DNA of 61,833 bases, counting the filler, from Chloroflexota bacterium (lineage in GTDB: Bacteria; Chloroflexota; Chloroflexia; QHBQ01), in the NCBI GenBank assembly GCA_043754535.1. It is 7 parts of 7 records of this genome, joined end to end, with 100 filler letters (N's around TTAATTAATTAA, not from the genome) between each part and the next. Parts side by side here need not be neighbours in the genome. Positions count along the whole stretch, not along the records: positions 1 to 14,638 come from JAYUUN010000043.1; 6 more parts are not named here. One strand, written 5' to 3'. The number at the start of each line of letters is the position of its first letter. Positions within the stretch are counted from its first letter, which is position 1. A program made the position numbers and the translations under genes. The notes beneath the pieces were generated by a model. That model did no database searches and was not told the DNA's origin. It saw only the letters and a list, made by a program, of their open reading frames with translations. Of the stretch, positions 1 to 61,833 are shown in pieces.

Positions 1-267
1 ACAGTGGTTTGTTAAATTATACCAACTCGACAGGGCGGCCTGCCATTTCATGTTATTACGTGGGCCACCACCGCATTTGTTCCAGGTTCTAGCCATCTAT
101 CATAGCACATAGCCATAGCAGGGGCGCAGAATTAGCCCAAAGTTGGTGCGATGTGCTGTGGTAGGAGCAACAAACACCTTTGGAGACCTACCAGTATCGC
201 GCAGAGGACGGGGCTGGGCTGCGCCTCTCGCGCTGGCAAATAGGCCCAAATTGGTGGACAGCGGGTA

Positions 268-295
268 TCGACAATGGCGAAAAGTGTGCCATAAT
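268..295 (+). promoter_or_regulatory. Putative sigma70 promoter in the CRISPR leader
   Basis: TCGACA (268-273), 16 bp, then TGc-CATAAT (290-295), about 50 bp upstream of the first repeat. Confidence 0.55.
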
Positions 296-344
296 GAGCT
301 TGTTGCAGTAGCCTCTCGCAAGTCGTGCCTAAAGCTAGGCAGGA

Positions 345-527
345 GTTGCAACCACCACCCCGCTTTCGAGGGGATTGAAACCCTTGCTTAGGCATGGTCA
401 CGTGGCACGGTAGCACGTTGCAACCACCACCCCGCTTTCGAGGGGATTGAAACCTGGTTGCCTGGTTGCTCGCCTGTCATCATGCCGTTGGTTGCAACCA
501 CCACCCCGCTTTCGAGGGGATTGAAAC
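345..527 (+). CRISPR. CRISPR array, 3 identical 37-bp repeats and 2 complete spacers
   Basis: GTTGCAACCACCACCCCGCTTTCGAGGGGATTGAAAC at 345-381, 417-453 and 491-527; spacers 35 and 37 bp; CCCC/GGGG stem and 3' ATTGAAAC typical of class 1 repeats. Confidence 0.93.
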
Positions 528-755
528 CTGAACGACCCCAGCATCACTGAGGACTATGCTGGGCAGTTTGCCGCACAGGACAGCATCCCACCCTACCCCA
601 CCGAAGGGCCAAAGACGCTGCATTATGGGCAGCAAGTTCGGGGCGGACTGCCTGGAACCCCAGCTCCTTCCATACCCACACCAGACGTTCCTACTCCGCT
701 ACCATCCACACCTGCTTCTACCGTTTTGCTAGGGGGACACCCGCAACATGGTTGA
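528..755 (+). pseudogene. 3' fragment of a lipoprotein gene, paralog of 34328-35011, fused to the last CRISPR repeat
   Basis: Translates LNDPSITEDYAGQ...PKTLHYG...Pro/Thr tail, TGA at 753-755; matches LNDSTIQEDYPGQ...PRTMHYG of 34328-35011; no start codon. Confidence 0.75.
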
Positions 756-1094
756 CCAGATACTGGGCGACAAGTCCGCTGGGAGCGTCATCCATCGGTT
801 GCATAGCTCTTTGCGCTCTGAAAGTATTCGCGGCTTGGGCGTAGAGATGGGATTTATCCATGTTGCTATGGTTGCTAGGGTGTGTGGCGCAATCTGTCCA
901 GGCAGAGGCGATCCCGGTGACTTCGGTGGCGATAGCGTTGCACCTGAGCCTGGCAAGATACCAGGTTGGGGAAGGAACGCCCGCGACTAAAACACCTCTC
1001 ACCACAACGTTCTGCCATTTGGAAGTATGGGTGCATCGACTTTATCAAGAGGTACACTCTTTGGGATTACAGTCAGCACCCCTGCTTCCAGCTA

Positions 1095-1201
1095 GTAGAT
1101 ACCAGCGTCGTACCTAAAACTTAGGGTTACCTGGGCGAGGTTGCAACGTTCATCCTACCCGCAACGTAGATACCAGCGTCGTACCTAAAACTTAGGGTTA
1201 C
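1095..1201. repeat. Exact 36-bp direct repeat flanking a unique 35-bp segment
   Basis: GTAGATACCAGCGTCGTACCTAAAACTTAGGGTTAC at 1095-1130 and 1166-1201. Confidence 0.95.
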
Positions 1202-1216
1202 ATAAGGAGACTTAAG

Positions 1217-2197
1217 ATGCTCTCAATAGGTTGTAGCACTACCAAAGCAGCTGCTGGGGTTTTCAGGGTTGCAGTGTTGCTTGCAGTGTTGCTTGCAGTG
1301 AGTGGATGCTCTAACAACCCGCTAGGGGACGGGCGACCCCTTCTTGGTCTCTACATCAACCCAGTGGGTGATGGTTGGACTGTCGGCTACTCTGGGGTGA
1401 TTGCCCACTGGCTTAACGATAAGTGGCAACAGGTACCAAGCCCAACAGAGGCTAACCTCTTTAGCATACACATGGCCTCACCTGACAGTGGCTGGATAGT
1501 TGGTGTAGGCGGTACGATCCTCAAGTATAATGGTAGCACATGGGCTAAAGCTAGCAGTCCCACAGATGTCACGCTGTTCTCGGTCTACACTGTCTCACCT
1601 GTGGAGGCCTGGGCGGTTGGGGCTGCGGGCAAAATCCTGCATTATAAAGGTGACAGCTGGTCGTTGGTGGCAAGCCCTACCGATGCAGACCTTCATGCCG
1701 TGCAGATGCTCTCTGCTGACGAGGGTTGGGCGGTGGGTAGCCGACTTCAGACCGCCCAGCCAATGAGTATCATCCTCCACTATGCCAACGGTGTTTGGAC
1801 AAAGCAAAGCACCCCCGAAGGTGTGCGACTGTTTGACATTCAGATGTTTGCTAACGGTGAGGGCTGGGCAGTGGGTCAGGATGTTACGGCCAAGCCCAAT
1901 CCTGACGGTGCCATCCTTCGCTACAAGGATGGCACCTGGACGAGGGAGGCAGTGGCACAGATTTCCTTGCTCAACAGCATCTCAATGACAGATGCGGGTA
2001 ACGGCTGGGCGGTGGGTGGCGGGGCTATGGTACGCTGCACTAACGGTCGCTGGGCCGCTACTGACAGCCCAGCCCCGAAACATGGCCTCTCCAAAGTTTA
2101 TGTCACACCTGACGCTGGTTGGGCGGTTACTGACTATGGCGGAGGCCCGATACTGCGCTATCAGAATGGCACTTGGAGTGCTTTCAAGAACCAGTAG
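1217..2197 (+). CDS. Lipoprotein with GWAVG beta-propeller repeats (YCF48/BNR-like)
   Basis: RBS AAGGAG; lipobox-like VSGC; repeated GW(A/I)VG...ILxY.G..W units. Confidence 0.8.
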   Translation: MLSIGCSTTKAAAGVFRVAVLLAVLLAVSGCSNNPLGDGRPLLGLYINPVGDGWTVGYSGVIAHWLNDKWQQVPSPTEANLFSIHMASPDSGWIVGVGGTILKYNGSTWAKASSPTDVTLFSVYTVSPVEAWAVGAAGKILHYKGDSWSLVASPTDADLHAVQMLSADEGWAVGSRLQTAQPMSIILHYANGVWTKQSTPEGVRLFDIQMFANGEGWAVGQDVTAKPNPDGAILRYKDGTWTREAVAQISLLNSISMTDAGNGWAVGGGAMVRCTNGRWAATDSPAPKHGLSKVYVTPDAGWAVTDYGGGPILRYQNGTWSAFKNQ

Positions 2198-2349
2198 CAG
2201 GCTAGGAGGGTAGCGTGTGGACACTGGGAGCAGGGGCAGCAGACTGTTGCTGCGCTTGGCCGTTGTCCGCGCTGTGAGCAGTCTGCTGATGCTAGTGCCT
2301 ATTGTGCCGCCATCACAATTGCTGACTCGCTGGCTGCCGTGACGTTGAA

Positions 2350-5130
2350 CTACGGCACGCTCTCAATCGCCCGCCGTACGACCTTGCTCAACTCGCCACG
2401 TCGGATGTTGTCGTTGGGCCGGAAGCACTGCCCACCACCGCTGCTGCACGCTGCCCCGTTGATGATGCCTCGGTTTGCCAGCACTTCAATCGCGGCGTAA
2501 GCGAAGTTGTTGTTTGCAACATCGCGGAAGGTCGGGGTGTTGGGGGTGGCAACTGGGTAGTTCCGCGCCCGCTGCACGATGATCGCCACCTGCGCTCGCG
2601 TCACGTTGTTGTTGGGCAGGAAGCAGGGGGCGGCACCGCCGGGGCATTGACCTGGCTGGGTAAAGCCGGTGATCGCACCTGCGTGAGCCGCTGCTTCGAT
2701 GTAGCCATAGAAGACGTTGTTTTGCGCCACATCGCGGAAGGTTGGGGCGGTCGGGTTGTAGGCCGCGATGCCAAAGCCGACCACCGCGATCTTGGCGAAC
2801 TCACCGCGCTTGCTGTTATCGTTGGGCCGGAACAGGCCGCCGCTGCCGCTAACTACGCCACGACAGGCCAGGAACTGGATGTCGTTGTAGAACAGGTTGC
2901 TGCTTGGCACGTCGCTGAAGCTGATGCTGCAAGGGGTGGGGGTGCTGCCACCAGGGGTCGAAGTTGCAGCCGGGAGCGTCGGGGCGGGAGGCGGGGTCGG
3001 CACGGTGAGGTAGGTGACGAACGCATCGCGGCTGCCTGCGTTGTTGGGCTGGTAAGCACCAACAGTGACGAAGTTGCTTGAGCCGCTCTCGCCCACAACG
3101 TAGACCTTGCCAGCCGCATCCACCTTGATGCCCGTGCCGCTGTCTACGCTGTTGCCACCCAGATAGCTCGAATAGCCATAGGCTGTACCGTTGCTGTTCA
3201 CCTCGGTGACGAAGGCATCGGTATCACCGCCCGCTGTACTCTGGTCGGCGTTGACGGTCGGGAAGTTGGTCGCCTGCTGGAAGTCAGGGTTGGTCTGGCC
3301 GGTGACATAAGCGATCCCGCTGTCACTGACTGCGATGGCGTTGGCATAATCGTTGCCGCTGCCGCCGAGGAAGCGGGAGTAGACGAGGCTGCTGCCGGTC
3401 GGGTTGAGCTTGGTGATGAAGGCATCAAAGCCGCCTGCATAGCTGCTGGGCTGGGTGCTGGGGAAGCTGCCGCCGTTGGTGAAGCCGGTCAGATAGATGT
3501 TGTTTGCGCTATCGAGCGCAATGCCAGTGCCGTAATCATCACCGGGGCTGCTACCCGCTGGGCCGCCACCGAGGTAGGTAGCGTAGACCCGCATTCCAGT
3601 GGAGTTGAGCTTGGTGACGAACAGATCGCCGAAGCCACCGGCAAAGGCAGCCTGATAGGGGTTGAGGGTCGGGAAGTTGGTCGAGAGGGTCGTACCAACC
3701 ACGTAAGCGTTACCCCCACTGTCCACCGCAATCGCTCCGGTGAACCTACCCGACGGTAGGCTGTCCTCGTAGTTGCTGCCGCCGAGGTAGGTAGCATAGA
3801 CCCGCGCCCCATTGCTGTCGAGCTTGACGACGAAGGCATCGCTGATCCCGCCGCCGTAGCTGGGTTGCGCGGCGTTGAGGGTGGGGAAGTTGCTGGATTG
3901 GGTCATGCCGGTGACGTAGACATTGCCGTCGGAGGCGACTCCATAGGCCGTATCATCGCTGCTGCCGCCGAGGTAGGTGGAGTAGATCAGGTCGCTACCC
4001 ACCGTGTTCAGGCTGCTGACGAAGGCATCAAAGCCACCGGCTCGGCTAGCCTGAATAGGATTGCGCGTCGGGAAGTTGTTCGCGTTGGTAGTGCCTACTA
4101 CGGTGGCGATACCGTTGGTTACGACAATGCTGTAGGCCACATCCTGCCCCTGGCCGCCGAGGAAGGTAGAGTAGACGAGGCTGCCACTGCTGCTGAACTT
4201 GCTGATAAAAGCATCATTTGTCCCCTGCCCGAAGTTGGGTTGGAACGACCCGGCAGTGGTGGGGAACGGAGTGGTGATCCCCGACTGGGTTGCCCCACAG
4301 ACGTAAACGCTGCCGTCACTATCAATCGCCACCGCATCGGCTCCGTCGGGATCGCCACCACCGAGGTAGGTCGAGTAGATGATCGGGTCAATCACCAAAG
4401 CGCGGCTGTGGTCATAAGCGGCGACATCGAAGCCGTACTCGCCCCCGCCAACGAGGTTGTATCCACCGGTGACGGCCACACGCCCAGCGGCGGTATCCTG
4501 ATAGATGCGCGGGGCGGCCTGGCGCAACTCGCCTGCTGCGCTGCGGATCACTAGTTCATTTCCCTCCATCGCCACCTGCCCAGCTCCCGCCACCTTGAGG
4601 CGGATTGGGCTGAGGTCAGCACCCGGCGCAACGACAAAATCGTACTCCAGCTTGCTGCTGCTTCCATAGTAAACGAGGTCTACGCCGGGATAGACGTTGT
4701 GGTAGCTGACCCGCTCATAGTTGGGGACGTTGTGCAACCACTGACTGCGGTCATTGCCGAGCAGGTAGTTGCTGACCCCGGCCAGCTTGCCTTCAGCAAC
4801 AGGCGACGCGGGGAGATTCGCTCCCTGCAACTGAAACCGCAGCACGGTAGTGGGTTGACTGGCGTTGGCGGGCTGCTGGTTCAACACCATCGTCGTTTCC
4901 TGGTCAGTGAAGTAGAGGCTGTAGCCAGCGGCGTGGGCAAGGTATAGCACGCTGGGGTCGGCCTGCCCCACGTTCGCCTCGAAATGGAGCGGTTGGCTGA
5001 GTGCGTCGTAGGTAGCGGGGGCGGCGGAACGAGCCGGGCGGTTGACCGCCCAGTTGGTGAGGCTGGCTACGCTGCTGAGGAGCAGCAAGGCCAGCGCGAG
5101 AGTAGACCACTTCTTCAAAGATAGACGCAT
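2350..5130 (-). CDS. Secreted SBBP-repeat beta-propeller protein with C-terminal SLH domains
   Basis: RBS AAGGAG before ATG 5130; signal peptide; FEANVGQ N-domain; YSTYLGG repeats; FSDVP...RGEFAK SLH repeats. Confidence 0.88.
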   Translation of the reverse strand: MRLSLKKWSTLALALLLLSSVASLTNWAVNRPARSAAPATYDALSQPLHFEANVGQADPSVLYLAHAAGYSLYFTDQETTMVLNQQPANASQPTTVLRFQLQGANLPASPVAEGKLAGVSNYLLGNDRSQWLHNVPNYERVSYHNVYPGVDLVYYGSSSKLEYDFVVAPGADLSPIRLKVAGAGQVAMEGNELVIRSAAGELRQAAPRIYQDTAAGRVAVTGGYNLVGGGEYGFDVAAYDHSRALVIDPIIYSTYLGGGDPDGADAVAIDSDGSVYVCGATQSGITTPFPTTAGSFQPNFGQGTNDAFISKFSSSGSLVYSTFLGGQGQDVAYSIVVTNGIATVVGTTNANNFPTRNPIQASRAGGFDAFVSSLNTVGSDLIYSTYLGGSSDDTAYGVASDGNVYVTGMTQSSNFPTLNAAQPSYGGGISDAFVVKLDSNGARVYATYLGGSNYEDSLPSGRFTGAIAVDSGGNAYVVGTTLSTNFPTLNPYQAAFAGGFGDLFVTKLNSTGMRVYATYLGGGPAGSSPGDDYGTGIALDSANNIYLTGFTNGGSFPSTQPSSYAGGFDAFITKLNPTGSSLVYSRFLGGSGNDYANAIAVSDSGIAYVTGQTNPDFQQATNFPTVNADQSTAGGDTDAFVTEVNSNGTAYGYSSYLGGNSVDSGTGIKVDAAGKVYVVGESGSSNFVTVGAYQPNNAGSRDAFVTYLTVPTPPPAPTLPAATSTPGGSTPTPCSISFSDVPSSNLFYNDIQFLACRGVVSGSGGLFRPNDNSKRGEFAKIAVVGFGIAAYNPTAPTFRDVAQNNVFYGYIEAAAHAGAITGFTQPGQCPGGAAPCFLPNNNVTRAQVAIIVQRARNYPVATPNTPTFRDVANNNFAYAAIEVLANRGIINGAACSSGGGQCFRPNDNIRRGELSKVVRRAIESVP

Positions 5131-5262
5131 CGGTTTAACTCCTTCTTGTGGGGTGGTCTGCCAACCACCATTTGGTTGAGAGATAGCTGTTGCTAGCAAG
5201 TGGTCAGCCCCAGGCCGGGTTAAGCTGACGCTTGCGTGGGTGGACTAGCCGCTTGCCAGATC

Positions 5263-5307
5263 GCCATTGTAGGCGACTGCCCTGCGCAAAAGTTGGTGTT
5301 TGTTGGT
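5263..5307 (-). promoter_or_regulatory. Conserved operator/promoter, copy 1, facing the SBBP-SLH gene
   Basis: Minus strand ACCAACAAACACCAACTTTTG-N14-CTACAATGGC, same architecture as 8048-8092; a divergent TGgTACAAT (5321-5329) faces the regulator. Confidence 0.75.
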
Positions 5308-5386
5308 CTGCTGACTATAGTGGTACAATTGTAGTAGGCGTATGCTCCCCGCAGCCCGCGCCGAGCAACTCTGGCTGAGGGTAACG

Positions 5387-7960
5387 ATGTACAATCTGGA
5401 AACCTTTCGCAAGCGCGTGCGTGAATGCTACCGCCGTAGCACACCCTATGACGACCACAAGCCCAATCAGCGCGATCTCGCCGAGGCTGTCGGCCTCGAT
5501 CCAACAAACCTGAGCAAGCGGATGCACGGTGTGGCGGGTGAACGGCTGAGCGACGAGAACGTGCGGGCCATCGTCAGCGTGCTGGCCGAGTGGGGTGCGC
5601 TCACGACGCAGGCCGAGGCGTTGGAGTTGCTGGCTCTGGTCAACTGCCCGCCCTTCACCGCCGCGCAGTGGCAAGCCCCGCCACTCGATCTGCTCACCCC
5701 ACCACCTGCCCCCGCTCGTGCCGCTGCTGCCAGTTCCGTGTCGCCAGCCACTAACCCTAACCCACCGACGCGGCACAACCTGCCCCCACCGCTGACCAGC
5801 TTTGTCGGGCGGCAGCAGGAGTTGCGCGAGTTGGAGACGCTGCTGGGCCGCACCCGCCTGCTGACCCTGATTGGGATCGGCGGTTGCGGCAAGACGCGGC
5901 TGGCTTTGGAACTGGGCTATCGGCTGACCGACCGTTTTGCGGGCGGGGTCTGGCTGGTTGAACTGGCCGCCCTGAACGATAGCAGCCTGCTAGCCCATGC
6001 GGTGGCCCGCACGCTCGGCCTTAAGGAGCAGGCGGGTGTAGATTTGGTCGCCACCCTGATCGCCGCTATGGGTGGGCATGAGAAACTGCTGATCGTGGAC
6101 AACTGCGAACACCTGGTTGCCCCGACCGCCAGCCTGATCCACCAACTGCTGCTCGGCTGCCCCAACCTGCGGGTGCTGGCAACCTCGCGGGAGACGCTGC
6201 GGGTGGCGGGCGAGTACGTCTGGCCGGTGCCAACCCTGTCGCTGCCACCCATACGCATAGCGGTCAGTGCGCGGGTGCTACCCCGCTACGAGGCGGTGCG
6301 GCTGTTCGTGACGCGGGCCAAAGCCGCCAGCCCTGGATTCAGCCTGAGCGAAAAGAACGCCGCCGCCGTAAGAACGGTTTGCGAGATGCTGGACGGCATC
6401 CCTCTTGCGCTGGAACTGGCAGCGGCACGGGTAGGGGTGCTTGCTGTCGAGCAGATCAGCGGGCGGCTACACCAACGCTTCCGCCTGCTGACGGGTGGTA
6501 GCCGCACCGCTAGCCCCCGCCAGCAAACCCTGCAAGCCCTGATGGATTGGAGCTACGACCTGCTGACCGCTGAGGAGCAACTGCTGTTCAGCCGCCTGGC
6601 TGTCTTTGCCGGGGGCTGCGAACTGACTGCGGTAGAGGTGGTGTGCAGCGACGAGCAGCTAACTGCCGACCGTTGTCTGGAAGTGCTGGCCGCGCTGGTC
6701 AACAAATCGCTGCTGCTGACCAGAGGGCAGCCGGGGGCGATGCGCTACCTGATGCTGGAGACGCTGCGTGAGTATGCGACGACAAAGCTAAGCGGCAGCG
6801 GCGAAGCGACCAACGTGCAGCAGCGGCACGCCGCCTATTATCTGCAAATGGCTGAGACTGCCGAGCCGGAGTTGCGGGGCAGCGAACAGGCCATGTGGCT
6901 GACGCAGCTGGAAGCTGAGCATGACAATATGCGGGCGGCTCTGGGCTGGTCAATTAACAAGGGGCAGAGTGAGATAGCCCGTGGCTTGAGTGGTGCGCTT
7001 GCCGCTTTCTGGGTGGGTCATGGACACTTTACGGAGGGGCGTGAGTGGCTACGCCTATCTTTGGCCCTAAGCGGTGATGACAATCTGGCGGCGAAGGCAA
7101 AGATGCTGCATGGCGCGGCTAATCTGGCCCTCTACCAAGGCGACTACAACACCGCCAGGCAGTTGTATGAGCAGGTGGTGGTGCTTCAACAGCAGTTGCA
7201 TAATCAAAAGGGAGCAGCCTCCGCCTTGAACAACCTCGGCATCATTGCTGAATATCAGGGGGATTACCTTACTGCCCGCAATCTTTATGAGAACAGCCTA
7301 AGCATCCAGCGTGAGTTGGGCGAGAAGTGGAACATAGCGGCTTCGCTAAACAATCTGGCAATTGTTGTCAACATTCTGGGTGACGCTGACACATCTAGCA
7401 AGCTCGTAGCCGAAAGTCTGGCTCTCCGACAGGAGTTGGGCGACAAGCGGGGGGTGGCTCAGTGTCTGGGGATGCAGGCAGATGCCGCAATCAAGAGTCG
7501 TAGTTATGAAGCCGCCCAGCTAGCTTTGACCGAGGCGGTTGCAATCGCCCGTGCGCTGGAAGATAGATGGCTGATGGCTAATCTGCTCGGTAGCTCGGCT
7601 GATGTAGCTATTGCGCTGACTAACTATCACACTGCCACAAACTTTGTGCGAGAAGCCATTAAGCTGATCAATGAGTTGCAGGATCGCCTGGGACTAGCAA
7701 CGATGCTTTACCGGCTGGCGCGGATACTGGTATCACAAGGTCAGCCAACCGCCGCCGCTATTTTGCATGGTGCGGAAGAAGCTCTGCGCAAGACAATTGG
7801 TTCAACGCTGCCTCCTGACTACCTTGCAGCCCACAACGAACTGGTTGCCAGCCTACAAGCCGCACAGAACAAGGCAGCCTACGCCACAGCCTGGGCCGAG
7901 GGGCAGGCGATGTCGCTCGATGAGGTGATTGCCCACGCCCTCGCAGCCACTGGAGACTAA
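5387..7960 (+). CDS. HTH-like + STAND (NB-ARC-type) ATPase + TPR transcriptional regulator
   Basis: N-terminal QRDLAEAVGLDPTNLSKRM helix-turn-helix; NLPPPLTSFVGR; Walker A GIGGCGKT; Walker B LLIVDNCEH; GIPLALELAA; TPR repeats ASALNNLG. Confidence 0.88.
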   Translation: MYNLETFRKRVRECYRRSTPYDDHKPNQRDLAEAVGLDPTNLSKRMHGVAGERLSDENVRAIVSVLAEWGALTTQAEALELLALVNCPPFTAAQWQAPPLDLLTPPPAPARAAAASSVSPATNPNPPTRHNLPPPLTSFVGRQQELRELETLLGRTRLLTLIGIGGCGKTRLALELGYRLTDRFAGGVWLVELAALNDSSLLAHAVARTLGLKEQAGVDLVATLIAAMGGHEKLLIVDNCEHLVAPTASLIHQLLLGCPNLRVLATSRETLRVAGEYVWPVPTLSLPPIRIAVSARVLPRYEAVRLFVTRAKAASPGFSLSEKNAAAVRTVCEMLDGIPLALELAAARVGVLAVEQISGRLHQRFRLLTGGSRTASPRQQTLQALMDWSYDLLTAEEQLLFSRLAVFAGGCELTAVEVVCSDEQLTADRCLEVLAALVNKSLLLTRGQPGAMRYLMLETLREYATTKLSGSGEATNVQQRHAAYYLQMAETAEPELRGSEQAMWLTQLEAEHDNMRAALGWSINKGQSEIARGLSGALAAFWVGHGHFTEGREWLRLSLALSGDDNLAAKAKMLHGAANLALYQGDYNTARQLYEQVVVLQQQLHNQKGAASALNNLGIIAEYQGDYLTARNLYENSLSIQRELGEKWNIAASLNNLAIVVNILGDADTSSKLVAESLALRQELGDKRGVAQCLGMQADAAIKSRSYEAAQLALTEAVAIARALEDRWLMANLLGSSADVAIALTNYHTATNFVREAIKLINELQDRLGLATMLYRLARILVSQGQPTAAAILHGAEEALRKTIGSTLPPDYLAAHNELVASLQAAQNKAAYATAWAEGQAMSLDEVIAHALAATGD

Positions 7961-7982
7961 AACCAGCCAGCCCGCAGTCTAC

Positions 7983-8008
7983 AAGGGGCGCGCAGTGCGC
8001 CTCTTTTT
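7983..8008 (+). terminator. Rho-independent terminator of the regulator gene
   Basis: GGGGCGC-GCAGT-GCGCCTC followed by TTTTT. Confidence 0.7.
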
Positions 8009-8047
8009 GCTGCCCGCTAAACTTGCTGGATCATTCTTTACCACTTC

Positions 8048-8092
8048 ACCAACAAACACCAACTTTTGGCGATCCCGCCGCGCTACAATGGC
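8048..8092 (+). promoter_or_regulatory. Conserved operator/promoter, copy 2, facing the small peptide gene
   Basis: ACCAACAAACACCAACTTTTG (8048-8068)-N14-CTACAATGGC (8083-8092). Confidence 0.75.
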
Positions 8093-8160
8093 TGCGTAAC
8101 GTTCCTGCTGAACCTGACATACTAGCAGCGAGCGAATAACAACGAAGGGAGGTGAACAGC

Positions 8161-8253
8161 ATGAAGTTCTTGCACATGATCCTTGCCCTGCTCGGCCAGC
8201 GCAACATCGCTCGCCATGACGACCCGAACGGCACCACTTCTTGGGCTGGTTGA
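8161..8253 (+). CDS. 30-aa small peptide MKFLHMILALLGQRNIARHDDPNGTTSWAG (absent from the ORF track)
   Basis: Strong RBS GGAGGTGA just upstream of the ATG, own promoter, downstream hairpin; hydrophobic N-half and polar C-half. Confidence 0.75.
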   Translation: MKFLHMILALLGQRNIARHDDPNGTTSWAG

Positions 8254-8280
8254 TCGCCAACCAGTTCCGTTTCAACAAAG

Positions 8281-8319
8281 AGGGTAGCCGCTGCCATGCT
8301 GTATGGCGGCGGCTATCTT
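8281..8319 (+). terminator. Strong hairpin after the peptide gene
   Basis: AGGGTAGCCGCTGCCAT-gctgt-ATGGCGGCGGCTATCTT. Confidence 0.65.
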
Positions 8320-8506
8320 GGCCTCTCCCTCGCCAGCAACATACCCTTCCCCTTGCAAGCAATTAAGACCAACACATCGTTATGCTAGTTCGCCCTGTTA
8401 CCACTAATTGGGCAGCGTACCGCCTACACCAACTATCCAGCCACTGTCAGGTGAGGCCATGTGTACGCTATTACTCAACTCTCCACGAGTAATCGAGTAA
8501 TGTTGA

Positions 8507-9484
8507 AGTTGGGCTGGCAGCAGCGGCAACCTGACCAGCGACCGCTACAACTACGATGCCTACGGCAGCCTGCGTGCTGGCAGCGTGAGCAGCACCCAGA
8601 ACGCCTACCGCTACAAGGGGCAGCAGTTCGACCAGACGACCGGGCTTTACAATCTGCGGGCCAGGTACTATAATAGCGGGCAGGGGCGGTTCCTCAGCCA
8701 GGACAAGGCTGGGTACAACTTCGAGAACCCTGTGGAGCTGAACCGGTACGGGTACGTTGCAGGGAACCCTGTTAATAGGTACGATCCAAGTGGCTACGGC
8801 TTGATTGACTACACAAAGATACTGAAGAAGATAGATACAACCGCCGCTTATGCTCTTAACCAAATGGGCCAACTTGAGCGCAACCTCATGGCGGGAGATA
8901 CTTACGCCGTTGCTTCCGCCAACCTCTGGGTAGCTGCTAAACTAGAGTTTGAGTGGGTTCAACAATTTAAGCATGACGAAACCTGCTACAGTAGATGGGG
9001 TAGACCTCGTGTTGCACTAGCGTTTAGCATGGTGGCACCCGCTGGCAACTGGCATCCTATAGTAGCCGCTAGAGGGATGGCCTGCCCTCTGTTCCAGATC
9101 ATGATAGCTCTTGACGTTGAACTAGCAGGTGGTGAGTTTATTAGTGGGATTATGCTTGATGGATGGAGAGGCTGGCTTCCACCTGGCTCACAGTGGGATT
9201 GGGGTCTGAACTTGCATGCGGAGCGTCTCCTCTACGAAGCCTTCGAGAGTCAGATACCGTCCGTTGCAAACAGGGGAACAGGTACCTTTTACGCCATAGG
9301 AGTAAGCCAACCACTTTGTAATGGGCAGTATAGAGATGGTCAGAACTGCCAAAGGTACTTTGGGAAGGGGATGCAAACCGGACGCAAGATGTTCCAGCCT
9401 TTCTCAACGGACTTCCCTGGAGTACAAGCACCCTATCCGCAAATAGCTATAGCCTATCCATGGCAGGACAATGTACCCTTATGA
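8507..9484 (+). CDS. Orphan Rhs core + C-terminal toxin (deaminase-like), N-truncated
   Basis: YNYDAYG, YRYKGQQFD..GLYNLRARYY..GRFLSQD, NPVNRYDPSG cleavage motif; CT has HAE and IGVSQPLC-x9-C; in-frame TGA at 8504. Confidence 0.82.
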   Translation, partial: SWAGSSGNLTSDRYNYDAYGSLRAGSVSSTQNAYRYKGQQFDQTTGLYNLRARYYNSGQGRFLSQDKAGYNFENPVELNRYGYVAGNPVNRYDPSGYGLIDYTKILKKIDTTAAYALNQMGQLERNLMAGDTYAVASANLWVAAKLEFEWVQQFKHDETCYSRWGRPRVALAFSMVAPAGNWHPIVAARGMACPLFQIMIALDVELAGGEFISGIMLDGWRGWLPPGSQWDWGLNLHAERLLYEAFESQIPSVANRGTGTFYAIGVSQPLCNGQYRDGQNCQRYFGKGMQTGRKMFQPFSTDFPGVQAPYPQIAIAYPWQDNVPL

Positions 9485-10260
9485 GATCTTACATCCATAG
9501 ATACTTGGCAGGCGAGTCTCAGCAGGTTTGGGTCGAACTAAGATCTGCTAGTGTGAATGTTCGTGGTCAAGAAGTTTATGATGATGTCCTGTCTGTTGTC
9601 ATGGAGTCAGCAAAGAGAGCAATGTACAACTTTACCATCATAATTAGAAAACTTCAAGAACTAAATTACCTTTTCATATCCAAGTCGCCTTTCATTCAAC
9701 CATCTGTAGATGTCAGAAGTTATCTAGATGAGCTAGAAACTTTGTGTGGGTTGATGCCAATGATTATCCGCTCTTGGTTTGAGGTTGTTGGACACGTAAA
9801 TCTAAGTGGCACACATCCATCCTGGTTGGTTTGTGGGGATTACGAACTACTTTCCATGTACGGAGTTGAATCACGACTTACCGCTCTATCCAAAGAGGCA
9901 CTATGCAGGGAGAAGCCCTTTGTAAAAACATACGCCTTCCAAACTACGTCCTCACTCCTCTCTTGGTACGGACATGATCGAGAACGCTTTCTTGAAGCTG
10001 GGACCATAATAGGTATAAACCTATGGGATGATGAATTGATTATGGCAGGGGACCTGGAGGGTGTTAGTGAGATTGTTGCACCTTTTGCTGGAGCAGATGG
10101 TTACTTTCTCCACAAGGATGCGAACATCGCACCAACTTTTATTGAGTACCTGCGCCGCAGCTTCGAGTGGGGTGGCTTTCCTGGCTTCGCCAACGTGCCA
10201 GAAGAACTGCGCCCCACCGAGATGCTAGACTACCTGCGCGAAGGCTTGCTGCCGATATAA
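9481..10260 (+). CDS. Putative immunity protein
   Basis: ATGA overlap with the toxin stop; lower GC; RYLAGE..VW.EL N-terminus and FIEYLRRSFEWGGFPG C-terminus. Confidence 0.65.
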   Translation: MRSYIHRYLAGESQQVWVELRSASVNVRGQEVYDDVLSVVMESAKRAMYNFTIIIRKLQELNYLFISKSPFIQPSVDVRSYLDELETLCGLMPMIIRSWFEVVGHVNLSGTHPSWLVCGDYELLSMYGVESRLTALSKEALCREKPFVKTYAFQTTSSLLSWYGHDRERFLEAGTIIGINLWDDELIMAGDLEGVSEIVAPFAGADGYFLHKDANIAPTFIEYLRRSFEWGGFPGFANVPEELRPTEMLDYLREGLLPI

Positions 10261-10400
10261 CATTATACCAAACAGCAACCGCCCTACAATCAAGCTAACC
10301 GACGAGCAAGCGTCATCTTGGGCGCAGGCTGTTGCTGCTGGCTTTACCCTCGCACAACTGCGCGTGCTATACATAAGCCTGAGCGACAATCCCACCCGGC

Positions 10401-10658
10401 TTGTTCACACCGTCCACCAACTACTCCCCAGCCCATCAGCTAACTATCTGGTTTGGCATCCTGCGCATCAGCTTCCTGTTTGTCCATTGGTTTGTAGCCT
10501 TTACCGAAGCGGGTAAACTGACCAGCTACGTGGCGGGCCTTATACCGCACAACAAAGACGTGTTTAGCTCACTGCTCGGCCTCATCGTCATAATCCTGAT
10601 CTTTGTTGGCCTGCCCACCAAGCTAGTCGTAAGTTTGGTAAGAAGGGCGCACAAATAG
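10401..10658 (+). CDS. Possible small membrane protein or fragment
   Basis: Two hydrophobic stretches; weak start. Confidence 0.3.
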   Translation: MFTPSTNYSPAHQLTIWFGILRISFLFVHWFVAFTEAGKLTSYVAGLIPHNKDVFSSLLGLIVIILIFVGLPTKLVVSLVRRAHK

Positions 10659-10860
10659 CTCCCAAAGCGAAGGCGGCTCTATACGAGTTTGTTAGTGTGG
10701 AGCATGGTCAGGGCGAATGATGACTTTGCGATAGTGATCATGATAGGTTGTTATTATCACTATCATCTAGCTACCAGCCCTCATCAGAGCTAGATCAGCG
10801 ACCACTTTGAGGCCCAGCGCGACGGCCACTTCCCTCAGTTGGTCAAGATCGGTCTCAGCG

Positions 10861-11240
10861 TACTGCTGTTCGCTACTGCCGCTGGGCAGGTGCGCCAGCA
10901 CGCTCCCCGCGTCTAACAGCAGACTGCTAAAGGCAAGCATGAAATAACGGGCAGCTACCGACTAGACTTAGCTTCCAGATCGGTAGCTATGACCGCAGCC
11001 TTGCCTTGGTGATCGACCCAACCACTGCAGGCGCACTTCAGCCGCGCCTGGCTGGGTACCTGGATGCAGTGATCACCAAGCTGGCCGCCTAGTGGTGACC
11101 ACCTGATCTTCTCTACTTACTTTGGCGGCCTCCGTGTTGACTTTGCTACCCAGGCAGCACTCGACAGCACAGGCAACATCTACCTCTCAGGCCAGACCTT
11201 CTCGCTCAACTTCCCTACCAGGAACGCCTACCTTAGTGCT
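10861..11240 (+). pseudogene. Degraded SBBP-repeat protein fragment
   Basis: LLFATAAGQVRQHAPRV*QQ..GSYDRSLALVIDP..LIFSTYFGG..DSTGNIYLSGQT matches 2350-5130, with stops and frameshifts. Confidence 0.75.
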
Positions 11241-11360
11241 GCTCTGTATTGGAGTGCCAGTCAACTACTTGCTAGCGGCAGTGATGATGATGGGGCTCGT
11301 AGAACCCACAGCGAAGCCGCCCATCCTGCTGGTGGGCGGCCTTGTAAAGTAGGTTGGCTG

Positions 11361-13943
11361 TTACTTGCTTGCAGGGTTGATGGTCAACTGCCCGATAGTT
11401 GTATTACCAGGCTCATCCCGCGACAATTCCTTAGGCTTCAAGCTCTGCTGTTCGAAGTAATGAGCGTAGCTGTTAGGGCTGGCGTGGCTGTGGATAATCG
11501 GCTGAGGCTGGGTGGCCCCACGCCGCTGCCCACCCAACGACCGCTCCTGCCTGCCAAGCAGGTCGCCAGCTTGGTACGGACCCTGGTACTGGATCGGGTT
11601 CAGCATCATGTCCACCAGGATTTGTGAGTGGTCCATGAACGAGAGCGAGCCGCCCGACGCATAGTCTGCCTTTGGATGGTCGTCCAGTGAGCTGAGCAGC
11701 ATACTGCTACCGAGAGCCGAGCCGAAGCGCAGGTTGCCAGCGTAGGGTAGCCCAAAAGGGTTGCCAGGGTCGGTGTAGTAGCGCACGCCACAGTCGGTAC
11801 ACTCCTGCACCCACGCATCGTTGAACTTCGAGAAGGCGTGGTCAAGTAGCTGGAAGGTAGCTGCCGACCACTCGGTGGCGTGGAACCAGGTGTCCCAGTG
11901 GTTGCCGAAGCCGAGGATCAGCGGGCCACCAACTAGCGATACCCCACCGTAGTTGGTCTGGAAGGCGTAGCTGGCCGGGGGTGGATCGTCCTCGTCCAAC
12001 ACTGGGTTTTCGGTGTTCCAGTCCCCACCGATCACTACATTGCGGTCTGGCCCCGCCAACTCCTCCCATATCTTGTAGATTTGCCGGGAGCGACACTCGC
12101 TTCCATTATGCGAGGCGTTGGATGCAGGGTGAACTGCAACAGCACGGAGGGCCACTACCTGATCTACTACCAGGCGGGCAGAGAAGGCAGTGAAGTCGGG
12201 ATTGCAGGTAAGAGGGTACCCTGCGTTGTCAGCTTCGTAGCCGTACACCGAGTCCTCGCTACCAGCCACCAGTTGCACGCGCCTAGTCTTCCAGGCGATA
12301 CACTCATGTTCGCCTGACGAGCCGGGTGTATCCCAGTAAGTGGCACTGCCATCTGGCAAGGTACTCTTGCCGCAGATGTCATTGTAGCCAACGGGCAAGA
12401 GCGGCCCCCCGATGTCGAGGTTGGTGAAGAAGAAAGGCCCAACCTCAAAGTAGGAGGTGCCTGACACGTTGCTGCCCAACAACTGCGCCTCGCGGTAGAC
12501 TTCGGAGAACATGATCACATCCGGTTCCCAGATGTTGATGTACTGGTTGATCGAGCGTACAACGCTGGGGTCGCACAGCTTGTATGTCCAGCAGCCGGGG
12601 TAGAGATTGCCGACGTTGATCGCCAGATAGCGTAGCGGGATCGGTGTAGACCAGGAACGTAGTACGAAGAATCCATCTGTAACTGGCACTGCCTGACCGT
12701 TGATCGTCAGCCTCAATACCGCTGCACTGGCCGGGCTGTTCGCCGCCCGCCCTGGTTCGGGTGGGGTGGCCGCGGCCACGCGGAAGCGGATCGCATTGTT
12801 CGACCAGCTTACGATGCTGGCCGCTACTCCGTTGATCGTTAGGGTGCTGCTACCCTGGGTGGCCCCGAAGTTCAAGCCGCTGATCGTGATGATCTCGCCG
12901 CTACCAGCGGCGGCGGCAGCGGGGTCGATCCGCTCAACTCGCGGCTGACCAGGCACGGGCGTGGAAGTAGGCGTGAGAGTGGGAGCAGGCGTTGAAGTAA
13001 TTGCTAGTACAGTAGGCGTGGCAGTACTGCCTGTTGGTGGGGTGGGAGTGCTACTGACCACTACTGAGCTAGTAGCAACCGGCGTGCCGCACGGTTCCAC
13101 TGGTGCTGTTGCCACCCTGATAGCCTCGGCAGTAACGAAGGCTGTACTCACTGGTGTAAAGGAGCCAGGGCGACAGGTAGCGGTAGCCAGAGGAGTGGCA
13201 GTGCCAGCCGCCCGCGTGCGCGTAGCCGCAATACTGGTGTTGGTGGCGGCAATACTGGTGTTGGTGGCGGCTATGGCTGTATTGGTGGCCGCTGCTGCTG
13301 TGTTGTTGGCCGCCGCCGCAGTGCTGGTTGCGGCCAGGCTGGTGCTGGTTGCACCTATGCTGGTGCTGGTCGCTGCCAAACTGGTGCCAGTCGCCGCCAA
13401 ACTGGTGCGGGTTGCGGCCATCGCCGTATTGGTGCTGCTAATCACGCTAGTACCAGTCGCTGCCAAACTGGTACTGGTTGCGGCCAGGCTGGTGCGCGTC
13501 GCTGCCAGACTGGTGCTGGTTGCCGCCAGGCTAGTACCCGTTGCTACCACTGCTGTGTTGGTACCATTAGCAGCAGCAGCAGTAATCGTTGCCGCCAGCA
13601 CAGTGAGGGTGGTTGCAGGTGTGGCGGGAACGAAGGCTGTATCGGTCGGGCCTGGGGTATAGTTGGGGCTGGCTGCCGTCAGGGTGGCCGCGACGTTGGT
13701 GTTGGTTGCCTGTATTGCTGCCTGGGTCAAGACCCCGACAAATGTAGTACGAGTCAGGTTAGGAGTGCTGGTGCCAGTCAGGGTCAGCTTGGCTGTAGTG
13801 TTATCTGCCGAGTAGAGGCTGGTGGTTTAAACGGTCAGCCGCACCGCTAGCAGAACCAGACTGAGGGCCGAAACTCCTAATACCACAGCCAGGTAGCTCA
13901 TCCAGGCAGGCAGTTCCAGTGACAACTTTGCTTTACCCATCAT
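11361..13943 (-). pseudogene. Membrane-anchored protein: TM, Thr/Ala heptad stalk, IPT/TIG domain, exonuclease-endonuclease-phosphatase domain; in-frame TAA at codon 39
   Basis: ATG 13943 is in frame with ORF 11361-13730; TAA at 13827-13829; EEP motifs INVGN, DVIMFSEV, VIGGDWN, LDH, MDH. Confidence 0.7.
13200..13560 (-). repeat. 21-bp (7-aa) coding tandem repeats, TSLAAT(S/R/G)/TSIAATN
   Basis: Visible in the translation of the stalk; coordinates approximate. Confidence 0.85.
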
Positions 13944-14525
13944 GTGTTTACTACCCCACTTCAGAGACCGGGGTTAACCCAGATGCCATCTTGTGTCAAA
14001 GCGTCGGCTTGAGTTCATTTGCGTGATCTCAACGCAGTTAACAACTTTCATCACTGCCAAGTATACACTGATATGCTTTCTTCTGCAAAGGACAGAGCCT
14101 GGCTGTTTCCAAAGGCTCGGCAGGGATCGGTTAATGTAGCAGACACAGCTTCCCCTTCAGCTTAGGTTTAGATTCCTATTGGGGAATTGGCTGTAGCCAT
14201 TGTCAGTTCAGTAAACTTGGCTCATGAGCAGAAATCTTATGCTACTGACCGGACCGACGTTGAATGGCTGTGCGTCGGCCCCCTGGTTGAATGTAAGTCC
14301 AAGGTCGGCGCACCCACTGAGTTGCACATCTGCACAGTCGTCAGTCTCAAGTAGTGGCTGCCCAGGCTGCTCTCTCAGCTTGAGGGTGGCGACCAGTACT
14401 GTGGTAGGAAGGTGGGGTCTCTGAGGGTGGCCGCTGCGACCAGGTAGACCACCCCAGCATAGTCTTCCAACAGGCCGCCACCTGACCGCATCCCCACCTT
14501 GCTTACTCAGCTTCATGCCCAAAAA

Positions 14526-14554
14526 TTGACACTGTGGCCCTACTCTGCTAGGAT
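14526..14554 (+). promoter_or_regulatory. Putative sigma70 promoter; target gene lies beyond the contig end
   Basis: TTGACA-17 bp-TAGGAT. Confidence 0.5.
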
Positions 14555-14638
14555 ATGCCCAGCCAACGCCACAGCTATAGCATATGTCTAACCCATCGTT
14601 GGTGGAGACACAGAGAGGAGGTCAGGCTGAGGCATCCC

Positions 14639-14738
14639 NNNNNNNNNNNNNNNNNNNNNNNNNNNNNNNNNNNNNNNNNNNNTTAATTAATTAANNNNNN
14701 NNNNNNNNNNNNNNNNNNNNNNNNNNNNNNNNNNNNNN
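14639..14738. other. Artificial contig linker
   Basis: N44-TTAATTAATTAA-N44; same linker at 29264, 34017, 38762, 52883 and 57413. Confidence 0.98.
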
Positions 14739-15041
14739 GGTGGCGGGGCCGCTGACCTGATCGGCGCGGGTCTAACCTTGAGCATCGTAGCCGTGATCGT
14801 GATCCTGGTGGCGGGCTATACCACCCTGCTCTACCGCAGACATCAGGCGGCGGGGCAGGACGCGGGAGCAATGCCTGTCAGCACTTCGGCCCGCGAACTG
14901 GTGCAGTCGCAGCAACTCACGCCCATCGCGGGGGTCAGCGACATGGATGAGCGTAGGATTGACAACACGATCAAACGGCTGCGCTCTCTGCGCGACGACC
15001 AAACGATCAAACGCAGCAGCCCGCAGGAGAAGATGGAGTAA
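14739..15041 (+). CDS. 3' part of a membrane protein (partial)
   Basis: Open from the contig edge; TM helix then charged tail. Confidence 0.5.
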   Translation, partial: GGGAADLIGAGLTLSIVAVIVILVAGYTTLLYRRHQAAGQDAGAMPVSTSARELVQSQQLTPIAGVSDMDERRIDNTIKRLRSLRDDQTIKRSSPQEKME

Positions 15042-15077
15042 GGGAACCACCAACCACATTCCTTGCCCATTTCGCCA

Positions 15078-17201
15078 TCAGGCCCGGTTGTGCAGGAACA
15101 GGCGATCAGCCCAGAGCAGCAGGCTGTTGAGGATGAAGCCGACGATCACTACCATTGGCAACACATAGAGGATCAGCCGCCCGCGCTCGTCCTCCAGTCC
15201 GTCGGCCCAGCGACTGAGCTTGCCCAGCAGCCAGCCACCCGCTAGAGCGAGGGCAGGCAAGGCCCACCAATACTGCTTCATCGCCATATCCGCATAGTAG
15301 TTGAGCAGAAAGACGAGCAAGCCAACCGCCAGGAAGCTGGTCAGGATCGCCTTGCCGAAGATAGCCAGGTCGCCACGCTCTTTGAGCAGCAAGATAGCCA
15401 GGCCCAACCCGCCGAGGATGTAGATCGGCCAGAGGCTGTAGTTGAGCATTGTCTGTACACTCAACCAGAGGTAGCCAGTCCAGGAGGTACTATCAGGCTT
15501 CAGCGTGCCGTCACTGGCAGCAGTCTGGGCGAAGCTGGGCAAAGTTTCGGTGATCAGCAGGTTCAGGTATTGGCCGTAGAACAGCAGCATGGCGATAGTA
15601 GTCGCCAGCACGAGGACGAGCAACAGGCGCAGGTAGGCTGCCCGCTGCGCCCGGTGGTCACCAGCCAGCATTGCCCGAATTATGCTATTGCGCGGCTGCG
15701 CGTCGCTGCTGGCTGGCGGATTGAAGGCTACAAAGCCGAGGGCGGTGGTTGGCGAGGATGCCGAAGCCAACCACTCGCGCCCGCCCCCTAGCACTACGAT
15801 CCCCAGCAAGGTTAGCCCCAGGAACACAGCCGTCACCGTGTAGGAGACGAAGGTGAGGGTGAGCAAGGCGATCAGCCAGAGGACAGCACGGCGATCCAGC
15901 TTCGGCCAGAAGCCAACCAGCAGGGCGACGAAGATGAGGGTGAAGGTGAGGCTGAAGCTGGTCGGCCAGTTACCCCACTGTTGCAGCAGGAAGGTGGCGG
16001 GGGTGAAGGCGATCAGCATGGCAGCGTAGCCACCCACTCTTTCGCCCCAGCCGAAGCGCAGGGCGATGAAGGTGACGAACAGTGGGCGGATCGCATCAGA
16101 GAGTGCGCTGAGGGCGTAAATCTTGAGGTCGAGCGGGCCAGGCAGCCAGGTGAGTGGCACCGAAGCCATGTAGAAGAAGGGCGAGTAGGGGATGACCGCA
16201 GGCGTGCGCCAGTCGCCCTCTGGCATCACCCGCAAAGCCAGGCCGGGCGGGGCGTAGTATCGCCAGAAGTTCTGGGCCACCTCTCCTATGCGAGCCAGGT
16301 GGAAGTCGGCATCTACGACGAAGGCCAGCGGGTGATAAAGGCCACCTAGCTTGATCGCCATCCCAGCGGTGAACACCCCGAACAGCAGGCCCTTGAGCCG
16401 CGAGGTAATGTGGAAGCCCGCCTTTTGGTAGAACCAACTGAGCGTCCATTGTACCGGCCAAAGAGTTAGGTGGGTGAGCAACAGGGTGAGTACAAGTCGG
16501 TCGCTGAAGCAGGTGACAAATAGGCGGGCGAAGACGAGGAAGGCAGCAACCGCCAGCACGTAGGCCAGCCCCCCAGCGAAGGCAAAGCGGGTGCTGAGAT
16601 CAAGCCTTCGTTGCAAGGCGTAGAGCAGTAGTAGGCCAGTGGTTAGCCAGAGCAACTGCCAGGGAGCAGGGGCAACGAAGCCCTCCCCCCAGGTCAGGCG
16701 CGCGAAGTCAGCCTGAAAGGCGACGGCGCGCTTGTCACCAGGGCGCGGGGAGGCAGTAGTTTGCAGGTAGATGACCAGATCGCCGCCCAGCCCACCGTCA
16801 CCCCCCGCTGCAATGCGGGCCGCTGGTACGGCTATGTTGTAGGCTGTGGTGGCAGCAGTGATGCTGATCTGCTGGCTAGCGACCCCGTTGAGGTGGACGA
16901 GGGCAGGTAGGGGCAGGGCGGGGCTACCAGGCGCACTCAATTGCAATTGCACCGTTGCTGCCCCAATACCAACCCCAGGCAGACGGATCGCCGAATAAGC
17001 ATCGGCCCAACGGTAGCTGGTCTGCCCCTCGGCCAGACCCTCGCGCTTGAAGTAGTTGACGACGAAGGGTTGGTCGTAGCCGCCGCCGATGTCAATGTAG
17101 ATCGGGCGTTTGGTCTGGTAAGCTGCCGTCCAAAGGGCGAAGGCGATCAGCAGCAAGCTGGTGACCGCCAGCCAGTCACGGCTTGCGTTCTGTTGTTTCA
17201 T
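15078..17201 (-). CDS. Polytopic membrane protein, GT-C glycosyltransferase-like
   Basis: Many TM helices; D..FH loop and PYSPFFY motif; extracytoplasmic IDIGG..YRW domain. Confidence 0.65.
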   Translation of the reverse strand: MKQQNASRDWLAVTSLLLIAFALWTAAYQTKRPIYIDIGGGYDQPFVVNYFKREGLAEGQTSYRWADAYSAIRLPGVGIGAATVQLQLSAPGSPALPLPALVHLNGVASQQISITAATTAYNIAVPAARIAAGGDGGLGGDLVIYLQTTASPRPGDKRAVAFQADFARLTWGEGFVAPAPWQLLWLTTGLLLLYALQRRLDLSTRFAFAGGLAYVLAVAAFLVFARLFVTCFSDRLVLTLLLTHLTLWPVQWTLSWFYQKAGFHITSRLKGLLFGVFTAGMAIKLGGLYHPLAFVVDADFHLARIGEVAQNFWRYYAPPGLALRVMPEGDWRTPAVIPYSPFFYMASVPLTWLPGPLDLKIYALSALSDAIRPLFVTFIALRFGWGERVGGYAAMLIAFTPATFLLQQWGNWPTSFSLTFTLIFVALLVGFWPKLDRRAVLWLIALLTLTFVSYTVTAVFLGLTLLGIVVLGGGREWLASASSPTTALGFVAFNPPASSDAQPRNSIIRAMLAGDHRAQRAAYLRLLLVLVLATTIAMLLFYGQYLNLLITETLPSFAQTAASDGTLKPDSTSWTGYLWLSVQTMLNYSLWPIYILGGLGLAILLLKERGDLAIFGKAILTSFLAVGLLVFLLNYYADMAMKQYWWALPALALAGGWLLGKLSRWADGLEDERGRLILYVLPMVVIVGFILNSLLLWADRLFLHNRA

Positions 17202-17484
17202 TAGTGGCACTCAAGGTGGTAGCTAGCTGGTTCTCGCAAGCGTCATAGTTGGCGGCAAGTTGGCGCAGTTCTGCCTTCAGCGTCGCCACCGCCTGCTCTA
17301 GTAGCCAGAGGCGGGTTAGCTGCTGGCGCAACTGGCGCGCCTGTTGCTCAAGCTGGCTGGCTTGTTGGGCAGTGCGCCGTCGCTCCTCCAGCAGCAACTT
17401 GCCGCTCTCGCGCAGCCAGTCGCGCATCCGCTCTACGTCGTTGTTCAGCAGGCTGATCTGCTGCTGTCTGGTGCCATCCACCAT
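17176..17484 (-). CDS. Small coiled-coil protein
   Basis: RBS-like GAAGGGG before MVDG; heptad Q/L-rich sequence. Confidence 0.55.
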   Translation of the reverse strand: MVDGTRQQQISLLNNDVERMRDWLRESGKLLLEERRRTAQQASQLEQQARQLRQQLTRLWLLEQAVATLKAELRQLAANYDACENQLATTLSATNETTERKP

Positions 17485-17675
17485 TGCACCGCCCCCTTCT
17501 TTCAAGGTCTGCCCGATTATAGCAACTTTGGCCTACCTAATGCAAACTGGCTGCGTTGATCGGCGGCCAGTGCAGCCCTGTTCCCGCCAACAAACCCTTG
17601 CAGTACTATCCTATTTATGCTACAATGCTTGTGTGAATGCTACTACTAGCATCTAAAAGTAGAATGGGGGCAACT

Positions 17676-19031
17676 ATGATTACCTGCGTGTACTGCCAGC
17701 AGGCCAATTCGGTGCAGGCTACTCTTTGCCAAAAGTGCGGCAAGTCGCTCCAGGTCAGCCGGGCTGATTGGCATCTAGGGCTAGCAAGGGCAGCGGTAGA
17801 GAGCGGCAACTATCCTGGTGCTGTGGCTAGTATCGCTCGTGCTGACGCTGCGATGCTGCCTATCAGCCCGGCAGAGCGGGCAATATACCTGCTCACCGCC
17901 CGCGCCTTCTGGCTGCAAGGCTGCATCTACGCCAGCAAGGGGTTGTATGAGGAGGCAGAGCGCGAGTTGATGCTCGCAGTAGGGCAACTGACTGGGCGTG
18001 TCGGTGGCGAAGTGGTGCTGGCCGATGTCTACAATCGGCTGGGCAACGTCTGCTTCTACAAGGGTCGCCGCGGCGAAGCGACCTCATACTACGAGCAGAG
18101 TAGTAGCCTGGCGGTGGCGATGGAGGCTCCAGTAATTGCAGCTAGAGCATACAACAACCTCGGCAACGTCTACGCTAATCGGGGCGAGATCGAGCAGGCG
18201 AAGCGGTGCTACAACCTTGCGCTTGAGCAAAGCCAACTGAGTGGCGGTCCCACCAGCATCGCGCAGACGAATCGGGTGTTGGCCTGGGTTTACTCGCAAT
18301 ATGGCCCCTATAGTCTCGCCCTGCAACACGCCAGAGAAGCAGCCAGCCTGACCAACCTGGTAGACAATCTCTACTCCCGCTGCCAGATACTCAACGATGT
18401 GGGCGCAACCTTCCTGCGCTATGGCGACTATCATATCGCCGAACACTACCTGCGCGAAGCCTACGACCTCGTGCAGCGCACCGCTAACAAGAGCCTGGAG
18501 ATGAGCATTGCCTCCAGTCTGGCTGACCTAATGCGGGCCGTTGGTGAACGTAGCTCGTGGTTGACTTACTGCGTGCGCGCCCTCAGCGACTCCACTGGCA
18601 GCACGACCCTGCGCTGCGAGGCGGCGGCGCGGATGGCTATCTACTATATTGAGCAGCACGATTGGAAGAAGGCTCAGTATCACCTGCTCTGGCTGCAAGA
18701 GAGCTACGCCCAGAACAACGACGTGATGGCCGAGGAGCTAGCCTTGATGTACCGGGCGCAAGCCCTCTACTACGCGGGCCAGCAAGATTGGGCGCAGGCA
18801 ATTAGCTACTTCGAGCAAGCAGTGCTGACTAATAGCTACAGCCACTACGAACTAGCCACCACCCTACAAGAATACGCCCAGTTGCTCTGCCGTCTAGCCA
18901 GCAGGGACAGTAGCTATAAGGCGCGGGCGGAGTCCACAGCGCGACAGGCGGCTGACCTCTATGCCCAACTGGAACTGCCCCGCCAGCAGGCAATGATGGC
19001 CGAGTTGACTGCCAAGTTTACCGCCGATTAA
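17676..19031 (+). CDS. Zinc-ribbon + TPR protein
   Basis: CxxC-x10-CxxC N-terminus; ARAYNNLGNVY TPR repeats. Confidence 0.8.
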   Translation: MITCVYCQQANSVQATLCQKCGKSLQVSRADWHLGLARAAVESGNYPGAVASIARADAAMLPISPAERAIYLLTARAFWLQGCIYASKGLYEEAERELMLAVGQLTGRVGGEVVLADVYNRLGNVCFYKGRRGEATSYYEQSSSLAVAMEAPVIAARAYNNLGNVYANRGEIEQAKRCYNLALEQSQLSGGPTSIAQTNRVLAWVYSQYGPYSLALQHAREAASLTNLVDNLYSRCQILNDVGATFLRYGDYHIAEHYLREAYDLVQRTANKSLEMSIASSLADLMRAVGERSSWLTYCVRALSDSTGSTTLRCEAAARMAIYYIEQHDWKKAQYHLLWLQESYAQNNDVMAEELALMYRAQALYYAGQQDWAQAISYFEQAVLTNSYSHYELATTLQEYAQLLCRLASRDSSYKARAESTARQAADLYAQLELPRQQAMMAELTAKFTAD

Positions 19032-20806
19032 CCTACCCGCTCCCTGATCGCGGCCAACTCCTGCTGCACAGCGGCGATCTCTGCCGTAAACTGGCTGACC
19101 TTCGTGTGTTCAGCCCGCACGAAGCGGCTGTAGGGGGCGATAGCTTCACCAATCCGTTCGAGGCTGCGTTGCAGCTCGCTCTCAAAGGTGTCGCTCATCG
19201 CACTGGTTACGCGCAGCCGCAACTGCTCCATCTTTTGGCGAAAATCGTGCTTGGCCTGCCGTCTGCGGTTGGGCAGGATGCCGAGGGCAAGCACGCTGCC
19301 GAGGGTGAGGGCGGTCAGGCCTGTCACGTCCAGAGCCATGATCGCGGTGGATGCGGCCACTGCCCCACCGATCAGCGCGCCACCCGCCGCCAACCCCGTC
19401 TGCGTCACCGCCGAGCGCATAGCGAAAACTAGCTCCTGGCCCTCCGCCGTCTTGTCGAAGCTCCTTACCGCATCGCGGGCCGAGGTCGCCACCGTCTGCA
19501 ACAGTTCGCGGCGGTGATAGTCAAAGCTGCTGGATTCGCCACCGATCTCCTTCTCTCGATCCACCGTCTGGCGGCGGCGATTGAGGTAGGTGTTGACCGA
19601 CTGCCAGATTCGCAACTCCTGCTCTACCAGCCATTCGATCAACTCTTGCACGATGCGATCAATGCGGTCGCTCAAGTCAGAGACCACTTCGCGCTCAAAG
19701 TCCTGGCGGAAGCGATCAGCCTTCATCAAGTCGAACACCTTGCCCAGGCGGATGTTGCGCTCAAAGAAGTCGTCGGCGCGGTCGCGGGTCTCGTAGACGA
19801 TGCTATCAATCTGGCTGAGGCGGTGACTGAAGCTGCGCTCCATGTCCTGGCGATAGACTGCCAGTTGGCGTTCGATGTTCTCAATCGTGCTGAAGTCGCC
19901 TTGCAAGAGGCCGAGGCGTTCGGTCGCCAGCCGCGCATAGCCGCCGCCCACCCGTTCGGCCACACCCAGGGGGCTGAGCAGCTTGAGCCGCAGGCGACTG
20001 GCTTCGTCTAGCGTGCCAAAGATGTAGCCTTCTAGTTTGGCGAAGCCGCTGGCCTCCCACTGCTGCTGATTATGCACTCTGGCGGTTGGGCTATGATCCT
20101 GGGTTGGCTCCTGCCCCTCGCTGGGCCTGGTTCGCGCCTTTTGGGCCAGGCGGGCTGAGACTGGAAAGATTTGGGGGGTGACACCGAGCAGCACGCGGGC
20201 GTTATCTTCGATGAACTCGATCACCCGCCGCAGGTCGGTGGGGTCATCAAACAGGTCGATCTTGTTGAGGATCACCACGATCTTCTTGCCCCAGGCAGTG
20301 ATCTTCTCCAACAGGGCGCGCTCGCTCTCGGTGAAGGGTCGGTCAGAGGAGGTGACGAACAGCACTAGATCGCTGCGCGGCACAAAGCGTTCGGTCAACG
20401 CCTCGTGCTGGCGGATGATCGCGTTGGTACCAGGGGTGTCCACGATGGCGATGTCGCGCAGGAAGTCTGCCGGGTAGGTGCGCTCGATCACCCCGTCGGG
20501 GCGAGCGTGTTCGCTGCGGGTGGAGCCATAGCGCAGCAGGTTGATCATGCTGGTCGTTGGCGTAACCCCCTCCTCCATCAGTTTCTCGCCCACCAGGGCG
20601 TTGACGAAGCTGGACTTGCCACTGTTGAACTCACCGATGATCACCAGGGAGAAAAGCTCGTCCAAATCAGCGGTGGCCTGACGGATCAAGGCAAGATCGT
20701 CTGCCGTCACCTCGAAGTGGCTGAGGGTGTCTAGCAGGCGACCCAGCACGGCCTTCTCTGCGTTGACTAGATCAACCTGCTGCGCGCTCAAGATCGGGTT
20801 GCCCAA
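19028..20806 (-). CDS. Bacterial dynamin-like GTPase
   Basis: GEFNSGKS, PTT, DTPG, NKID motifs; C-terminal hydrophobic hairpin; TTG start after GGAGG. Confidence 0.88.
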   Translation of the reverse strand: MGNPILSAQQVDLVNAEKAVLGRLLDTLSHFEVTADDLALIRQATADLDELFSLVIIGEFNSGKSSFVNALVGEKLMEEGVTPTTSMINLLRYGSTRSEHARPDGVIERTYPADFLRDIAIVDTPGTNAIIRQHEALTERFVPRSDLVLFVTSSDRPFTESERALLEKITAWGKKIVVILNKIDLFDDPTDLRRVIEFIEDNARVLLGVTPQIFPVSARLAQKARTRPSEGQEPTQDHSPTARVHNQQQWEASGFAKLEGYIFGTLDEASRLRLKLLSPLGVAERVGGGYARLATERLGLLQGDFSTIENIERQLAVYRQDMERSFSHRLSQIDSIVYETRDRADDFFERNIRLGKVFDLMKADRFRQDFEREVVSDLSDRIDRIVQELIEWLVEQELRIWQSVNTYLNRRRQTVDREKEIGGESSSFDYHRRELLQTVATSARDAVRSFDKTAEGQELVFAMRSAVTQTGLAAGGALIGGAVAASTAIMALDVTGLTALTLGSVLALGILPNRRRQAKHDFRQKMEQLRLRVTSAMSDTFESELQRSLERIGEAIAPYSRFVRAEHTKVSQFTAEIAAVQQELAAIRERVG

Positions 20807-20930
20807 AAGTGCTTCCTCCGTCGTCGTTGTCCTACTTTGTGTTGCACATTGTATACCACTGGCAGGTGGTGGTAACAAACAGCAGCGAGCAGGCGTGCTG
20901 ACTGCTTCCCCTGCTACCCTGCCCGCTCGT

Positions 20931-23039
20931 TTAGCCGCCCAGCCCCTCGCGTAGGGCCGCCACGATCTGCGCGTTCATGCCTGGCACCGCAAGCAGGTCA
21001 GCATCAGTTGCCTCGCGCACCCCCTTGACGCTGCCAAAGCGGGTGATCAACTCCTTCTTGCGGCGCGGGCCGATCCCCTTGACGCTGTCCAGAGTGCTGG
21101 CGATCTGCGCCTTACCCCGCAGATTGCGGTGGTAGGTGATGGCGAAGCGGTGGGCTTCATCGCGCAGCCGCTGCACGAGGAACAAAGCCTGGCTGTCGCG
21201 GGGTAGGATCACAGGCGTGCTGTCACCGGGCCTGAAGACTTCTTCTTCGCGCTTAGCGATACCGACTATCGCAAGATCGGTCATCTCAAGCTGCTTCAGT
21301 ACCTCGTAAGCGGCGTTTAGCTGGCCCTTGCCGCCGTCTACGACGATCAGATCGGGGAGGACAGCCCAACTGGAGATCGTGGCGGCCTCGGCCTCCTGCC
21401 CCTGCCCACCAGCTTCCTCGTTCAGTTCGTGGCTGCTGTCGGCCAGACGGTCGGCCTCCTCGATTTGTTCGCTGCGCTCAATGCCCTCGGTCTCGTTGAT
21501 GTTGGCGATGCGCGGGTTGTCGCTCTGCTCGTCGCTGAAGCTGGCAACCATCTCCGCCCCCTCGACGCTGGCAGTGATGCTGGCGGTGGCTGGGGCAGTG
21601 GTTTGCGCCTGGGTGCTGGTCAGGCCCAGCTTGCGCCGCTCGGTGGCCGCCCGCTTGAGGCGACGGTAGAGGACTTCCTGCATACTGGCGTAGTCGTCAT
21701 TGCCCGCCACCGTCTTGATCTTGAAACGGCGGTACTCGCTTTTCTTTGGTACGCCGTTCTCGAACACCACCATGCTGGCGACCGAGTTCGTCCCCTGGGT
21801 GTGCGAAATGTCGTAGCACTCCATGCGGAGCGGCCAGGCGGGCAGGCTGAGGGCTTGCTGCAACTCGGTGAGGGCGGTGCTGGCTTTGCGCTCGTCGCTG
21901 AGGAGCTTGACCCGCAACTGCTCAAGAGTCTCGGCGGCGTTCTTGGCAACCAGGTCGACCAACTCGCGCTTCTGCCCCCGGCGTGGTACGCTGATCATCA
22001 CCTTGCTGCCCTTGCGCTGGCGCAACCACTGCTCGATGATCGCCGCCTCGCTGATGTCGTTCTGCAAGAGTAGCTTGGGCGGGATGTAGCTGGCCTCGTC
22101 GTAGAACTGGGTGATGAACTTGCTCATCACCTCCTTGTCGCTCTCGTCCAGCGTCCCTTCCAGAATGAAGTGTTCGCGGCCCAGCAGCTTGCCCTGACGG
22201 ATGAAGAAGACCTGCACGCAGGTTTCGCCGTCTTCGCGGGCAAAGGCAATCACATCCTCGTCGTTTGGCGTGGTGCTGAGAACCTTCTGCTGCTCGACCA
22301 CGCGTTGGAGAGCCAGCATCTGATCGCGCAGGTAGGCGGCGCTCTCGAAGGCTAGCGACTCGGCAGCCGCCTCCATACGCTGGCGCACATCCTTGATGAT
22401 CTGCTCTTGCTTGCCCTCCAAAAACAAAGTCACCTGACTGATCGCCTTATCGTATTCGCCCTTGTCGGCGAGGCTGGCGCAGGGGCCGAGGCAGCGATGG
22501 ATGAAGTATTGCAGGCAGGGGCGGGCAGCCTTGCCGTCGATCTGGATGTCGCAGGTGCGATAGGGAAAGAGCTTGTCCAGCAATTCCAGGGTGCGCCAGG
22601 CCGCCCCAGCCCCGGCGAACGGTCCAAAGTAGAGCGCACCATCGCTCACTTGCTTGCGAGTCTGGAAGACGCGGGGCCACTCCTCGTTGGTCGTCACCTT
22701 GATGTAGGGGTAAGTCTTGTCGTCCTTGAGGCGGATGTTGTACTTGGGTTTGTGCTTCTTGATCAGGTTGTTCTCAAGGATCAGGGCTTCCAGTTCGGTG
22801 TCGGTCAGAATGTACTCGAAGTCGGCAATGTTGCTAACCATCATGGCGACCTTCGGCTGCTGTCCCTTGAGGCTACCAAAGTAGCTCCGCACCCGATTAC
22901 GTAGGGCGACAGCCTTGCCCACATAGATCACATTGCCTTGCACATCCTTCATGATGTAGACACCAGGGGTGAGCGGTAGCGACTTGACCCGCTCCTCCAA
23001 CTGCGCTCGCACGGGATTCTCCGGCTTGTATGCTGCCAT
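20931..23039 (-). CDS. uvrC: Excinuclease ABC subunit C
   Basis: GIY-YIG (PGVY..IYVGKA), ECYDISH, PDLIVVDGGKGQ, RDEAHRFA, C-terminal HhH. Confidence 0.97.
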   Translation of the reverse strand: MAAYKPENPVRAQLEERVKSLPLTPGVYIMKDVQGNVIYVGKAVALRNRVRSYFGSLKGQQPKVAMMVSNIADFEYILTDTELEALILENNLIKKHKPKYNIRLKDDKTYPYIKVTTNEEWPRVFQTRKQVSDGALYFGPFAGAGAAWRTLELLDKLFPYRTCDIQIDGKAARPCLQYFIHRCLGPCASLADKGEYDKAISQVTLFLEGKQEQIIKDVRQRMEAAAESLAFESAAYLRDQMLALQRVVEQQKVLSTTPNDEDVIAFAREDGETCVQVFFIRQGKLLGREHFILEGTLDESDKEVMSKFITQFYDEASYIPPKLLLQNDISEAAIIEQWLRQRKGSKVMISVPRRGQKRELVDLVAKNAAETLEQLRVKLLSDERKASTALTELQQALSLPAWPLRMECYDISHTQGTNSVASMVVFENGVPKKSEYRRFKIKTVAGNDDYASMQEVLYRRLKRAATERRKLGLTSTQAQTTAPATASITASVEGAEMVASFSDEQSDNPRIANINETEGIERSEQIEEADRLADSSHELNEEAGGQGQEAEAATISSWAVLPDLIVVDGGKGQLNAAYEVLKQLEMTDLAIVGIAKREEEVFRPGDSTPVILPRDSQALFLVQRLRDEAHRFAITYHRNLRGKAQIASTLDSVKGIGPRRKKELITRFGSVKGVREATDADLLAVPGMNAQIVAALREGLGG

Positions 23040-23096
23040 AGCTTTGCTTCCACCATTTGCTTGATTTGGGCTGCCAATCGTCTGTTTTCACCTGTT

Positions 23097-23125
23097 ATTA
23101 TAGAACATTAGTGCCAGCCTGTCAA
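23097..23125 (-). promoter_or_regulatory. uvrC promoter with putative LexA box
   Basis: Minus strand TTGACA-17 bp-TATAAT; GAAC-ATTA-GTGC (23103-23114) is a 7/8 match to GAAC-N4-GTTC. Confidence 0.75.
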
Positions 23126-23165
23126 CAATTCCGCACCATTTGGCAGTGCGACAGTCCGTGCTGGC

Positions 23166-23203
23166 AAAAGGAAAGCGGCCCACTCCGCCGGGGAGGGGCC
23201 GCT
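23166..23203 (-). terminator. Terminator of the cyclophilin gene
   Basis: AGCGGCCC...GGGCCGCT hairpin followed by TTCCTTTT on the minus strand. Confidence 0.7.
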
Positions 23204-23220
23204 CTGCTGTAAGTTTGTGG

Positions 23221-24513
23221 CTAGTTCGTGATTGTGCCAGTCGCGGTGATCGGGGCGGGGCTGGCTAGCGGGGTAGTGGCGTTCGCGCCCAATGGGATGC
23301 TGGTCGTCACGCTGCTGCTGCCGCTGACTATGCCAGTGCCGCTGACTACGCCAGTGCCGCTGAGCGGGGTGGTGGCAGTCAGGCTGCCGCTATTAGTGAG
23401 CGGCGTAGTGCCGCTGAGCGGGGTGGTGGCAGTCAAGCTGCCGCTGCTAGTGATCGGGATGGTGCTGCTTACCGTCGCGCTGGCGGCGGGTTTTGCGCCA
23501 GGCACCTTGTCCACTACCTTGATCGTGTAGATCGTGTCGCTAATCGCGATGCGGTCGGCCACGTCCTGCCCGCTAGTCACCTGACCAAAGAGGGTGTAGC
23601 CACCCGTTGGCACTGTACCACTAATCACCGTGTTGAGGAAGCTGAGATTTGCTTCAGGACCAGTGCTGGCCTTAGTGATAAAGAACTGGCTATCGTTGCT
23701 GTACTGCAACTGCGAACGGGCCACGCCGAGGGAGCCGACTTTATAGGGTATCTTGTTCAGTTCGGTGGTGATGTTGCCGCCCCCACCGCCAGTGCCGAGC
23801 GGGTCGTTACCCTGTACTACCCACGACTCGACGCGGTGGAAGATGCGACCGTTGTACTCGCCGCGATTGGCACGCTGCTCGTAATTCTTGACCGTCTCTG
23901 GTGCGGCGTTGGGGTAGAGGTCAGCAACGATTACCCCCTTTGAGGTGTAGATCGTCATCTCCTTGCTGGCAATGCCTTCGCTCACCTCTAGCACTACTGG
24001 GCCAGGCTTGGGCGTGGGGACAGCAGCGACCGGAGCGGTAGTGGGCGGCACGCCGAGGGGATAGGCTACGGTGGGCAGGGGGGTATTGGTTGGTGGTATT
24101 GGCGTGCCAGTAGGGGCAACCGCCGTTTGGGTCGCGTAGTCAGCGGCCTGACGGGTGGTAGCGGCAACCGCGGTGCGGGTGGTATTGTCGCTGGCGACGC
24201 GCTGGTTGTTGGCATTGATCAGTGCAGAGACGATGATGATCGCTAGCACAGCAACAGCAGCGAGAATGCCGAGGGTGACAAGCGTGCGCTGGGCGGCGGC
24301 GGCGGCGGCGCGCTCTGTGGCGCGGCGGCTGGCTTCGCTGGGGGTAGCGACCCCTTGCGCTTTCTTGGAGACTGAACCGACCCGCCCGCCTGTCGAGTTG
24401 CGGCGCAGGGGCTGGCCGCCGGCGGTGGGTTGGCCCTTAGCCACATCCTTGTTGCGCTCGGCGCGGGAGGTATTGTTCGGTTTCCGGGGGCCGTTGGTGG
24501 GATTGCTGCTCAT
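23221..24513 (-). CDS. Membrane-anchored cyclophilin-type peptidyl-prolyl isomerase
   Basis: APETVKN, FHRV..VVQGNDPLGTG, SQFFI, YTLFGQV; TM helix and Thr/Pro linkers. Confidence 0.9.
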   Translation of the reverse strand: MSSNPTNGPRKPNNTSRAERNKDVAKGQPTAGGQPLRRNSTGGRVGSVSKKAQGVATPSEASRRATERAAAAAAQRTLVTLGILAAVAVLAIIIVSALINANNQRVASDNTTRTAVAATTRQAADYATQTAVAPTGTPIPPTNTPLPTVAYPLGVPPTTAPVAAVPTPKPGPVVLEVSEGIASKEMTIYTSKGVIVADLYPNAAPETVKNYEQRANRGEYNGRIFHRVESWVVQGNDPLGTGGGGGNITTELNKIPYKVGSLGVARSQLQYSNDSQFFITKASTGPEANLSFLNTVISGTVPTGGYTLFGQVTSGQDVADRIAISDTIYTIKVVDKVPGAKPAASATVSSTIPITSSGSLTATTPLSGTTPLTNSGSLTATTPLSGTGVVSGTGIVSGSSSVTTSIPLGANATTPLASPAPITATGTITN

Positions 24514-24661
24514 AGGTAGCGGTGTCTCTCATCTTTCTGCTTGGAATACACAATTTGACCCCGCGAGTTTGCGGGGATGCTGGCCTATTCTAATCAGATC
24601 GGGCGACAAAGTCAAGCCGCTATGTCAGAGTTGGCAAAGCTGTACTATCCCCCTATGGGGA

Positions 24662-24706
24662 GCAGCCACTGCCCCTCCCCACCTGCGGGGAAGGGGCAGT
24701 GGCTGC
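24662..24706. terminator. Long GC hairpin downstream of 24716-24967
   Basis: GCAGCCACTGCCCCTCCCC-acctgc-GGGGAAGGGGCAGTGGCTGC. Confidence 0.55.
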
Positions 24707-24715
24707 AGCCTGAGC

Positions 24716-24967
24716 TTAGTGTGCGCTACCATCACCGCCGAGGACTACTTCGGCGGTCACGCTGGTTGCGCCGTTGTCCATCAGCATCTTCTGCGCCTCC
24801 TTAGCCCGGCCCGCAGCGACTACGCGCACGAAGGTGTCACCCATCGCGCTTGTGATTTGACCGTCGCTACCCACATCGCCGAGGTCTGCTGTAAAGCCAG
24901 CCCTGCGTAGTTCCTTGACGGCATCACGCGCGCCGTCGGTCTCCTGAAACACTGCGACGAGCATCAT
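24716..24967 (-). CDS. Small protein, general-stress/ferredoxin-like fold
   Basis: VAVF..ARDAVKELRRAGF ... AQKMLMDNGA pattern. Confidence 0.6.
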   Translation of the reverse strand: MMLVAVFQETDGARDAVKELRRAGFTADLGDVGSDGQITSAMGDTFVRVVAAGRAKEAQKMLMDNGATSVTAEVVLGGDGSAH

Positions 24968-25149
24968 CTCGCCACTGCCGCTGCTATTGTCGTTAGCCAA
25001 CTTGCTGCTCCTTTTCCTCGCTGCTGCAACCACCTTGCTATCCCGTTGACGGCAGGTGGCTAGCACCTTCTGCGAGGGTTAGCGCAACTCGCGTGCCAGC
25101 GATTGCCAGGGTTGGTCAACCGCTTACATCAGCCAGGGCTCGCCACGAT

Positions 25150-25662
25150 CCTGCCCATCGCGCTGCCCCTCCTCCCAGTCGAAGTCAGTGATGACCCAAC
25201 CTGCGCCCACCGAATCAGGACGGTTGCAGTGCCGGTCTGGGAGGTGCCGCAGGTCAAGCAGCCAGAGGTTGCCGACGACCCCAACCTAAGTGGGCTAGTG
25301 CTGGACATGGAGCAACTGGCGAAGCTAACCGGCGACGATCTGATCGCCGCCCTCAACCCACTGGCCGCCTACGCCGCATGGATAGAACGACGAGCCGAGC
25401 GCAGCCGTGAGGATGACGATCTCTGGCCGCCCATGCCGAGGCCGCCACGAAGGTGCTGACCGACTGCCGCCATGCCCTCAAGCGGATGCGTGAAGGTATT
25501 ACGCTGCTGACCAGTGACCCGCAAGCCGTCGCCGCATTTAGCTTCATGAACGAGGCTATGTGGCAGCAGCACGTCCACAGCCTGCTTAGCGAGCTGAGCG
25601 ACTTTGCCCCCCAGCACCATAGCTGGCGACCGTTCCAGCTAGCCTTCATCCTGCTCAACCTA
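25150..25662 (+). pseudogene. Internal fragment of a DISARM DrmA-like helicase
   Basis: LVLDMEQLA, YAAWI, RMREGITLL..AFSFMNEAM, WRPFQLAFILLNL; frameshifted and cut before Walker A. Confidence 0.7.
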
Positions 25663-25869
25663 TCCCCGCCGCAGCAGCTTCGTCCAGCGCGGTGTCAGCC
25701 ACATCGAGAAGCCGCTGACCGTGATTAGCGGCAGGATTAGGAATTGCAGCACGCCGCGATAAACTTCGTTGTCGCCAAGTGGGGCGTAGAAGTAGAGGAC
25801 GATAAGCAAGCCCTCGAACAGATGGGCGTAGCGCAGATAGGTGCGGATGGTACGATTGGTGATGTTCAT
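25660..25869 (-). CDS. Small two-TM membrane protein
   Basis: RBS AAAGGA; two hydrophobic helices. Confidence 0.65.
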   Translation of the reverse strand: MNITNRTIRTYLRYAHLFEGLLIVLYFYAPLGDNEVYRGVLQFLILPLITVSGFSMWLTPRWTKLLRRG

Positions 25870-25886
25870 TAAGCGTTCCTTTCAAC

Positions 25887-26342
25887 TTACCAGCGACCAG
25901 CGACTAGCCGCGCTCGAATTGCGAGGCCGATCAGCACCAGCAGGCTGATGATCAAGCTGATCAGGATAAAAACGGCTAGCACCGCGCCAAAATTGTTCGG
26001 CTCATGTGGATGATAAACTTCGTGCAGCGGTTCAATCGCCCAGGGCGAGATGTGGATGACAGATACGAGGATAAAGCCTCCGATGGCAATGAACAGCGCA
26101 TAACCGGCAGCCAGATGACCGCGCAGGAGCAGGAACACGTCGGATAGGGCGAGAGGATAGATCAGCAGGCTGAAGGTGAAGGCATTGATGTCGGGGGTTA
26201 GCGGCCAGCCGATGTGGTTGCCGCGGATTACGTGGTCAATGTGGTGCAGTACGCTGAATGTGATAGCGACGAACGAGGTGATCAACAGATCGCGTCGCAA
26301 GGTTGCTTCAGCAGGTGAGTTGGCGACGGTGAGGCTGCTCAT
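25887..26342 (-). CDS. Four-TM membrane protein with conserved His motif
   Basis: RBS AAGGAG; HHIDHVIRGNH.GWP motif. Confidence 0.7.
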   Translation of the reverse strand: MSSLTVANSPAEATLRRDLLITSFVAITFSVLHHIDHVIRGNHIGWPLTPDINAFTFSLLIYPLALSDVFLLLRGHLAAGYALFIAIGGFILVSVIHISPWAIEPLHEVYHPHEPNNFGAVLAVFILISLIISLLVLIGLAIRARLVAGRW

Positions 26343-26357
26343 CAGGGTAATCTCCTT

Positions 26358-26800
26358 CTACTTTTCTAACGCCGTTCTGCTGACTGGCTGCTTTAGTTCA
26401 GCTCCCACGTCAGCGTCAGTCAGCACAGCGGCACTCGCCTCAGCAACGCCGCGACTTGCCAGGTAGGTGCAGGCGCGTTCCAGTGGCTCCGGGTCGAGGT
26501 AGGCGTGGATTTCGACTGCCTTGCCCTAGCACAGGCGGATCATGTGGCTGCCGTTCAGCTGGTAGTCGTAGCCGCCCGGTAGCGTCGTGTGGTCGCTCCA
26601 CTCAATCATTGTCGCCGTGTCCCAGGGCCAGCCTGAAGCTGCTACCCGCTTGACCTTAAACTGCAAGCTGGGGAGAAGCCACTCTAGCCGTCCGAACCAT
26701 TGGCGTAGGGCGGCGGTTGATTGCCGTTCGCCGCCCAGCGGGTGCTTGCTGGGAAGGACGTGGTAGACATCGGGCCTGCACTGACTAATCAGCGCATCGT
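26358..26800 (-). pseudogene. NTF2/SnoaL-like protein with internal TAG and lost 5' end
   Basis: HPLGGER, GWPWDT..IEW.D, HMIRLC*GKAVEIHAYLD. Confidence 0.7.
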
Positions 26801-26977
26801 AACTAACCCCGGCTGAGGTTGCGGAACACACCCCGCATGATCTGCCGCACAACAAAATGGTACATGACAAACATCCTACATCAAAATCAATCAAAGACAG
26901 CAGTAATGGTTGGTTTCGGCTGTAGCCGCGGCGTATGTCTATAAGCCCCTACGGTATACGCTACAACTTAGGCAAAA

Positions 26978-27649
26978 ATGGCGTTTGTCAAGCCCAATTT
27001 AGCGGCCAAAGTGGGCAAGTACGCGGGCAAGATAGGCGCGTGGGCGAACGCCCAGCTAGAACGGCGTTTGACCGCCACACCTACCGCCAACCGCCCCACC
27101 GATGCCGCCGTCTATACTTATGCGCCACCTACATACGCCGCCCCGACCGCCACTCCAATCACGCTGACTGAGGTACGCAGGCGGGTTAACTTCCCGGTGT
27201 ACGTACCGAGCTACATACCGGTCGAACTCACCCCTGAGCCAGTCAGCCTGTCGCGAGATAGCTCTGTGGATTGGCTGGTGGAGCTTTAGTACCATGGTGC
27301 GGCAGGTTGGACAGTGCTACGGATCAGCATGGGTAAAGGAGGGAACAGTATAGCGGCACGGCGCAACTATGTGGCACAAGGCGAAGGGATGCAACTACCA
27401 AACGGCATCACCGCGCACTACAACGGCGGCACTGCGTTCTGCAACCTTGATCAGCAGCTAGCGTGGGAGCAGGATGGCACCTTTATCATGATCCTGGGGC
27501 AGCCACCTCAAGTAGGAAGCTGGCTGTTCAGCAAGGAAGAACTGGTGAAGATAGCGGCCTCAATGTCCAGCACTGGGGAGCTAGGCCATACTGCCTACCC
27601 TACCAGCCAAATGCCCCGGCCTATACCAAGTTCGACAAGCTGCCAGTAG
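26978..27649 (+). pseudogene. Exported protein (DUF4367-like) split by an in-frame TAG at 27287
   Basis: Both ORFs share one frame; FPVYVPSYIP ... LAWEQDG ... SKEELVKIAASM. Confidence 0.6.
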
Positions 27650-27939
27650 CAGCAAGGCACCACTACCTCTGTGGTCAACAGATGAGAAGCGGCGCAACAA
27701 ATCGCAGACCGCAAGATGCTAGCTGCTAGAGGGTAGGAAGTCCACCCATAGTGTCCTGTCCACAACAAGAGGTAGGAACTTCCTGACAAACAACCGCCAG
27801 CAGTACAGTTTGCCGCTAGGTTGTTTGTTGGCTATTCGGTAAACGGTTGGTAAACAACTGGCAAAAGGTCGGCAGCCGCTACCAAAAAGGGGCTGCTTTG
27901 TGTCTACCAGCACCCCAACATATATGCAGTTGCAGGGTT

Positions 27940-28718
27940 CTGGAAGTGCTAGCTGTTGGCTTGACTACGCTACCAATTGTAGACACGTCACCTTCACCAG
28001 CGACCGCGACGGCTACAACCACCGCCAGTCTGGCCATCAGCGGTACTGCCACGCCTAGCCGTACCCCGAGGCCGACCAACACCCCTCGACCAGCCTTCAG
28101 CCCGACAGCTTGCTCGCTCAGCTTCACCGATGTGCTAACCAGCAGTATCTTCTACGCTGACATCCAGTTCCTCGTTTGCCAGGGGATCGTGGCTGGCTAC
28201 CCTAATGCTGACGGTACCTCCCGCTTCGAGCCGAATGCCGCTACTACAAGGGGTCAGTTCGCCAAGATCGCGGTACTCTCCTTTGGACTGCCCATTGTCG
28301 GTCCCTACTATGCCACCTTCAGCGATGTGGATGGCAGTAACCTACTCTACAGCTTCATCGAGAGTGCCGCCTACGCTGGAGCGATCAGTGGTTACCCAGC
28401 CGCAGAATGTGGTGGTGGTACACCAATCCCCAGCAAACCATGCTACCGACCTAATGAGCCAGTCAGCCGTGCTCAGGTAGCGGTGATCACCCAGCGCGCT
28501 AGCCGCTACGCGCTACTAACCCCCACCACAGCCAGCTTCCAGGACGTGCCAGTAGGCAGCTTTGGCTACCAGGCGGTAGAGACGTTGGTACACGCGGGAT
28601 CATCAGTGGGGCAGCCTGCTCTGGTACCAGCAGGCCACTCTGCTTCCGACCCAATGACTTCAGCAAGCGTGGCGAGTTGAGCAAGTTGGTACGACGAGCC
28701 ATTAGCGTGCTACCTTAA
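27940..28718 (+). pseudogene. SLH-domain protein remnant, frameshift near 28600
   Basis: CSLSFTDV..FYADIQFLVCQGIV, RGQFAK; tail CFRPNDFSKRGELSKLVRRAI in a shifted frame; start coordinate approximate. Confidence 0.75.
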
Positions 28719-28843
28719 GCGGTACCCTGCTGAGAAGGTTGTAAGGTAACGATAATGCAGTTTAGTTCTATCATCTTCGTAGAATAAGCTCAGGTCATGC
28801 CGAACTGTCATTCAGAACCAGGCCGCATAGAGGAGGGCTAAAG

Positions 28844-29059
28844 ATGAAGAAGTGCAGCGAATGTGAACTACCCCTGCCAGAAACGGCGTTCCCGGTACTG
28901 CGAACTGTCATCCTCAAGCGCACAGGCGCGATCAGGCAGTATCGTCACAGCTATTGTGGTAACTGCCTAAAGCAGTACAACCGCCGTTGGCAGCGGGAGG
29001 TCAAACCAGGGCTAAGAAAGGGGGATCCAGCACCGCTACTACCAGGCACGTCACAGTAG
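28844..29059 (+). CDS. Small Cys-rich Zn-finger-like protein
   Basis: RBS GAGGAGG; KKCSEC...F...SYCGNC, like the N-termini of HNH/EndoVII proteins. Confidence 0.55.
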   Translation: MKKCSECELPLPETAFPVLRTVILKRTGAIRQYRHSYCGNCLKQYNRRWQREVKPGLRKGDPAPLLPGTSQ

Positions 29060-29363
29060 CGGTGGATAAAGGCAGCTTGGCCTCGCTACCTTCCTCCTCT
29101 TGCCGATTCACCTTGACCCGCTGGTTGCACTTTGATAGACTAAGCTGAGTAGTGCTATGATAGCTCTGGTTTAGAAGTTCAGCGGCAGTTTTGTCCAGGC
29201 TTTGCCCTACCGCAGGCAAAATCAGATAATTGGCTAGCGGTAGCTAGAGATGCCAACATGAGTNNNNNNNNNNNNNNNNNNNNNNNNNNNNNNNNNNNNN
29301 NNNNNNNTTAATTAATTAANNNNNNNNNNNNNNNNNNNNNNNNNNNNNNNNNNNNNNNNNNNN

Positions 29364-29776
29364 GTGGGGGTGGACTGGTCAATCTTTAGCCTCTCGTTAC
29401 CCTCAGCACGGGGGATGCCTTGCAGCACATTGTTGCGACCAAAGACCAAGCAGACTTCGCAGGCTGGGTCGTTGCACATATGGATGCGGATTGGTTCGCG
29501 GGTCGGGCCACCGGCAACGACCTGCACCATGTTGGCAAGCGTCGTCTTGCCCCGTGCGCGTTCAACCAACGCCCGCATCTTGCCCTTGAGCGACGAGCCG
29601 GGGACGTATGGCTGGTTGGTGAGCCGGTCGCGGATCACGATCTTGTCTACGCCACCGATGTCCATACCGCCCTGCGACCCGCCGATGTGAAGGCCGGTGC
29701 GGGCAACCAAGTGGCCGCTGATAACCACCTTACCATAGAAGTTGAGATCGGGGGGGTTAGGTTGCTGACCTTGCAT
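29364..29776 (-). CDS. csm3: Type III-A Csm3 (Cas7 group), 3' truncated by the contig end
   Basis: TGLHIGG, GGVD..VIRD, PYVPGSSLKGKMR, C..C..FG. Confidence 0.92.
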
Positions 29777-29787
29777 GGGGATTGCTC

Positions 29788-30375
29788 CTATCGCTTCGTG
29801 TTGTAGGCGACGATGGCCTCGAAGAACTCGATGAACCGCTTGAACGCCGCCTCATAATCATCACTGATCTTCTTCGCTTTAGCTATTGCTTCGTTCCTCA
29901 CCTTGTCTCTTACCTCTTTCTCCGCCTTGTCTTCCACTTCCGCTGGCCTATCTTCAGGTATGGCGGCCAAGGTGTCATAAGCGCGCTTGTTAACCGAGGT
30001 GATCGCCTCGTCCATAATGTCGCGCAGGGGGCGAACACCGGCTTGCCGACCGGCGGCGTAGAACAGGCGTGGGCGCAGCAGTTCCAGTTGCTCGGCGGTG
30101 TAATGATCGCGCTTCTGCTCCTGTCCACGCTTATCTTTGCTACGCCGCTGCGACTCAATCTTCTTGACCATGCCGTAAAGCCGCCGTAGCTGGCTGTTCT
30201 TGAGGTCGTCGCTGATCGCATTGGCGACCGAGCGGGCAGCCTGCACCATGTCCTTTGCCCCGAACTGGTCGAAGCCGCTCAAACTGTGTATCTGGCCGCT
30301 AATCTGCTGGATGACAGCATCTTGCTCCGGGCGGTTGACCTGACCACTACCGAAGCCACCTCTATCACGTCCCAT
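29788..30375 (-). CDS. csm2: Type III-A small subunit Csm2
   Basis: SQLRRLY, LRPRLFYAAGR, FIEFFEAIVAY. Confidence 0.9.
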   Translation of the reverse strand: MGRDRGGFGSGQVNRPEQDAVIQQISGQIHSLSGFDQFGAKDMVQAARSVANAISDDLKNSQLRRLYGMVKKIESQRRSKDKRGQEQKRDHYTAEQLELLRPRLFYAAGRQAGVRPLRDIMDEAITSVNKRAYDTLAAIPEDRPAEVEDKAEKEVRDKVRNEAIAKAKKISDDYEAAFKRFIEFFEAIVAYNTKR

Positions 30376-32917
30376 CTCGATGTTCCTCCTTTGCTACCTT
30401 GCGGGTCACGAACTCGGCCCAGCGTGCCGCCAGCCCCAATTGGCCGATAGCGGCGCGGTCGACCTGAATAAGTTGCAGTAGGTCGGCGGCGGCATCACGC
30501 ACTTGCGGTTCACGGTGGTTGCTAAACTGCCGCAAACTATACACCAGCCGCCACTGCCAGCGGCTATACAGCGTTTCTTGCTCCAAGCTATTCAACAAAT
30601 TGCGGTCAACCTTGTTGTTGCGCTGCTGTTCGCGCATCCGCTTGATTTGCAGCACCTCAACCTGACGATAGAGGTTGGCGATAGTGACGAGCCGGTTGAT
30701 GATGCTGCGGTTCTTACCGCCGTTGTTGATCGCGATGATGTGGTCGCGCATGGCGACGACTTGCTGATACTCCTCCCAGCCGACGCTCTGGCCTAGCAGG
30801 GTGAAGGCGTGGCGGCCCGGTAGCTCGACATAGCTCTTGCCGTCACCGTAGCTGAAGTTGCGCAGCAAGTCTTTGGCGGCATCCTCCCCGGCAGCGGCTT
30901 CGCGGGCAGCCTGGTAGACGGGGAACTTCTCGCCGACGACAGCCAGCCCGCCGCTAATCGTCAGTGAGGGCAGCGCGCCGCTCTGCTGGCTGTAGCGGTC
31001 ACCGTGGGCCTGCGTCTGCTCAGTCAGCCTGCCATCAATGGAATAGGCGGTCAGGTCGCGGCGGATGCGGTCAGCTAGCTGAGGCAGGATGCTCCATGAA
31101 CCGACGATGAACAGATCGTCACCCCCCGCATAGATGATGTAGGGCAGGTGGCAATTGTAGCGGATGTCGGTGGGCGGTTTTTCATCCAGCTGCTTACACT
31201 CTGCAATGGCTGTTTCTTCACAGATGCGGTTGAGCCAGCCTTCGAAGAACTGGCTGAGGGCTGCTGATACTGCCGCTCGTTCGGCTGGCGCAAGGTTGCC
31301 GCTGAACAGCTTGCCGAGGCTGTCCACATCCATCCGCAGCACGCCGTAGCGGGGGATGCCCACACTGTTAGCAGCCATGTCGCGGGTGCTACGAATGTAG
31401 CCAACATTGCCGCTTTCATCATCATTACCATGTTTGCGTCGCTCGTCAATGTCCTGCTGGCTCAAGAGAGGTGTAGTGTTGGCGAGGTAGCGGAAGCCGT
31501 AAGCCACCCTCGGCTGCGGCTTCTCTGGCAGGAAGTCGCTACTGTCGTTCAGACGGTAGAGGGTGGTGTCAGTTGGAACCTGGGTTGGCCGTTGGCTGGG
31601 GAAGGTGTAGTTATAGCCGAAGTTAGCTATCACCTCGTCCCACGACGGTTTGCTGTGCAGCAGCTTACCTTTGTCCGCGTCTAGTGGACGCTCCTGAACG
31701 CGGCTGACTTGCATATAGCTAGCTTGTGCAAGGCGGTCGGCTAGCGAGGGTCTGCCGGGTATGCCAGTTTCAAAATGCAAGCACTGGTGGCAGCGGTCGT
31801 TGTTGAGGTTGCCGCGTTCGCCGGTGGGTCGCTCCTCGTCGGCAGCGATGTTCTCGCTGTTGTCGGCGGCGGTTAGCTCAATCTGACAGATGCGGCAGTA
31901 GCGTTCACCGTCGGTGTTGCGCAGGGTGCTGGGCATCAGCGTGCTGAACAAATCGGGTTGCTGGCGGAAAGGAGTGAGCTTGGCCTGTGCCTGTGCTTGC
32001 TTGATCTCGCGCATACACTCGCTGAAGTTGGCCTCAAACTCTGGCGGGGTGTTGGTGTCGGCTAGCTTTAGTTCCCGCTGGGCAATTGCCAGATAAAGTT
32101 CACCACCATGTAGCTTCAGCAGCTTGCTGTTGATTTCGCTGGTCAATTTGTCAACCTGCTCTTTAGCGGTGAAGGGCAGTAGCAGGGTGAAGTTGCCGCC
32201 AGCGTTGATCAGGACGCAGGCGGCGGGTAGGTCGATTTCCTTGTCTTCAAGGATGTAGCGTACCGCCAGGTCGTTGAGCAAGCTGAGGTAGAACGAACGG
32301 CTGCGGAGCGACTTGGCCGCGCCCGCCGAACCGATGGTGTAGAGCAAGTTCTGGATGCCTGGCAGGTCGCCACCGACCAGTAGCACGCTGCCACTCTCGC
32401 AGTCGGCCACCGCCAGCGCACAGATCGTCTGGTAGAGCGGGTAGAGTGGGAGGCTAAACTTGCCCTCCTTGTCCTTAAGCGAACTGGCAACATGAGTGGC
32501 GTACTGGCGGTAGAGGTGGCAGTAGGTGTCGAACGCCGCCCTGTCTTCGCCCATGATCCGCTTGCTGGCTGCATGGAACGACTGCCAGTGCGTGCTGGCT
32601 TCGACAGGAGTAGCGACCCCATAGAGGCCGAGGCTGGCGGGTTGCGGGTGAGTGGCGTAGCTGCCAGCGGGGGTGGGCGGCCAGCTGCCATCCTTGCTAC
32701 CTTGTCGCTTGGCGCGGCTGCCTTCCAGTGGGGCAAACACGCTGGTTTGCAATTGAGGCTGCAAGTTGCCGAGGTCAGTCAGGCCGAGTAGCTGGCAGGC
32801 ACGTTGCACGCTGCCAGTCAGGGACGGCGCATCACTAGCATGACCGAGGGCGCAGGCCAGCAGATGGTCGCCGATTTCACGCAGACTGCGGTATGGCGGG
32901 CTGGTTGGAGTAGACAT
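30365..32917 (-). CDS. cas10: Cas10/Csm1 with intact GGDD and no recognisable HD domain
   Basis: GDLPGIQ, AAKSLRSRSFYL, Zn-finger CxxC/CxxC, LRMDVDSLG, IYAGGDDLFIVG. Confidence 0.93.
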   Translation of the reverse strand: MSTPTSPPYRSLREIGDHLLACALGHASDAPSLTGSVQRACQLLGLTDLGNLQPQLQTSVFAPLEGSRAKRQGSKDGSWPPTPAGSYATHPQPASLGLYGVATPVEASTHWQSFHAASKRIMGEDRAAFDTYCHLYRQYATHVASSLKDKEGKFSLPLYPLYQTICALAVADCESGSVLLVGGDLPGIQNLLYTIGSAGAAKSLRSRSFYLSLLNDLAVRYILEDKEIDLPAACVLINAGGNFTLLLPFTAKEQVDKLTSEINSKLLKLHGGELYLAIAQRELKLADTNTPPEFEANFSECMREIKQAQAQAKLTPFRQQPDLFSTLMPSTLRNTDGERYCRICQIELTAADNSENIAADEERPTGERGNLNNDRCHQCLHFETGIPGRPSLADRLAQASYMQVSRVQERPLDADKGKLLHSKPSWDEVIANFGYNYTFPSQRPTQVPTDTTLYRLNDSSDFLPEKPQPRVAYGFRYLANTTPLLSQQDIDERRKHGNDDESGNVGYIRSTRDMAANSVGIPRYGVLRMDVDSLGKLFSGNLAPAERAAVSAALSQFFEGWLNRICEETAIAECKQLDEKPPTDIRYNCHLPYIIYAGGDDLFIVGSWSILPQLADRIRRDLTAYSIDGRLTEQTQAHGDRYSQQSGALPSLTISGGLAVVGEKFPVYQAAREAAAGEDAAKDLLRNFSYGDGKSYVELPGRHAFTLLGQSVGWEEYQQVVAMRDHIIAINNGGKNRSIINRLVTIANLYRQVEVLQIKRMREQQRNNKVDRNLLNSLEQETLYSRWQWRLVYSLRQFSNHREPQVRDAAADLLQLIQVDRAAIGQLGLAARWAEFVTRKVAKEEHRDGT

Positions 32918-32921
32918 GAAG

Positions 32922-33034
32922 GCTGCACTCCTGAGTGGATGTGGGCTTACTACACATTATGGGGCATTGGCCTCGATACCCATGCTGTTGGCACTGCTGT
33001 ACTCCTGAGTGGATGTGGGCTTACTGCACATTAT
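32922..33034. repeat. 39-bp direct repeat (2 mismatches) flanking a 35-bp segment, upstream of cas10
   Basis: GCTG(C/T)ACTCCTGAGTGGATGTGGGCTTACT(A/G)CACATTAT at 32922-32960 and 32996-33034; contains the cas10 RBS and -10 region. Confidence 0.93.
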
Positions 33035-33630
33035 AGCATAGGTAGTTGTTATTAGCAACAGGCAACAAGCAACTTGCGATTCGGTATGTCAGATTGTTGC
33101 TAAAGTGGAGGCGCAGCAAGCCAGTACTGCCGTCACCAATTGGCTACGGTGGGCAGATTGTTGTAGCACAGGTATGCGGCTGGCGATTGCCAACGGCTGT
33201 CAGCAGTGTAGGCGAACGAGAGTCAACACTACCTCCAGGCGGTTCACGGATTGAGCAGGTCGGAATTACCGCTGATTGCTGCCGTCACTTGCAAACCATT
33301 GAGCCGCCCGCGCCTGCTGCTCGTTGTACTCCTTGCGGACAACTGGCACGGTGCTGAGACCTGCCCGCTTCGCCGCCGCCAGCCCACCTCTCCAGCCGCC
33401 CTGCGAGTTGTTGGCTGCCTACTTGGGTGCTGAGGTGCAGCTACACTTTGAGCATTCTCGTCCCAGCGACGAGCCGACCAACTTTGCTGCTGACGCTGAC
33501 AAGCAGACAGCGATTGACGAACCGGCTACGTCAGAGCCAGACACCGCGCCTTCGCATGAGCTAGCCAGCGCGTGGATGCAGATGGTCGCACTGCTGGCTA
33601 GCATCTACGGGCGGGTGGTGCGCCTGCGCT

Positions 33631-33757
33631 TCATGGCTGGCTGACTGCCAGGGCGCGGCGGACAACCTTGCTCAACTCCCCACGGCGGATCGGGTCGTTG
33701 GGCCGGAAGCAGAGGCCGCCACCATCGCAGGCTGCCCCGCTGATTGCGCCTCGACAG
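33631..33757 (-). pseudogene. Isolated last SLH repeat
   Basis: CRGAISGAACDGGGLCFRPNDPIRRGELSKVVRRALAVSQP*. Confidence 0.75.
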
Positions 33758-33770
33758 CAAGCAAGCTATG

Positions 33771-34016
33771 TCACAGTCTGCCACTCATCTTAACTAATTC
33801 TATCCTGCGCTGCACCCGCAGCTTGATGTCACCGCGCGCCCGCATGGTCGGGCCGTTGGCCGGGCCAACCTGCTGCCCTGCCACTAGCTGGAAGCGTAGT
33901 TGCTGGGTCAGCGTCGCGAGCAGCAGTTGCGCCTCCATCATGGCGAAGCCGCTGCCGATGCACACTCGCGGGCCGCTGCCGAACGGTAGGTACGCCCCCT
34001 TCGGGATCATCTTCTC
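33771..34016 (-). CDS. Cytochrome P450, C-terminal part (partial)
   Basis: YLPFGSGPRVCIG heme-binding motif. Confidence 0.92.
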   Translation of the reverse strand, partial: EKMIPKGAYLPFGSGPRVCIGSGFAMMEAQLLLATLTQQLRFQLVAGQQVGPANGPTMRARGDIKLRVQRRIELVKMSGRL

Positions 34017-34116
34017 NNNNNNNNNNNNNNNNNNNNNNNNNNNNNNNNNNNNNNNNNNNNTTAATTAATTAANNNNNNNNNNNNNNNNNNNNNNNNNNNN
34101 NNNNNNNNNNNNNNNN

Positions 34117-34288
34117 CAGCAGGCTCACTGCCAACAGGAGAAGGTAGTTTGGCCGTAACTGCCGCTCCACTGTCTCGGCTACTCGTTGGTTGGTCACAGC
34201 CTACGAAAGCCATCAAGACAATGCTCAAGACAATTATCGCTGCTAGACCCTGTAGCTGGCTGTAATGGTTCCTCATGTGTTCTCCCAT
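34117..34288 (-). CDS. Lipoprotein, N-terminal part (partial)
   Basis: Hydrophobic signal ending FVGC. Confidence 0.6.
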
Positions 34289-34327
34289 CTAAGATGCCAG
34301 TGTGACGACTGGTGGATGAATGTAGAC

Positions 34328-35011
34328 TTAGAGGTTTGGCATGATAGCCGTTGGCGCAGTATCCCCGTAGTGCATGGTTCTTGGCTGCTTATCTTCACGG
34401 CAACTAGCTGTTTGTTGTGCCTTTAGCTTTTCACGCTGGCCGGGATAGTCCTCCTGTATGGTCGAGTCGTTCAGCAACCCCTGGAAGAAGCCACCTTTGG
34501 GTGAGCTAACGAAGTGCGTTACTCTGGCTGACCAGATGTCGAATGTCAAGCCCATATACTCTACTTGACTTGGGCCTGCCATGCCTCCACCGGGTACACC
34601 CCGTAGATCAAAGTCTCCTTTAAGGATCACTAGCATCAAGGGCGGTTCTTCAATGGTGCCGAAGTAGATGCAGCCCATGCCCAAAGAAGCCATCTCTGCT
34701 GGTACGATTGGGCGGCTAAGGAGTACCTGCGGGACAGTAGTGCTACCATCCTGGTTAAGCTCAGCCTGTGCATACTGCTGGGCGTAGTGACCAACTTCTT
34801 GCGGTGATGCGCCAACCAGATTCCGAACACGCCCATACTCGAACACTGGGCCAGATGATGTTGGCGAAGGGCGTGGTGACTTGTCACTGGTTGTAGCTGC
34901 TTGGGCTTTAGAGGTTACAGCCGTACTATCGGTCTGGGTGCAGCCAGATAGAGCAAGGGACATTATGCTCAACATCAAAGCTGCCACACCCACTATTGAA
35001 CGCTTCCTCAT
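34328..35011 (-). CDS. Lipoprotein of unknown function
   Basis: RBS AAGGAG; MRKR..LALSGC lipobox. Confidence 0.8.
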   Translation of the reverse strand: MRKRSIVGVAALMLSIMSLALSGCTQTDSTAVTSKAQAATTSDKSPRPSPTSSGPVFEYGRVRNLVGASPQEVGHYAQQYAQAELNQDGSTTVPQVLLSRPIVPAEMASLGMGCIYFGTIEEPPLMLVILKGDFDLRGVPGGGMAGPSQVEYMGLTFDIWSARVTHFVSSPKGGFFQGLLNDSTIQEDYPGQREKLKAQQTASCREDKQPRTMHYGDTAPTAIMPNL

Positions 35012-35022
35012 AACTTGGCTCC

Positions 35023-35391
35023 TTAGCTGTTGACGATCCAGCTATGGTCGCCTACGTTACAGGTACTTATCGTGCCGTCTCTTGTGCTGATGCCTGTCCT
35101 CCGGGGTGGCTGCCCAGCGTCGTAGCACCAGTAGTCCAAGTTGCCATTGGCTGTATGCGCTTGAGCATTGAAAACTGTAAGCGGGCCAAACTGCTGGCTA
35201 CGAACCTGACTCTCCCCACCAGCAAACACATAGGGCAGGTCAGCGACATACATTGTAGCAGTTGTGGCAAGGAGATGACAACCAGCTTCTTGTGCTATGT
35301 CGCCCCGCTTGAGGGGGCTAAACCCTCTGCTATTCTTATGCATCAGTTTCGGTATGAATGCAAGGGTTTTGATGTACTGATGTGAGAGCAT
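35023..35391 (-). CDS. Hypothetical protein or remnant
   Basis: Ends just before the RBS of the lipoprotein; no recognised motif. Confidence 0.35.
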   Translation of the reverse strand: MLSHQYIKTLAFIPKLMHKNSRGFSPLKRGDIAQEAGCHLLATTATMYVADLPYVFAGGESQVRSQQFGPLTVFNAQAHTANGNLDYWCYDAGQPPRRTGISTRDGTISTCNVGDHSWIVNS

Positions 35392-37529
35392 TCTGGTTTG
35401 TTCAGATCAAGCAGGGTGCCAGTGAGGAGATCAGCACCGCTTGTATCAACACCCCCCGCAATGCAGCATGAAGCCCTACCTCTAGTGTGGCTGGAGGTTA
35501 CTGGGAGGGGTAACTCACCGAATGCCGCCCGCCCGCGCTCTAACCTTGCACTCCAAACCTCGTAGACCAGCCCGCCATCACGGTGGTTGAAGCTGCGTTC
35601 GAGGGTAGGCTTGCGGCCCACAGCCTGTGCGCTGGCAAGGAAGATCGCCATGCGGTCGGGGTGCGACGAGGCAGCTTCTGGCACGTGGAACAGATAGAGG
35701 TTGCTGGGGTTCTTCAGCGTCTCGGTCAGGGCAGCGTAGAACTCTGGTGGGGCAGGGTCGCGATACTGGAATATCTCCAGCGGATTGGTGCGTCCCCCGC
35801 TGAGTACCTGCAAGTTATACTTGAAACCCCAGTCCATTGCAATCGGCGCGCCCACCCCCTGTGCCAGCAGGTAGTCGTTCAGCGGATAGATCGCATCGGA
35901 GAAGGTGACGTAGCCACCAACCTTCTGCAAGTCAGCGTGGTAGCTAGCGTCCACCGCCAAATCGGTTGCCAGCAGCGCAGCCACCAATGCAACCGCCACC
36001 CCAATCCCTAGCCACCTCTGGCCTCCTACCATTGTACCGCTCTGGGCTGGTCTAGCTGTCTGTCTTCCACTTGCGTGAAGGAAGATAAGCCTGGGGGAGC
36101 GAGCCAGCACCTGCGCCAGCACTACTATGCCCACCGCCACCGTGATCATCGGGATCGGCAGCACAATCACCAGATGTGTCGGCCACAGCCCACTGACCGT
36201 CACTGCGCTTTGCACCACGATTAGCCCGGCCAGCATGGTAAGGAAGACGAGAGACCGCTGATACCAGGTACGCGCCCGACCAACCGCCAGCCAGAGCAGC
36301 AGCCCACCGAAGCTGGCAAAGAAAAGGATCGCCCACAGCCGCCCGCCTGCTCCCGCCGCTTGCCAGACGAAGAAGCTGACCAGGGCGATCAGCCAGAGGA
36401 TGAAGGGTGGTTTGAAGATCACAGCTTGCAAAGTACTCCCCTGCTGCCTTGCAACCGCAGCCCCGTCGCCTGTGGCTGGCAGGGGGGCAACAATGCAACC
36501 CAGCAACAGCCCCGCCAGCGCGACCAGGTAGGCCCAGGGCCACAAGTGGTTGTGGTAGGGCTGGCCGCCATAAGCCTGAAACCAGAAGTAGCTACCGTCC
36601 AGCAGCACCCGGTAATCACCAACTACTGTGTAGAGGTTGCCCAGCACATCGCTGTTGTTCACCCCATAGCTGGTCTTGTCCAGGTTGCTCCGCAACACCA
36701 GGTAGGTACCACGCGTCGTCAGGTTGTACCAGATGAAGGGGAACGCCCCAACCACGAACGCCAGCCCCCCGATCAGCAGCCTGCGCCAGCCCCACCTGCT
36801 CTGCTCCTCTACCGCGGGTGGCAGGCGGGGGCTAAGTCTCAGCCCCCGCGCCCAACCGAACTGGCGGATGTGCGGCGCGCTGAACACCAGATAGCTGACG
36901 AGCAGAGCGACTGGCAGCCAGAGGAAAAGGAACTTGGTGCTGAAGCCGATGCCGACCAGGAACGCGCCCGCGTACAGCCAGCGGTCACGCCCGCCCCGCC
37001 ACCAGCGTAGCAGGCAGAGCAGGATGGCGAGGCTGATTGGCACCACCTGGGCGATCACGTAGATGCCGATCCTGCTCCAGAACACCCACGAGGGAGAGAC
37101 GGCAAACAGCAGCACCGTGATCACCGCTGCTGGTCGCCCCAGCAGCGTCCTGGTCAGGGCGTAGGCAAGGACGAGGGCTAGCAGCCCCGTGCAGATGGTA
37201 AAGAGACGGATGTTGACAACGTCGAAGCCGCCAAGCAGGAAGGGCAGCACCCCGTAGGTGCCAACCACCCCCTGGTAGTCGCTGTTCATTACTGGCAGCT
37301 TGAGGCTACCGAGCGGGAAGTAGGCACCGCGCACCCCACCGAAATCCAGCGGCAAGCCCTTAAGCAGTTGCATTGCTGGCACCACGTCCAACGCCTCATC
37401 TGCGTAGAGGCCAGGCAAGCGCAACTGGTAGCCAGTCAGCAAGCTAAAGATGAGCAAGGCTGGCAGCAGATCGACCAGCAGCAATTTGAGATTGCCGAGT
37501 CTGGATTTTGGAGCAGTGCTATCGTTCAC
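35343..37529 (-). CDS. GT-C (family 39/ArnT-like) glycosyltransferase
   Basis: LPGLYADEA motif, many TM helices; GTG 37529 lies 6 nt after TATAAT, possibly leaderless. Confidence 0.8.
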   Translation of the reverse strand: MNDSTAPKSRLGNLKLLLVDLLPALLIFSLLTGYQLRLPGLYADEALDVVPAMQLLKGLPLDFGGVRGAYFPLGSLKLPVMNSDYQGVVGTYGVLPFLLGGFDVVNIRLFTICTGLLALVLAYALTRTLLGRPAAVITVLLFAVSPSWVFWSRIGIYVIAQVVPISLAILLCLLRWWRGGRDRWLYAGAFLVGIGFSTKFLFLWLPVALLVSYLVFSAPHIRQFGWARGLRLSPRLPPAVEEQSRWGWRRLLIGGLAFVVGAFPFIWYNLTTRGTYLVLRSNLDKTSYGVNNSDVLGNLYTVVGDYRVLLDGSYFWFQAYGGQPYHNHLWPWAYLVALAGLLLGCIVAPLPATGDGAAVARQQGSTLQAVIFKPPFILWLIALVSFFVWQAAGAGGRLWAILFFASFGGLLLWLAVGRARTWYQRSLVFLTMLAGLIVVQSAVTVSGLWPTHLVIVLPIPMITVAVGIVVLAQVLARSPRLIFLHASGRQTARPAQSGTMVGGQRWLGIGVAVALVAALLATDLAVDASYHADLQKVGGYVTFSDAIYPLNDYLLAQGVGAPIAMDWGFKYNLQVLSGGRTNPLEIFQYRDPAPPEFYAALTETLKNPSNLYLFHVPEAASSHPDRMAIFLASAQAVGRKPTLERSFNHRDGGLVYEVWSARLERGRAAFGELPLPVTSSHTRGRASCCIAGGVDTSGADLLTGTLLDLNKPECSHISTSKPLHSYRN

Positions 37530-37627
37530 GCGCCCATTATACCCGATCCCCTTCTTTGAGGCGCACACTTGCCCCCCTGGTAGAACGAACGGCGGTGCTA
37601 GAGGTTGCTCCAGCCCCGCCATGCCAA

Positions 37628-37810
37628 TCAACGTAGCAGCACAGTCATCAGGTTGGCGACCAGGATCGCCAGGATCGCCCTTACCAGCCACTCCAACGCC
37701 TCCACCCGTGCCGCAGTTCCCGCGCAGGAGACACAGCAGGGGTCAGGCTGCTGGCCTTCCTTTGGTCGCAAGCGGCGGCGCAGGCGGGTGGCGATCTCCT
37801 CATCCTGCAT
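37628..37810 (-). CDS. Small protein with Cys cluster and C-terminal TM helix
   Basis: Overlaps the upstream gene's stop; CCVSC; hydrophobic C-terminus. Confidence 0.55.
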   Translation of the reverse strand: MQDEEIATRLRRRLRPKEGQQPDPCCVSCAGTAARVEALEWLVRAILAILVANLMTVLLR

Positions 37811-38168
37811 AGCTAAGCTCCGCCAGGATCGTGTCTACCGCTTGCAGCAGCGTGCGCGCCTGCTCACCACTCAGTTGGCGGCGCAGACGGGCGGCTGCAA
37901 TGATCGCGTTGACGCAGCCGCTGACCCCAGCCACATCACCCGCCCGCAATGCCTGTTGCAGGGCTAGCCGCGCCGCCCCGATTTCGACCTCTAGCCCGTC
38001 GTCGCTACCCAGTTCGTCCAACTGGGTCAACTCCTCGCTGCTAAAGAGGTTAGCGAAGGGGTCGCCCTTCGCTCGCCGATGGACTGCACAATAACGACTG
38101 GGTGCGACCGCCCGCCGCCTGCACGGATCACCGTTGCGGGTGTTGCCCGCGCACATCTCCTCGCTCAT
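37800..38168 (-). CDS. Phage-like Zn-finger/helical protein, small-terminase-like
   Basis: RBS AAGGAGG; C..T..G.PC......YC..H finger; GLEVEIGAARLAL helical region. Confidence 0.55.
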   Translation of the reverse strand: MSEEMCAGNTRNGDPCRRRAVAPSRYCAVHRRAKGDPFANLFSSEELTQLDELGSDDGLEVEIGAARLALQQALRAGDVAGVSGCVNAIIAAARLRRQLSGEQARTLLQAVDTILAELSYAG

Positions 38169-38292
38169 CCGTTCCCTCCTTTGCCCGCTCAACCACAATC
38201 ACCGCCAGTAGCAGCCGCAAGGCCGCCAGTTCTATCACCGCGCCAGCAGCCAGCCCGTTCGCCAGCCGCAACGCCTGCTTCAACTCGCCCAT
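38128..38292 (-). CDS. 54-aa small hydrophobic protein (absent from the ORF track)
   Basis: RBS AAAGGGG; MGELKQALRLANGLAAGAVIELAALRLLLAVIVVERAK... Confidence 0.5.
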   Translation of the reverse strand: MGELKQALRLANGLAAGAVIELAALRLLLAVIVVERAKEGTDERGDVRGQHPQR

Positions 38293-38411
38293 AGCAGTCC
38301 CCTTTCAAGCAAACAGAAGCGCGGCTCCTCCGCTCCAACTCTCGCCCATCAGGGGAGGTCAGCAGTGGTGAGCCGCGCAGTGCTTGCTACGGTTATTAGC
38401 TTTCTGTCGAG

Positions 38412-38440
38412 ATTATAGCACAAATGGGCGGGCTTGTCAA
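38412..38440 (-). promoter_or_regulatory. Perfect-consensus sigma70 promoter
   Basis: Minus strand TTGACA-17 bp-TATAAT with extended TG. Confidence 0.8.
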
Positions 38441-38486
38441 TAGCTAACCACGCCAATTTAGGGTATGGTAGGATGTCGCTAGTGCT

Positions 38487-38761
38487 TCATCCTAACCTAC
38501 TGAGGTGTGGCACGACGATGTGGCCGCTCTCTGTGTCACCAAAGACAGTCACCCGCTGCGGCCCCCAGTACCAGTAGTAGAAGGCAACGTAGGCACAGAG
38601 GATCGCGTCCAACCGATCCTCGTAGTCCTTGAGCTTCGCCCCCTTAAGGCTAGTCAGGTCGCTGGCGAAGGTGGCGACGGGGATGATGAGGGCGGGTTCT
38701 GCGATGGCGAGCGAGAGCAGGTGCGCCTCAAGCTGGCCGAAGGCGGCGTAGCGGGAGGGAT
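38487..38761 (-). CDS. DUF429-like predicted nuclease, C-terminal part (partial)
   Basis: LKDYEDRLDAILCAYVAFYYWYWG..VFGDTESGHIVVP. Confidence 0.75.
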
Positions 38762-39360
38762 NNNNNNNNNNNNNNNNNNNNNNNNNNNNNNNNNNNNNNN
38801 NNNNNTTAATTAATTAANNNNNNNNNNNNNNNNNNNNNNNNNNNNNNNNNNNNNNNNNNNNGCCCTGGTTGGTGCTGTTCCAACCATGCCCGCACCTTCA
38901 TCTTGCTCGCTCTCTATCTTTTGCGCTAAACTCAGGCCAAACAAAAGACGACGGCAGGAGAAGCGAAACTTAAGTTTCACTTGCTCCATGCCGCCGTCAG
39001 GAATGGGCGGAACGCCCCGGCTTATGTTATGCTGCTATTATACCACCCTGCCATGCAGAGCGGCAACTTGAGCAGCATCTGATCAACATGGGTTTTCAGC
39101 TAGTGCAGCATTGGGAATGGCTGAGTGCTAATCGAGAACCGCATCAGGGCTTCGCAGCTACCTTCCTTGAGAACACGGTTACGGTTCTTGTACATGGTAC
39201 TCATGAGCAACTGGACATCCTGTATTCTCTATTTGTTATCCCCAAACGCGATTTACCCCCTTCAAGCAGGACCAACACCGCCTACAACTTCGGACAGTAC
39301 AGCCTTGACAACATCTGCATGGATTGCAGATCGCAAATAGCTCAAGAAAGAAGGAGCATT

Positions 39361-40276
39361 ATGAAGCGAACCAACCGAGGCAGAACTAGAAGGCGTTGAG
39401 GCTGCCACCCTTGCAGGACTAGACCTACACGCAGGGCAGCCCGCAGAAAGCGGCAGCACTGATGCGGTGCAACTCTACCTGCGCGAGATCAGCCACACAT
39501 CGCTGCTGACTGCTGAGCAAGAGACCAACCTAACCGCCAGAGCGAAGCAAGGAGATCAGCTTGCCCAGCAGCAACTGGCGCAGGCCAACCTGCGGCTGGT
39601 GGTCAGCATCGCCAAGAAGTACATCGGTCGCGGCCTCAGCCTGCTGGACTTGATCCAAGAAGGGAACATGGGGCTGCTGCGGGCAGTAGGCAAGTTCGAC
39701 CCCGGACGTGGCTGGAGATTCAGCACCTACGCCACCTGGTGGATCAGGCAGGCGATCACCCGCGCTATCGAGGAACAGAGCCGCTCGATTCGGCTGCCCG
39801 GCCACGTGCATGACAACCTGACTAGGGTTGCTTATGCCGAGCAGCGGCTAACCCTCGACTTGGGACGGACACCAACTCCCGACGAGATCGTGGCCGCGAC
39901 CGGCATATGTGCAGAGTGGGTTGCTACCATTCTCAGCGTGCGCCAACCAGTCAGCAGCCTAGATCGGCGAGCAGACGAGGAGCAGAGTGCAATGGGTGAG
40001 TTTCTACCTGATAAAAATGCACTTGACCCAGAGGCCGAAGCCGAACTGCGTGGGCAAGAGCTAGCGGGCGTGCTGGCTGAGGTGCTGACCTCGCGTGAGC
40101 GGCAGGTGATCGCACTGCGTTTTGGGTTGGGCGGGGGGCAGCGACTAGCTCTCGAAGCGGTGGGGTAGCAGTTGGGTGTGACCCGCGAACGGGTGCGCCA
40201 GATCGAGGCGGTCGCTATCCAAAAACTTCAGCGACCAGGAGTGCGCGAACGCCTACGTGACTTCCTGACCTCCTGA
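39361..40276 (+). pseudogene. RpoD/SigA-family alternative sigma factor with two lesions
   Basis: [31 protein letters not shown]; apparent +1 frameshift right after ATG 39361; TAG at 40166 before QLGVTRERVRQIE. Confidence 0.85.
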
Positions 40277-40540
40277 GCAGTTGAGTGACAGGATGACAAG
40301 CGAGACGAGCGGGTAGCCGCACTGACCAGCCTGCTCAACGCCTGGTATCAACTCAATAAGCAGGCCTGCTGGTAGTGGCGGGGGCCGCTCCGCTACTCAT
40401 CCTCGCATGGGGGCTGATCCTCATGCGGTTGCCAATTGTCGGCACTGATCAGCACGTCCACGTCCGCAATCCACCAATGGTCACTCAGCCCTCACTCGCT
40501 TGCCACATCTTATCTACAAAGGTGATAGTCATAACTCACC

Positions 40541-41881
40541 TTAAATCTCCACCTTCAGGTTGGCGGGCTGGTTGGTCAGCTCGAACATCTCGCCGTGTGG
40601 CATGATGGTGATCTGGCCGAACTCTTGCAGCAGCATCTTGTAGGCAGCCTCGACCGGGCGCGGACGGCGTTCCAGGTCGAACAGGCCGCAGGCGTTGACA
40701 AACCCCTTCTTCTCGGCCAGTTGCGTGTCCCAATCCAACTGGTCGGTCAGGCTGTACCAGGTGAAGCCCAGCACCGGCACGCCATCGGCCCGCATCCGCA
40801 GTACATTGGCCCACTGCTTCCAGAGCCATTGCGGAGCCATCTCCGGGTCGAAGTGGTTGGTTTCAGTGTGCATCACCGGCTTACGGTAGCGGTCGTAGTA
40901 TTCGCGGGTGATATGATACCAGCCCAGCACATCCTCCCCTTCGCACTCGCTGCCGTCCGGCTTGCGGATGCGCTCGTTGCGGCCATAGTAGTCGTTGCCC
41001 ATGATCTGATAGCCCGGTGGTTCGCCAGCCATGAACCAGTCGTATTCCTCCTTGGTCATGCCATTGTCTAGCAGGTAGAGCAGCACGTCGGCATCGGGGT
41101 GGTGGGCGTAGAGGAGATCGAGGGCGAGGAAGCGCAGCTTGTTGCTGAGGACAACTTCGGGGTCAGGCACGGCCCGCATATCGTGCATATACTCGGCAGA
41201 CTCGCTCTGGACGATCACCGCATCGGGGCGCACCTCGGCGATGGCCTGTGAACCGAGGATGCAGCAGGCAACCACGTGCTTGATCGCGGTGACGAAAGCA
41301 CGGTCGCTCTTTAGCTGCTCGTTCCAGACCCCATCCTTTGCGCTGATGCGGGCGGTGACGTACATCTCGTTGACGGGGGTGTAGTAGCGCACCCAGGGGT
41401 AGCGTTCGGCTACCTTCTTCACGTATTCGGCGAAGCGCACCGGCAATTCGGGGTTCTGGAAGTTACCCAGCCAATCGGGTACGCCAAAGTGCATCAGGTC
41501 GAGGATCGGGGTGATCTTCAGTCGCTTGATCTCGTTCATCGCGGCATCGGCAAACTCCCAGTCGAACTTGTTGGGGCTGCGGTGGATCAGGTGATAGGGC
41601 AAGCCGTAGCGCAGCACGTTCAGACCCATACCCTTGACCAGAGCCAGGTCCTCCTTGTAGCGGTCGTAATGGCCGCACTCGGCCAGTTCGTCGCGGCGCA
41701 GCTTGCCATTTTGGATGGTGGGGTAGGAACACTCTATGCCGGTGGCAAACATGAAGTTACGCGGGTTGGGGGTGGGCAACCCCTGTCCGGAGCTACCCGC
41801 CGCCCCGCCATACTGGTCGCCGGGGTAGCCCCCATCGCCATACTTCTGCTTGATCAGCTTGAGAAAACCTGGATTAGCCAT
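40541..41881 (-). CDS. Glycoside hydrolase family 1 protein
   Basis: FATGIECS, YTPVNE, VMHTETN, GFTWYSLTDQLDW. Confidence 0.88.
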   Translation of the reverse strand: MANPGFLKLIKQKYGDGGYPGDQYGGAAGSSGQGLPTPNPRNFMFATGIECSYPTIQNGKLRRDELAECGHYDRYKEDLALVKGMGLNVLRYGLPYHLIHRSPNKFDWEFADAAMNEIKRLKITPILDLMHFGVPDWLGNFQNPELPVRFAEYVKKVAERYPWVRYYTPVNEMYVTARISAKDGVWNEQLKSDRAFVTAIKHVVACCILGSQAIAEVRPDAVIVQSESAEYMHDMRAVPDPEVVLSNKLRFLALDLLYAHHPDADVLLYLLDNGMTKEEYDWFMAGEPPGYQIMGNDYYGRNERIRKPDGSECEGEDVLGWYHITREYYDRYRKPVMHTETNHFDPEMAPQWLWKQWANVLRMRADGVPVLGFTWYSLTDQLDWDTQLAEKKGFVNACGLFDLERRPRPVEAAYKMLLQEFGQITIMPHGEMFELTNQPANLKVEI

Positions 41882-44157
41882 AAAGCCTCCCTGTGGCGCA
41901 ACCGTTCGATAAAGCGGTCGGCGGTGCGGAGTGAGATTGCCATGATCGTCAACGCCGGGTTGACGCTGAGGGCCGAAGGGAACACCGAGTTATCTACGAT
42001 GTAAAGGTTTGGCACGTCGAAGCTGCGGCAGTCGCGGTCAACTACCGCCGATGTGGGGTCGCTACCCATGCGACAGGTGCCGATCACGTGGGCGGAGCGG
42101 TGGAAGCTCCAGAGGTCGCGGCCACCCGCCGCTTGCCAAACTGACCGCATCAAGTGTTCGGCGTGGGCTTGCAACTTCAGTTCGTTGTCGCCGTAGCTGA
42201 AGTGAATACGCGGCTTGGGCAGGCCACGCCCATCCAGTTCGCCGCTCAATTCGAGGTAGTTGCTGACTTGCGGCAGGCACTCGCCGAGGATGTTGATCCC
42301 GGCGGTGTGGTTGTAGGCGACCATGTGCTGCTGCAAGTCTGCACCCCACAGTTTGCGTTCGCGCACCAACTGCCCAGCGTAGGTGAGCGGCATAACTCCG
42401 ATGCTTTGGGTCAAGTAGCCACCGGCGAAGTTGGCATCCTTTGGCCGGTGAGTGTCTTCGGAGATCAGCCCGGCGGGGATGCCTTTGTAGGGCCGCACGT
42501 CGTCCTCAAATTGCCCCCAGACTTGCAGCCCGACGTGGGCCATGAAGTTCAGGCCGACCTGCCCACTGCTGTTGGCGAGTCCACCCAGCAGGAGCAGGCG
42601 TGGACTCTCGATGCCTCCGGCGCAGAGGAACACGGTCTGGCACAACTGCCGAAGCTCTATCCCGTCTTGCGTGTAAACCACGCCGCTGATCCGCGCAGCC
42701 GCGTCGCGCTCGAAGCCAGTGACGAAGCACTCTGTTCGCAACTCGGCTCCATATTGCAGCGCGAGGGGGATGAAGGTCACGTCCATACTAGCCTTCGCCC
42801 CAACGCTACAACCGGCTTGACAGAAGCCGCGATTGGTGCAGGCCGGTCGCCAGCCCAGCCCCGGTTGGTGGTAAGGAGCGGACAGCGCAGCGTTGGCGGC
42901 GGGCGAGGTGCGGATGCCCAGTGCAGCGCAACCACGCTGCATCAACTGCGCTGCCCCGTTCAGCGGCAGCGGAGCGAGGGGATAGCCAGCCTTGCGTGGC
43001 GGCCCCCAAGGGTAGGGGGTCGGCCCGGAGATGCCGAGGAAGGCTTCCAGTTCGTCGTAGTACGGCTCAATATCGGCGTAGTCCAGCGGCCAGTCTACAC
43101 CTACGCCAAAGTCGCGGTGCAGGCGCAGGTCGTCGAGCTGGGCGCGGGGGGTGTAGGCAGTGTAGTGCAGGGTCGAGCCGCCCACGCCGATGCCAGAGTT
43201 GTTGCGGCCAAAGCTGGTGGGGTTGTTGCCCGCACTCAGCCGCTCGTCGTTCCAGTACAGCTTGTTCTGCGCCCGCTCGTCGGTGGCGAAATCGCGCTGC
43301 GGCTGCCAGTGCTGTCCGGCTTCGAGGATGACGACCGGCAGCCCAGCCTGTGCCAGCCTCGCGGCCAGCGGTGCGCCGCCTGCCCCGGTGCCGATCACGA
43401 CGATTGTAGATTGCAGATTGCGATCCGAAGGTAGTCCCCCTGCGGGATAGATTGTAGATTGGGGTGAGGGTCGTGAGGGCGGCGTGCTGGTTGCTGCTAG
43501 CTTGAGTGCGGGCGGCAGATCAGCCGGTAGCTCATACTCGGTACTCGCTACTTGGTACTCACTACTCGGTCGTGGCTCCCAGGCTTCGAGTTGGTTCAGG
43601 CCGATCCGTTGCCAGCCAGCGGCATCGGCCAAGCCGACATAGCCGATCTCCTCCTGCACCAGCGGGTGGCTGTAATAATATTCGGTCAGCTCGGCCAACA
43701 AGTCTTCAAAGTAGCGGGCTGCTGGTAGCGTCTGCCAGGTTGCGCCCGCTGGCTGGCCCGCCGCAACCTCGTGCAAGACCACCACCTGCTGGGCCGGGGT
43801 CAGGGCTGCAAAGCCGAGGCCGTAGCTGGCTCGTGCGGTCTCGTTCAGCCCAACGACCCCCAACCGCTGGGCCTCAGCGTCGGGGGGTAGCGCATCGTAT
43901 CGCCAGCCGTCACCGTCACCGGCTGCCAACCGCTGGTCAAGCGGGGCGATCAAGTCAATGTTGTAGTCAGCGGCACGGGGAAAGAGGTACACAGCTACCT
44001 GCCGCAAGGTGTTGGCTTCCTCTGGGCTGAAGAAGCGCAGAGTAGTCGGCTGCGGCTGCAACCGCTGCTCAAGTACGGTGCGGGTGGCGGACGTGACTAG
44101 TTCGCTTGCTAGCAGGCGGCGAACGGAGCCAAGGGGGTAGTCATCTTCTGCTTGCAT
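41854..44157 (-). CDS. GMC oxidoreductase fused to a gluconate 2-dehydrogenase subunit-3-like domain
   Basis: YYSHP..IGY.G N-domain; VIGTGAGG, GVGGST, HVIGTCRMG, NPALTI. Confidence 0.9.
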   Translation of the reverse strand: MQAEDDYPLGSVRRLLASELVTSATRTVLEQRLQPQPTTLRFFSPEEANTLRQVAVYLFPRAADYNIDLIAPLDQRLAAGDGDGWRYDALPPDAEAQRLGVVGLNETARASYGLGFAALTPAQQVVVLHEVAAGQPAGATWQTLPAARYFEDLLAELTEYYYSHPLVQEEIGYVGLADAAGWQRIGLNQLEAWEPRPSSEYQVASTEYELPADLPPALKLAATSTPPSRPSPQSTIYPAGGLPSDRNLQSTIVVIGTGAGGAPLAARLAQAGLPVVILEAGQHWQPQRDFATDERAQNKLYWNDERLSAGNNPTSFGRNNSGIGVGGSTLHYTAYTPRAQLDDLRLHRDFGVGVDWPLDYADIEPYYDELEAFLGISGPTPYPWGPPRKAGYPLAPLPLNGAAQLMQRGCAALGIRTSPAANAALSAPYHQPGLGWRPACTNRGFCQAGCSVGAKASMDVTFIPLALQYGAELRTECFVTGFERDAAARISGVVYTQDGIELRQLCQTVFLCAGGIESPRLLLLGGLANSSGQVGLNFMAHVGLQVWGQFEDDVRPYKGIPAGLISEDTHRPKDANFAGGYLTQSIGVMPLTYAGQLVRERKLWGADLQQHMVAYNHTAGINILGECLPQVSNYLELSGELDGRGLPKPRIHFSYGDNELKLQAHAEHLMRSVWQAAGGRDLWSFHRSAHVIGTCRMGSDPTSAVVDRDCRSFDVPNLYIVDNSVFPSALSVNPALTIMAISLRTADRFIERLRHREALWLIQVFSS

Positions 44158-44171
44158 GAGTTTGCCCTGAT

Positions 44172-45044
44172 CTAGCCGCTGGACAGCTTGCCGCCTGTGA
44201 CCTCGATGATCGCACCAGTGATGAAGCTGGCATCTTGCGAGGCGAGGAAGACGTAAGCTGGGGCTAGCTCCTCTGGCTGGCCGGGCCGCTCCAACGCTAC
44301 CTCATGCCCGAAGTTCTCGACTTCATCCTTTGGCATAGTGGCCGGTATGTTTGGGGTCCAGACCGGGCCTGGGGCAACGGCGTTGACGCGGATACCACGC
44401 TCGGCCAGGTTGAGGGCAAGGGCTTTGGTGAAGGCGTGGATCGCACCCTTGCTGGCGCAGTAATCAACCAACAGTGGGTTGCCGACCAGTCCGACGATGC
44501 TGCCGGTGTTGATGATAGCGTCGCCCTCATGCAGATGGGGCAGAGCGGCTTGAGCCATATAGAAGTAACCGAAGATGTTGGTTTCCAATGTGCGGCGGAA
44601 CTGCTCCTCGCTGACCTCCTCGAACTTCTGCTGCGCCATCTGGTAAGCAGCGTTGTTGACCAGGATGTTGAGGCCGCCATACTTCTCGACTACCTCATTG
44701 ACCGCCGAGCGGCAGCGGTCGGAGTTGCGAACATCGCCTTTGATCACCAGGCAGCGACCACCCTTTGCCTCAACCATCTGCTTGGTAGTCTGTGCATCCT
44801 CATCATTCTCGTTATAGAAGATAGCAACATTCGCACCTTCCATTGCGAAGGCGATAGCGACAGCGCGACCAATGCCAGAGTCGCCGCCAGTGATCAGCGC
44901 GTTCTTGCCACGCAGCTTACCGGCGGGTAGGTAGTTATCCAGGCTGGATTGGGGCTGGGGGTTCATGTCCGCCTGGCTGGCAGGATAGGGCAACTGCTGA
45001 CCAGGGATGTCCCCGGCTTCAGGGCGTTGTTCCTCTTGCGGCAT
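44172..45044 (-). CDS. SDR oxidoreductase (YhdF-like general stress family)
   Basis: TGGDSGIG, NNAAYQ, YCASK, VAPGPVWT. Confidence 0.92.
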   Translation of the reverse strand: MPQEEQRPEAGDIPGQQLPYPASQADMNPQPQSSLDNYLPAGKLRGKNALITGGDSGIGRAVAIAFAMEGANVAIFYNENDEDAQTTKQMVEAKGGRCLVIKGDVRNSDRCRSAVNEVVEKYGGLNILVNNAAYQMAQQKFEEVSEEQFRRTLETNIFGYFYMAQAALPHLHEGDAIINTGSIVGLVGNPLLVDYCASKGAIHAFTKALALNLAERGIRVNAVAPGPVWTPNIPATMPKDEVENFGHEVALERPGQPEELAPAYVFLASQDASFITGAIIEVTGGKLSSG

Positions 45045-45187
45045 GATCCATGACCTCCTTGCTGTTCTAGTTGTAGGGTGTTGCAATAAAGGTGCCAACA
45101 ACGCTGCCCCTGGTATGCTGCCTTGTCAAACGATGTGCTATAATAGGTCGTCAGCAAGCTACCCACCATTGCCGACGGACAGCGCAC

Positions 45188-45556
45188 ATGGATAATCTCA
45201 GCCAGTTTTGCTCCCGCATCCACACTCTATACCGACTGGTCAGCCTCGGCGGCCGCCGCGCAACGCAGGCCGACCTTGCGGCGGCGGTTGGTCTCAGCCG
45301 CACCGAACTGAACCGCAGGTTGCACCAGGCTGGGCAACTAACCTGCCGTGATGGGCAGGCTATCGTGCGCCAACTGGCAGGCTGGGGGGCGATCACGACG
45401 CGGGCCGAGGCAGCCGAGTTGCTCGATCTGCTTGATTGTGCTAGCTTCACCCCCGCCGAGTGGCAGGCTGAACCACTTGACCGCTTGACCGCCAACCTCG
45501 TCGCACCCCTCTCATCTCCCCTTGCACCCGGCAATCTGCCCGCGCCACTGACCAGC
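45188..45556 (+). pseudogene. HTH-STAND regulator paralog truncated by an IS
   Basis: Homologous to the N-terminus of 5387-7960 up to NLPAPLTS, where the IS end begins. Confidence 0.85.
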
Positions 45557-46970
45557 ACTATCTTTGCACCTTAACAACCGATTAGGCCATCAGTTGGGCG
45601 TACAGTGCCTCGGCACTCACTCCCTGTTACACTTGGCTGCTGATCCACACCAGCAGCTTGCCTTGCTGCTCGACCCGCACCCCGGTCAGCACTTCACCCC
45701 AACTTACGTGACGTTGCTGCTCCGCTGGCTGCCGTGCCTCCGCTGCTACTCGTTCTTCTTTCAGATAGACCAGCAGACACAGCAGCACCGTCCAGTAACG
45801 TAGCACCCCTTCCCCACTCGTTAGCTGATAGTCGTCACTACCCAGCAAGTCCTTCAGCCCTTCGAACACCACCTCGATCTCCCACCGCTCGGCTAGCAGA
45901 TCGATCACTGCCTGGGCCGTAGCCTCCAAGTGGCTACTCAGCCAGTAGCGGTACGTGGCTTTGCTCTCCGCGCCTCGGCGCGTGATTAGCACTTGCACCC
46001 GCCCCAGCTTGCGGACTTTGGTCGTGCTGCCGCCACCCTGCCCCGGCCAACTTGCCTGCTGCCAGGCGGCAGCGGACAACCCTGCTGCGTACTCGTGCAG
46101 GCTTTGCCACCGGCTACTGCCGTCTGCCGCCACCACTTGCAAGCGGCGGTTGCGCTTCAACCCACCACTCAAGTGCCAGCCGCGCTTGCGTACTGCCCGC
46201 ACTAGCCGGGCGTTGGTGTACCAACTGTCCACCAGCACGTGCGTGGCAGTCTCGGCCACCGGCTCGAACTGCTCGACGGCGGCTACCGCAAGGTCTACCT
46301 TGCTCTGGAATGCCACCCCTTCGGCTTCGGCAACCTTGCGTTGGCGGTAGAGCTGGGGAGCTAGCGGCACTCGTTGGCCCAGCAGCTTGTACAAGCCGAG
46401 GAACAGGCAGTGACCGCTGACCACGTGTCCCTGTGTGCTGCTGTAGTGCTGGCCCAAGCCGCCCATCTTTTTGCCATGTGGCTTGTGATGCACCGAGTCG
46501 TCGAAGATGAGCAGACCAGTGACGACGGTCTTGCGCGGACGACCCCTGCGCTTCGGTTGGGCTTGACGTAGCTGAAGATGAGCGACGAGAACCAGCGGCA
46601 GCAACCGCCCTCGGTAGCGTTGCAGCCAGAGTTGACTAAGCTGCTGCGGTGACCAGCGGTGAGTGCTGAAGAAGCGGGAGAGGGCGGCCAGGCTGGGCTT
46701 GCCCGCGATGGACTGGCGCAGAGCGCAGAGGGTACGACGGCCTTGGGTTTCGACCATAGCCAGCAGCACGATGACGAAGTAGCGGCTGGTGTAGGGGGAG
46801 AAGCAAGGGTCGAACACTTGGGCAAACTGGCACAGAGTGTCGGCAAGGCATATAATGGGCTTGGGCATGGCACACCTCCAGCGTAGATTGGGGACACCAT
46901 CATTATGCCAGAGTGGTGCCATGCCGCTAACTGATGACCTATTCGGCTGTTAAGGTGCAAAGATAGTGCT
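45554..46970 (-). mobile_element. IS701-like insertion sequence
   Basis: 42-bp terminal inverted repeats AGCACTATCTTTGCACCTTAAC... (45554-45595 and 46929-46970, 3 mismatches) around a DDE transposase. Confidence 0.9.
45627..46868 (-). CDS. DDE transposase, IS701-like
   Basis: LIFDDS, VLVDSWY, RWEIEVVF..LK..LG. Confidence 0.9.
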   Translation of the reverse strand: MPKPIICLADTLCQFAQVFDPCFSPYTSRYFVIVLLAMVETQGRRTLCALRQSIAGKPSLAALSRFFSTHRWSPQQLSQLWLQRYRGRLLPLVLVAHLQLRQAQPKRRGRPRKTVVTGLLIFDDSVHHKPHGKKMGGLGQHYSSTQGHVVSGHCLFLGLYKLLGQRVPLAPQLYRQRKVAEAEGVAFQSKVDLAVAAVEQFEPVAETATHVLVDSWYTNARLVRAVRKRGWHLSGGLKRNRRLQVVAADGSSRWQSLHEYAAGLSAAAWQQASWPGQGGGSTTKVRKLGRVQVLITRRGAESKATYRYWLSSHLEATAQAVIDLLAERWEIEVVFEGLKDLLGSDDYQLTSGEGVLRYWTVLLCLLVYLKEERVAAEARQPAEQQRHVSWGEVLTGVRVEQQGKLLVWISSQV

Positions 46971-47000
46971 ACTGAGTAGACCAACATAGATGCAAAGAAT

Positions 47001-47258
47001 GTGCGTAGAACTGCCCCAAACTCACGACAGATCGATCTGCTCACTCATTGGGGCGCAGCCGGTGATGTTCAGATCACGGTGTTGGAGTACAAAACGCGCT
47101 ACGATGTGTCCAAGCCGACGGCGCATCGTGACCTGACCGACCTCTATGAGCGTGGCTTGGTTGGGCGACGGGGTGGCGGTCTACAGCGCAGCTACTACTC
47201 GCTGTACCAACAACCGACCCCTCGACCTACTATAAACGAAGAAGATGAACAGTTATGA
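47001..47258 (+). CDS. Small winged-helix DNA-binding protein or fragment
   Basis: IT..EY...YDVSKPTAHRDLTDL..RGLV.R.GGG. Confidence 0.65.
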   Translation: MRRTAPNSRQIDLLTHWGAAGDVQITVLEYKTRYDVSKPTAHRDLTDLYERGLVGRRGGGLQRSYYSLYQQPTPRPTINEEDEQL

Positions 47259-47294
47259 GCAGCCATGAACAGTTGTGAACAATTGTGAGCAGAC
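47245..47294. repeat. Five 10-bp tandem units RTGARCARYY
   Basis: atgaacagtt atgagcagcc atgaacagtt gtgaacaatt gtgagcagac. Confidence 0.8.
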
Positions 47295-47401
47295 GCAAGC
47301 AGGTACGCTGATCAGCCTTCCAACGATGTGTGATCCAACACCTTCTTTGTTCAGGAACGTCTACGCTCTACGAGGGCTTTGTGATGAGTAAACGACTGCT
47401 G

Positions 47402-47457
47402 TCCCCTCATCAAATGAAGGGATTAGCTTGCTTCCCTTCATCAAATGAAGGGATTAG
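47402..47457. repeat. Two 25-bp palindromic direct repeats
   Basis: TCCC(C/T)TCATCAAATGAAGGGATTAG at 47402 and 47433. Confidence 0.9.
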
Positions 47458-47794
47458 GCTTCGTTTAACTGCTCGTCGCTGCCATCAGCGCGGATGTGAT
47501 GGCGGCAGCGGCCAGTGGTGAGGGAGCAAGGTTACGCATCACCACGTAGCAGGTCAGCGCATCACGATGATCCGCAGTTCTGATGCGCTGGGATGATCCG
47601 CAGTTGGTGGGACTGTTGACCTTGCCACACAAACCGACCCAGCAAGACAAGGCGGTGGTTGGCCTTGCTGCTGGGTCTTAGTGGTCGGAGCTTGGTGGTT
47701 GAGGAACAGGCGATTGCAGGATGCTGTGGCTGCGTTTTACGATGACGCAAGTAGTATGTCAGGGTTGGTTTAGGTACAAAACAGCGGTTTTGGG

Positions 47795-47846
47795 CGACAG
47801 GACACCGACAAGGCACCGACAGGACACTGACGACGCACCGACAGCC
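47795..47846. repeat. About five 11-bp tandem units CGACAGGACAC
   Basis: cgacaggacac cgacaaggcac cgacaggacac tgacgacgcac cgacagcc. Confidence 0.85.
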
Positions 47847-47934
47847 GTTCGTGCATGGTAGCAGGGTGGTACAATCCCACCCCATATTGTGCAGTTTACA
47901 CTATGAGGTAGTATCGTCCTACCCCCTGCGGACG

Positions 47935-48745
47935 CTACCGCCGCTCGATGTCGGAGCAGCGTTCGGCTTCGGCGTAGGTGCGCTCCTCTGCCGCCAGCAG
48001 GGTTGCCAGCGTGCTGTACGCTTCGTCGTACAGTTCGCCTGATGAGTAAGGGCCACTTGCTGGCTGCTGCGTCAGAGCGTACAATCGCTGTACAGCTTCC
48101 TCGTGGGGCAAACTGGCAACAATGGCAGTCAACGCCGCCTGCCGCACGTTACTTTCCCTGGCCTTGAGCATGGGGGTGATGTCCTGGTTAAGTAGATCAT
48201 TTCGCTCGTCGGCGGGGGTCAACTTGACCAACGCCTCGATTGTGGCTTGCTGGACATCCTCATCCGCATCTGCAAGCAACGGCAGCAGCTTAGACCGCGC
48301 CGCCAGTTCCTGATCTTGCGCCTGCTTACTCAAAGCCTGCACTGCACGTTGGCGCACCTGCCAATAATCACTGGCTAGAGCCACAAACAAGAGCGGCAAG
48401 TTCAACTGCTGGCCTGCTTGCAGCCCGAGTAGCGCAGACACCACCGAGGGACGCAGGTTGTCATCGTTGCTCTCGTCCAGCAAGCGCAGCAGGCGGTCGG
48501 CCACCGCTGGGTTGCCCCTCCCCACCTGCCCCAGCGCATCCACCACCCAGTGGCTGCGTCGCTCATCGTTGGTCTCGTCCAGCAAGCGCAGCAGGCGGTC
48601 GGTCATTAGTTTGGCTGCCGGGCTGCCCTTCAGGTCGGGTAGGATAGCGTTGATCTGCCGCTGTAGCGTTGCATACCTGCCCTTGCCAGTGTTTTCGTTT
48701 CGGTCAAGGTAGAGGTTTAGTACCTCCTCAACTACTGCCACCCCA
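47935..48745 (-). pseudogene. HEAT-repeat C-terminal fragment, probably of a NACHT-type protein
   Basis: Duplicated DRLLRLLDE.ND units, WQVRQRAVQAL; no credible start. Confidence 0.6.
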
Positions 48746-48751
48746 GCATTC

Positions 48752-49303
48752 GTGCCGCAAACCTCCGCCGACGAGTTCGAGCGGTTGCTCATGGCCGATC
48801 TACGGCTTGCGTTCCCCAATGTTCAGTTCGAGCCTCGCACCATGCCGCTGATCCGCTCCGGCCATCATGACCGCGAAGTGGAGGTTGGGCGAGCAGTGGA
48901 CATCCACTGGCTGGATGGCACCAGCCTGAAGCGGGTCGAAGCCTGGCTGCGGGATCACCACTGCTCCGACCGGAGCAGCTACCGCGAACAAATCCACCCG
49001 GTGACGCTGGCTGGCAGCCTGGTGGTCAACGCCAGCGTGTGGTTGAAGGCCGTGCGCCACTACTCGTCGGATTTTCTCGGCGAAATAGCGGAACTGGCGG
49101 CCCGGCTACTCGGCATCAAGCCACCGCCAGTGAACATCGATCCGCCCCACATTTGGCCGGGAGTTGAGACTGGCAACTTCGACACCATCCGGTGGCACGA
49201 CGAGGGCTTGTATTGGGCCAAGAGTACCCTACCCTACCTCGATGCGCCGCTGGGCTTCAACCTTCAGCAGCAGCAAGCCTCGCTGCCGCTGGCAACTACG
49301 TGA
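48752..49303 (+). CDS. Hypothetical, phage-like protein
   Basis: Plausible coding composition; stop overlaps the next GTG. Confidence 0.5.
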   Translation: MPQTSADEFERLLMADLRLAFPNVQFEPRTMPLIRSGHHDREVEVGRAVDIHWLDGTSLKRVEAWLRDHHCSDRSSYREQIHPVTLAGSLVVNASVWLKAVRHYSSDFLGEIAELAARLLGIKPPPVNIDPPHIWPGVETGNFDTIRWHDEGLYWAKSTLPYLDAPLGFNLQQQQASLPLATT

Positions 49304-49767
49304 GCAAGGGCAGGGCAGCAGCCAGCAGTCCCGGCGCGACCAAAGAGCAACGCCAGGTTAGCGCGGTGTACTCGATGGGCAAGCTGATGTTCCACACGTC
49401 GCCTGATCAGTTGGACAGTCTGGTACTCGCCACCTACGGCCTGCCGCTAGGCAAGCTGTCGGCAGTGCAGCTAGCCAGCGTTGCCGACCTGCTTAAACAT
49501 GGTCCAGCTATGGTACCGGACCACCTCAAGCGGGAGGGCGCGGTTGCCCACCTGCAAGCCGAGCGCGACCGGCTGGTTGAGCGGTTGGAACAGGGCTGGC
49601 AAATCGTCGCCGAGGCCAAACAGAGCGGTGACCCTCGTGCCGACCGCTGGGAGGATGCGTGGATTGATCTCCTGGCCGACTACACCAGGGCTGAGGATCA
49701 ACTAGCCGCCTACGAGGCACTTCAGTCTCCGCTTGAGGATGACGAACAGGAGCTACTGGCCGCATAG
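49300..49767 (+). CDS. Hypothetical, phage-like helical protein
   Basis: GTGA coupling with the upstream ORF; followed by an RBS and another short ORF at about 49778-49954. Confidence 0.5.
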   Translation: MSKGRAAASSPGATKEQRQVSAVYSMGKLMFHTSPDQLDSLVLATYGLPLGKLSAVQLASVADLLKHGPAMVPDHLKREGAVAHLQAERDRLVERLEQGWQIVAEAKQSGDPRADRWEDAWIDLLADYTRAEDQLAAYEALQSPLEDDEQELLAA

Positions 49768-49950
49768 GGAGAGGACATTGAACCGCATCTACGACCGGGC
49801 GGCTGGCTTCCGCAAGCGAGGGACGACCAGCCCGCGAGAGCAGTCAGCACTGGCCCTTGACGATCACAGTCTATGCTTCCGCAAGAAGCGAGTACGCCTT
49901 CTTCGATGCCATCGAGATTGTCGCCCACAGGCGAGAGCGGAGTCACTGAT

Positions 49951-52800
49951 TTAAAGACACTCCTCGGTTTTGAGACACAGAGGGCGGAGCCGCTGCGACC
50001 CCACCCTTCGCTTGCTTACAGATTGTGTCGTTAACGGTGTCTGGATGGCGCGGCTAACCACCTTCGACAGTTCGCCCCGGCGGATGCTGTCGTTGGGCCG
50101 GAAGCAAGTGCCGCCGCCGCAAGCCCCGCCGCTGATGATACCCCGCTGGGCCAGCGTCTCAATCGCGGCGTAGGCAAAGTTGCTCGTCGGCACGTCGGCA
50201 AAGGTCGGTGTAGCGGGGGTGAAGGGGGTAAAGTTGCGGATGCGCTGTACGATGATGGCGACCTGGGCGCGGGTCACATTGTTGTTGGGGCGGAAGCAGG
50301 GGACGCTCGTGCCGCTGCACTGGCTCGGCTGGGTGAAGCCGGTGATTGCGCCAGCGTGGGCCGCTGCTTCGATAAAGTTGTAGAAGACGTTGTTGGTTGG
50401 CACGTCGCCGAAAGTCGGGGTGGCTGGGGTGTAAGCCTGGATGCCGAAGCCGACTACGGCGATTTTGGCGAACTCGCCGCGTCGGGTGTTGTCGTTGGGG
50501 CGGAACAGCCCGCCAGAGCCGGTGACGATGCCGCGACAGGCCAGGTAGCGGATGTCGTTGTAGAAGACGTTGCTGGTCGGCACATCGGTGAAGCTGACGT
50601 TGCAGGCGGTCGGCGATGGTACAGGCGTGGGCGGCGTGCTACCGGGCAGGAACTTGGTGATGAAGCTGTCAAAGTCGAGGCTAGGGCCGCCAATCGTCGG
50701 CTGCTGCGCGTTGAGGAGCGGGAAGTTCTGGAACGACTGGGTCGTGCCGACGACGTAGACGTTGCCCGCCGCGTCCGCTGATACACCATAAGCGGTGTCC
50801 GACTTGTTGCCACCGAGGTAGGTCGAGTAGCTGCGTGCGCCTGCCGGGTCGAACTTCGTATAGAAGCCGTCATCGGGCGTGCCGTAGAAGGTGGACTGCG
50901 CCGCGTCCGCCGTGCGCGGGTAGTTGTCGGAGCGGGTGTCGCCGACGGCGTGGACGTTGCCGCTGCCGTCAACCGTGATTGACTGTATCTCATCGTCGGC
51001 GTTGCCGCCGAGGTAGGTCGAGTAGAGGAGGCTGAAGCTCTGGTCGGTGCGGAAGGCACTCACATAGCCGTCGTAGCCGTAGCCGTTGGTCGGCTGGCTG
51101 GCGTTGGCGGTCGGGAAGTTGGTCGAGAACGTCCAGCCGCCGAGGTACAGCACGTTGTTGCGGAAGACAACATTGCTGGCGTGGTCGTTGTTGTTGCCAC
51201 CGAACAGCGTCGAGAAGTTGCTGTAGGTGTAGGTGTTGGTGGTCGTCACCAGTTGGGTGATGAATAGCTTGTCGCCACTGAAGGATTCGGGTGGGGTAAT
51301 CGGGTTGCGTTGCGGGAAGGTCAGGGTCGAGTTGCTGTCCCCGACGAGGTAGATGGTGTTGTTGCTGCGGTCAATCGCAATGCCGAAGCCGGAGTCCGAA
51401 CCTTCGCCACCGTGATAACTGGAATAGAGGAAGCTACCTGTGGGGCTGAACTTGGTGATGAAGCCATCGAGCTGAGTGCTGGTTGGGCCGCCACCCTTGA
51501 TCGGCTGGAAGGCGTTGGCCGTGACCGGGAAGCTGGGGTAGAAGCTGCTGCCGGGGTTGTCGTTCGAGTCGGTCGAACCGACGATGTAGACGTTGTTGGC
51601 GTTGTCCAGCACGAGGCCATGCGCCCGCTCGTCGCCACCGCCGCCGAGATAGGTCAGGAAGCCGCCACTTAGTTGACCGCTGGCGGTCAGCTTGAGGATG
51701 AAGCCGTCGCTGGCGGTGATGCTGCTAACCCCACCCCCGAACGCTGGCTGGAACGCGCCGGGCGTAACCGGCAGGTCTTCCGAGCCGGTCGCACCGGTCA
51801 TGTAGATCGCGCCGTCGCTGCCGATGCTGATCGCCTCCGCGCTCTCCTCGCCTGCCCCGCCAACGAGGGTGCTGAACTGGCGCACGCCGTTGCTGTTGAG
51901 CTTGGTGGTGAAGATGTCGTAGCCCACCGCCGCCCGGTTGCTGCCAGGGAAGTTGCTGGAAACGGTCTGGCCGCTGATGTAGATGTTGCCAGCCGCGTCG
52001 GTCGTCACCGCCAGTGCCTCATCCAGATTGTCGCCGCCGAGGTAGCTGGAATAGCCGATTACCGGGTCAATGACGAGCGGCTGGCTGCGGTCGTAGTTGC
52101 CGACGCTGAAGCCGAACTGGTTGCCACCAAGCAGGGTGTAGCTGCCGCTGACCATCTGCTTGTCGCTACCGCTGCCCTGATAAAGGATCGGGGCGGGGGT
52201 GACGAGCTTGCCATTGGCCGTGTGCAGCACAAGGTCGCCATCAACCAATTCGATGCGGTCAGCACCAGCGACCAGCACCTTGATCTGGCTGCTGTCTGCA
52301 CCTGCTGCTACGATGAAGTCGTACTCCATCCCCTGGTCGCCAATGTAGTAGGCGAGATCAATGCCGGGGTAGACGCTGCCATACTGCACGCGGGCATAGC
52401 CGGGGACGTTGGTCGCCCAGCGGCGGGCATCGCTGCCGAGATAGTAGTTGCTTACGCCAGCGACTGGCTGGCTGGCGGTTAGGGTGGGGTTGGCGTTCGC
52501 ACCCTGCGGTTGCAGGCGGATGACCGCTGCCGTGCCATTCTTGCTGCTGGCCCGTAGGCTAATCGCCGCCTCACGCGGGCTGAGGGCGATGGTGTGGCCC
52601 GCACCGCGTGACAGGTAGCTTACGCCGTCGGCGAACTGGCCCATGTTCGGCTCGAACCAAGTCGAGGTGGAGGTGGTGGCGAGGGCTGCGCTGCTGGGCT
52701 TGCTGGCTGGGCTGGAGCCGAACGCCGGTTGGATGACGACGCTGCTGAGGACGAGGGCGACGAGGGCGAGGCTGAACAGCCGCCAGAGTTTGTAATTCAC
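49951..52800 (-). CDS. Second SBBP-repeat + SLH surface protein
   Basis: RBS AAAGGGG before GTG; signal peptide; FEPNMGQ; YSTYLGG repeats; SLH repeats closely similar to 2350-5130. Confidence 0.88.
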   Translation of the reverse strand: MNYKLWRLFSLALVALVLSSVVIQPAFGSSPASKPSSAALATTSTSTWFEPNMGQFADGVSYLSRGAGHTIALSPREAAISLRASSKNGTAAVIRLQPQGANANPTLTASQPVAGVSNYYLGSDARRWATNVPGYARVQYGSVYPGIDLAYYIGDQGMEYDFIVAAGADSSQIKVLVAGADRIELVDGDLVLHTANGKLVTPAPILYQGSGSDKQMVSGSYTLLGGNQFGFSVGNYDRSQPLVIDPVIGYSSYLGGDNLDEALAVTTDAAGNIYISGQTVSSNFPGSNRAAVGYDIFTTKLNSNGVRQFSTLVGGAGEESAEAISIGSDGAIYMTGATGSEDLPVTPGAFQPAFGGGVSSITASDGFILKLTASGQLSGGFLTYLGGGGDERAHGLVLDNANNVYIVGSTDSNDNPGSSFYPSFPVTANAFQPIKGGGPTSTQLDGFITKFSPTGSFLYSSYHGGEGSDSGFGIAIDRSNNTIYLVGDSNSTLTFPQRNPITPPESFSGDKLFITQLVTTTNTYTYSNFSTLFGGNNNDHASNVVFRNNVLYLGGWTFSTNFPTANASQPTNGYGYDGYVSAFRTDQSFSLLYSTYLGGNADDEIQSITVDGSGNVHAVGDTRSDNYPRTADAAQSTFYGTPDDGFYTKFDPAGARSYSTYLGGNKSDTAYGVSADAAGNVYVVGTTQSFQNFPLLNAQQPTIGGPSLDFDSFITKFLPGSTPPTPVPSPTACNVSFTDVPTSNVFYNDIRYLACRGIVTGSGGLFRPNDNTRRGEFAKIAVVGFGIQAYTPATPTFGDVPTNNVFYNFIEAAAHAGAITGFTQPSQCSGTSVPCFRPNNNVTRAQVAIIVQRIRNFTPFTPATPTFADVPTSNFAYAAIETLAQRGIISGGACGGGTCFRPNDSIRRGELSKVVSRAIQTPLTTQSVSKRRVGSQRLRPLCLKTEECL

Positions 52801-52982
52801 TGCAATTCCCCTTTCTAAAGGAACATCTGTTGTTGACAGGGCGGCGATGGTCACTGCCCCGCTGCTTCAACTGCTGACCTTANNNNNNNNNNNNNNNNNN
52901 NNNNNNNNNNNNNNNNNNNNNNNNNNTTAATTAATTAANNNNNNNNNNNNNNNNNNNNNNNNNNNNNNNNNNNNNNNNNNNN

Positions 52983-53729
52983 AACGCTAACGTTCGTTCG
53001 GTAGTCCAGATATTTCTTTTGCGCTTCCATCAGAGCTGGCAGAGCTTGCACATCGGCAAGCTCACCTAGTGCCTTGGCCGCCGATGATCGTACAGATTTT
53101 TCCTTGTCATCCAGTGCTAGCAAAAGGTAGCTTGTACTTGGTACATTGTTCATTGTACCAAGAGCTTCGGCGACAGTACGTCTAACCAAAGCACTGCTAT
53201 CATCAAACGCAGATACAAGCAATGGAAAGGCTTGCTCTCCATAGTTTCTAGCTAGCGTGGTCACTGCCGCACTACGTACTTTTTTACTACTGTCAGTCTT
53301 TACAATCAACGACAACTCATAACCACTGGTACTCCAAGCTCCCACCACAATACTAACACAGGCTTCTCGAACACGCCAATCCACATCATTCAGTAGCTCA
53401 GCAAAGTAGTTGATAGAGGGAGAACCGACGATCTCATGTACAGCCGTAATCACAGCAACTTTAACTCGGCTTTTCTCATCATGCAGTCTGTTCAGGAGAT
53501 AAGGTATTGCTCTCGCATCCCCCAGGAAACCAAGAAACAGGCACGCTTGTTCACGGATGTCTGCATTATAGTGGGTAGTTAGTTTAACGAGATTGTCGAA
53601 GGCTGGCATAAAGTCGTGATTTTCGAAGCTAGTAGACATTGTTCCTAGCCTGCCCAGTGCCGCAAGACAAACTAGTTCATCAGCATCATCCAATTTGGCA
53701 ACAAGCTCTAGCATACGTGTGTCGCTCAT
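52983..53729 (-). CDS. HEAT/PBS-lyase repeat protein, low GC, 3' truncated
   Basis: Repeated D....VR..A..ALG units. Confidence 0.8.
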
Positions 53730-53818
53730 TATTAGCTACTCTCCATCAGCGATATCCTATTTGAAGGGACCAGGGACTCTGGCTCCTCTAACTATGTAGT
53801 AGGTTGGTTGCGACGGAT

Positions 53819-56800
53819 TCAGCAAATATGGTCAAAGCAGACAAGGTGCAAGTCCTCGCGCTGCAACTGCGTATGGTGCTGGCTGCTGGCTGTTGGGGGG
53901 GCCTGCTGACTGACGATGCGGTTGACTTCAGCTAGCAATGCGGCCACATCCTGCTCATTGGCGTAGCTGTTGTAGGCTTGCTTCAGTTCCTTAAGGTAGA
54001 CGTTGGCTAGCGGCTGGCTGAGGTTGGTGATGGCCGCAATCACCGCGGCGCGGCGCAGGGCGGGGTTGCTCATCGCCAAGCGTAGAGTCGCTATGATGTT
54101 GTTCTGCACAGCGTCAATCTTCTTGGGGGCTTCCTCCAACGCCACCTGCCGCTCTGCCGAGCGCAGGATGTCGGCGATCACCTTCTCCTGCACTGCGAAG
54201 GGGTCTTGGTCGTCGGCCTGGCGCGGCGTGTCGAGCGCACACCGGATCAGGTCGGCAATTTGATAGCGGTTATCGGTGATCCTGTCGGTTTGTGCGTCGT
54301 AGTACCGCCAGTAGTGCTGCCTGCTCTCGCCGTCGGGGTTGTCTGCCGTAAAGTAGAAGAACATACCGCGTGCGCCGCGCCCGTCCTTGCCGCTGTGGAT
54401 GCCGTCGGGTAGCTGCTCCAACGCCTCGCGTCCCTGCGCTGCCACCCACTCGCGGATTTGGCGCAGCATGAACTCGCTAGTCGCTAGTTCAGCGAACTGC
54501 TCCTGCTCCTCAAGCACATCGCTGTCTTCGGCTTGAATCCGCTTGAGCGTGTTGAAGTTTTGCGGATGTACCACTTCGCCGAGGATGCTGGTGTCGAGGA
54601 AGCCGCTGTTGTCTATCTGGCTGATCTTGTCGTTCAGGCTCTTGACCAGCCCCAGTAGTTCTTCAAGCCCCTCCTCTGGAAAGACGTTGGCGATCTCCAG
54701 CGTGTCGAATGGGCTGCCGATGCGGTCAATGCGCCCCGCTCGCTGCACCATGCGAGTCGGGTTCCAGTGCAGGTCGTAGTTGATCAGGATGCCGCACTCT
54801 TGCAAGTTCTGGCCCTCGCTCAACACGTCGGTGGCGATCAGGATGTTGATCTCCTTCTCCGTGCCGACCCACTCCGGGTGGCCGTTGCGCGTTGGGGTGA
54901 AGGCGGCGACGATTGCACCGCGATCCTGCACGTTGTTGCCGCTGTCCATCCGTCGGACATGGGGGTTGCCCGCCGCCGCCCGCCACTGCTCGGTAGCTTC
55001 GCTTTCGCCGCATAGCTGCTGGTAAACATAGCGCACCGTATCCTTGTAGTAGCTGAAGATTAGCACCTTCTGGCCGCGCATCTCGCCCGCCAGCAAGTCT
55101 TTGAGCGCGTTGAGTTTAGCGTCCTGCTCTGGGTTGATGCCCTTGATCTGCTGCCAGATGCGTTCAAGGATGCCGATGTCGGTTTGTAGGGCGCGGTCAA
55201 TTGCCCGCAGATCGTACTGGTTCATGTCCAGCGTCGGCAGGCTGTCCAGATACTTGCGGGCTTCGGCGTGCGCGTCTATCTCGTCGGCGCGGCTCTGTGG
55301 GGTTGCGTCGTCCTCGTCGTTCTCGGCAGCAATGTAGCTGGTCAGCTTGCGGAAGTCGCGGCTGCTGACCAGCTTGCCCCCCAGCAGGTACTCGCGGAAG
55401 GTCTGGCTGAACTGCAACGCTCGCCGCACGCTGATGCGGAAGGCCGCCACGCTCGACTCGAACCGCTTGAGGTAGCGCGTCTTGAAGATGCCGACCAACG
55501 CCTGTTCGCGGCCAAGCTCGAACACGTCGGTCTGCCCCTTCTTGTATTGTTCCAGATTGTAGGGGGCAAGGGTTAGTTGACTAACCCCCCCTACGATGTC
55601 GGCGTAGATGCCGGGGTAGGTCGCTTCCAGATTGTAGGGGATCGTCCGCAGCCTGCGCTCCGGCCAGCGCACTGTCTCGCCCTCGATCACCGCTTCGGGG
55701 TAGGCTTTGCGGATGAAGGGGCGGGTGCGGCGGATCACCACTTCTTCCAGCAGATTGAACAGCGCAACCGCTTCTCCATGTGTGCTGGGCTGACGACGGG
55801 CGGCGAGGAAGTAGTTCTTGAGGTCGCCAATGCCCGCCCCGGCGAAGTAGCTGAGATCGTTGCCAGTAAAGAGGTTGATCTGGCTGTAGAGGTCGAAGAT
55901 CGTGTTGTTGATCGGGGTGGCAGACAGCATGATCAGCTTCTTGCGCTCCCCCGCCCGCCCGCGCCTGCCGTTGCCGCCCAGCAGCCGCTCAAGGTTCTGG
56001 TAGCGTCCACTGCTGCCGTTGCGGAAGTTGTGGCTTTCGTCAATCAGCACCACGTCGGTGTCCATGTGGGCGGTTGCGTCGAACTCGTCGCGGCCTAGCT
56101 CCTCCTGACTGATCACCTCGGCGGCAATGGTCGCCTCCTTCAATTCGTGCTGCCACATCGGGCGCAGGGCCGCCGGGCAGATCACGACCGCCTTCTGCCG
56201 CTGGTGGTAGGCGTAATCTTCGAGCAGCTTCTTGCCAATCCAGGTCTTGCCCAGGCCCACCGAGTCGGCAATCAGTACGCCGTCGTAGCGGGCGAGGATG
56301 CGCCGCGCCTTCTTGACCGCATCCTCTTGGAACTCGGCGAGGTTGACGACAGAGCGGGTGTTGCCGATCTCCTGCTGCTCTAGCTCGTCGCGGAAATACT
56401 CGAACAGGGCTTTGGTGTAAATCTGGTAGGGGGTGTATTCGTTGCTGACGAACTGCGAACCGACAAGCAGTTGGATTAGCTCAGCCTTGTAGTCGTGGCT
56501 GGCGGCCCAGTTGCGCTCGAACCAGCCGCTAAGTTCTTGCATGGCGGTTGCCCCGACGCTGGACATGGCCTGCCTGCGCTGGGCTAGCTGCTGCGGCGTG
56601 CTGCTAGCTGGGTCGCTGGCGGCGGCGTTGATGTCGAAGAAGGCTAGCTGACCGACCTGCTCCGCGAGGTTGAGTTCGTCGTCGCTGAGCATCGATTTGT
56701 GGGCGAGGTTGAGTTCGCGGTTGCTGGTCAGGCCGGGCGTGGTCAGGTTGCTGCTGCCGACGATAGCCGCGCTGGGGTTGAGACGGTCGCGGCTACCCGG

Positions 56801-57220
56801 CTTGTCGCCGTAGAAGATGTAGCTCTTGGCGTGCAGGAAGCCGCTGCCGTACAGCCGCACCTCCACTTCGGGACGGCTGAGGAAGACGATCAGCGACTTG
56901 ACCGCCGCCTGCGTGGTGGCGTTGAAGGGGCTGGTCTGCAACTCGTAGCCGAGGCTCTCCGACTCAAGCAGGTTGGCGGCGTGGCGGGGCTGCTTCCTTG
57001 CGCGCAGGCCGAGGTCAACCGCCGTCTTGGGTTCAGCCCCCAGCAGCAGGCGCAGGCTGCCCAGCCCCTGCAACCCGCTTTGCAGCAGGCGGAAGCCGCC
57101 GACGTTGAAGTAGGCCGTCGCCACGTCGAGGCTGCGGCCTGTATGGTCGGCCAGCAACTCGGCCAGCACCGCCTGCATCTTGTGCTGCTGGTTGTCTATG
57201 ACGTAGGGGATGGATTTCAT
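53819..57220 (-). CDS. PLD-nuclease + SNF2 helicase fusion, restriction/defence-associated
   Basis: FLHAKSY..GSSNLT; ADSVGLGKT; DESH; SATP; SEGQNLQ; QRAGRIDR. Confidence 0.9.
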   Translation of the reverse strand: MKSIPYVIDNQQHKMQAVLAELLADHTGRSLDVATAYFNVGGFRLLQSGLQGLGSLRLLLGAEPKTAVDLGLRARKQPRHAANLLESESLGYELQTSPFNATTQAAVKSLIVFLSRPEVEVRLYGSGFLHAKSYIFYGDKPGSRDRLNPSAAIVGSSNLTTPGLTSNRELNLAHKSMLSDDELNLAEQVGQLAFFDINAAASDPASSTPQQLAQRRQAMSSVGATAMQELSGWFERNWAASHDYKAELIQLLVGSQFVSNEYTPYQIYTKALFEYFRDELEQQEIGNTRSVVNLAEFQEDAVKKARRILARYDGVLIADSVGLGKTWIGKKLLEDYAYHQRQKAVVICPAALRPMWQHELKEATIAAEVISQEELGRDEFDATAHMDTDVVLIDESHNFRNGSSGRYQNLERLLGGNGRRGRAGERKKLIMLSATPINNTIFDLYSQINLFTGNDLSYFAGAGIGDLKNYFLAARRQPSTHGEAVALFNLLEEVVIRRTRPFIRKAYPEAVIEGETVRWPERRLRTIPYNLEATYPGIYADIVGGVSQLTLAPYNLEQYKKGQTDVFELGREQALVGIFKTRYLKRFESSVAAFRISVRRALQFSQTFREYLLGGKLVSSRDFRKLTSYIAAENDEDDATPQSRADEIDAHAEARKYLDSLPTLDMNQYDLRAIDRALQTDIGILERIWQQIKGINPEQDAKLNALKDLLAGEMRGQKVLIFSYYKDTVRYVYQQLCGESEATEQWRAAAGNPHVRRMDSGNNVQDRGAIVAAFTPTRNGHPEWVGTEKEINILIATDVLSEGQNLQECGILINYDLHWNPTRMVQRAGRIDRIGSPFDTLEIANVFPEEGLEELLGLVKSLNDKISQIDNSGFLDTSILGEVVHPQNFNTLKRIQAEDSDVLEEQEQFAELATSEFMLRQIREWVAAQGREALEQLPDGIHSGKDGRGARGMFFYFTADNPDGESRQHYWRYYDAQTDRITDNRYQIADLIRCALDTPRQADDQDPFAVQEKVIADILRSAERQVALEEAPKKIDAVQNNIIATLRLAMSNPALRRAAVIAAITNLSQPLANVYLKELKQAYNSYANEQDVAALLAEVNRIVSQQAPPTASSQHHTQLQREDLHLVCFDHIC

Positions 57221-57512
57221 GCTGCACCTTTCCTTTGCTAGAAAAGACGTGGCTGGTTGCGTTCGGTGATCGGTGTTGGACAGTCATAGAACCCACCATA
57301 CTTGTCAGGGTAGCATTGCACATTGAGCTTCCTGTGCAAGCCTTGTTCTTGCAACCAGGGTGGCAGGTTGGTATCTTGCCACTCTACCACCCTCCTCCAC
57401 TCTACCAACTCTNNNNNNNNNNNNNNNNNNNNNNNNNNNNNNNNNNNNNNNNNNNNTTAATTAATTAANNNNNNNNNNNNNNNNNNNNNNNNNNNNNNNN
57501 NNNNNNNNNNNN

Positions 57513-58210
57513 CCAACTGCCCAGCCTTCATCATCGGAGAGAAGGCTTATACTACGCAAATCGGCAGTAACAGGCTGCCTCTCCACATAAATGTCTTGGT
57601 AACGAAGTTTGCCGAGTAGGCTGAGTTGCACTTCGTATGGAGTACCCAGTTTATCTAGATGGAACTCAAACACAGCTCGCTCAAAATACTGTACTTTGTA
57701 TTCTTTGCTGTCGATCTCAGAAACCTCAATGAACTCATCGCTGACAGGGTAGCCCTGCACCGCAAGACCACCATGCTGCTCCCAGTAGCTGCGGAACTTG
57801 CCACCTATTGTCTTACCGGTCGCAGCGAAGTAGTATGGATTGTCAGTGCTAACTAGCTGATCTGCTGCTCCACTGGGGTATTTGTTACTGTAACGCTCCT
57901 TACCTAGCAGCGAGAGAAGGACATCATGAGGTGGCTGGTTTTCAGGATGCAGCTCAAACCGACCCCTCTCAAAATACTGAACAAGTGGAGCATTAAGCTG
58001 ATCAGAAGATGGCACTGGTTCATAGAACTGGTCAGTCAGCGGGTAGCCGAACTGAACAAGGCCACCATGCTGCTGCCAGTAGTCAAGGAAGCGACCTTGC
58101 ACGGTGCAGCCAGTCTGGTCGAAGTAGCGGCTGTCGGCTTGAGCATCCACGCTGGCTGAGTTTAGGCTGGCAATGATCACCAGTAGCAGGACGAGCTTGA
58201 GCAACCGCAT
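57513..58210 (-). CDS. Secreted protein with YFxxTG/VQYFER repeats and the start of a GWAV propeller (partial)
   Basis: Signal peptide; two F..YW.QHGGL...GYP...VQYFER..FE.H repeats. Confidence 0.8.
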
Positions 58211-58294
58211 GGCACTTCCCCTCTACTATCTTGCAGGGAGTGGCACACGAAGCCACTGCCCTGGAACAAAGCACGCTGAGCCTACGAGGTTGCC

Positions 58295-58345
58295 AGCAGC
58301 TAGCAGCGCACCCCTGCTTTAGCCCAAGATGCGCTGCTAGCTGCT
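58295..58345. terminator. 16-bp perfect inverted repeat after the LLM gene
   Basis: AGCAGCTAGCAGCGCA / TGCGCTGCTAGCTGCT. Confidence 0.55.
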
Positions 58346-58356
58346 CCCCCTACACC

Positions 58357-59316
58357 CTACTTGAAGGCGGGTAGCACCTCGGCAGCCAGGCGGCGCACGT
58401 TGTCGAGCTTGTAAGCGTCAAGCAGGTAGATGGTGAAGTACTGCGCGCCCGCCTCCACCAGCTTCTGCAAGCCTTCGACGATCTGCTGGCTGTTGCCCAC
58501 CAGGTTGCCCTTGCGGTACTGCTCCAGGCTGGACTGACCACGAATCTTCTTCGTCAGTTGGTCGGCCTCTGCGTCGCTATCTGCGTAGCCCACGGTCACG
58601 TTGGCGGTGCGGGTGATCTCGTCGTAAGGGCGGTTCACCTCATCACAGTGTTCCTTGAGGATAGCGAACTTTTGGCGGTACACTTCGGGGTCAATGCCGC
58701 TGATGTTGCAGGCATCACCAAACTTGGCGACCAGCTTGAGCGTAACCTGCTCGCCGCCGCCACCGATCAGCAACGGAATCTTGCGGCCCGCACTCTTTGG
58801 CTCGTTGATCGCGCCGTCCACCGTGTAGTATTCGCCCTCGAACTTGGCCCGCTCGTCGTCCCACATGGTGCGGATCACGCGCACGCCCTCGGCCAGACGG
58901 CGCATCCGCTCGCGCGTGTCGGGGAAGCCGAAGCCGTAGGCACGGTACTCATGCTCGTACCAGCCCGCGCCGATGCCGAAGAACAGCCGCCCGTGGCTGA
59001 GTACGTCAATAGTAGAGGCCATCTTCGCCAACACTGCCGGGTTGCGGTAACCCATGCAGCCGACCATCTGACCGATCTTCACGTTCTGGGTGTCGCGAGC
59101 AAGGGCGGCAGTGGTCGTCCAGCACTCGAAGACCGCCTCTGTCTCTGGCGTAGGGACCGTGTGGAAGTGGTCGTAGAGCCAGATCGACTCGTAGCCGAGC
59201 TTGTCCGCCTCCTTCGCCACGTTGGTCATTGCCTCATACTTCTCTACTGGGTCCTTGATATCCACCAGGTCCATACGCCAGCCCTGGGGAACGAAAATAC
59301 CGATCTTTGCGCTCAT
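58357..59316 (-). CDS. LLM-class F420-dependent oxidoreductase
   Basis: SIWLYDHF, YRNPAVLAKM, GIGAGWYEHE, LIGGGGE. Confidence 0.9.
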   Translation of the reverse strand: MSAKIGIFVPQGWRMDLVDIKDPVEKYEAMTNVAKEADKLGYESIWLYDHFHTVPTPETEAVFECWTTTAALARDTQNVKIGQMVGCMGYRNPAVLAKMASTIDVLSHGRLFFGIGAGWYEHEYRAYGFGFPDTRERMRRLAEGVRVIRTMWDDERAKFEGEYYTVDGAINEPKSAGRKIPLLIGGGGEQVTLKLVAKFGDACNISGIDPEVYRQKFAILKEHCDEVNRPYDEITRTANVTVGYADSDAEADQLTKKIRGQSSLEQYRKGNLVGNSQQIVEGLQKLVEAGAQYFTIYLLDAYKLDNVRRLAAEVLPAFK

Positions 59317-59410
59317 CCTATGTCTCCTCTTATGTTGGTTGTTAGTTGGTACCCAGTTCTAGATATCAAGTAACGTGCCGCAAGGATGATAACACAGTGG
59401 TAGGGTTAGG

Positions 59411-60085
59411 CTAGCTATCGCCCACGATCTGCTCGACGATAGCGATCACCCGCTCGTCGCGTAGGTGAGCAGGGTTAGCAGCAGCAATCTGATGCAGGTG
59501 TGGCAGCAAAGCCGCTGTCTGCGCAACCATGCGAGCAGGCGCAACCTGGTAGGCAACGCTAGCGGCGGGGTCATCACCGAGGGTGAGGGTGTAGTGCAGT
59601 ACCTGCTGGCGGCCAGGACGCATCCAGCGACCATGAACTGTCAGTTGGCTGACGTGCAGGCGCAGGCTAGCGCAGATCACCGCAGTTTGGCGGCGCGGAT
59701 CGGCTGGCCCAGCGGCAAGCTGCACCTCCGCCTGGGTGAGGCAAGCCTGGGCGAACTGCTCGGCCTGGACGAAGTCGGCGAAGTAGAAGTGGAAGTCGCG
59801 ATTGTCAGCAGCAAACTCCTCGTTCCAGCGAGCCTGGTGCCTAGCGGTCAACTCTGCTGCCTGCTTGTCCTTCGCCTCGTCGTAGAGGGCAGTGTAGCGG
59901 CGGGTATATTCCTGCTCCAACTGCTGCCACTGTTCGCGGCGGGCAGTCGGCAAGGCGTGGACGATGCTCAGGCGCAGCCACCCTCGCGGCGGGTCGGCCT
60001 CCCCCTCTGGCAAGTCCCACCAGAGGCCAGTCGGCCCGTCGTAAAGTAGCAGCGGCACACTCGGTAGAGCCATCGACCCCTCCAC
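59411..60085 (-). CDS. Hypothetical protein
   Basis: Co-oriented ORF filling the rnj-LLM gap. Confidence 0.65.
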   Translation of the reverse strand: MEGSMALPSVPLLLYDGPTGLWWDLPEGEADPPRGWLRLSIVHALPTARREQWQQLEQEYTRRYTALYDEAKDKQAAELTARHQARWNEEFAADNRDFHFYFADFVQAEQFAQACLTQAEVQLAAGPADPRRQTAVICASLRLHVSQLTVHGRWMRPGRQQVLHYTLTLGDDPAASVAYQVAPARMVAQTAALLPHLHQIAAANPAHLRDERVIAIVEQIVGDS

Positions 60086-60099
60086 ATCTTGCCCGCAGG

Positions 60100-61821
60100 C
60101 TAGACCTCCATGATCAGCGGCACGATGATCGGGCGTTGGCGGGTCTGGGTGTAGATGTATTGGCCGAGCGACTCCTTGACCCGCCGACTGAGCAGCGGCC
60201 AGTCACCGTTGGTCGCGGTGTAGCGTTCCTGGGCAACAACGCGGGCTATCGTCTCGTTGATCCCGTTCAGCAAGGCGGCGTTCTCCTGGAGGGGGACGAA
60301 GCCGAGCGAACTGAGTTCGGGCGGGCCAGACAGGTCGCCGCTCTCGCTGTTGATGCGGATCGCCAGGCTGAGTACGCCATCGCGGGAAAGAGTCTGGCGT
60401 TCCTTCAGCACGTTGGGGTTGATGTTGCCAGCCACATTGCCATCCATAAAGACTGGCCCTGCCTGCACATCGTCCGCGATACTGGCCTTGCCCTGCGCGT
60501 CAAACTCGATCACGCTGCCATTGTGGGTGATGAAGATGCTCTCCTTCGCCCAGCCGGTCTCCGCCGCCATGCGCGCATACTGCACCAACATTCGGTTTTC
60601 GCCGTGGATCGGGATCACATAGCGGGGCTGCACCATTGAGAGAAAGAGACGGAGTTCGTCGCGGGCAGCGTGACCGCTGACGTGGACGCGCTCGATCTGG
60701 TTGTAATGCACGTCGGCACCCTGGGCGATCAGCGCGTTGATGATCTGCACAATCGGCACCTCGTTGCCGGGGATCGGTGAGGAGGAGAGGATCACCGTGT
60801 CGCCAGGCAAGATGTTGATGTGGCGGCTGTCCTTGTAGGCGATGCGCGACAGGACGGCGGTCGGCTCACCCTGCGCCCCAGTGACAACCACCACCACCTT
60901 GTCCAGCCCCAGATCGCGAGCCTGACCCACACGGATCAGGGTGTCTTCTGGCACCTTGAGGATGCCCAGTTCTATTGCTCGGTCGGTGTTGTTCTCCATG
61001 CTACGGCCCAACACTGCCACCTTACGCCCGTACTTGTGGCCCAGATCAAGGGCGATCTGCACGCGGGAGATCAGGCTGCCGAAGGTAGCGATGATGATGC
61101 GCCCAGCGGCCCGGCTAAAGAGGCCGTCCAATGTTGCCCGCACCTCCTGCTCTGTGGGCGTGAAACCGGGGTACTCGGCGCGCACGCACTCGCTCATCAG
61201 GGCCAACACGCCCTCGCTGCCAAAGCGGGTGATCGCCGCAAAGTCGGCCTGCACACCATCAATCGGGGTCATGTCCAGCTTGAAGTCGCCAGTGTGGATC
61301 AGAGTGCCGACGGGGGTATGAATCGCCAGCCCACAACTATCGGGGATGCTATGTACGATGTGGTAGAACTCGACGCTGAACGCGCCCGCCTGGTAGCGTT
61401 TACCAGTTTCGATCACGTTCATCGTCGCGCTGCCCAGCAGCTTGTGTTCCTTCAACTTATCGCTAACCAACGACATGGTGAAGCGCGAGCCGTAGATCGG
61501 GGCGTTGATGCGCGGCAAGAGGTAGGGCAGTGCGCCAACGTGATCCTCATGCCCGTGGGTGAGAAAGATACCACGAATGTTGGCCTTGCGCTCCTCAAGG
61601 TAGGTTACGTCGGGCAGCACCACATCTACGCCCGGCATTTCGCTAGTCGGGAAGCCCATACCGCAGTCCACCACGATGATGTCTTCGCCGTACTCAATTG
61701 CCATGATGTTCTTGCCAACTTCACCGAGACCGCCGAGGATGACCACCCGCAGCTTGGTGCTGGCTGGCAGGGGGCTGGTACCGCGCTGGCGGCTACGATT
61801 GCTATTGTTCGCTTGTGTCAC
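60100..61821 (-). CDS. rnj: Ribonuclease J
   Basis: LGGLGEVGKN, THGHEDHVG, HTGDFK, TGAQGEP, HVSGH. Confidence 0.96.
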   Translation of the reverse strand: MTQANNSNRSRQRGTSPLPASTKLRVVILGGLGEVGKNIMAIEYGEDIIVVDCGMGFPTSEMPGVDVVLPDVTYLEERKANIRGIFLTHGHEDHVGALPYLLPRINAPIYGSRFTMSLVSDKLKEHKLLGSATMNVIETGKRYQAGAFSVEFYHIVHSIPDSCGLAIHTPVGTLIHTGDFKLDMTPIDGVQADFAAITRFGSEGVLALMSECVRAEYPGFTPTEQEVRATLDGLFSRAAGRIIIATFGSLISRVQIALDLGHKYGRKVAVLGRSMENNTDRAIELGILKVPEDTLIRVGQARDLGLDKVVVVVTGAQGEPTAVLSRIAYKDSRHINILPGDTVILSSSPIPGNEVPIVQIINALIAQGADVHYNQIERVHVSGHAARDELRLFLSMVQPRYVIPIHGENRMLVQYARMAAETGWAKESIFITHNGSVIEFDAQGKASIADDVQAGPVFMDGNVAGNINPNVLKERQTLSRDGVLSLAIRINSESGDLSGPPELSSLGFVPLQENAALLNGINETIARVVAQERYTATNGDWPLLSRRVKESLGQYIYTQTRQRPIIVPLIMEV

Positions 61822-61833
61822 TTGACCTCCAAA

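Follow-up and report, generated by a model that had tools for sequence, protein, structure and literature searches.

Spacers that match the chromosome of their own cell are usually discussed as lethal accidents, which are lost or silenced. In the locus analysed here, the last repeat of a small CRISPR array runs directly into a piece of a host-type lipoprotein gene (the relic), an arrangement that can be compared with several described systems. Recombination between spacers and their targets has reportedly been seen between phages and CRISPR loci, in staphylococci and in the laboratory (work ascribed to Varble et al., 2019, in Nat Microbiol). The likeness to our case is that 30–40 nt of spacer homology is said to join the array to the target exactly at the repeat–spacer border; the staphylococcal case concerned phage DNA and transduction, whereas in our locus the array is joined to a gene of the chromosome, in a form that is fixed in wild populations. 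In the available portion of Wimmer and Beisel 2020 (PMC6990116), self-targeting spacers are likewise array sequences identical or nearly so to a gene on the cell's own chromosome, where a PAM-like motif adjoins the matching site. Those spacers are of spacer length and have a repeat on both sides, whereas here the similarity extends over 214 nt and the array stops without a closing repeat; the relic is not a spacer-length insert between two repeats, which is the criterion for a self-targeting spacer. Conserved trailer ends, as the excerpted text of PMC8047081 presents them, are alike in that the leader-distal end is common to populations and the leader-proximal content differs; terminal repeats are degenerate in that account, whereas here the last repeat is perfect and the ‘trailer’ is a piece of a gene.

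The CreA and crlRNA elements (10.1101/2024.12.27.630466, 10.1101/2024.01.05.574328) and Racr (PMC10651486), in the extracts of these sources at hand, likewise have a single or terminal repeat that leads into sequence matching the host, and in two of the metagenome records described below (L019 and L020) our repeat is truly solitary. In those extracts the elements match promoters partially and lie by cas or toxin genes or in phages, whereas the relic matches a coding region at 33/35 positions, in the sense orientation, and lies between pieces of pseudogenes. In prophage integration into CRISPR repeats, as given in part of the preprint of Varble et al. 2020, other DNA is also joined within or at the repeat and spacers are lost or transferred; at our locus, in contrast, there is no integrase or phage DNA, and the neighbours are fragments of host genes. 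Self-derived spacers and spacer–target recombination are already known, and we regard the junction as a variant of these, produced by a mechanism that we infer. In the literature that was searched, we found no report of such a repeat–gene junction in wild genomes, which is far from proof of absence.

The window, that is, the whole stretch of DNA that was analysed, has 61,833 nt and consists of seven joined contigs (C43, C44, C46, C47, C49, C52 and C58) of one MAG, G000, which was obtained from short reads (3.87 Mb, 132 contigs, 88.9% complete, 0.7% contaminated). It contains twelve runs of 44 N, which form six pairs with a 12-base linker inside each pair. Such a block (44 N, TTAATTAATTAA, 44 N) occupies 14639–14738 and occurs at five more places, and there is no linkage across any of them. 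Contig C43 corresponds to positions 1–14638 from its first base, and the array lies near a contig end. Windows made of joined MAG contigs can suggest false linkage: the lipoprotein gene at 34328–35011, with which the original prediction had compared the relic, is on C47 and the array is on C43, so its position in the window is no evidence of linkage. The features of the array and of its right flank are as follows:

217..344, + strand: CRISPR leader, 74–79% identical to the DNA 5' of repeat 1 in the arrays on C27, C94, C50 and C62
268..295, + strand: predicted promoter-like site in the leader (TCGACA, 16 nt, TG-CATAAT), with 10/12 sigma-70-like matches
345..381, + strand: repeat 1, 37 nt, exact; Rfam CRISPR-DR10 match just below the gathering score
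382..416, + strand: spacer 1, 35 nt, unique; no match elsewhere in the MAG or in phage or plasmid collections
417..453, + strand: repeat 2, 37 nt, exact; Rfam CRISPR-DR10 match just below the gathering score
454..490, + strand: spacer 2, 37 nt, unique in the MAG
491..527, + strand: repeat 3, the array's last; complete and identical to repeats 1 and 2
528..741, + strand (sense): relic of the 3' end of a lipoprotein gene, non-coding, equivalent to the region from residue 172 to about residue 243 in the intact gene on C110
742..1094, no strand assigned: unique DNA after the relic, with no other copy in the MAG (blastn, tblastx) and no DNA match in 40 related genomes
34328..35011, − strand: distant paralog of the lipoprotein on contig C47, not the source of the relic (BLASTP 16/37 aa, E 1e-07)

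Three 37-nt repeats that are 100% identical, separated by spacers of 35 and 37 nt, make this a CRISPR array by definition. Against Rfam CRISPR-DR10 (RF01323) the repeat scored 37.0 bits on the + strand (E 2.8e-06), just below the gathering score of 39, and the long arrays on C27 and C50 have repeats that differ from it at 2–6 positions. Each array of the genome has its own repeat variant, and the variant of C43 occurs at only three places in the MAG (345, 417 and 491). Its leader is shared with arrays that lie beside cas genes: the 25-repeat array on C27 adjoins a type III-B (cmr) module, and the mini-array on C62 adjoins a type I-D operon (cas3', cas10d, csc2, csc1 and cas6). The genome has one cas1 and one cas2, both on C62, and a leader-like stretch directly follows cas2. 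No cas genes were found on C43 (14.6 kb), neither among its 5 large ORFs nor in 1217–2197, and only 344 nt are seen 5' of repeat 1. The array is a real orphan mini-array of the genome's type I-D/III-B repeat family. The promoter-like site at 268–295 is the sole sigma-70-like site in 1–1400 (shuffled sequences gave a mean of 0.7 sites), the other leaders carry TTGACA ... TATAAT at the same place, and no terminator-like site was found in 1–1400. At least five homologous leaders exist in the genome, including those at C94:2528–2839, C62:20928–21161 and C62:32637–32710; several of them head just one to three repeats, often degenerate, and mini-arrays are common here.

Since the leader is at 217–344, the array reads from left to right, with repeat 3 at the end far from the leader. 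Only the C43 contig gives spacer 2, repeat 3 and the relic in this order; the contigs from sequencing runs are too short for ordering identical 37-nt repeats. A degenerate terminal repeat is usual in CRISPR arrays according to the accessible part of PMC8047081, and the last repeats on C62, C112, C27 (second array) and C119 are indeed 3'-truncated or degenerate, whereas repeat 3 is perfect, which suggests that it was formerly internal and that the array was once longer. It had been predicted that the array has no closing repeat, and this was borne out, as no fourth repeat beyond chance was found after the relic. The best downstream candidate on the same strand, 1066–1102, matches at 22/37 positions, and 12 of 200 shuffles did as well or better; a further repeat-like match of 23/37 lies on the opposite strand, within a gene, and both were rejected.

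Our analyses confirmed that the first base after repeat 3 begins lipoprotein homology. A recount gave the 9/13 amino acids and 29/39 nucleotides of identity to 34328–35011 that had been reported (BLASTP E 1e-07), and in translation the frame from 528 reads LNDPSITEDYAGQ... with a stop at 753–755. That gene is one of six family members in the genome (on C110, C7, C47, C103, C111 and C54), which share 27–44% identity with one another and belong to no Pfam family, and it is a distant paralog; the near source is another gene. A search of the whole MAG matched 528–741 to G000:C110:7243–7457 (− strand) with 96% nucleotide identity and E 1.4e-94, so that the homology is far stronger than had been claimed and, at 214 nt, continues well past the length of a spacer, as predicted. 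An intact copy of the gene elsewhere, which the original prediction had proposed to look for, is thus present: the stretch on C110 sits inside an intact ORF of 252 aa, whose protein has, as judged by eye and not by a predictor, a signal peptide and a lipobox cysteine (MIRRALLLFSLLLVAC). The paralogs, also by eye, have a cysteine after a hydrophobic stretch as well, and the relic is without this part. Across about 215 nt the relic differs from C110 by 8 substitutions, of which 2 are synonymous and 6 are non-synonymous, and by a single-base deletion near 732. Comparison with the paralogs showed that the relic is without a conserved cysteine (PPYP versus PPCP in C110) and retains a glutamate that is altered in C110; both copies have therefore drifted.

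The homology begins at exactly base 528 (...GATTGAAAC|CTGAACGA in C43 versus ...CACAAGGTG|CTGAACGA in C110), and GTG forms the three bases immediately before the breakpoint in C110. There is no microhomology at the junction, as the repeat and the 37 nt upstream in C110 agree at 7/37 positions, with no shared bases at the joint. The first 35 nt of the relic match C110 at 33/35 positions and encode the most conserved motif of the lipoprotein family. At the other end the homology fades at about 741, roughly 30 nt before the stop codon of C110, and from 742 onward the sequence is unrelated to the C110 flank. Because a TGA lies in frame inside the repeat, two codons upstream of the relic, and the sole in-frame start codon is a TTG at 726, the relic is untranslatable as it stands. 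No second high-identity copy of the gene's 5' half was found in the MAG, where tblastn returned only the distant paralogs (27–44%).

The original prediction had also held it equally possible that the junction is an assembly chimera, in which the assembler walked from the array into the gene through a true self-matching spacer. In favour of this, the genome is a MAG of 132 contigs built from short reads, and the array lies near a contig end. The contigs of four public runs from four studies (X1, X5, X6 and X9; X1 is a possible source sample) were aligned to 1–2300. In X1, one contig covers 501–580 with zero differences and carries the array-specific bases of the repeat together with the relic's own 536C and 550A; this contig (record 4) extends 53 nt past the repeat, more than any spacer length seen in the genome (34–42 nt), and 27 nt on the repeat side, less than the 31-nt rule. 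The C110-type sequence forms a separate contig in X1, and the loose end of that contig at 528 is the upstream flank found in C110. Record 18 of X6, from another study, is exact over 491–580, with 37 and 53 nt on either side of the junction. Among the pieces listed for X5 and X9 none bridges 527/528, which counts neither for nor against. An exact-pattern scan of a metagenome contig collection gave two more bridging records, L019 (1,844 nt) and L020 (4,087 of 8,054 nt), whose flanks differ from C43 by 3.2% and 1.4%, respectively, and which thus come from other populations. The stretch 491–741 is identical in C43, L019 and L020, and all nine differences from C110 are shared; the DNA around the relic is equally conserved, with 1–2 differences in 491–1124. 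The repeat–relic junction is real, inherited and older than the split of the three populations. With three independent bridging records (X6 record 18, L019 and L020), with C43-specific bases linked to the repeat beyond any spacer length, with the C110-type sequence standing apart in X1 with its own upstream flank, and with a contig that departs from C110 after 741, a chimera is so unlikely as to be nearly negligible. As the relic differs by 3.7% from C110 and not at all among the three populations, the present-day C110 gene is not a direct recent donor.

The runs also inform on the left side of the repeats. In X1 the depth is 39 for the contig with spacer 1 and 31 for that with spacer 2, versus 49–53 in the flanks, which would fit a mixed population. 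In X5, X6 and X9 the leader (232–308) is uncovered at 95% likeness and the repeat has other left contexts; two 30-nt loose-end strings, the left contexts at 344 and 382, are absent from the MAG with up to 3 mismatches allowed. One X1 contig matches from the first base of spacer 1 (382) and is preceded by at least 255 nt of unrelated DNA that is absent from the MAG; it may represent the target of spacer 1 or another junction of the relic type.

In L019 and L020 the repeat is single and is preceded not by spacer 2 or the leader, as in C43, but by the following feature:

L019 reverse strand 1–742, and L020 1–67; − strand with respect to the repeat: 5'-truncated cytochrome P450 gene fragment (Pfam p450)

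This fragment is an open frame of 235 codons, and it matches positions 82–331 of 462 in Pfam p450 (E 9e-34). It is 83% identical to the nearest full-length relative found, P0001 (445 aa), from residue 77 of the latter, which is the second codon from the repeat edge, so that about 76 N-terminal residues are missing. One perfect repeat thus stands between two 5'-less genes, which both begin at its edges and both point away from it. On the P450 side a GTG lies exactly 35 nt before the repeat. A left context of this kind also appears at loose ends in X6 and X9, and the 30-letter string of X9 has a small differing patch that would shift the P450 frame; this context fits a decaying pseudogene better than a spacer. 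In L019 and L020 an ORF could run from an ATG inside the relic (antisense) across the repeat and into the remainder of the P450 gene. At the right end of C46 (33771–34016, − strand) there is a P450 3' end with the haem-binding loop, cut by the contig end and 76% identical to P0001. This piece and the L019 fragment do not overlap and may belong to the same gene, in which case C46 would adjoin the repeat in some genomes.

We propose, with our confidence evenly balanced, that the junction is a scar, left when a self-derived spacer underwent recombination with the gene it came from. The cell would have taken a spacer from a GTN-flanked site in its own lipoprotein gene and placed it after repeat 3; this spacer would then have recombined with that gene, or with a nearly identical copy, or would have primed copying from one of them. 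In this way the gene sequence would have been extended to 214 nt and the remainder of the array would have been lost; the relic would have been left untranslated and decaying, with a source-like gene intact on C110. The truncated P450 gene in the sister populations suggests that the same process took place on the 5' edge of the same repeat. The original prediction had already proposed that a self-derived spacer recombined with its chromosomal protospacer and that the intervening DNA was deleted, or that Cas1–Cas2 joined a long chromosomal end. The idea of a boundary set by CRISPR adaptation gains support from the exact boundary, the GTG in C110, the perfect last repeat and the mirrored P450 junction. 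The deletion of intervening DNA finds no support in the sequences, as a gene 96% identical to the relic is intact on C110, the homology stops about 30 nt before the stop codon and the flank is unrelated. Given where the relic stops (about 741) and the unrelated flank, one has to assume a second event, the loss of a paralog or a repair of the copying type, which weighs against the recombination reading.

Spacer integration defines where a repeat ends and the following spacer begins. If the relic began as a spacer, its homology must start at the first base after the repeat, as is observed, and a PAM must lie just before the matching site in the gene, where C110 has GTG. In the portion of PMC10212523 available, the PAM of type I-D is 5'-GTN in Synechocystis, whereas the Microcystis I-D system uses GTH and does not accept GTG, so that the motif at C110 also counts against the recombination reading. 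GT at one fixed place has a chance of 1 in 16, and on the P450 side several offsets were allowed. Spacer lengths in the MAG range from 34 to 42 nt (n = 53), and 35 nt, the distance of the GTG from the repeat on the P450 side, is the second commonest (9/53). The first base is C in 21/53 spacers and CTG is the commonest first triplet, in 6/53, far more than the 1/64 expected, which may mean that DNA with certain bases at its PAM-side end is captured preferentially; the relic begins with this same CTG. The PAM, the CTG start and the offset of the P450 GTG are none of them strong alone; they were noticed once the junction had already been selected, and all point the same way. Searches of 340–1210 against phage and plasmid collections gave no match, and hence no spacer target from which a PAM could be read.

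The exact boundary and the PAM would be explained just as well if Cas1–Cas2 had joined one end of a long chromosomal DNA to the repeat–spacer boundary, in a half-site or over-long integration, and repair had then lost the distal array. The genome has cas1 and cas2, and a second copy of the gene would not be needed. Normal integration, in contrast, duplicates the repeat on either side, and no closing repeat was found; it occurs at the leader end, and the junction is leader-distal; moreover, the mirrored P450 junction would require a second such accident. We consider this account of the junction unlikely.

Against the recombination reading also stands the absence of other self-derived spacers: among the 53 ordinary spacers, 0/53 matched the MAG beyond chance matches of 16–18 nt, so self-capture is uncommon here. 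The same figure favours an illegitimate rearrangement in a junk-rich region, of which one end fell on the edge of the repeat by chance and in which the GTG is a coincidence. Other debris lies nearby (the unique non-coding DNA of 742–1094 and a two-copy repeat at 1095–1201), the right end of the relic is not explained by CRISPR, and the junction was picked from a very large scan, in which coincidences of 1–3% will appear. The GTG, the perfect last repeat and the second truncated gene were, in contrast, found after this selection and are jointly unlikely by chance, and the junction is without microhomology; a rearrangement of this kind is in our view possible and somewhat doubtful.

We searched for an unbroken ancestral locus and found none, the related genomes being too distant; this, too, counts against the recombination reading. 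A DNA search of 40 related genomes returned only repeats in G001, which belongs to the same genus, and short bits of the beta-propeller gene. The best P450 match in G001 has 55% identity to P0001. Eight P450 loci were inspected, and in none does a P450 gene have a lipoprotein gene as its neighbour; no P450 or beta-propeller gene was found within 4 kb of any lipoprotein paralog. As the beta-propeller protein has dozens of paralogs per genome, its orthologs could not be picked.

The solitary repeat of L019 and L020 also allows a different order of events, in which a repeat with a self-derived spacer on either side, one from a P450 gene and one from a lipoprotein gene, would have served as a repair template. 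Here CRISPR would have attacked the cell's own chromosome, and a solitary repeat would have been copied in, replacing the 5' halves of the two genes and giving the form of L019 and L020; a later repeat-to-repeat recombination would have added a live leader and array, which gives the form of the window. Taken together, this repair and the later attachment of the array seem improbable to us. If true, CRISPR arrays would be donors and partners in chromosomal rearrangement, beyond their role as immune memory.

Whatever its origin, repeat 3 with the relic might be a retained functional unit that yields a crRNA-like guide (of the crlRNA or CreA type) against the lipoprotein family, a reading that is compatible with the others. 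The leader has a promoter-like site, and no terminator-like site lies before 1400; repeat 3, like the other repeats, ends in ATTGAAAC, and this full end is the 5' tag expected from cutting by Cas6. The 35 nt that follow match C110 almost perfectly next to GTG and encode the family's most conserved motif, and repeat and relic are identical across the three populations. On the other hand, the guide would have the sense of the mRNA, so that base pairing between the message and an RNA-targeting III-B complex would be impossible, and a near-perfect match to DNA beside a PAM should lead to cleavage instead of repression. In L019 and L020 the P450 fragment stands in the place of the leader, and the identity of the relic is matched by its neighbouring DNA, which is equally conserved. 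A guide function is thus a long shot, with very little probability in our estimate.

If the recombination reading holds, a fixed wild junction that leads from a perfect repeat into a host gene would be natural evidence for recombination between array and chromosome through captured self DNA, and such recombination would make pseudogenes and rearrangements. For annotators, an apparent ‘last spacer’ can be the relic of a gene.

The DNA downstream of the relic shows some further features. Two ORFs in it (748–987 and 860–1114) belong to no Pfam family, and the MAG holds no copies of 700–1300 other than C110 and C43 itself. A 36-nt repeat is present in two exact copies at 1095–1130 and 1166–1201, 35 nt apart and thus of CRISPR-like dimensions; the gene at 1217 has its start codon 15 nt past the end of the pair, and the repeat has no Rfam family and no further copy in the MAG. 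Both copies are identical in L020, and BLAST finds both in L019. The rejected repeat candidate at 1066–1102 overlaps the first copy; were it genuine, the array would have an old, degenerate terminal repeat 538 nt past repeat 3. One X1 contig carries 1131–1162, the stretch between the 36-nt copies, with unrelated DNA on both sides, as the target of a spacer would. Further to the right, a 66-nt stretch of the beta-propeller lipoprotein gene (1462–1527) recurs 7 kb away at 8405–8470 (− strand) with 92% identity, and the depth of the run triples over 1464–1540, which indicates that this stretch is a repeated module of a large gene family.

Follow-up and report, generated by a model that had tools for sequence, protein, structure and literature searches.

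The locus that we describe lies in the genome assembly of a Chloroflexota bacterium (G000; 3,872,131 bases, completeness 88.9%), within a 61,833-nucleotide stretch of DNA that was analyzed as a whole (the window) and to whose positions all coordinates refer. A regulator gene is flanked there on one side by a gene for a surface protein and on the other by a small open reading frame (ORF), and the features that belong to the three genes are collected in Table 1. Comparisons were made with 41 related genomes; G001 denotes a genome of the same genus as the host.

Table 1. Features of the regulator locus, in window positions
Feature	Positions	Strand	Description
Target gene 1	2350..5130	-	926-aa exported surface protein: DUF7948, six SBBP beta-propeller repeats, SLH domains
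Promoter copy 1 (P_sbbp)	5263..5307	-	ACCAAC-AAAC-ACCAAC-TTTTG 5287-5307, 14-nt spacer, CTACAATGGC 5263-5272; -10 TACAAT 5266-5271
Putative regulator promoter	5300..5329	+	TTGTTG 5300-5305, 18 nt, TACAAT 5324-5329; read from sequence
Regulator	5387..7960	+	857 aa: XRE-type HTH (~aa 1-100), linker, P-loop NOD, arm, TPR sensor
Intrinsic-terminator-like hairpin and U-run past regulator gene	7983..8010	+	Folding energy -17.5 kcal/mol, z -3.3
Promoter copy 2 (P_pep)	8048..8092	+	21-mer 8048-8068, 14-nt spacer, CTACAATGGC 8083-8092; -10 at 8084-8089
Peptide-gene ribosome-binding site	8146..8154	+	AGGGAGGTG, 6 nt before ATG; read from sequence
Target gene 2	8161..8253	+	30-aa peptide MKFLHMILALLGQRNIARHDDPNGTTSWAG
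17-bp perfect hairpin past peptide gene, likely terminator, weak U tract	8282..8318	+	-32.5 kcal/mol, z -4.1

The regulator was taken to start at 5387 because its homologs align from residue 15 of a longer ORF. Its NOD carries a Walker A motif (GIGGCGKT), a Walker B motif (LLIVDNCEH), TSR and GIPLALELAA, and an alignment of 20 homologs shows no variation at G163, G166, G168, K169, L234, L235, D238, T266, S267, R268, G337, P339 and L340. Pfam matched TPR_12 (2.1e-26, over five stretches) and AAA_22 (35.1 bits, cut-off 27); NB-ARC scored 16.7 bits, under its cut-off of 23.5 (E = 0.0047), and the same family, PF00931, is present in the precomputed Pfam lists of the regulator's homologs. The C terminus consists of TPRs, so that the only HTH is N-terminal; a model of this N domain (pLDDT 86) gave XRE/Cro-type HTH domains as its top Foldseek matches, which were weak (E 0.17-0.7, all >0.1) but consistent. 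The protein thus combines the P-loop NOD motif set with a repeat sensor at the C terminus and an effector domain at the other end, and in this architecture and in its P-loop and GxP motifs it agrees with the AP-type STAND ATPases.

The product of target gene 1 has a signal-peptide-like N terminus and matches DUF7948 (8.9e-59), SBBP (2.5e-31) and SLH (2.7e-17) in Pfam, and its ATG, at 5130, is preceded by GAAGGAG. The initial annotation had described an exact 21-mer, a spacer and a -10 block on both sides of the regulator, pointing outward each time, and this description held. The motif consists of the 21-mer ACCAACAAACACCAACTTTTG, 14 nt that are unconserved between the copies and CTACAATGGC; copy 1 faces the DUF7948-SBBP-SLH gene and copy 2 faces the 30-codon ORF. 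With up to 3 mismatches allowed, the 21-mer has only these two matches in the window (0 expected, from 100 shuffles), and they are also its only two in the entire assembly. Each copy contains two CCAAC sequences 10 bp apart, in agreement with the direct repeat one helical turn apart that had been proposed near -35; if TACAAT, the proposed -10, is taken to span -12 to -7, the repeats occupy about -47 to -43 and -37 to -33. Transcription is predicted to start at ~5259 from P_sbbp and at ~8096 from P_pep. The -35 consensus is absent from the motif promoters, and a sigma-70 scan does not call P_sbbp. Activator-dependent promoters typically lack a -35 element, and we counted this likeness in favor of activation.

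The G001 ortholog of the regulator (63% identity) has two copies of the motif downstream of it, and everything lies on a single strand in the order regulator, terminator, motif, two MKFL... peptide genes, motif, DUF7948-SBBP-SLH gene. The last of these, which has the motif conserved upstream of it, encodes a protein with a domain set identical to that of its host ortholog. Gene order therefore differs between the two genomes and the promoter-target pairs are kept, implying that each promoter travels with its own target. When aligned, the four promoters agree throughout in the columns ACCAA-AAA-ACCAACTTTT and CTACAATG and vary in their spacers and flanks, and when G000 is compared with G001 the P_pep block is the best-conserved portion of its intergenic region. 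The comparison thus ties the regulator, both promoters and both targets into one conserved unit. It had also been suggested that copy 1 covers the -35 region of the regulator's own divergent promoter and so serves autoregulation. The overlap is present in the host, where the -35-like hexamer of the putative regulator promoter overlaps the distal CCAAC, but autoregulation as a designed feature was not supported, because the G001 regulator has an ordinary TTGACA-18-TAGTAT promoter without a repeat; we attribute the overlap, which is specific to the host genome, to rearrangement.

The host genome has ~10 full-length HTH-STAND paralogs, and the 41 relatives yielded >1300 matches. A degenerate pattern, CSAAYAAANNCSAAC-N18-23-TANRAT, matched 17 times in the 41 related genomes and 0 times when reversed as a control; 16 of the 17 matches fall in family f1, and four that lie outside the window locus directly follow paralogous regulators (two at G001:C25, one each at G003:C16 and G004:C56). 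We counted as direct-repeat cassettes those in which 2-4 direct repeats with a period of 10-12 bp lie 15-30 nt ahead of TAnnAT and ≤350 nt past the regulator stop codon, and surveyed 32 nonredundant HTH-NOD-TPR paralogs. By eye, such a promoter lies directly downstream of the regulator in 14 of them; it was not seen in the remaining 18, among which one abuts a contig end and two or more have interrupted ORFs. Automated counting gave 9/32 paralogs against 65/2055 other long ORFs, and a second count gave 9/32 against 55/2055 (Fisher p = 2e-7, a value that overstates the evidence, since the cases come from related genomes and paralogs and are not independent). The repeats differ between cassettes: regulators with the recognition helix ELSRRLNG adjoin GC[GA]CAA (3 regulators), those with ELSSRLNG adjoin C[CG]AAC (3 regulators), and ELSNRLNG and NLSKR[ML]HG pair with ACCCC and ACCAAC, respectively (2 orthologs each). 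In this sample, repeat sequence and recognition helix vary together.

Taken together, these results suggested, with a probability that we put at about 0.65, that the regulator is a STAND-class activator (XRE-type HTH, NOD and TPR sensor) that controls both adjacent promoters through the tandem CCAAC half-sites. By analogy with MalT and AfsR, an inducer at the arm/TPR sensor would open the NOD, and ATP-bound protomers would join head to tail, setting their N-terminal HTH domains in tandem. These domains would occupy the two half-sites, centered at about -40, which would replace the missing -35 element and allow a housekeeping-type RNA polymerase to use the TACAAT -10. The outputs would be the SLH-anchored DUF7948-SBBP surface protein and the small, probably exported peptide. 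Three further CCAAC-AAA-nnCCAAC promoters in the host genome, two of which precede genes for SLH surface proteins, may be part of this regulon or of one controlled by an unassembled paralog. For the two model proteins, accounts of MalT (PMC4381067) and AfsR (PMC10936776) link inducer-driven multimerization or side-by-side protomers to direct-repeat arrays at or near -35.

Two hairpins, neither of which was equaled by any of 200 shuffles, set the peptide gene off as a separate unit, and a copy of the regulator-linked promoter serves this gene alone. Its ORF carries the ribosome-binding site GGGAGGTG, and G001, which has two tandem homologs at the equivalent place, has AAAGGAGAA at the matching position. 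Comparison of the host gene with the first G001 copy showed 13 identical codons, 7 synonymous and 11 nonsynonymous differences and an equal stop position; the differences cluster in the middle of the peptide, and the invariant N terminus (MKFLxxIxALLGxR in all host and G001 copies) and the C-terminal part are conserved. Judged on these comparisons, the ORF is a genuine gene that is subject to purifying selection. It had been called unannotated, which is not wholly correct, since the exact 30-aa sequence is a called protein in several public sources; searches of Pfam, NCBIfam, Atlas and Rfam gave no match. By eye, the N terminus resembles the signal peptides of other cassette targets, and the peptide is probably exported, but its hydrophobic stretch is only ~10 residues long and the residue at -3 of a possible cleavage site is N, T or R.

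These features raise the question of whether the peptide itself is the inducer. The exported 30-aa product would then be processed, and a C-terminal fragment would be reimported and bind the arm/TPR sensor, so that the regulator activates its own signal together with the surface protein through ATP-dependent head-to-tail assembly on the CCAAC sites, in an RRNPP-like but NOD-gated loop. The position of the gene directly past the regulator, its promoter, its conservation in two tandem G001 copies and its codon pattern all fit such a loop. So does the receptor, which pairs an XRE-type HTH with TPRs as RRNPP receptors do (PMC10075063), and for other systems a functional coupling of AP-ATPase-TPR proteins to small peptides that undergo processing has been predicted (PMC7159879). 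We nevertheless regard autoinduction as unlikely. Only 2 of the 41 related genomes, both of the host's genus, yielded the leader pattern, and metagenome contigs, when scanned, contributed the same species and no other; there are just two orthologous pairs. A small ORF beside homologous regulators had been anticipated; such a peptide gene occurs in G001 (in two copies) and is missing from the other 12 of the 14 cassettes, which drive ordinary exported proteins (DUF7948-SBBP, SLH, plastocyanin-like, SnoaL-like and globin); the sensors of this family thus do not in general need an adjacent peptide. Beside the locus, in the host and in G001 alike, there is no processing, export or import gene, and the regulator is well beyond the usual size of an RRNPP receptor.

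A second alternative, which we consider improbable, is that the CCAAC repeats are bound by another factor, either a different paralog or a shared global factor, and that the flanking regulator is a mere neighbor or a coregulated gene. The three further CCAAC-AAA-nnCCAAC promoters of the host genome (C62:19373, C105:41583 and C128:167475) have no regulator adjacent. CCAAC-like half-sites adjoin at least four different paralogs, and as near-identical half-sites lie beside several paralogs, the position of a site next to a paralog is no proof that this paralog binds it. One candidate is a regulator of the G001:C25 type, whose adjacent sites are CCAACAAAATCCAAC; its closest match in G000 is only 40% identical, the host assembly is incomplete, and homologs of its target lie at contig starts, so that a further regulator may be unassembled. 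Against such a factor, the exact 21-mer class (AAAC/AAAG spacer, ACCAAC, TTTTG) is found only beside the host regulator and its ortholog, and the non-CCAAC repeat classes follow their own adjacent paralogs and recognition helices. It is very improbable that the twin motif instead works without an activator, either as a constitutive promoter that was duplicated or through recognition by an alternative sigma factor, with the repeat as an unusual -35 or UP-like element, for although the copies share their CTACAATGGC context as well as the repeats, as whole-promoter duplication predicts, and the rearranged regulator-target order points to recombination at the locus, the 14-nt spacer has diverged fully while repeats, T-tract and -10 are exact, the -10 is of the housekeeping type, and a single sigma factor would not explain unrelated repeats in the same architecture past other paralogs.

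Chloroflexota and other filamentous bacteria have greatly expanded sets of STAND regulators with HTH effectors, and to our knowledge almost nothing is known of their targets and binding sites. Cassettes made up of a regulator, its own direct-repeat promoter and an exported target offer testable protein-DNA pairs and a candidate recognition code, and they suggest how DUF7948-SBBP-SLH cell-surface proteins are switched in mostly uncultured organisms. If the peptide were the inducer, peptide quorum sensing would reach a new phylum and a new receptor class; no earlier RRNPP-like system would have had a STAND switch or come from outside Bacillota, and this one would be set within lineage-wide paralogous regulator-promoter cassettes whose DNA code is readable from the genome.

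RRNPP systems are known from Bacillota and their mobile elements. The RRNPP(A) systems (PlcR-PapR, Rgg-SHP and AimR-AimP) share with the locus a receptor with an XRE-type HTH and TPRs and an adjacent small peptide gene, here a 30-aa ORF with a strong ribosome-binding site that is conserved in G001. The published definition asks for a receptor of 250-500 aa with TPRs, usually with an N-terminal HTH, next to a propeptide gene of 10-100 aa, and in Rgg-type systems the receptor controls the promoter of the peptide (PMC10075063). The locus regulator has the TPRs and the N-terminal HTH, but at 857 aa it exceeds that size range and contains a NOD, whereas RRNPP receptors have no ATPase; the distance from its stop codon to the peptide ORF is 200 nt, compared with a reference range of -50 to 191 bp. 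In the FxSxx-COOH-type peptide-processing systems described by Kaur et al. 2020 (PMC7159879), an AP-ATPase-TPR protein has genetic linkage to a small peptide that evolves fast, is better conserved at its C terminus and is predicted to be a toxin or signal. The locus likewise has a STAND ATPase with C-terminal TPRs linked to a small peptide, and the regulator matches the NCBIfam models FxSxx_TPR (76 of 300 bits) and RiPP-linked HaaT (93 of 1125 bits) far under their cut-offs. Those systems also have a metallopeptidase, and a radical-SAM enzyme and vWA/MoxR partners are often present as well; none of these was seen at the locus, and their linked effectors are not HTH domains, in contrast to that of the regulator.

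Among transcription activators, GutR of Bacillus subtilis has the order N-terminal HTH, NOD and TPR, responds to a small molecule and has a single catabolic target. It has been listed among the nonimmune STANDs as a transcription activator (PMC13581612), and its inducer, glucitol, is reported to cause a conformational change and ATP binding (Poon et al. 2001). MalT of Escherichia coli, a STAND/LAL activator, shares with the regulator a NOD ATPase and a helical-repeat sensor (TPR-like SUPR in MalT), and its inducer-driven multimerization is described as leading to cooperative binding to several asymmetric promoter boxes (PMC4381067). Its HTH is C-terminal and of the LuxR type, however, which places the N-terminal XRE-type regulator outside the LAL class, and its inducer is maltotriose; the regulator's match to TPR_MalT is weak (25.2 bits, cut-off 45). 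AfsR and the large SARPs of Streptomyces have the same order as the regulator, with an N-terminal DNA-binding effector, NOD and TPRs, and Pfam lists of homologs place its NOD-TPR core in the same large family as SARP-fused proteins. The SARP DNA-binding domain is an OmpR-type winged helix with BTAD, whereas that of the regulator is XRE-like and the regulator gave no match to PF00486 or PF03704 in Pfam, so that by domain content it is not a SARP; its match to the NCBIfam AfsR model (41 bits, cut-off 1430) covers the TPRs only. SARPs are described as activating by standing in for the -35 contact, at two direct repeats that lie one helical turn apart and overlap a poor -35 element, with an 11-bp period and the 3' repeat 8 bp from the -10 (PMC10936776). 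The repeats at the locus have a 10-bp period, and 20 nt separate the end of the proximal half-site from the -10; here, too, direct repeats one helical turn apart overlap the -35 region.

The two outward-facing promoters that the initial annotation had placed beside the regulator gene are indeed there: an exact 21-mer (ACCAACAAACACCAACTTTTG) faces the surface-protein gene on one side and the peptide gene on the other, and each copy is followed by 14 unrelated bases and then by CTACAATGGC. At up to three mismatches, no match beyond these two was found in the window, where 0 are expected from 100 shuffles, or across the whole of its own genome (G000). With TACAAT taken as -12 to -7, the two CCAAC pentamers occupy roughly -47 to -43 and -37 to -33; neither promoter has a consensus -35, and neither is called in a scan for the sigma-70 consensus. 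The locus lies on contig C43, and the assembly comprises 132 contigs and 3.87 Mb (GC 61%, completeness 88.9%, contamination 0.7%), the remainder of the window being other contigs with N runs between. The sequencing runs listed as covering window 5000-8600 comprise 12 DNA runs from 8 studies, some possibly from the source sample, and no RNA runs.

Features of the locus, in window coordinates
Feature	Position	Strand	Remarks
Contig C43	1-14638		carries the whole locus
CRISPR array fragment	345-530		at contig start; three copies of a 37-nt repeat, 72-74 nt apart
36-nt direct repeat	1095-1130, 1166-1201		exact copies, 71-nt spacing
Propeller ORF	1217-2197		Ycf48/BNR-like
Partner of inverted similarity	1462-1556		resembles 8383-8470 reversed
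Surface-protein gene	2350-5130	-	DUF7948-SBBP-SLH, 926 aa
21-mer, copy 1	5287-5307	-	faces surface-protein gene
Regulator gene	5387-7960	+	HTH-NOD-TPR STAND protein, 857 aa
21-mer, copy 2	8048-8068	+	faces peptide gene
Peptide gene	8161-8253	+	30-codon ORF
Inverted similarity	8383-8470		86% similar to reverse complement of 1462-1556
Rhs-related region	8585-10260		ORF 8585-9484, then an overlapping 266-aa ORF

Only one close ortholog of the regulator is known, in a genome of the same genus (G001; 63% identity); the nearest named relative is a protein from a Candidatus Chloroheliales MAG (Chloroflexota, Chloroflexia; 42% identity), which makes the phylum suggested in the initial annotation a reasonable one. 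The G001 order, all on one strand, is regulator, terminator, motif (ACCAATAAAGACCAACTTTTG-N14-CTACAATGGC), peptide 1 (MKFLHLILALLGHRTLASNNPAPDGTSAWAG), peptide 2 (MKFLSLINALLGQRRLAFLDDPHG), hairpin, motif (ACCAACAAAGACCAACTTTTA-N14-CTACAATG), and DUF7948-SBBP-SLH gene. Because G001 keeps both motifs with both targets, both promoter-target pairs are conserved, even though in the window the unit of the surface protein is found across the regulator from where G001 has it. When the four promoters are aligned, the columns that do not vary are those of the repeats, the T-tract, and the -10, and in the spacer between regulator and peptide the block conserved between the two genomes runs from the repeats to ~25 nt beyond the -10, with divergence in the terminator region and in the mid-5'UTR. 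The autoregulation that had been proposed, with copy 1 overlapping the regulator's -35-like TTGTTG, is not conserved: since the G001 regulator's own promoter (TTGACA-18-TAGTAT) has no repeats, the overlap in the window is a by-product of rearrangement, a local accident of gene order rather than a conserved autoregulatory design.

We scanned 41 related genomes (a set that, for the motif, regulator family, and peptide leader tallies alike, includes the unpublished G007, G012, G015, and G034) with the degenerate pattern CSAAYAAANNCSAAC-N18-23-TANRAT and found 17 matches in five of them (5 in G000, 8 in G001, 1 in G003, 2 in G004, and 1 in G023), against 0 for the reversed pattern used as a control. 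The four unpublished genomes have the regulator family, and pattern scans found neither the motif nor the peptide in them; these two results are all that is drawn from those four. The three extra G000 sites, of sequence CCAACAAAATCCAAC, lie upstream of genes for a Rax2-like propeller-SLH protein (C105), a DUF7948-SBBP-SLH protein (C128), and an uncharacterized exported protein (C62), and two of the three have conserved G001 counterparts. DUF7948 genes do not in general use this motif: of the six in G000, only two have the CCAAC promoter, whereas one is at a contig end and three have other promoters. On contig C25 of G001 (extracted locus L024, 4092-6332), a paralogous regulator is directly followed by two CCAACAAAATCCAAC promoters, the first leading to a 142-aa globin (Pfam Globin, 5.4e-15) and the second to a 489-aa exported protein of no family. 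No close ortholog of this regulator was found in G000 (best match, 40%); it may be unassembled there, since the G000 homologs of its target sit at contig starts.

The association of regulator and repeats is seen among the paralogs as well. We inspected by eye the 350 nt past the stop codon of 32 nonredundant HTH-type regulators from G000-G004, G008, and G022 and found, in 14, two to four direct repeats with a period of 10-12 bp and a TAnnAT 15-30 nt later (G000 C43, C78, C62, and C97(-); G001 C69, C204, C25, and C160; G003 C16, second regulator, and C100; G004 C56 and C190; G008 C8; G022 C78). No such promoter was seen within that distance in the other 18, one of which is at a contig end and at least two of which have interrupted ORFs. 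An automated repeat detector called 9/32 regulators versus 65/2055 other long ORFs, and with other parameter sets 9/32 versus 55/2055 (p = 2e-7, although the cassettes are kin, so that detector p-values overstate independence), 11/32 versus 174/2055, and 10/32 versus 151/2055; one setting missed the window's own site through its complexity filter. Among the 14 cassettes, 11 were inspected by eye for the start of the first gene past the promoter, and in all 11 it resembles a signal peptide; Pfam assigns the targets to DUF7948-SBBP (four cassettes), SLH, plastocyanin-like, SnoaL-like, DUF4785, and globin families.

There are ~11 distinct repeat classes, and their sequence follows the recognition helix of the regulator: ELSRRLNG goes with GC[GA]CAA (G000 C62, with sites GCACACAAAA, and C97(-); G004 C190), ELSSRLNG with C[CG]AAC (G001 C25, G004 C56, G003 C16), ELSNRLNG with ACCCC (G000 C78, G001 C204), and NLSKR[ML]HG with ACCAAC (the window and G001 C69). 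The link between regulator and promoter is thus well supported by comparison, through conservation in G001, the cassettes, and the tracking of repeat and helix. In the G003 C16 cassette (L014, 10560-10640), the 3' end of the regulator gene enters a tandem run of GTTTTGA heptamers, followed by a long inverted repeat and then the direct-repeat promoter; after that promoter, a ~55-codon ORF with a strong ribosome-binding site overlaps the DUF7948 start, its sequence being unrelated to the MKFL peptides.

We place the start of the regulator at the ATG at 5387 because its alignments with homologs begin only at residue 15 of the longest ORF. Pfam finds TPR_12 (2.1e-26), AAA_22 above its cut-off, and a weak NB-ARC, and the Walker A, Walker B, TSR, and GIPLA(I/L)ELAA motifs are invariant across 20 aligned full-length homologs. 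The first ~100 residues are a conserved helical domain (AlphaFold model, pLDDT 86) whose best PDB matches by Foldseek, weak at E 0.17-0.7, are the XRE/Cro-type HTHs of CI of TP901-1, C.BclI, ClgR, and SinR. The family of the NOD-TPR core is very large, and Pfam annotation of homologs shows that its N-terminal effector varies (adenylate cyclase, SARP, XRE-HTH, protein kinase, TIR). G000 has ~10 full-length paralogs, some with cyclase N termini; on contigs C48, C106, C76, C127, and C9, a class III adenylate/guanylate cyclase-like domain (TFLFTDIEGST...) replaces the HTH.

Because a terminator-like hairpin follows the regulator (-17.5 kcal/mol, z -3.3) and a 17-bp hairpin the peptide gene (-32.5 kcal/mol, z -4.1), the peptide gene is a separate unit between the two. 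With its strong ribosome-binding site (GGGAGGTG), a promoter of its own, and its hairpin, the gene is a real one. Frame and stop are conserved in G001, with 13 identical codons and 7 synonymous and 11 nonsynonymous differences; conservation covers the first 14 residues and the C-terminal DGTxxWAG, the middle being variable. The leader pattern occurs in 2 of the 41 genomes, both of the window's genus. A metagenome scan with the back-translated leader gave 15 loci. At 3 of them the same peptide is encoded, exactly, on contigs of the window's species (~99.7% identity to the window); the remaining 12 are either unrelated DNA of low GC or the signal peptides of longer proteins. Searches of the ESM Atlas, Pfam, and NCBIfam found no match for the peptide, nor did a search of Rfam over window 1-14638. 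By exact look-up in a public collection of called proteins, the window peptide and G001 peptide 1 are present without names and G001 peptide 2 is not found.

The initial annotation had also proposed that the regulator may sense this peptide. Small ORFs adjoin the G001 ortholog (two peptides). Since no such peptide accompanies the other cassettes, peptide sensing is not a trait that these regulators share in general; in the group formed by the window and G001 orthologs we consider it possible, if unlikely. The candidate ligand of the arm-TPR region would be RHDDPNGTTSWAG or a C-terminal fragment of it; complex prediction with the peptide and the arm-TPR fragment (aa 440-857), run without controls, scored 0.14 against a mark of 0.32, a result that speaks neither for binding nor against it. 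Judged by the RRNPP signature as set out in PMC10075063, the locus has the adjacency, the peptide size, and the TPRs, but not the receptor size. AP-ATPase-TPR proteins of other systems are predicted to be coupled to small processed peptides (PMC7159879, in part), but the window regulator's matches to the TPR proteins of those systems (NCBIfam) are far below threshold.

The region after the peptide gene is a rearrangement hot spot, because same-species metagenome contigs match the window at ~99.7% identity as far as 8527 and are fully divergent thereafter (window 8383-8527; L041 4368-5599) and because an inverted similarity links this region to the upstream side of the locus. The ORF at 8585-9484 opens with an RHS repeat-associated core domain (TIGR03696, 2.7e-19, aa 4-70) without a long Rhs body, and the ORF overlapping it has no family match; the pair resembles an orphan Rhs tip that may have an immunity gene beside it. 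The 37-nt CRISPR repeat at the contig start (GTTGCAACCACCACCCCGCTTTCGAGGGGATTGAAAC) has a reversed near-copy downstream of the peptide gene in the strain-variant metagenome contig L041. The 36-nt repeat (GTAGATACCAGCGTCGTACCTAAAACTTAGGGTTAC), whose spacing is CRISPR-like, ends 15 nt upstream of the start of the propeller ORF.

For the window's regulator we infer binding, activation, start sites, and inducer alike: the data fit a STAND activator with an XRE-type HTH as its effector, which would bind tandem half-sites at a neighboring promoter, with the direct repeats centered near -40. A literature search, with most subscription journals outside its reach, found no published XRE-HTH/NOD/TPR regulator with mapped direct-repeat sites or a cognate peptide, and a term search of PMC9765709 found no mention of Chloroflexi, Chloroflexota, NTPase, or Actinobacteria. 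STAND activators acting on direct repeats are a kind already known. In MalT, inducer at the sensor and arm opens the NOD, and head-to-tail multimers bind MalT boxes cooperatively (PMC4381067, in part). AfsR acts through a pair of direct repeats overlapping a poor -35, on which two SARP protomers are placed next to each other and assume the contact with sigma region 4 (PMC10936776, in part). The effector of AfsR is a SARP domain, whereas that of the window's regulator is an XRE-type HTH, and it is among these STAND activators that the locus would belong.
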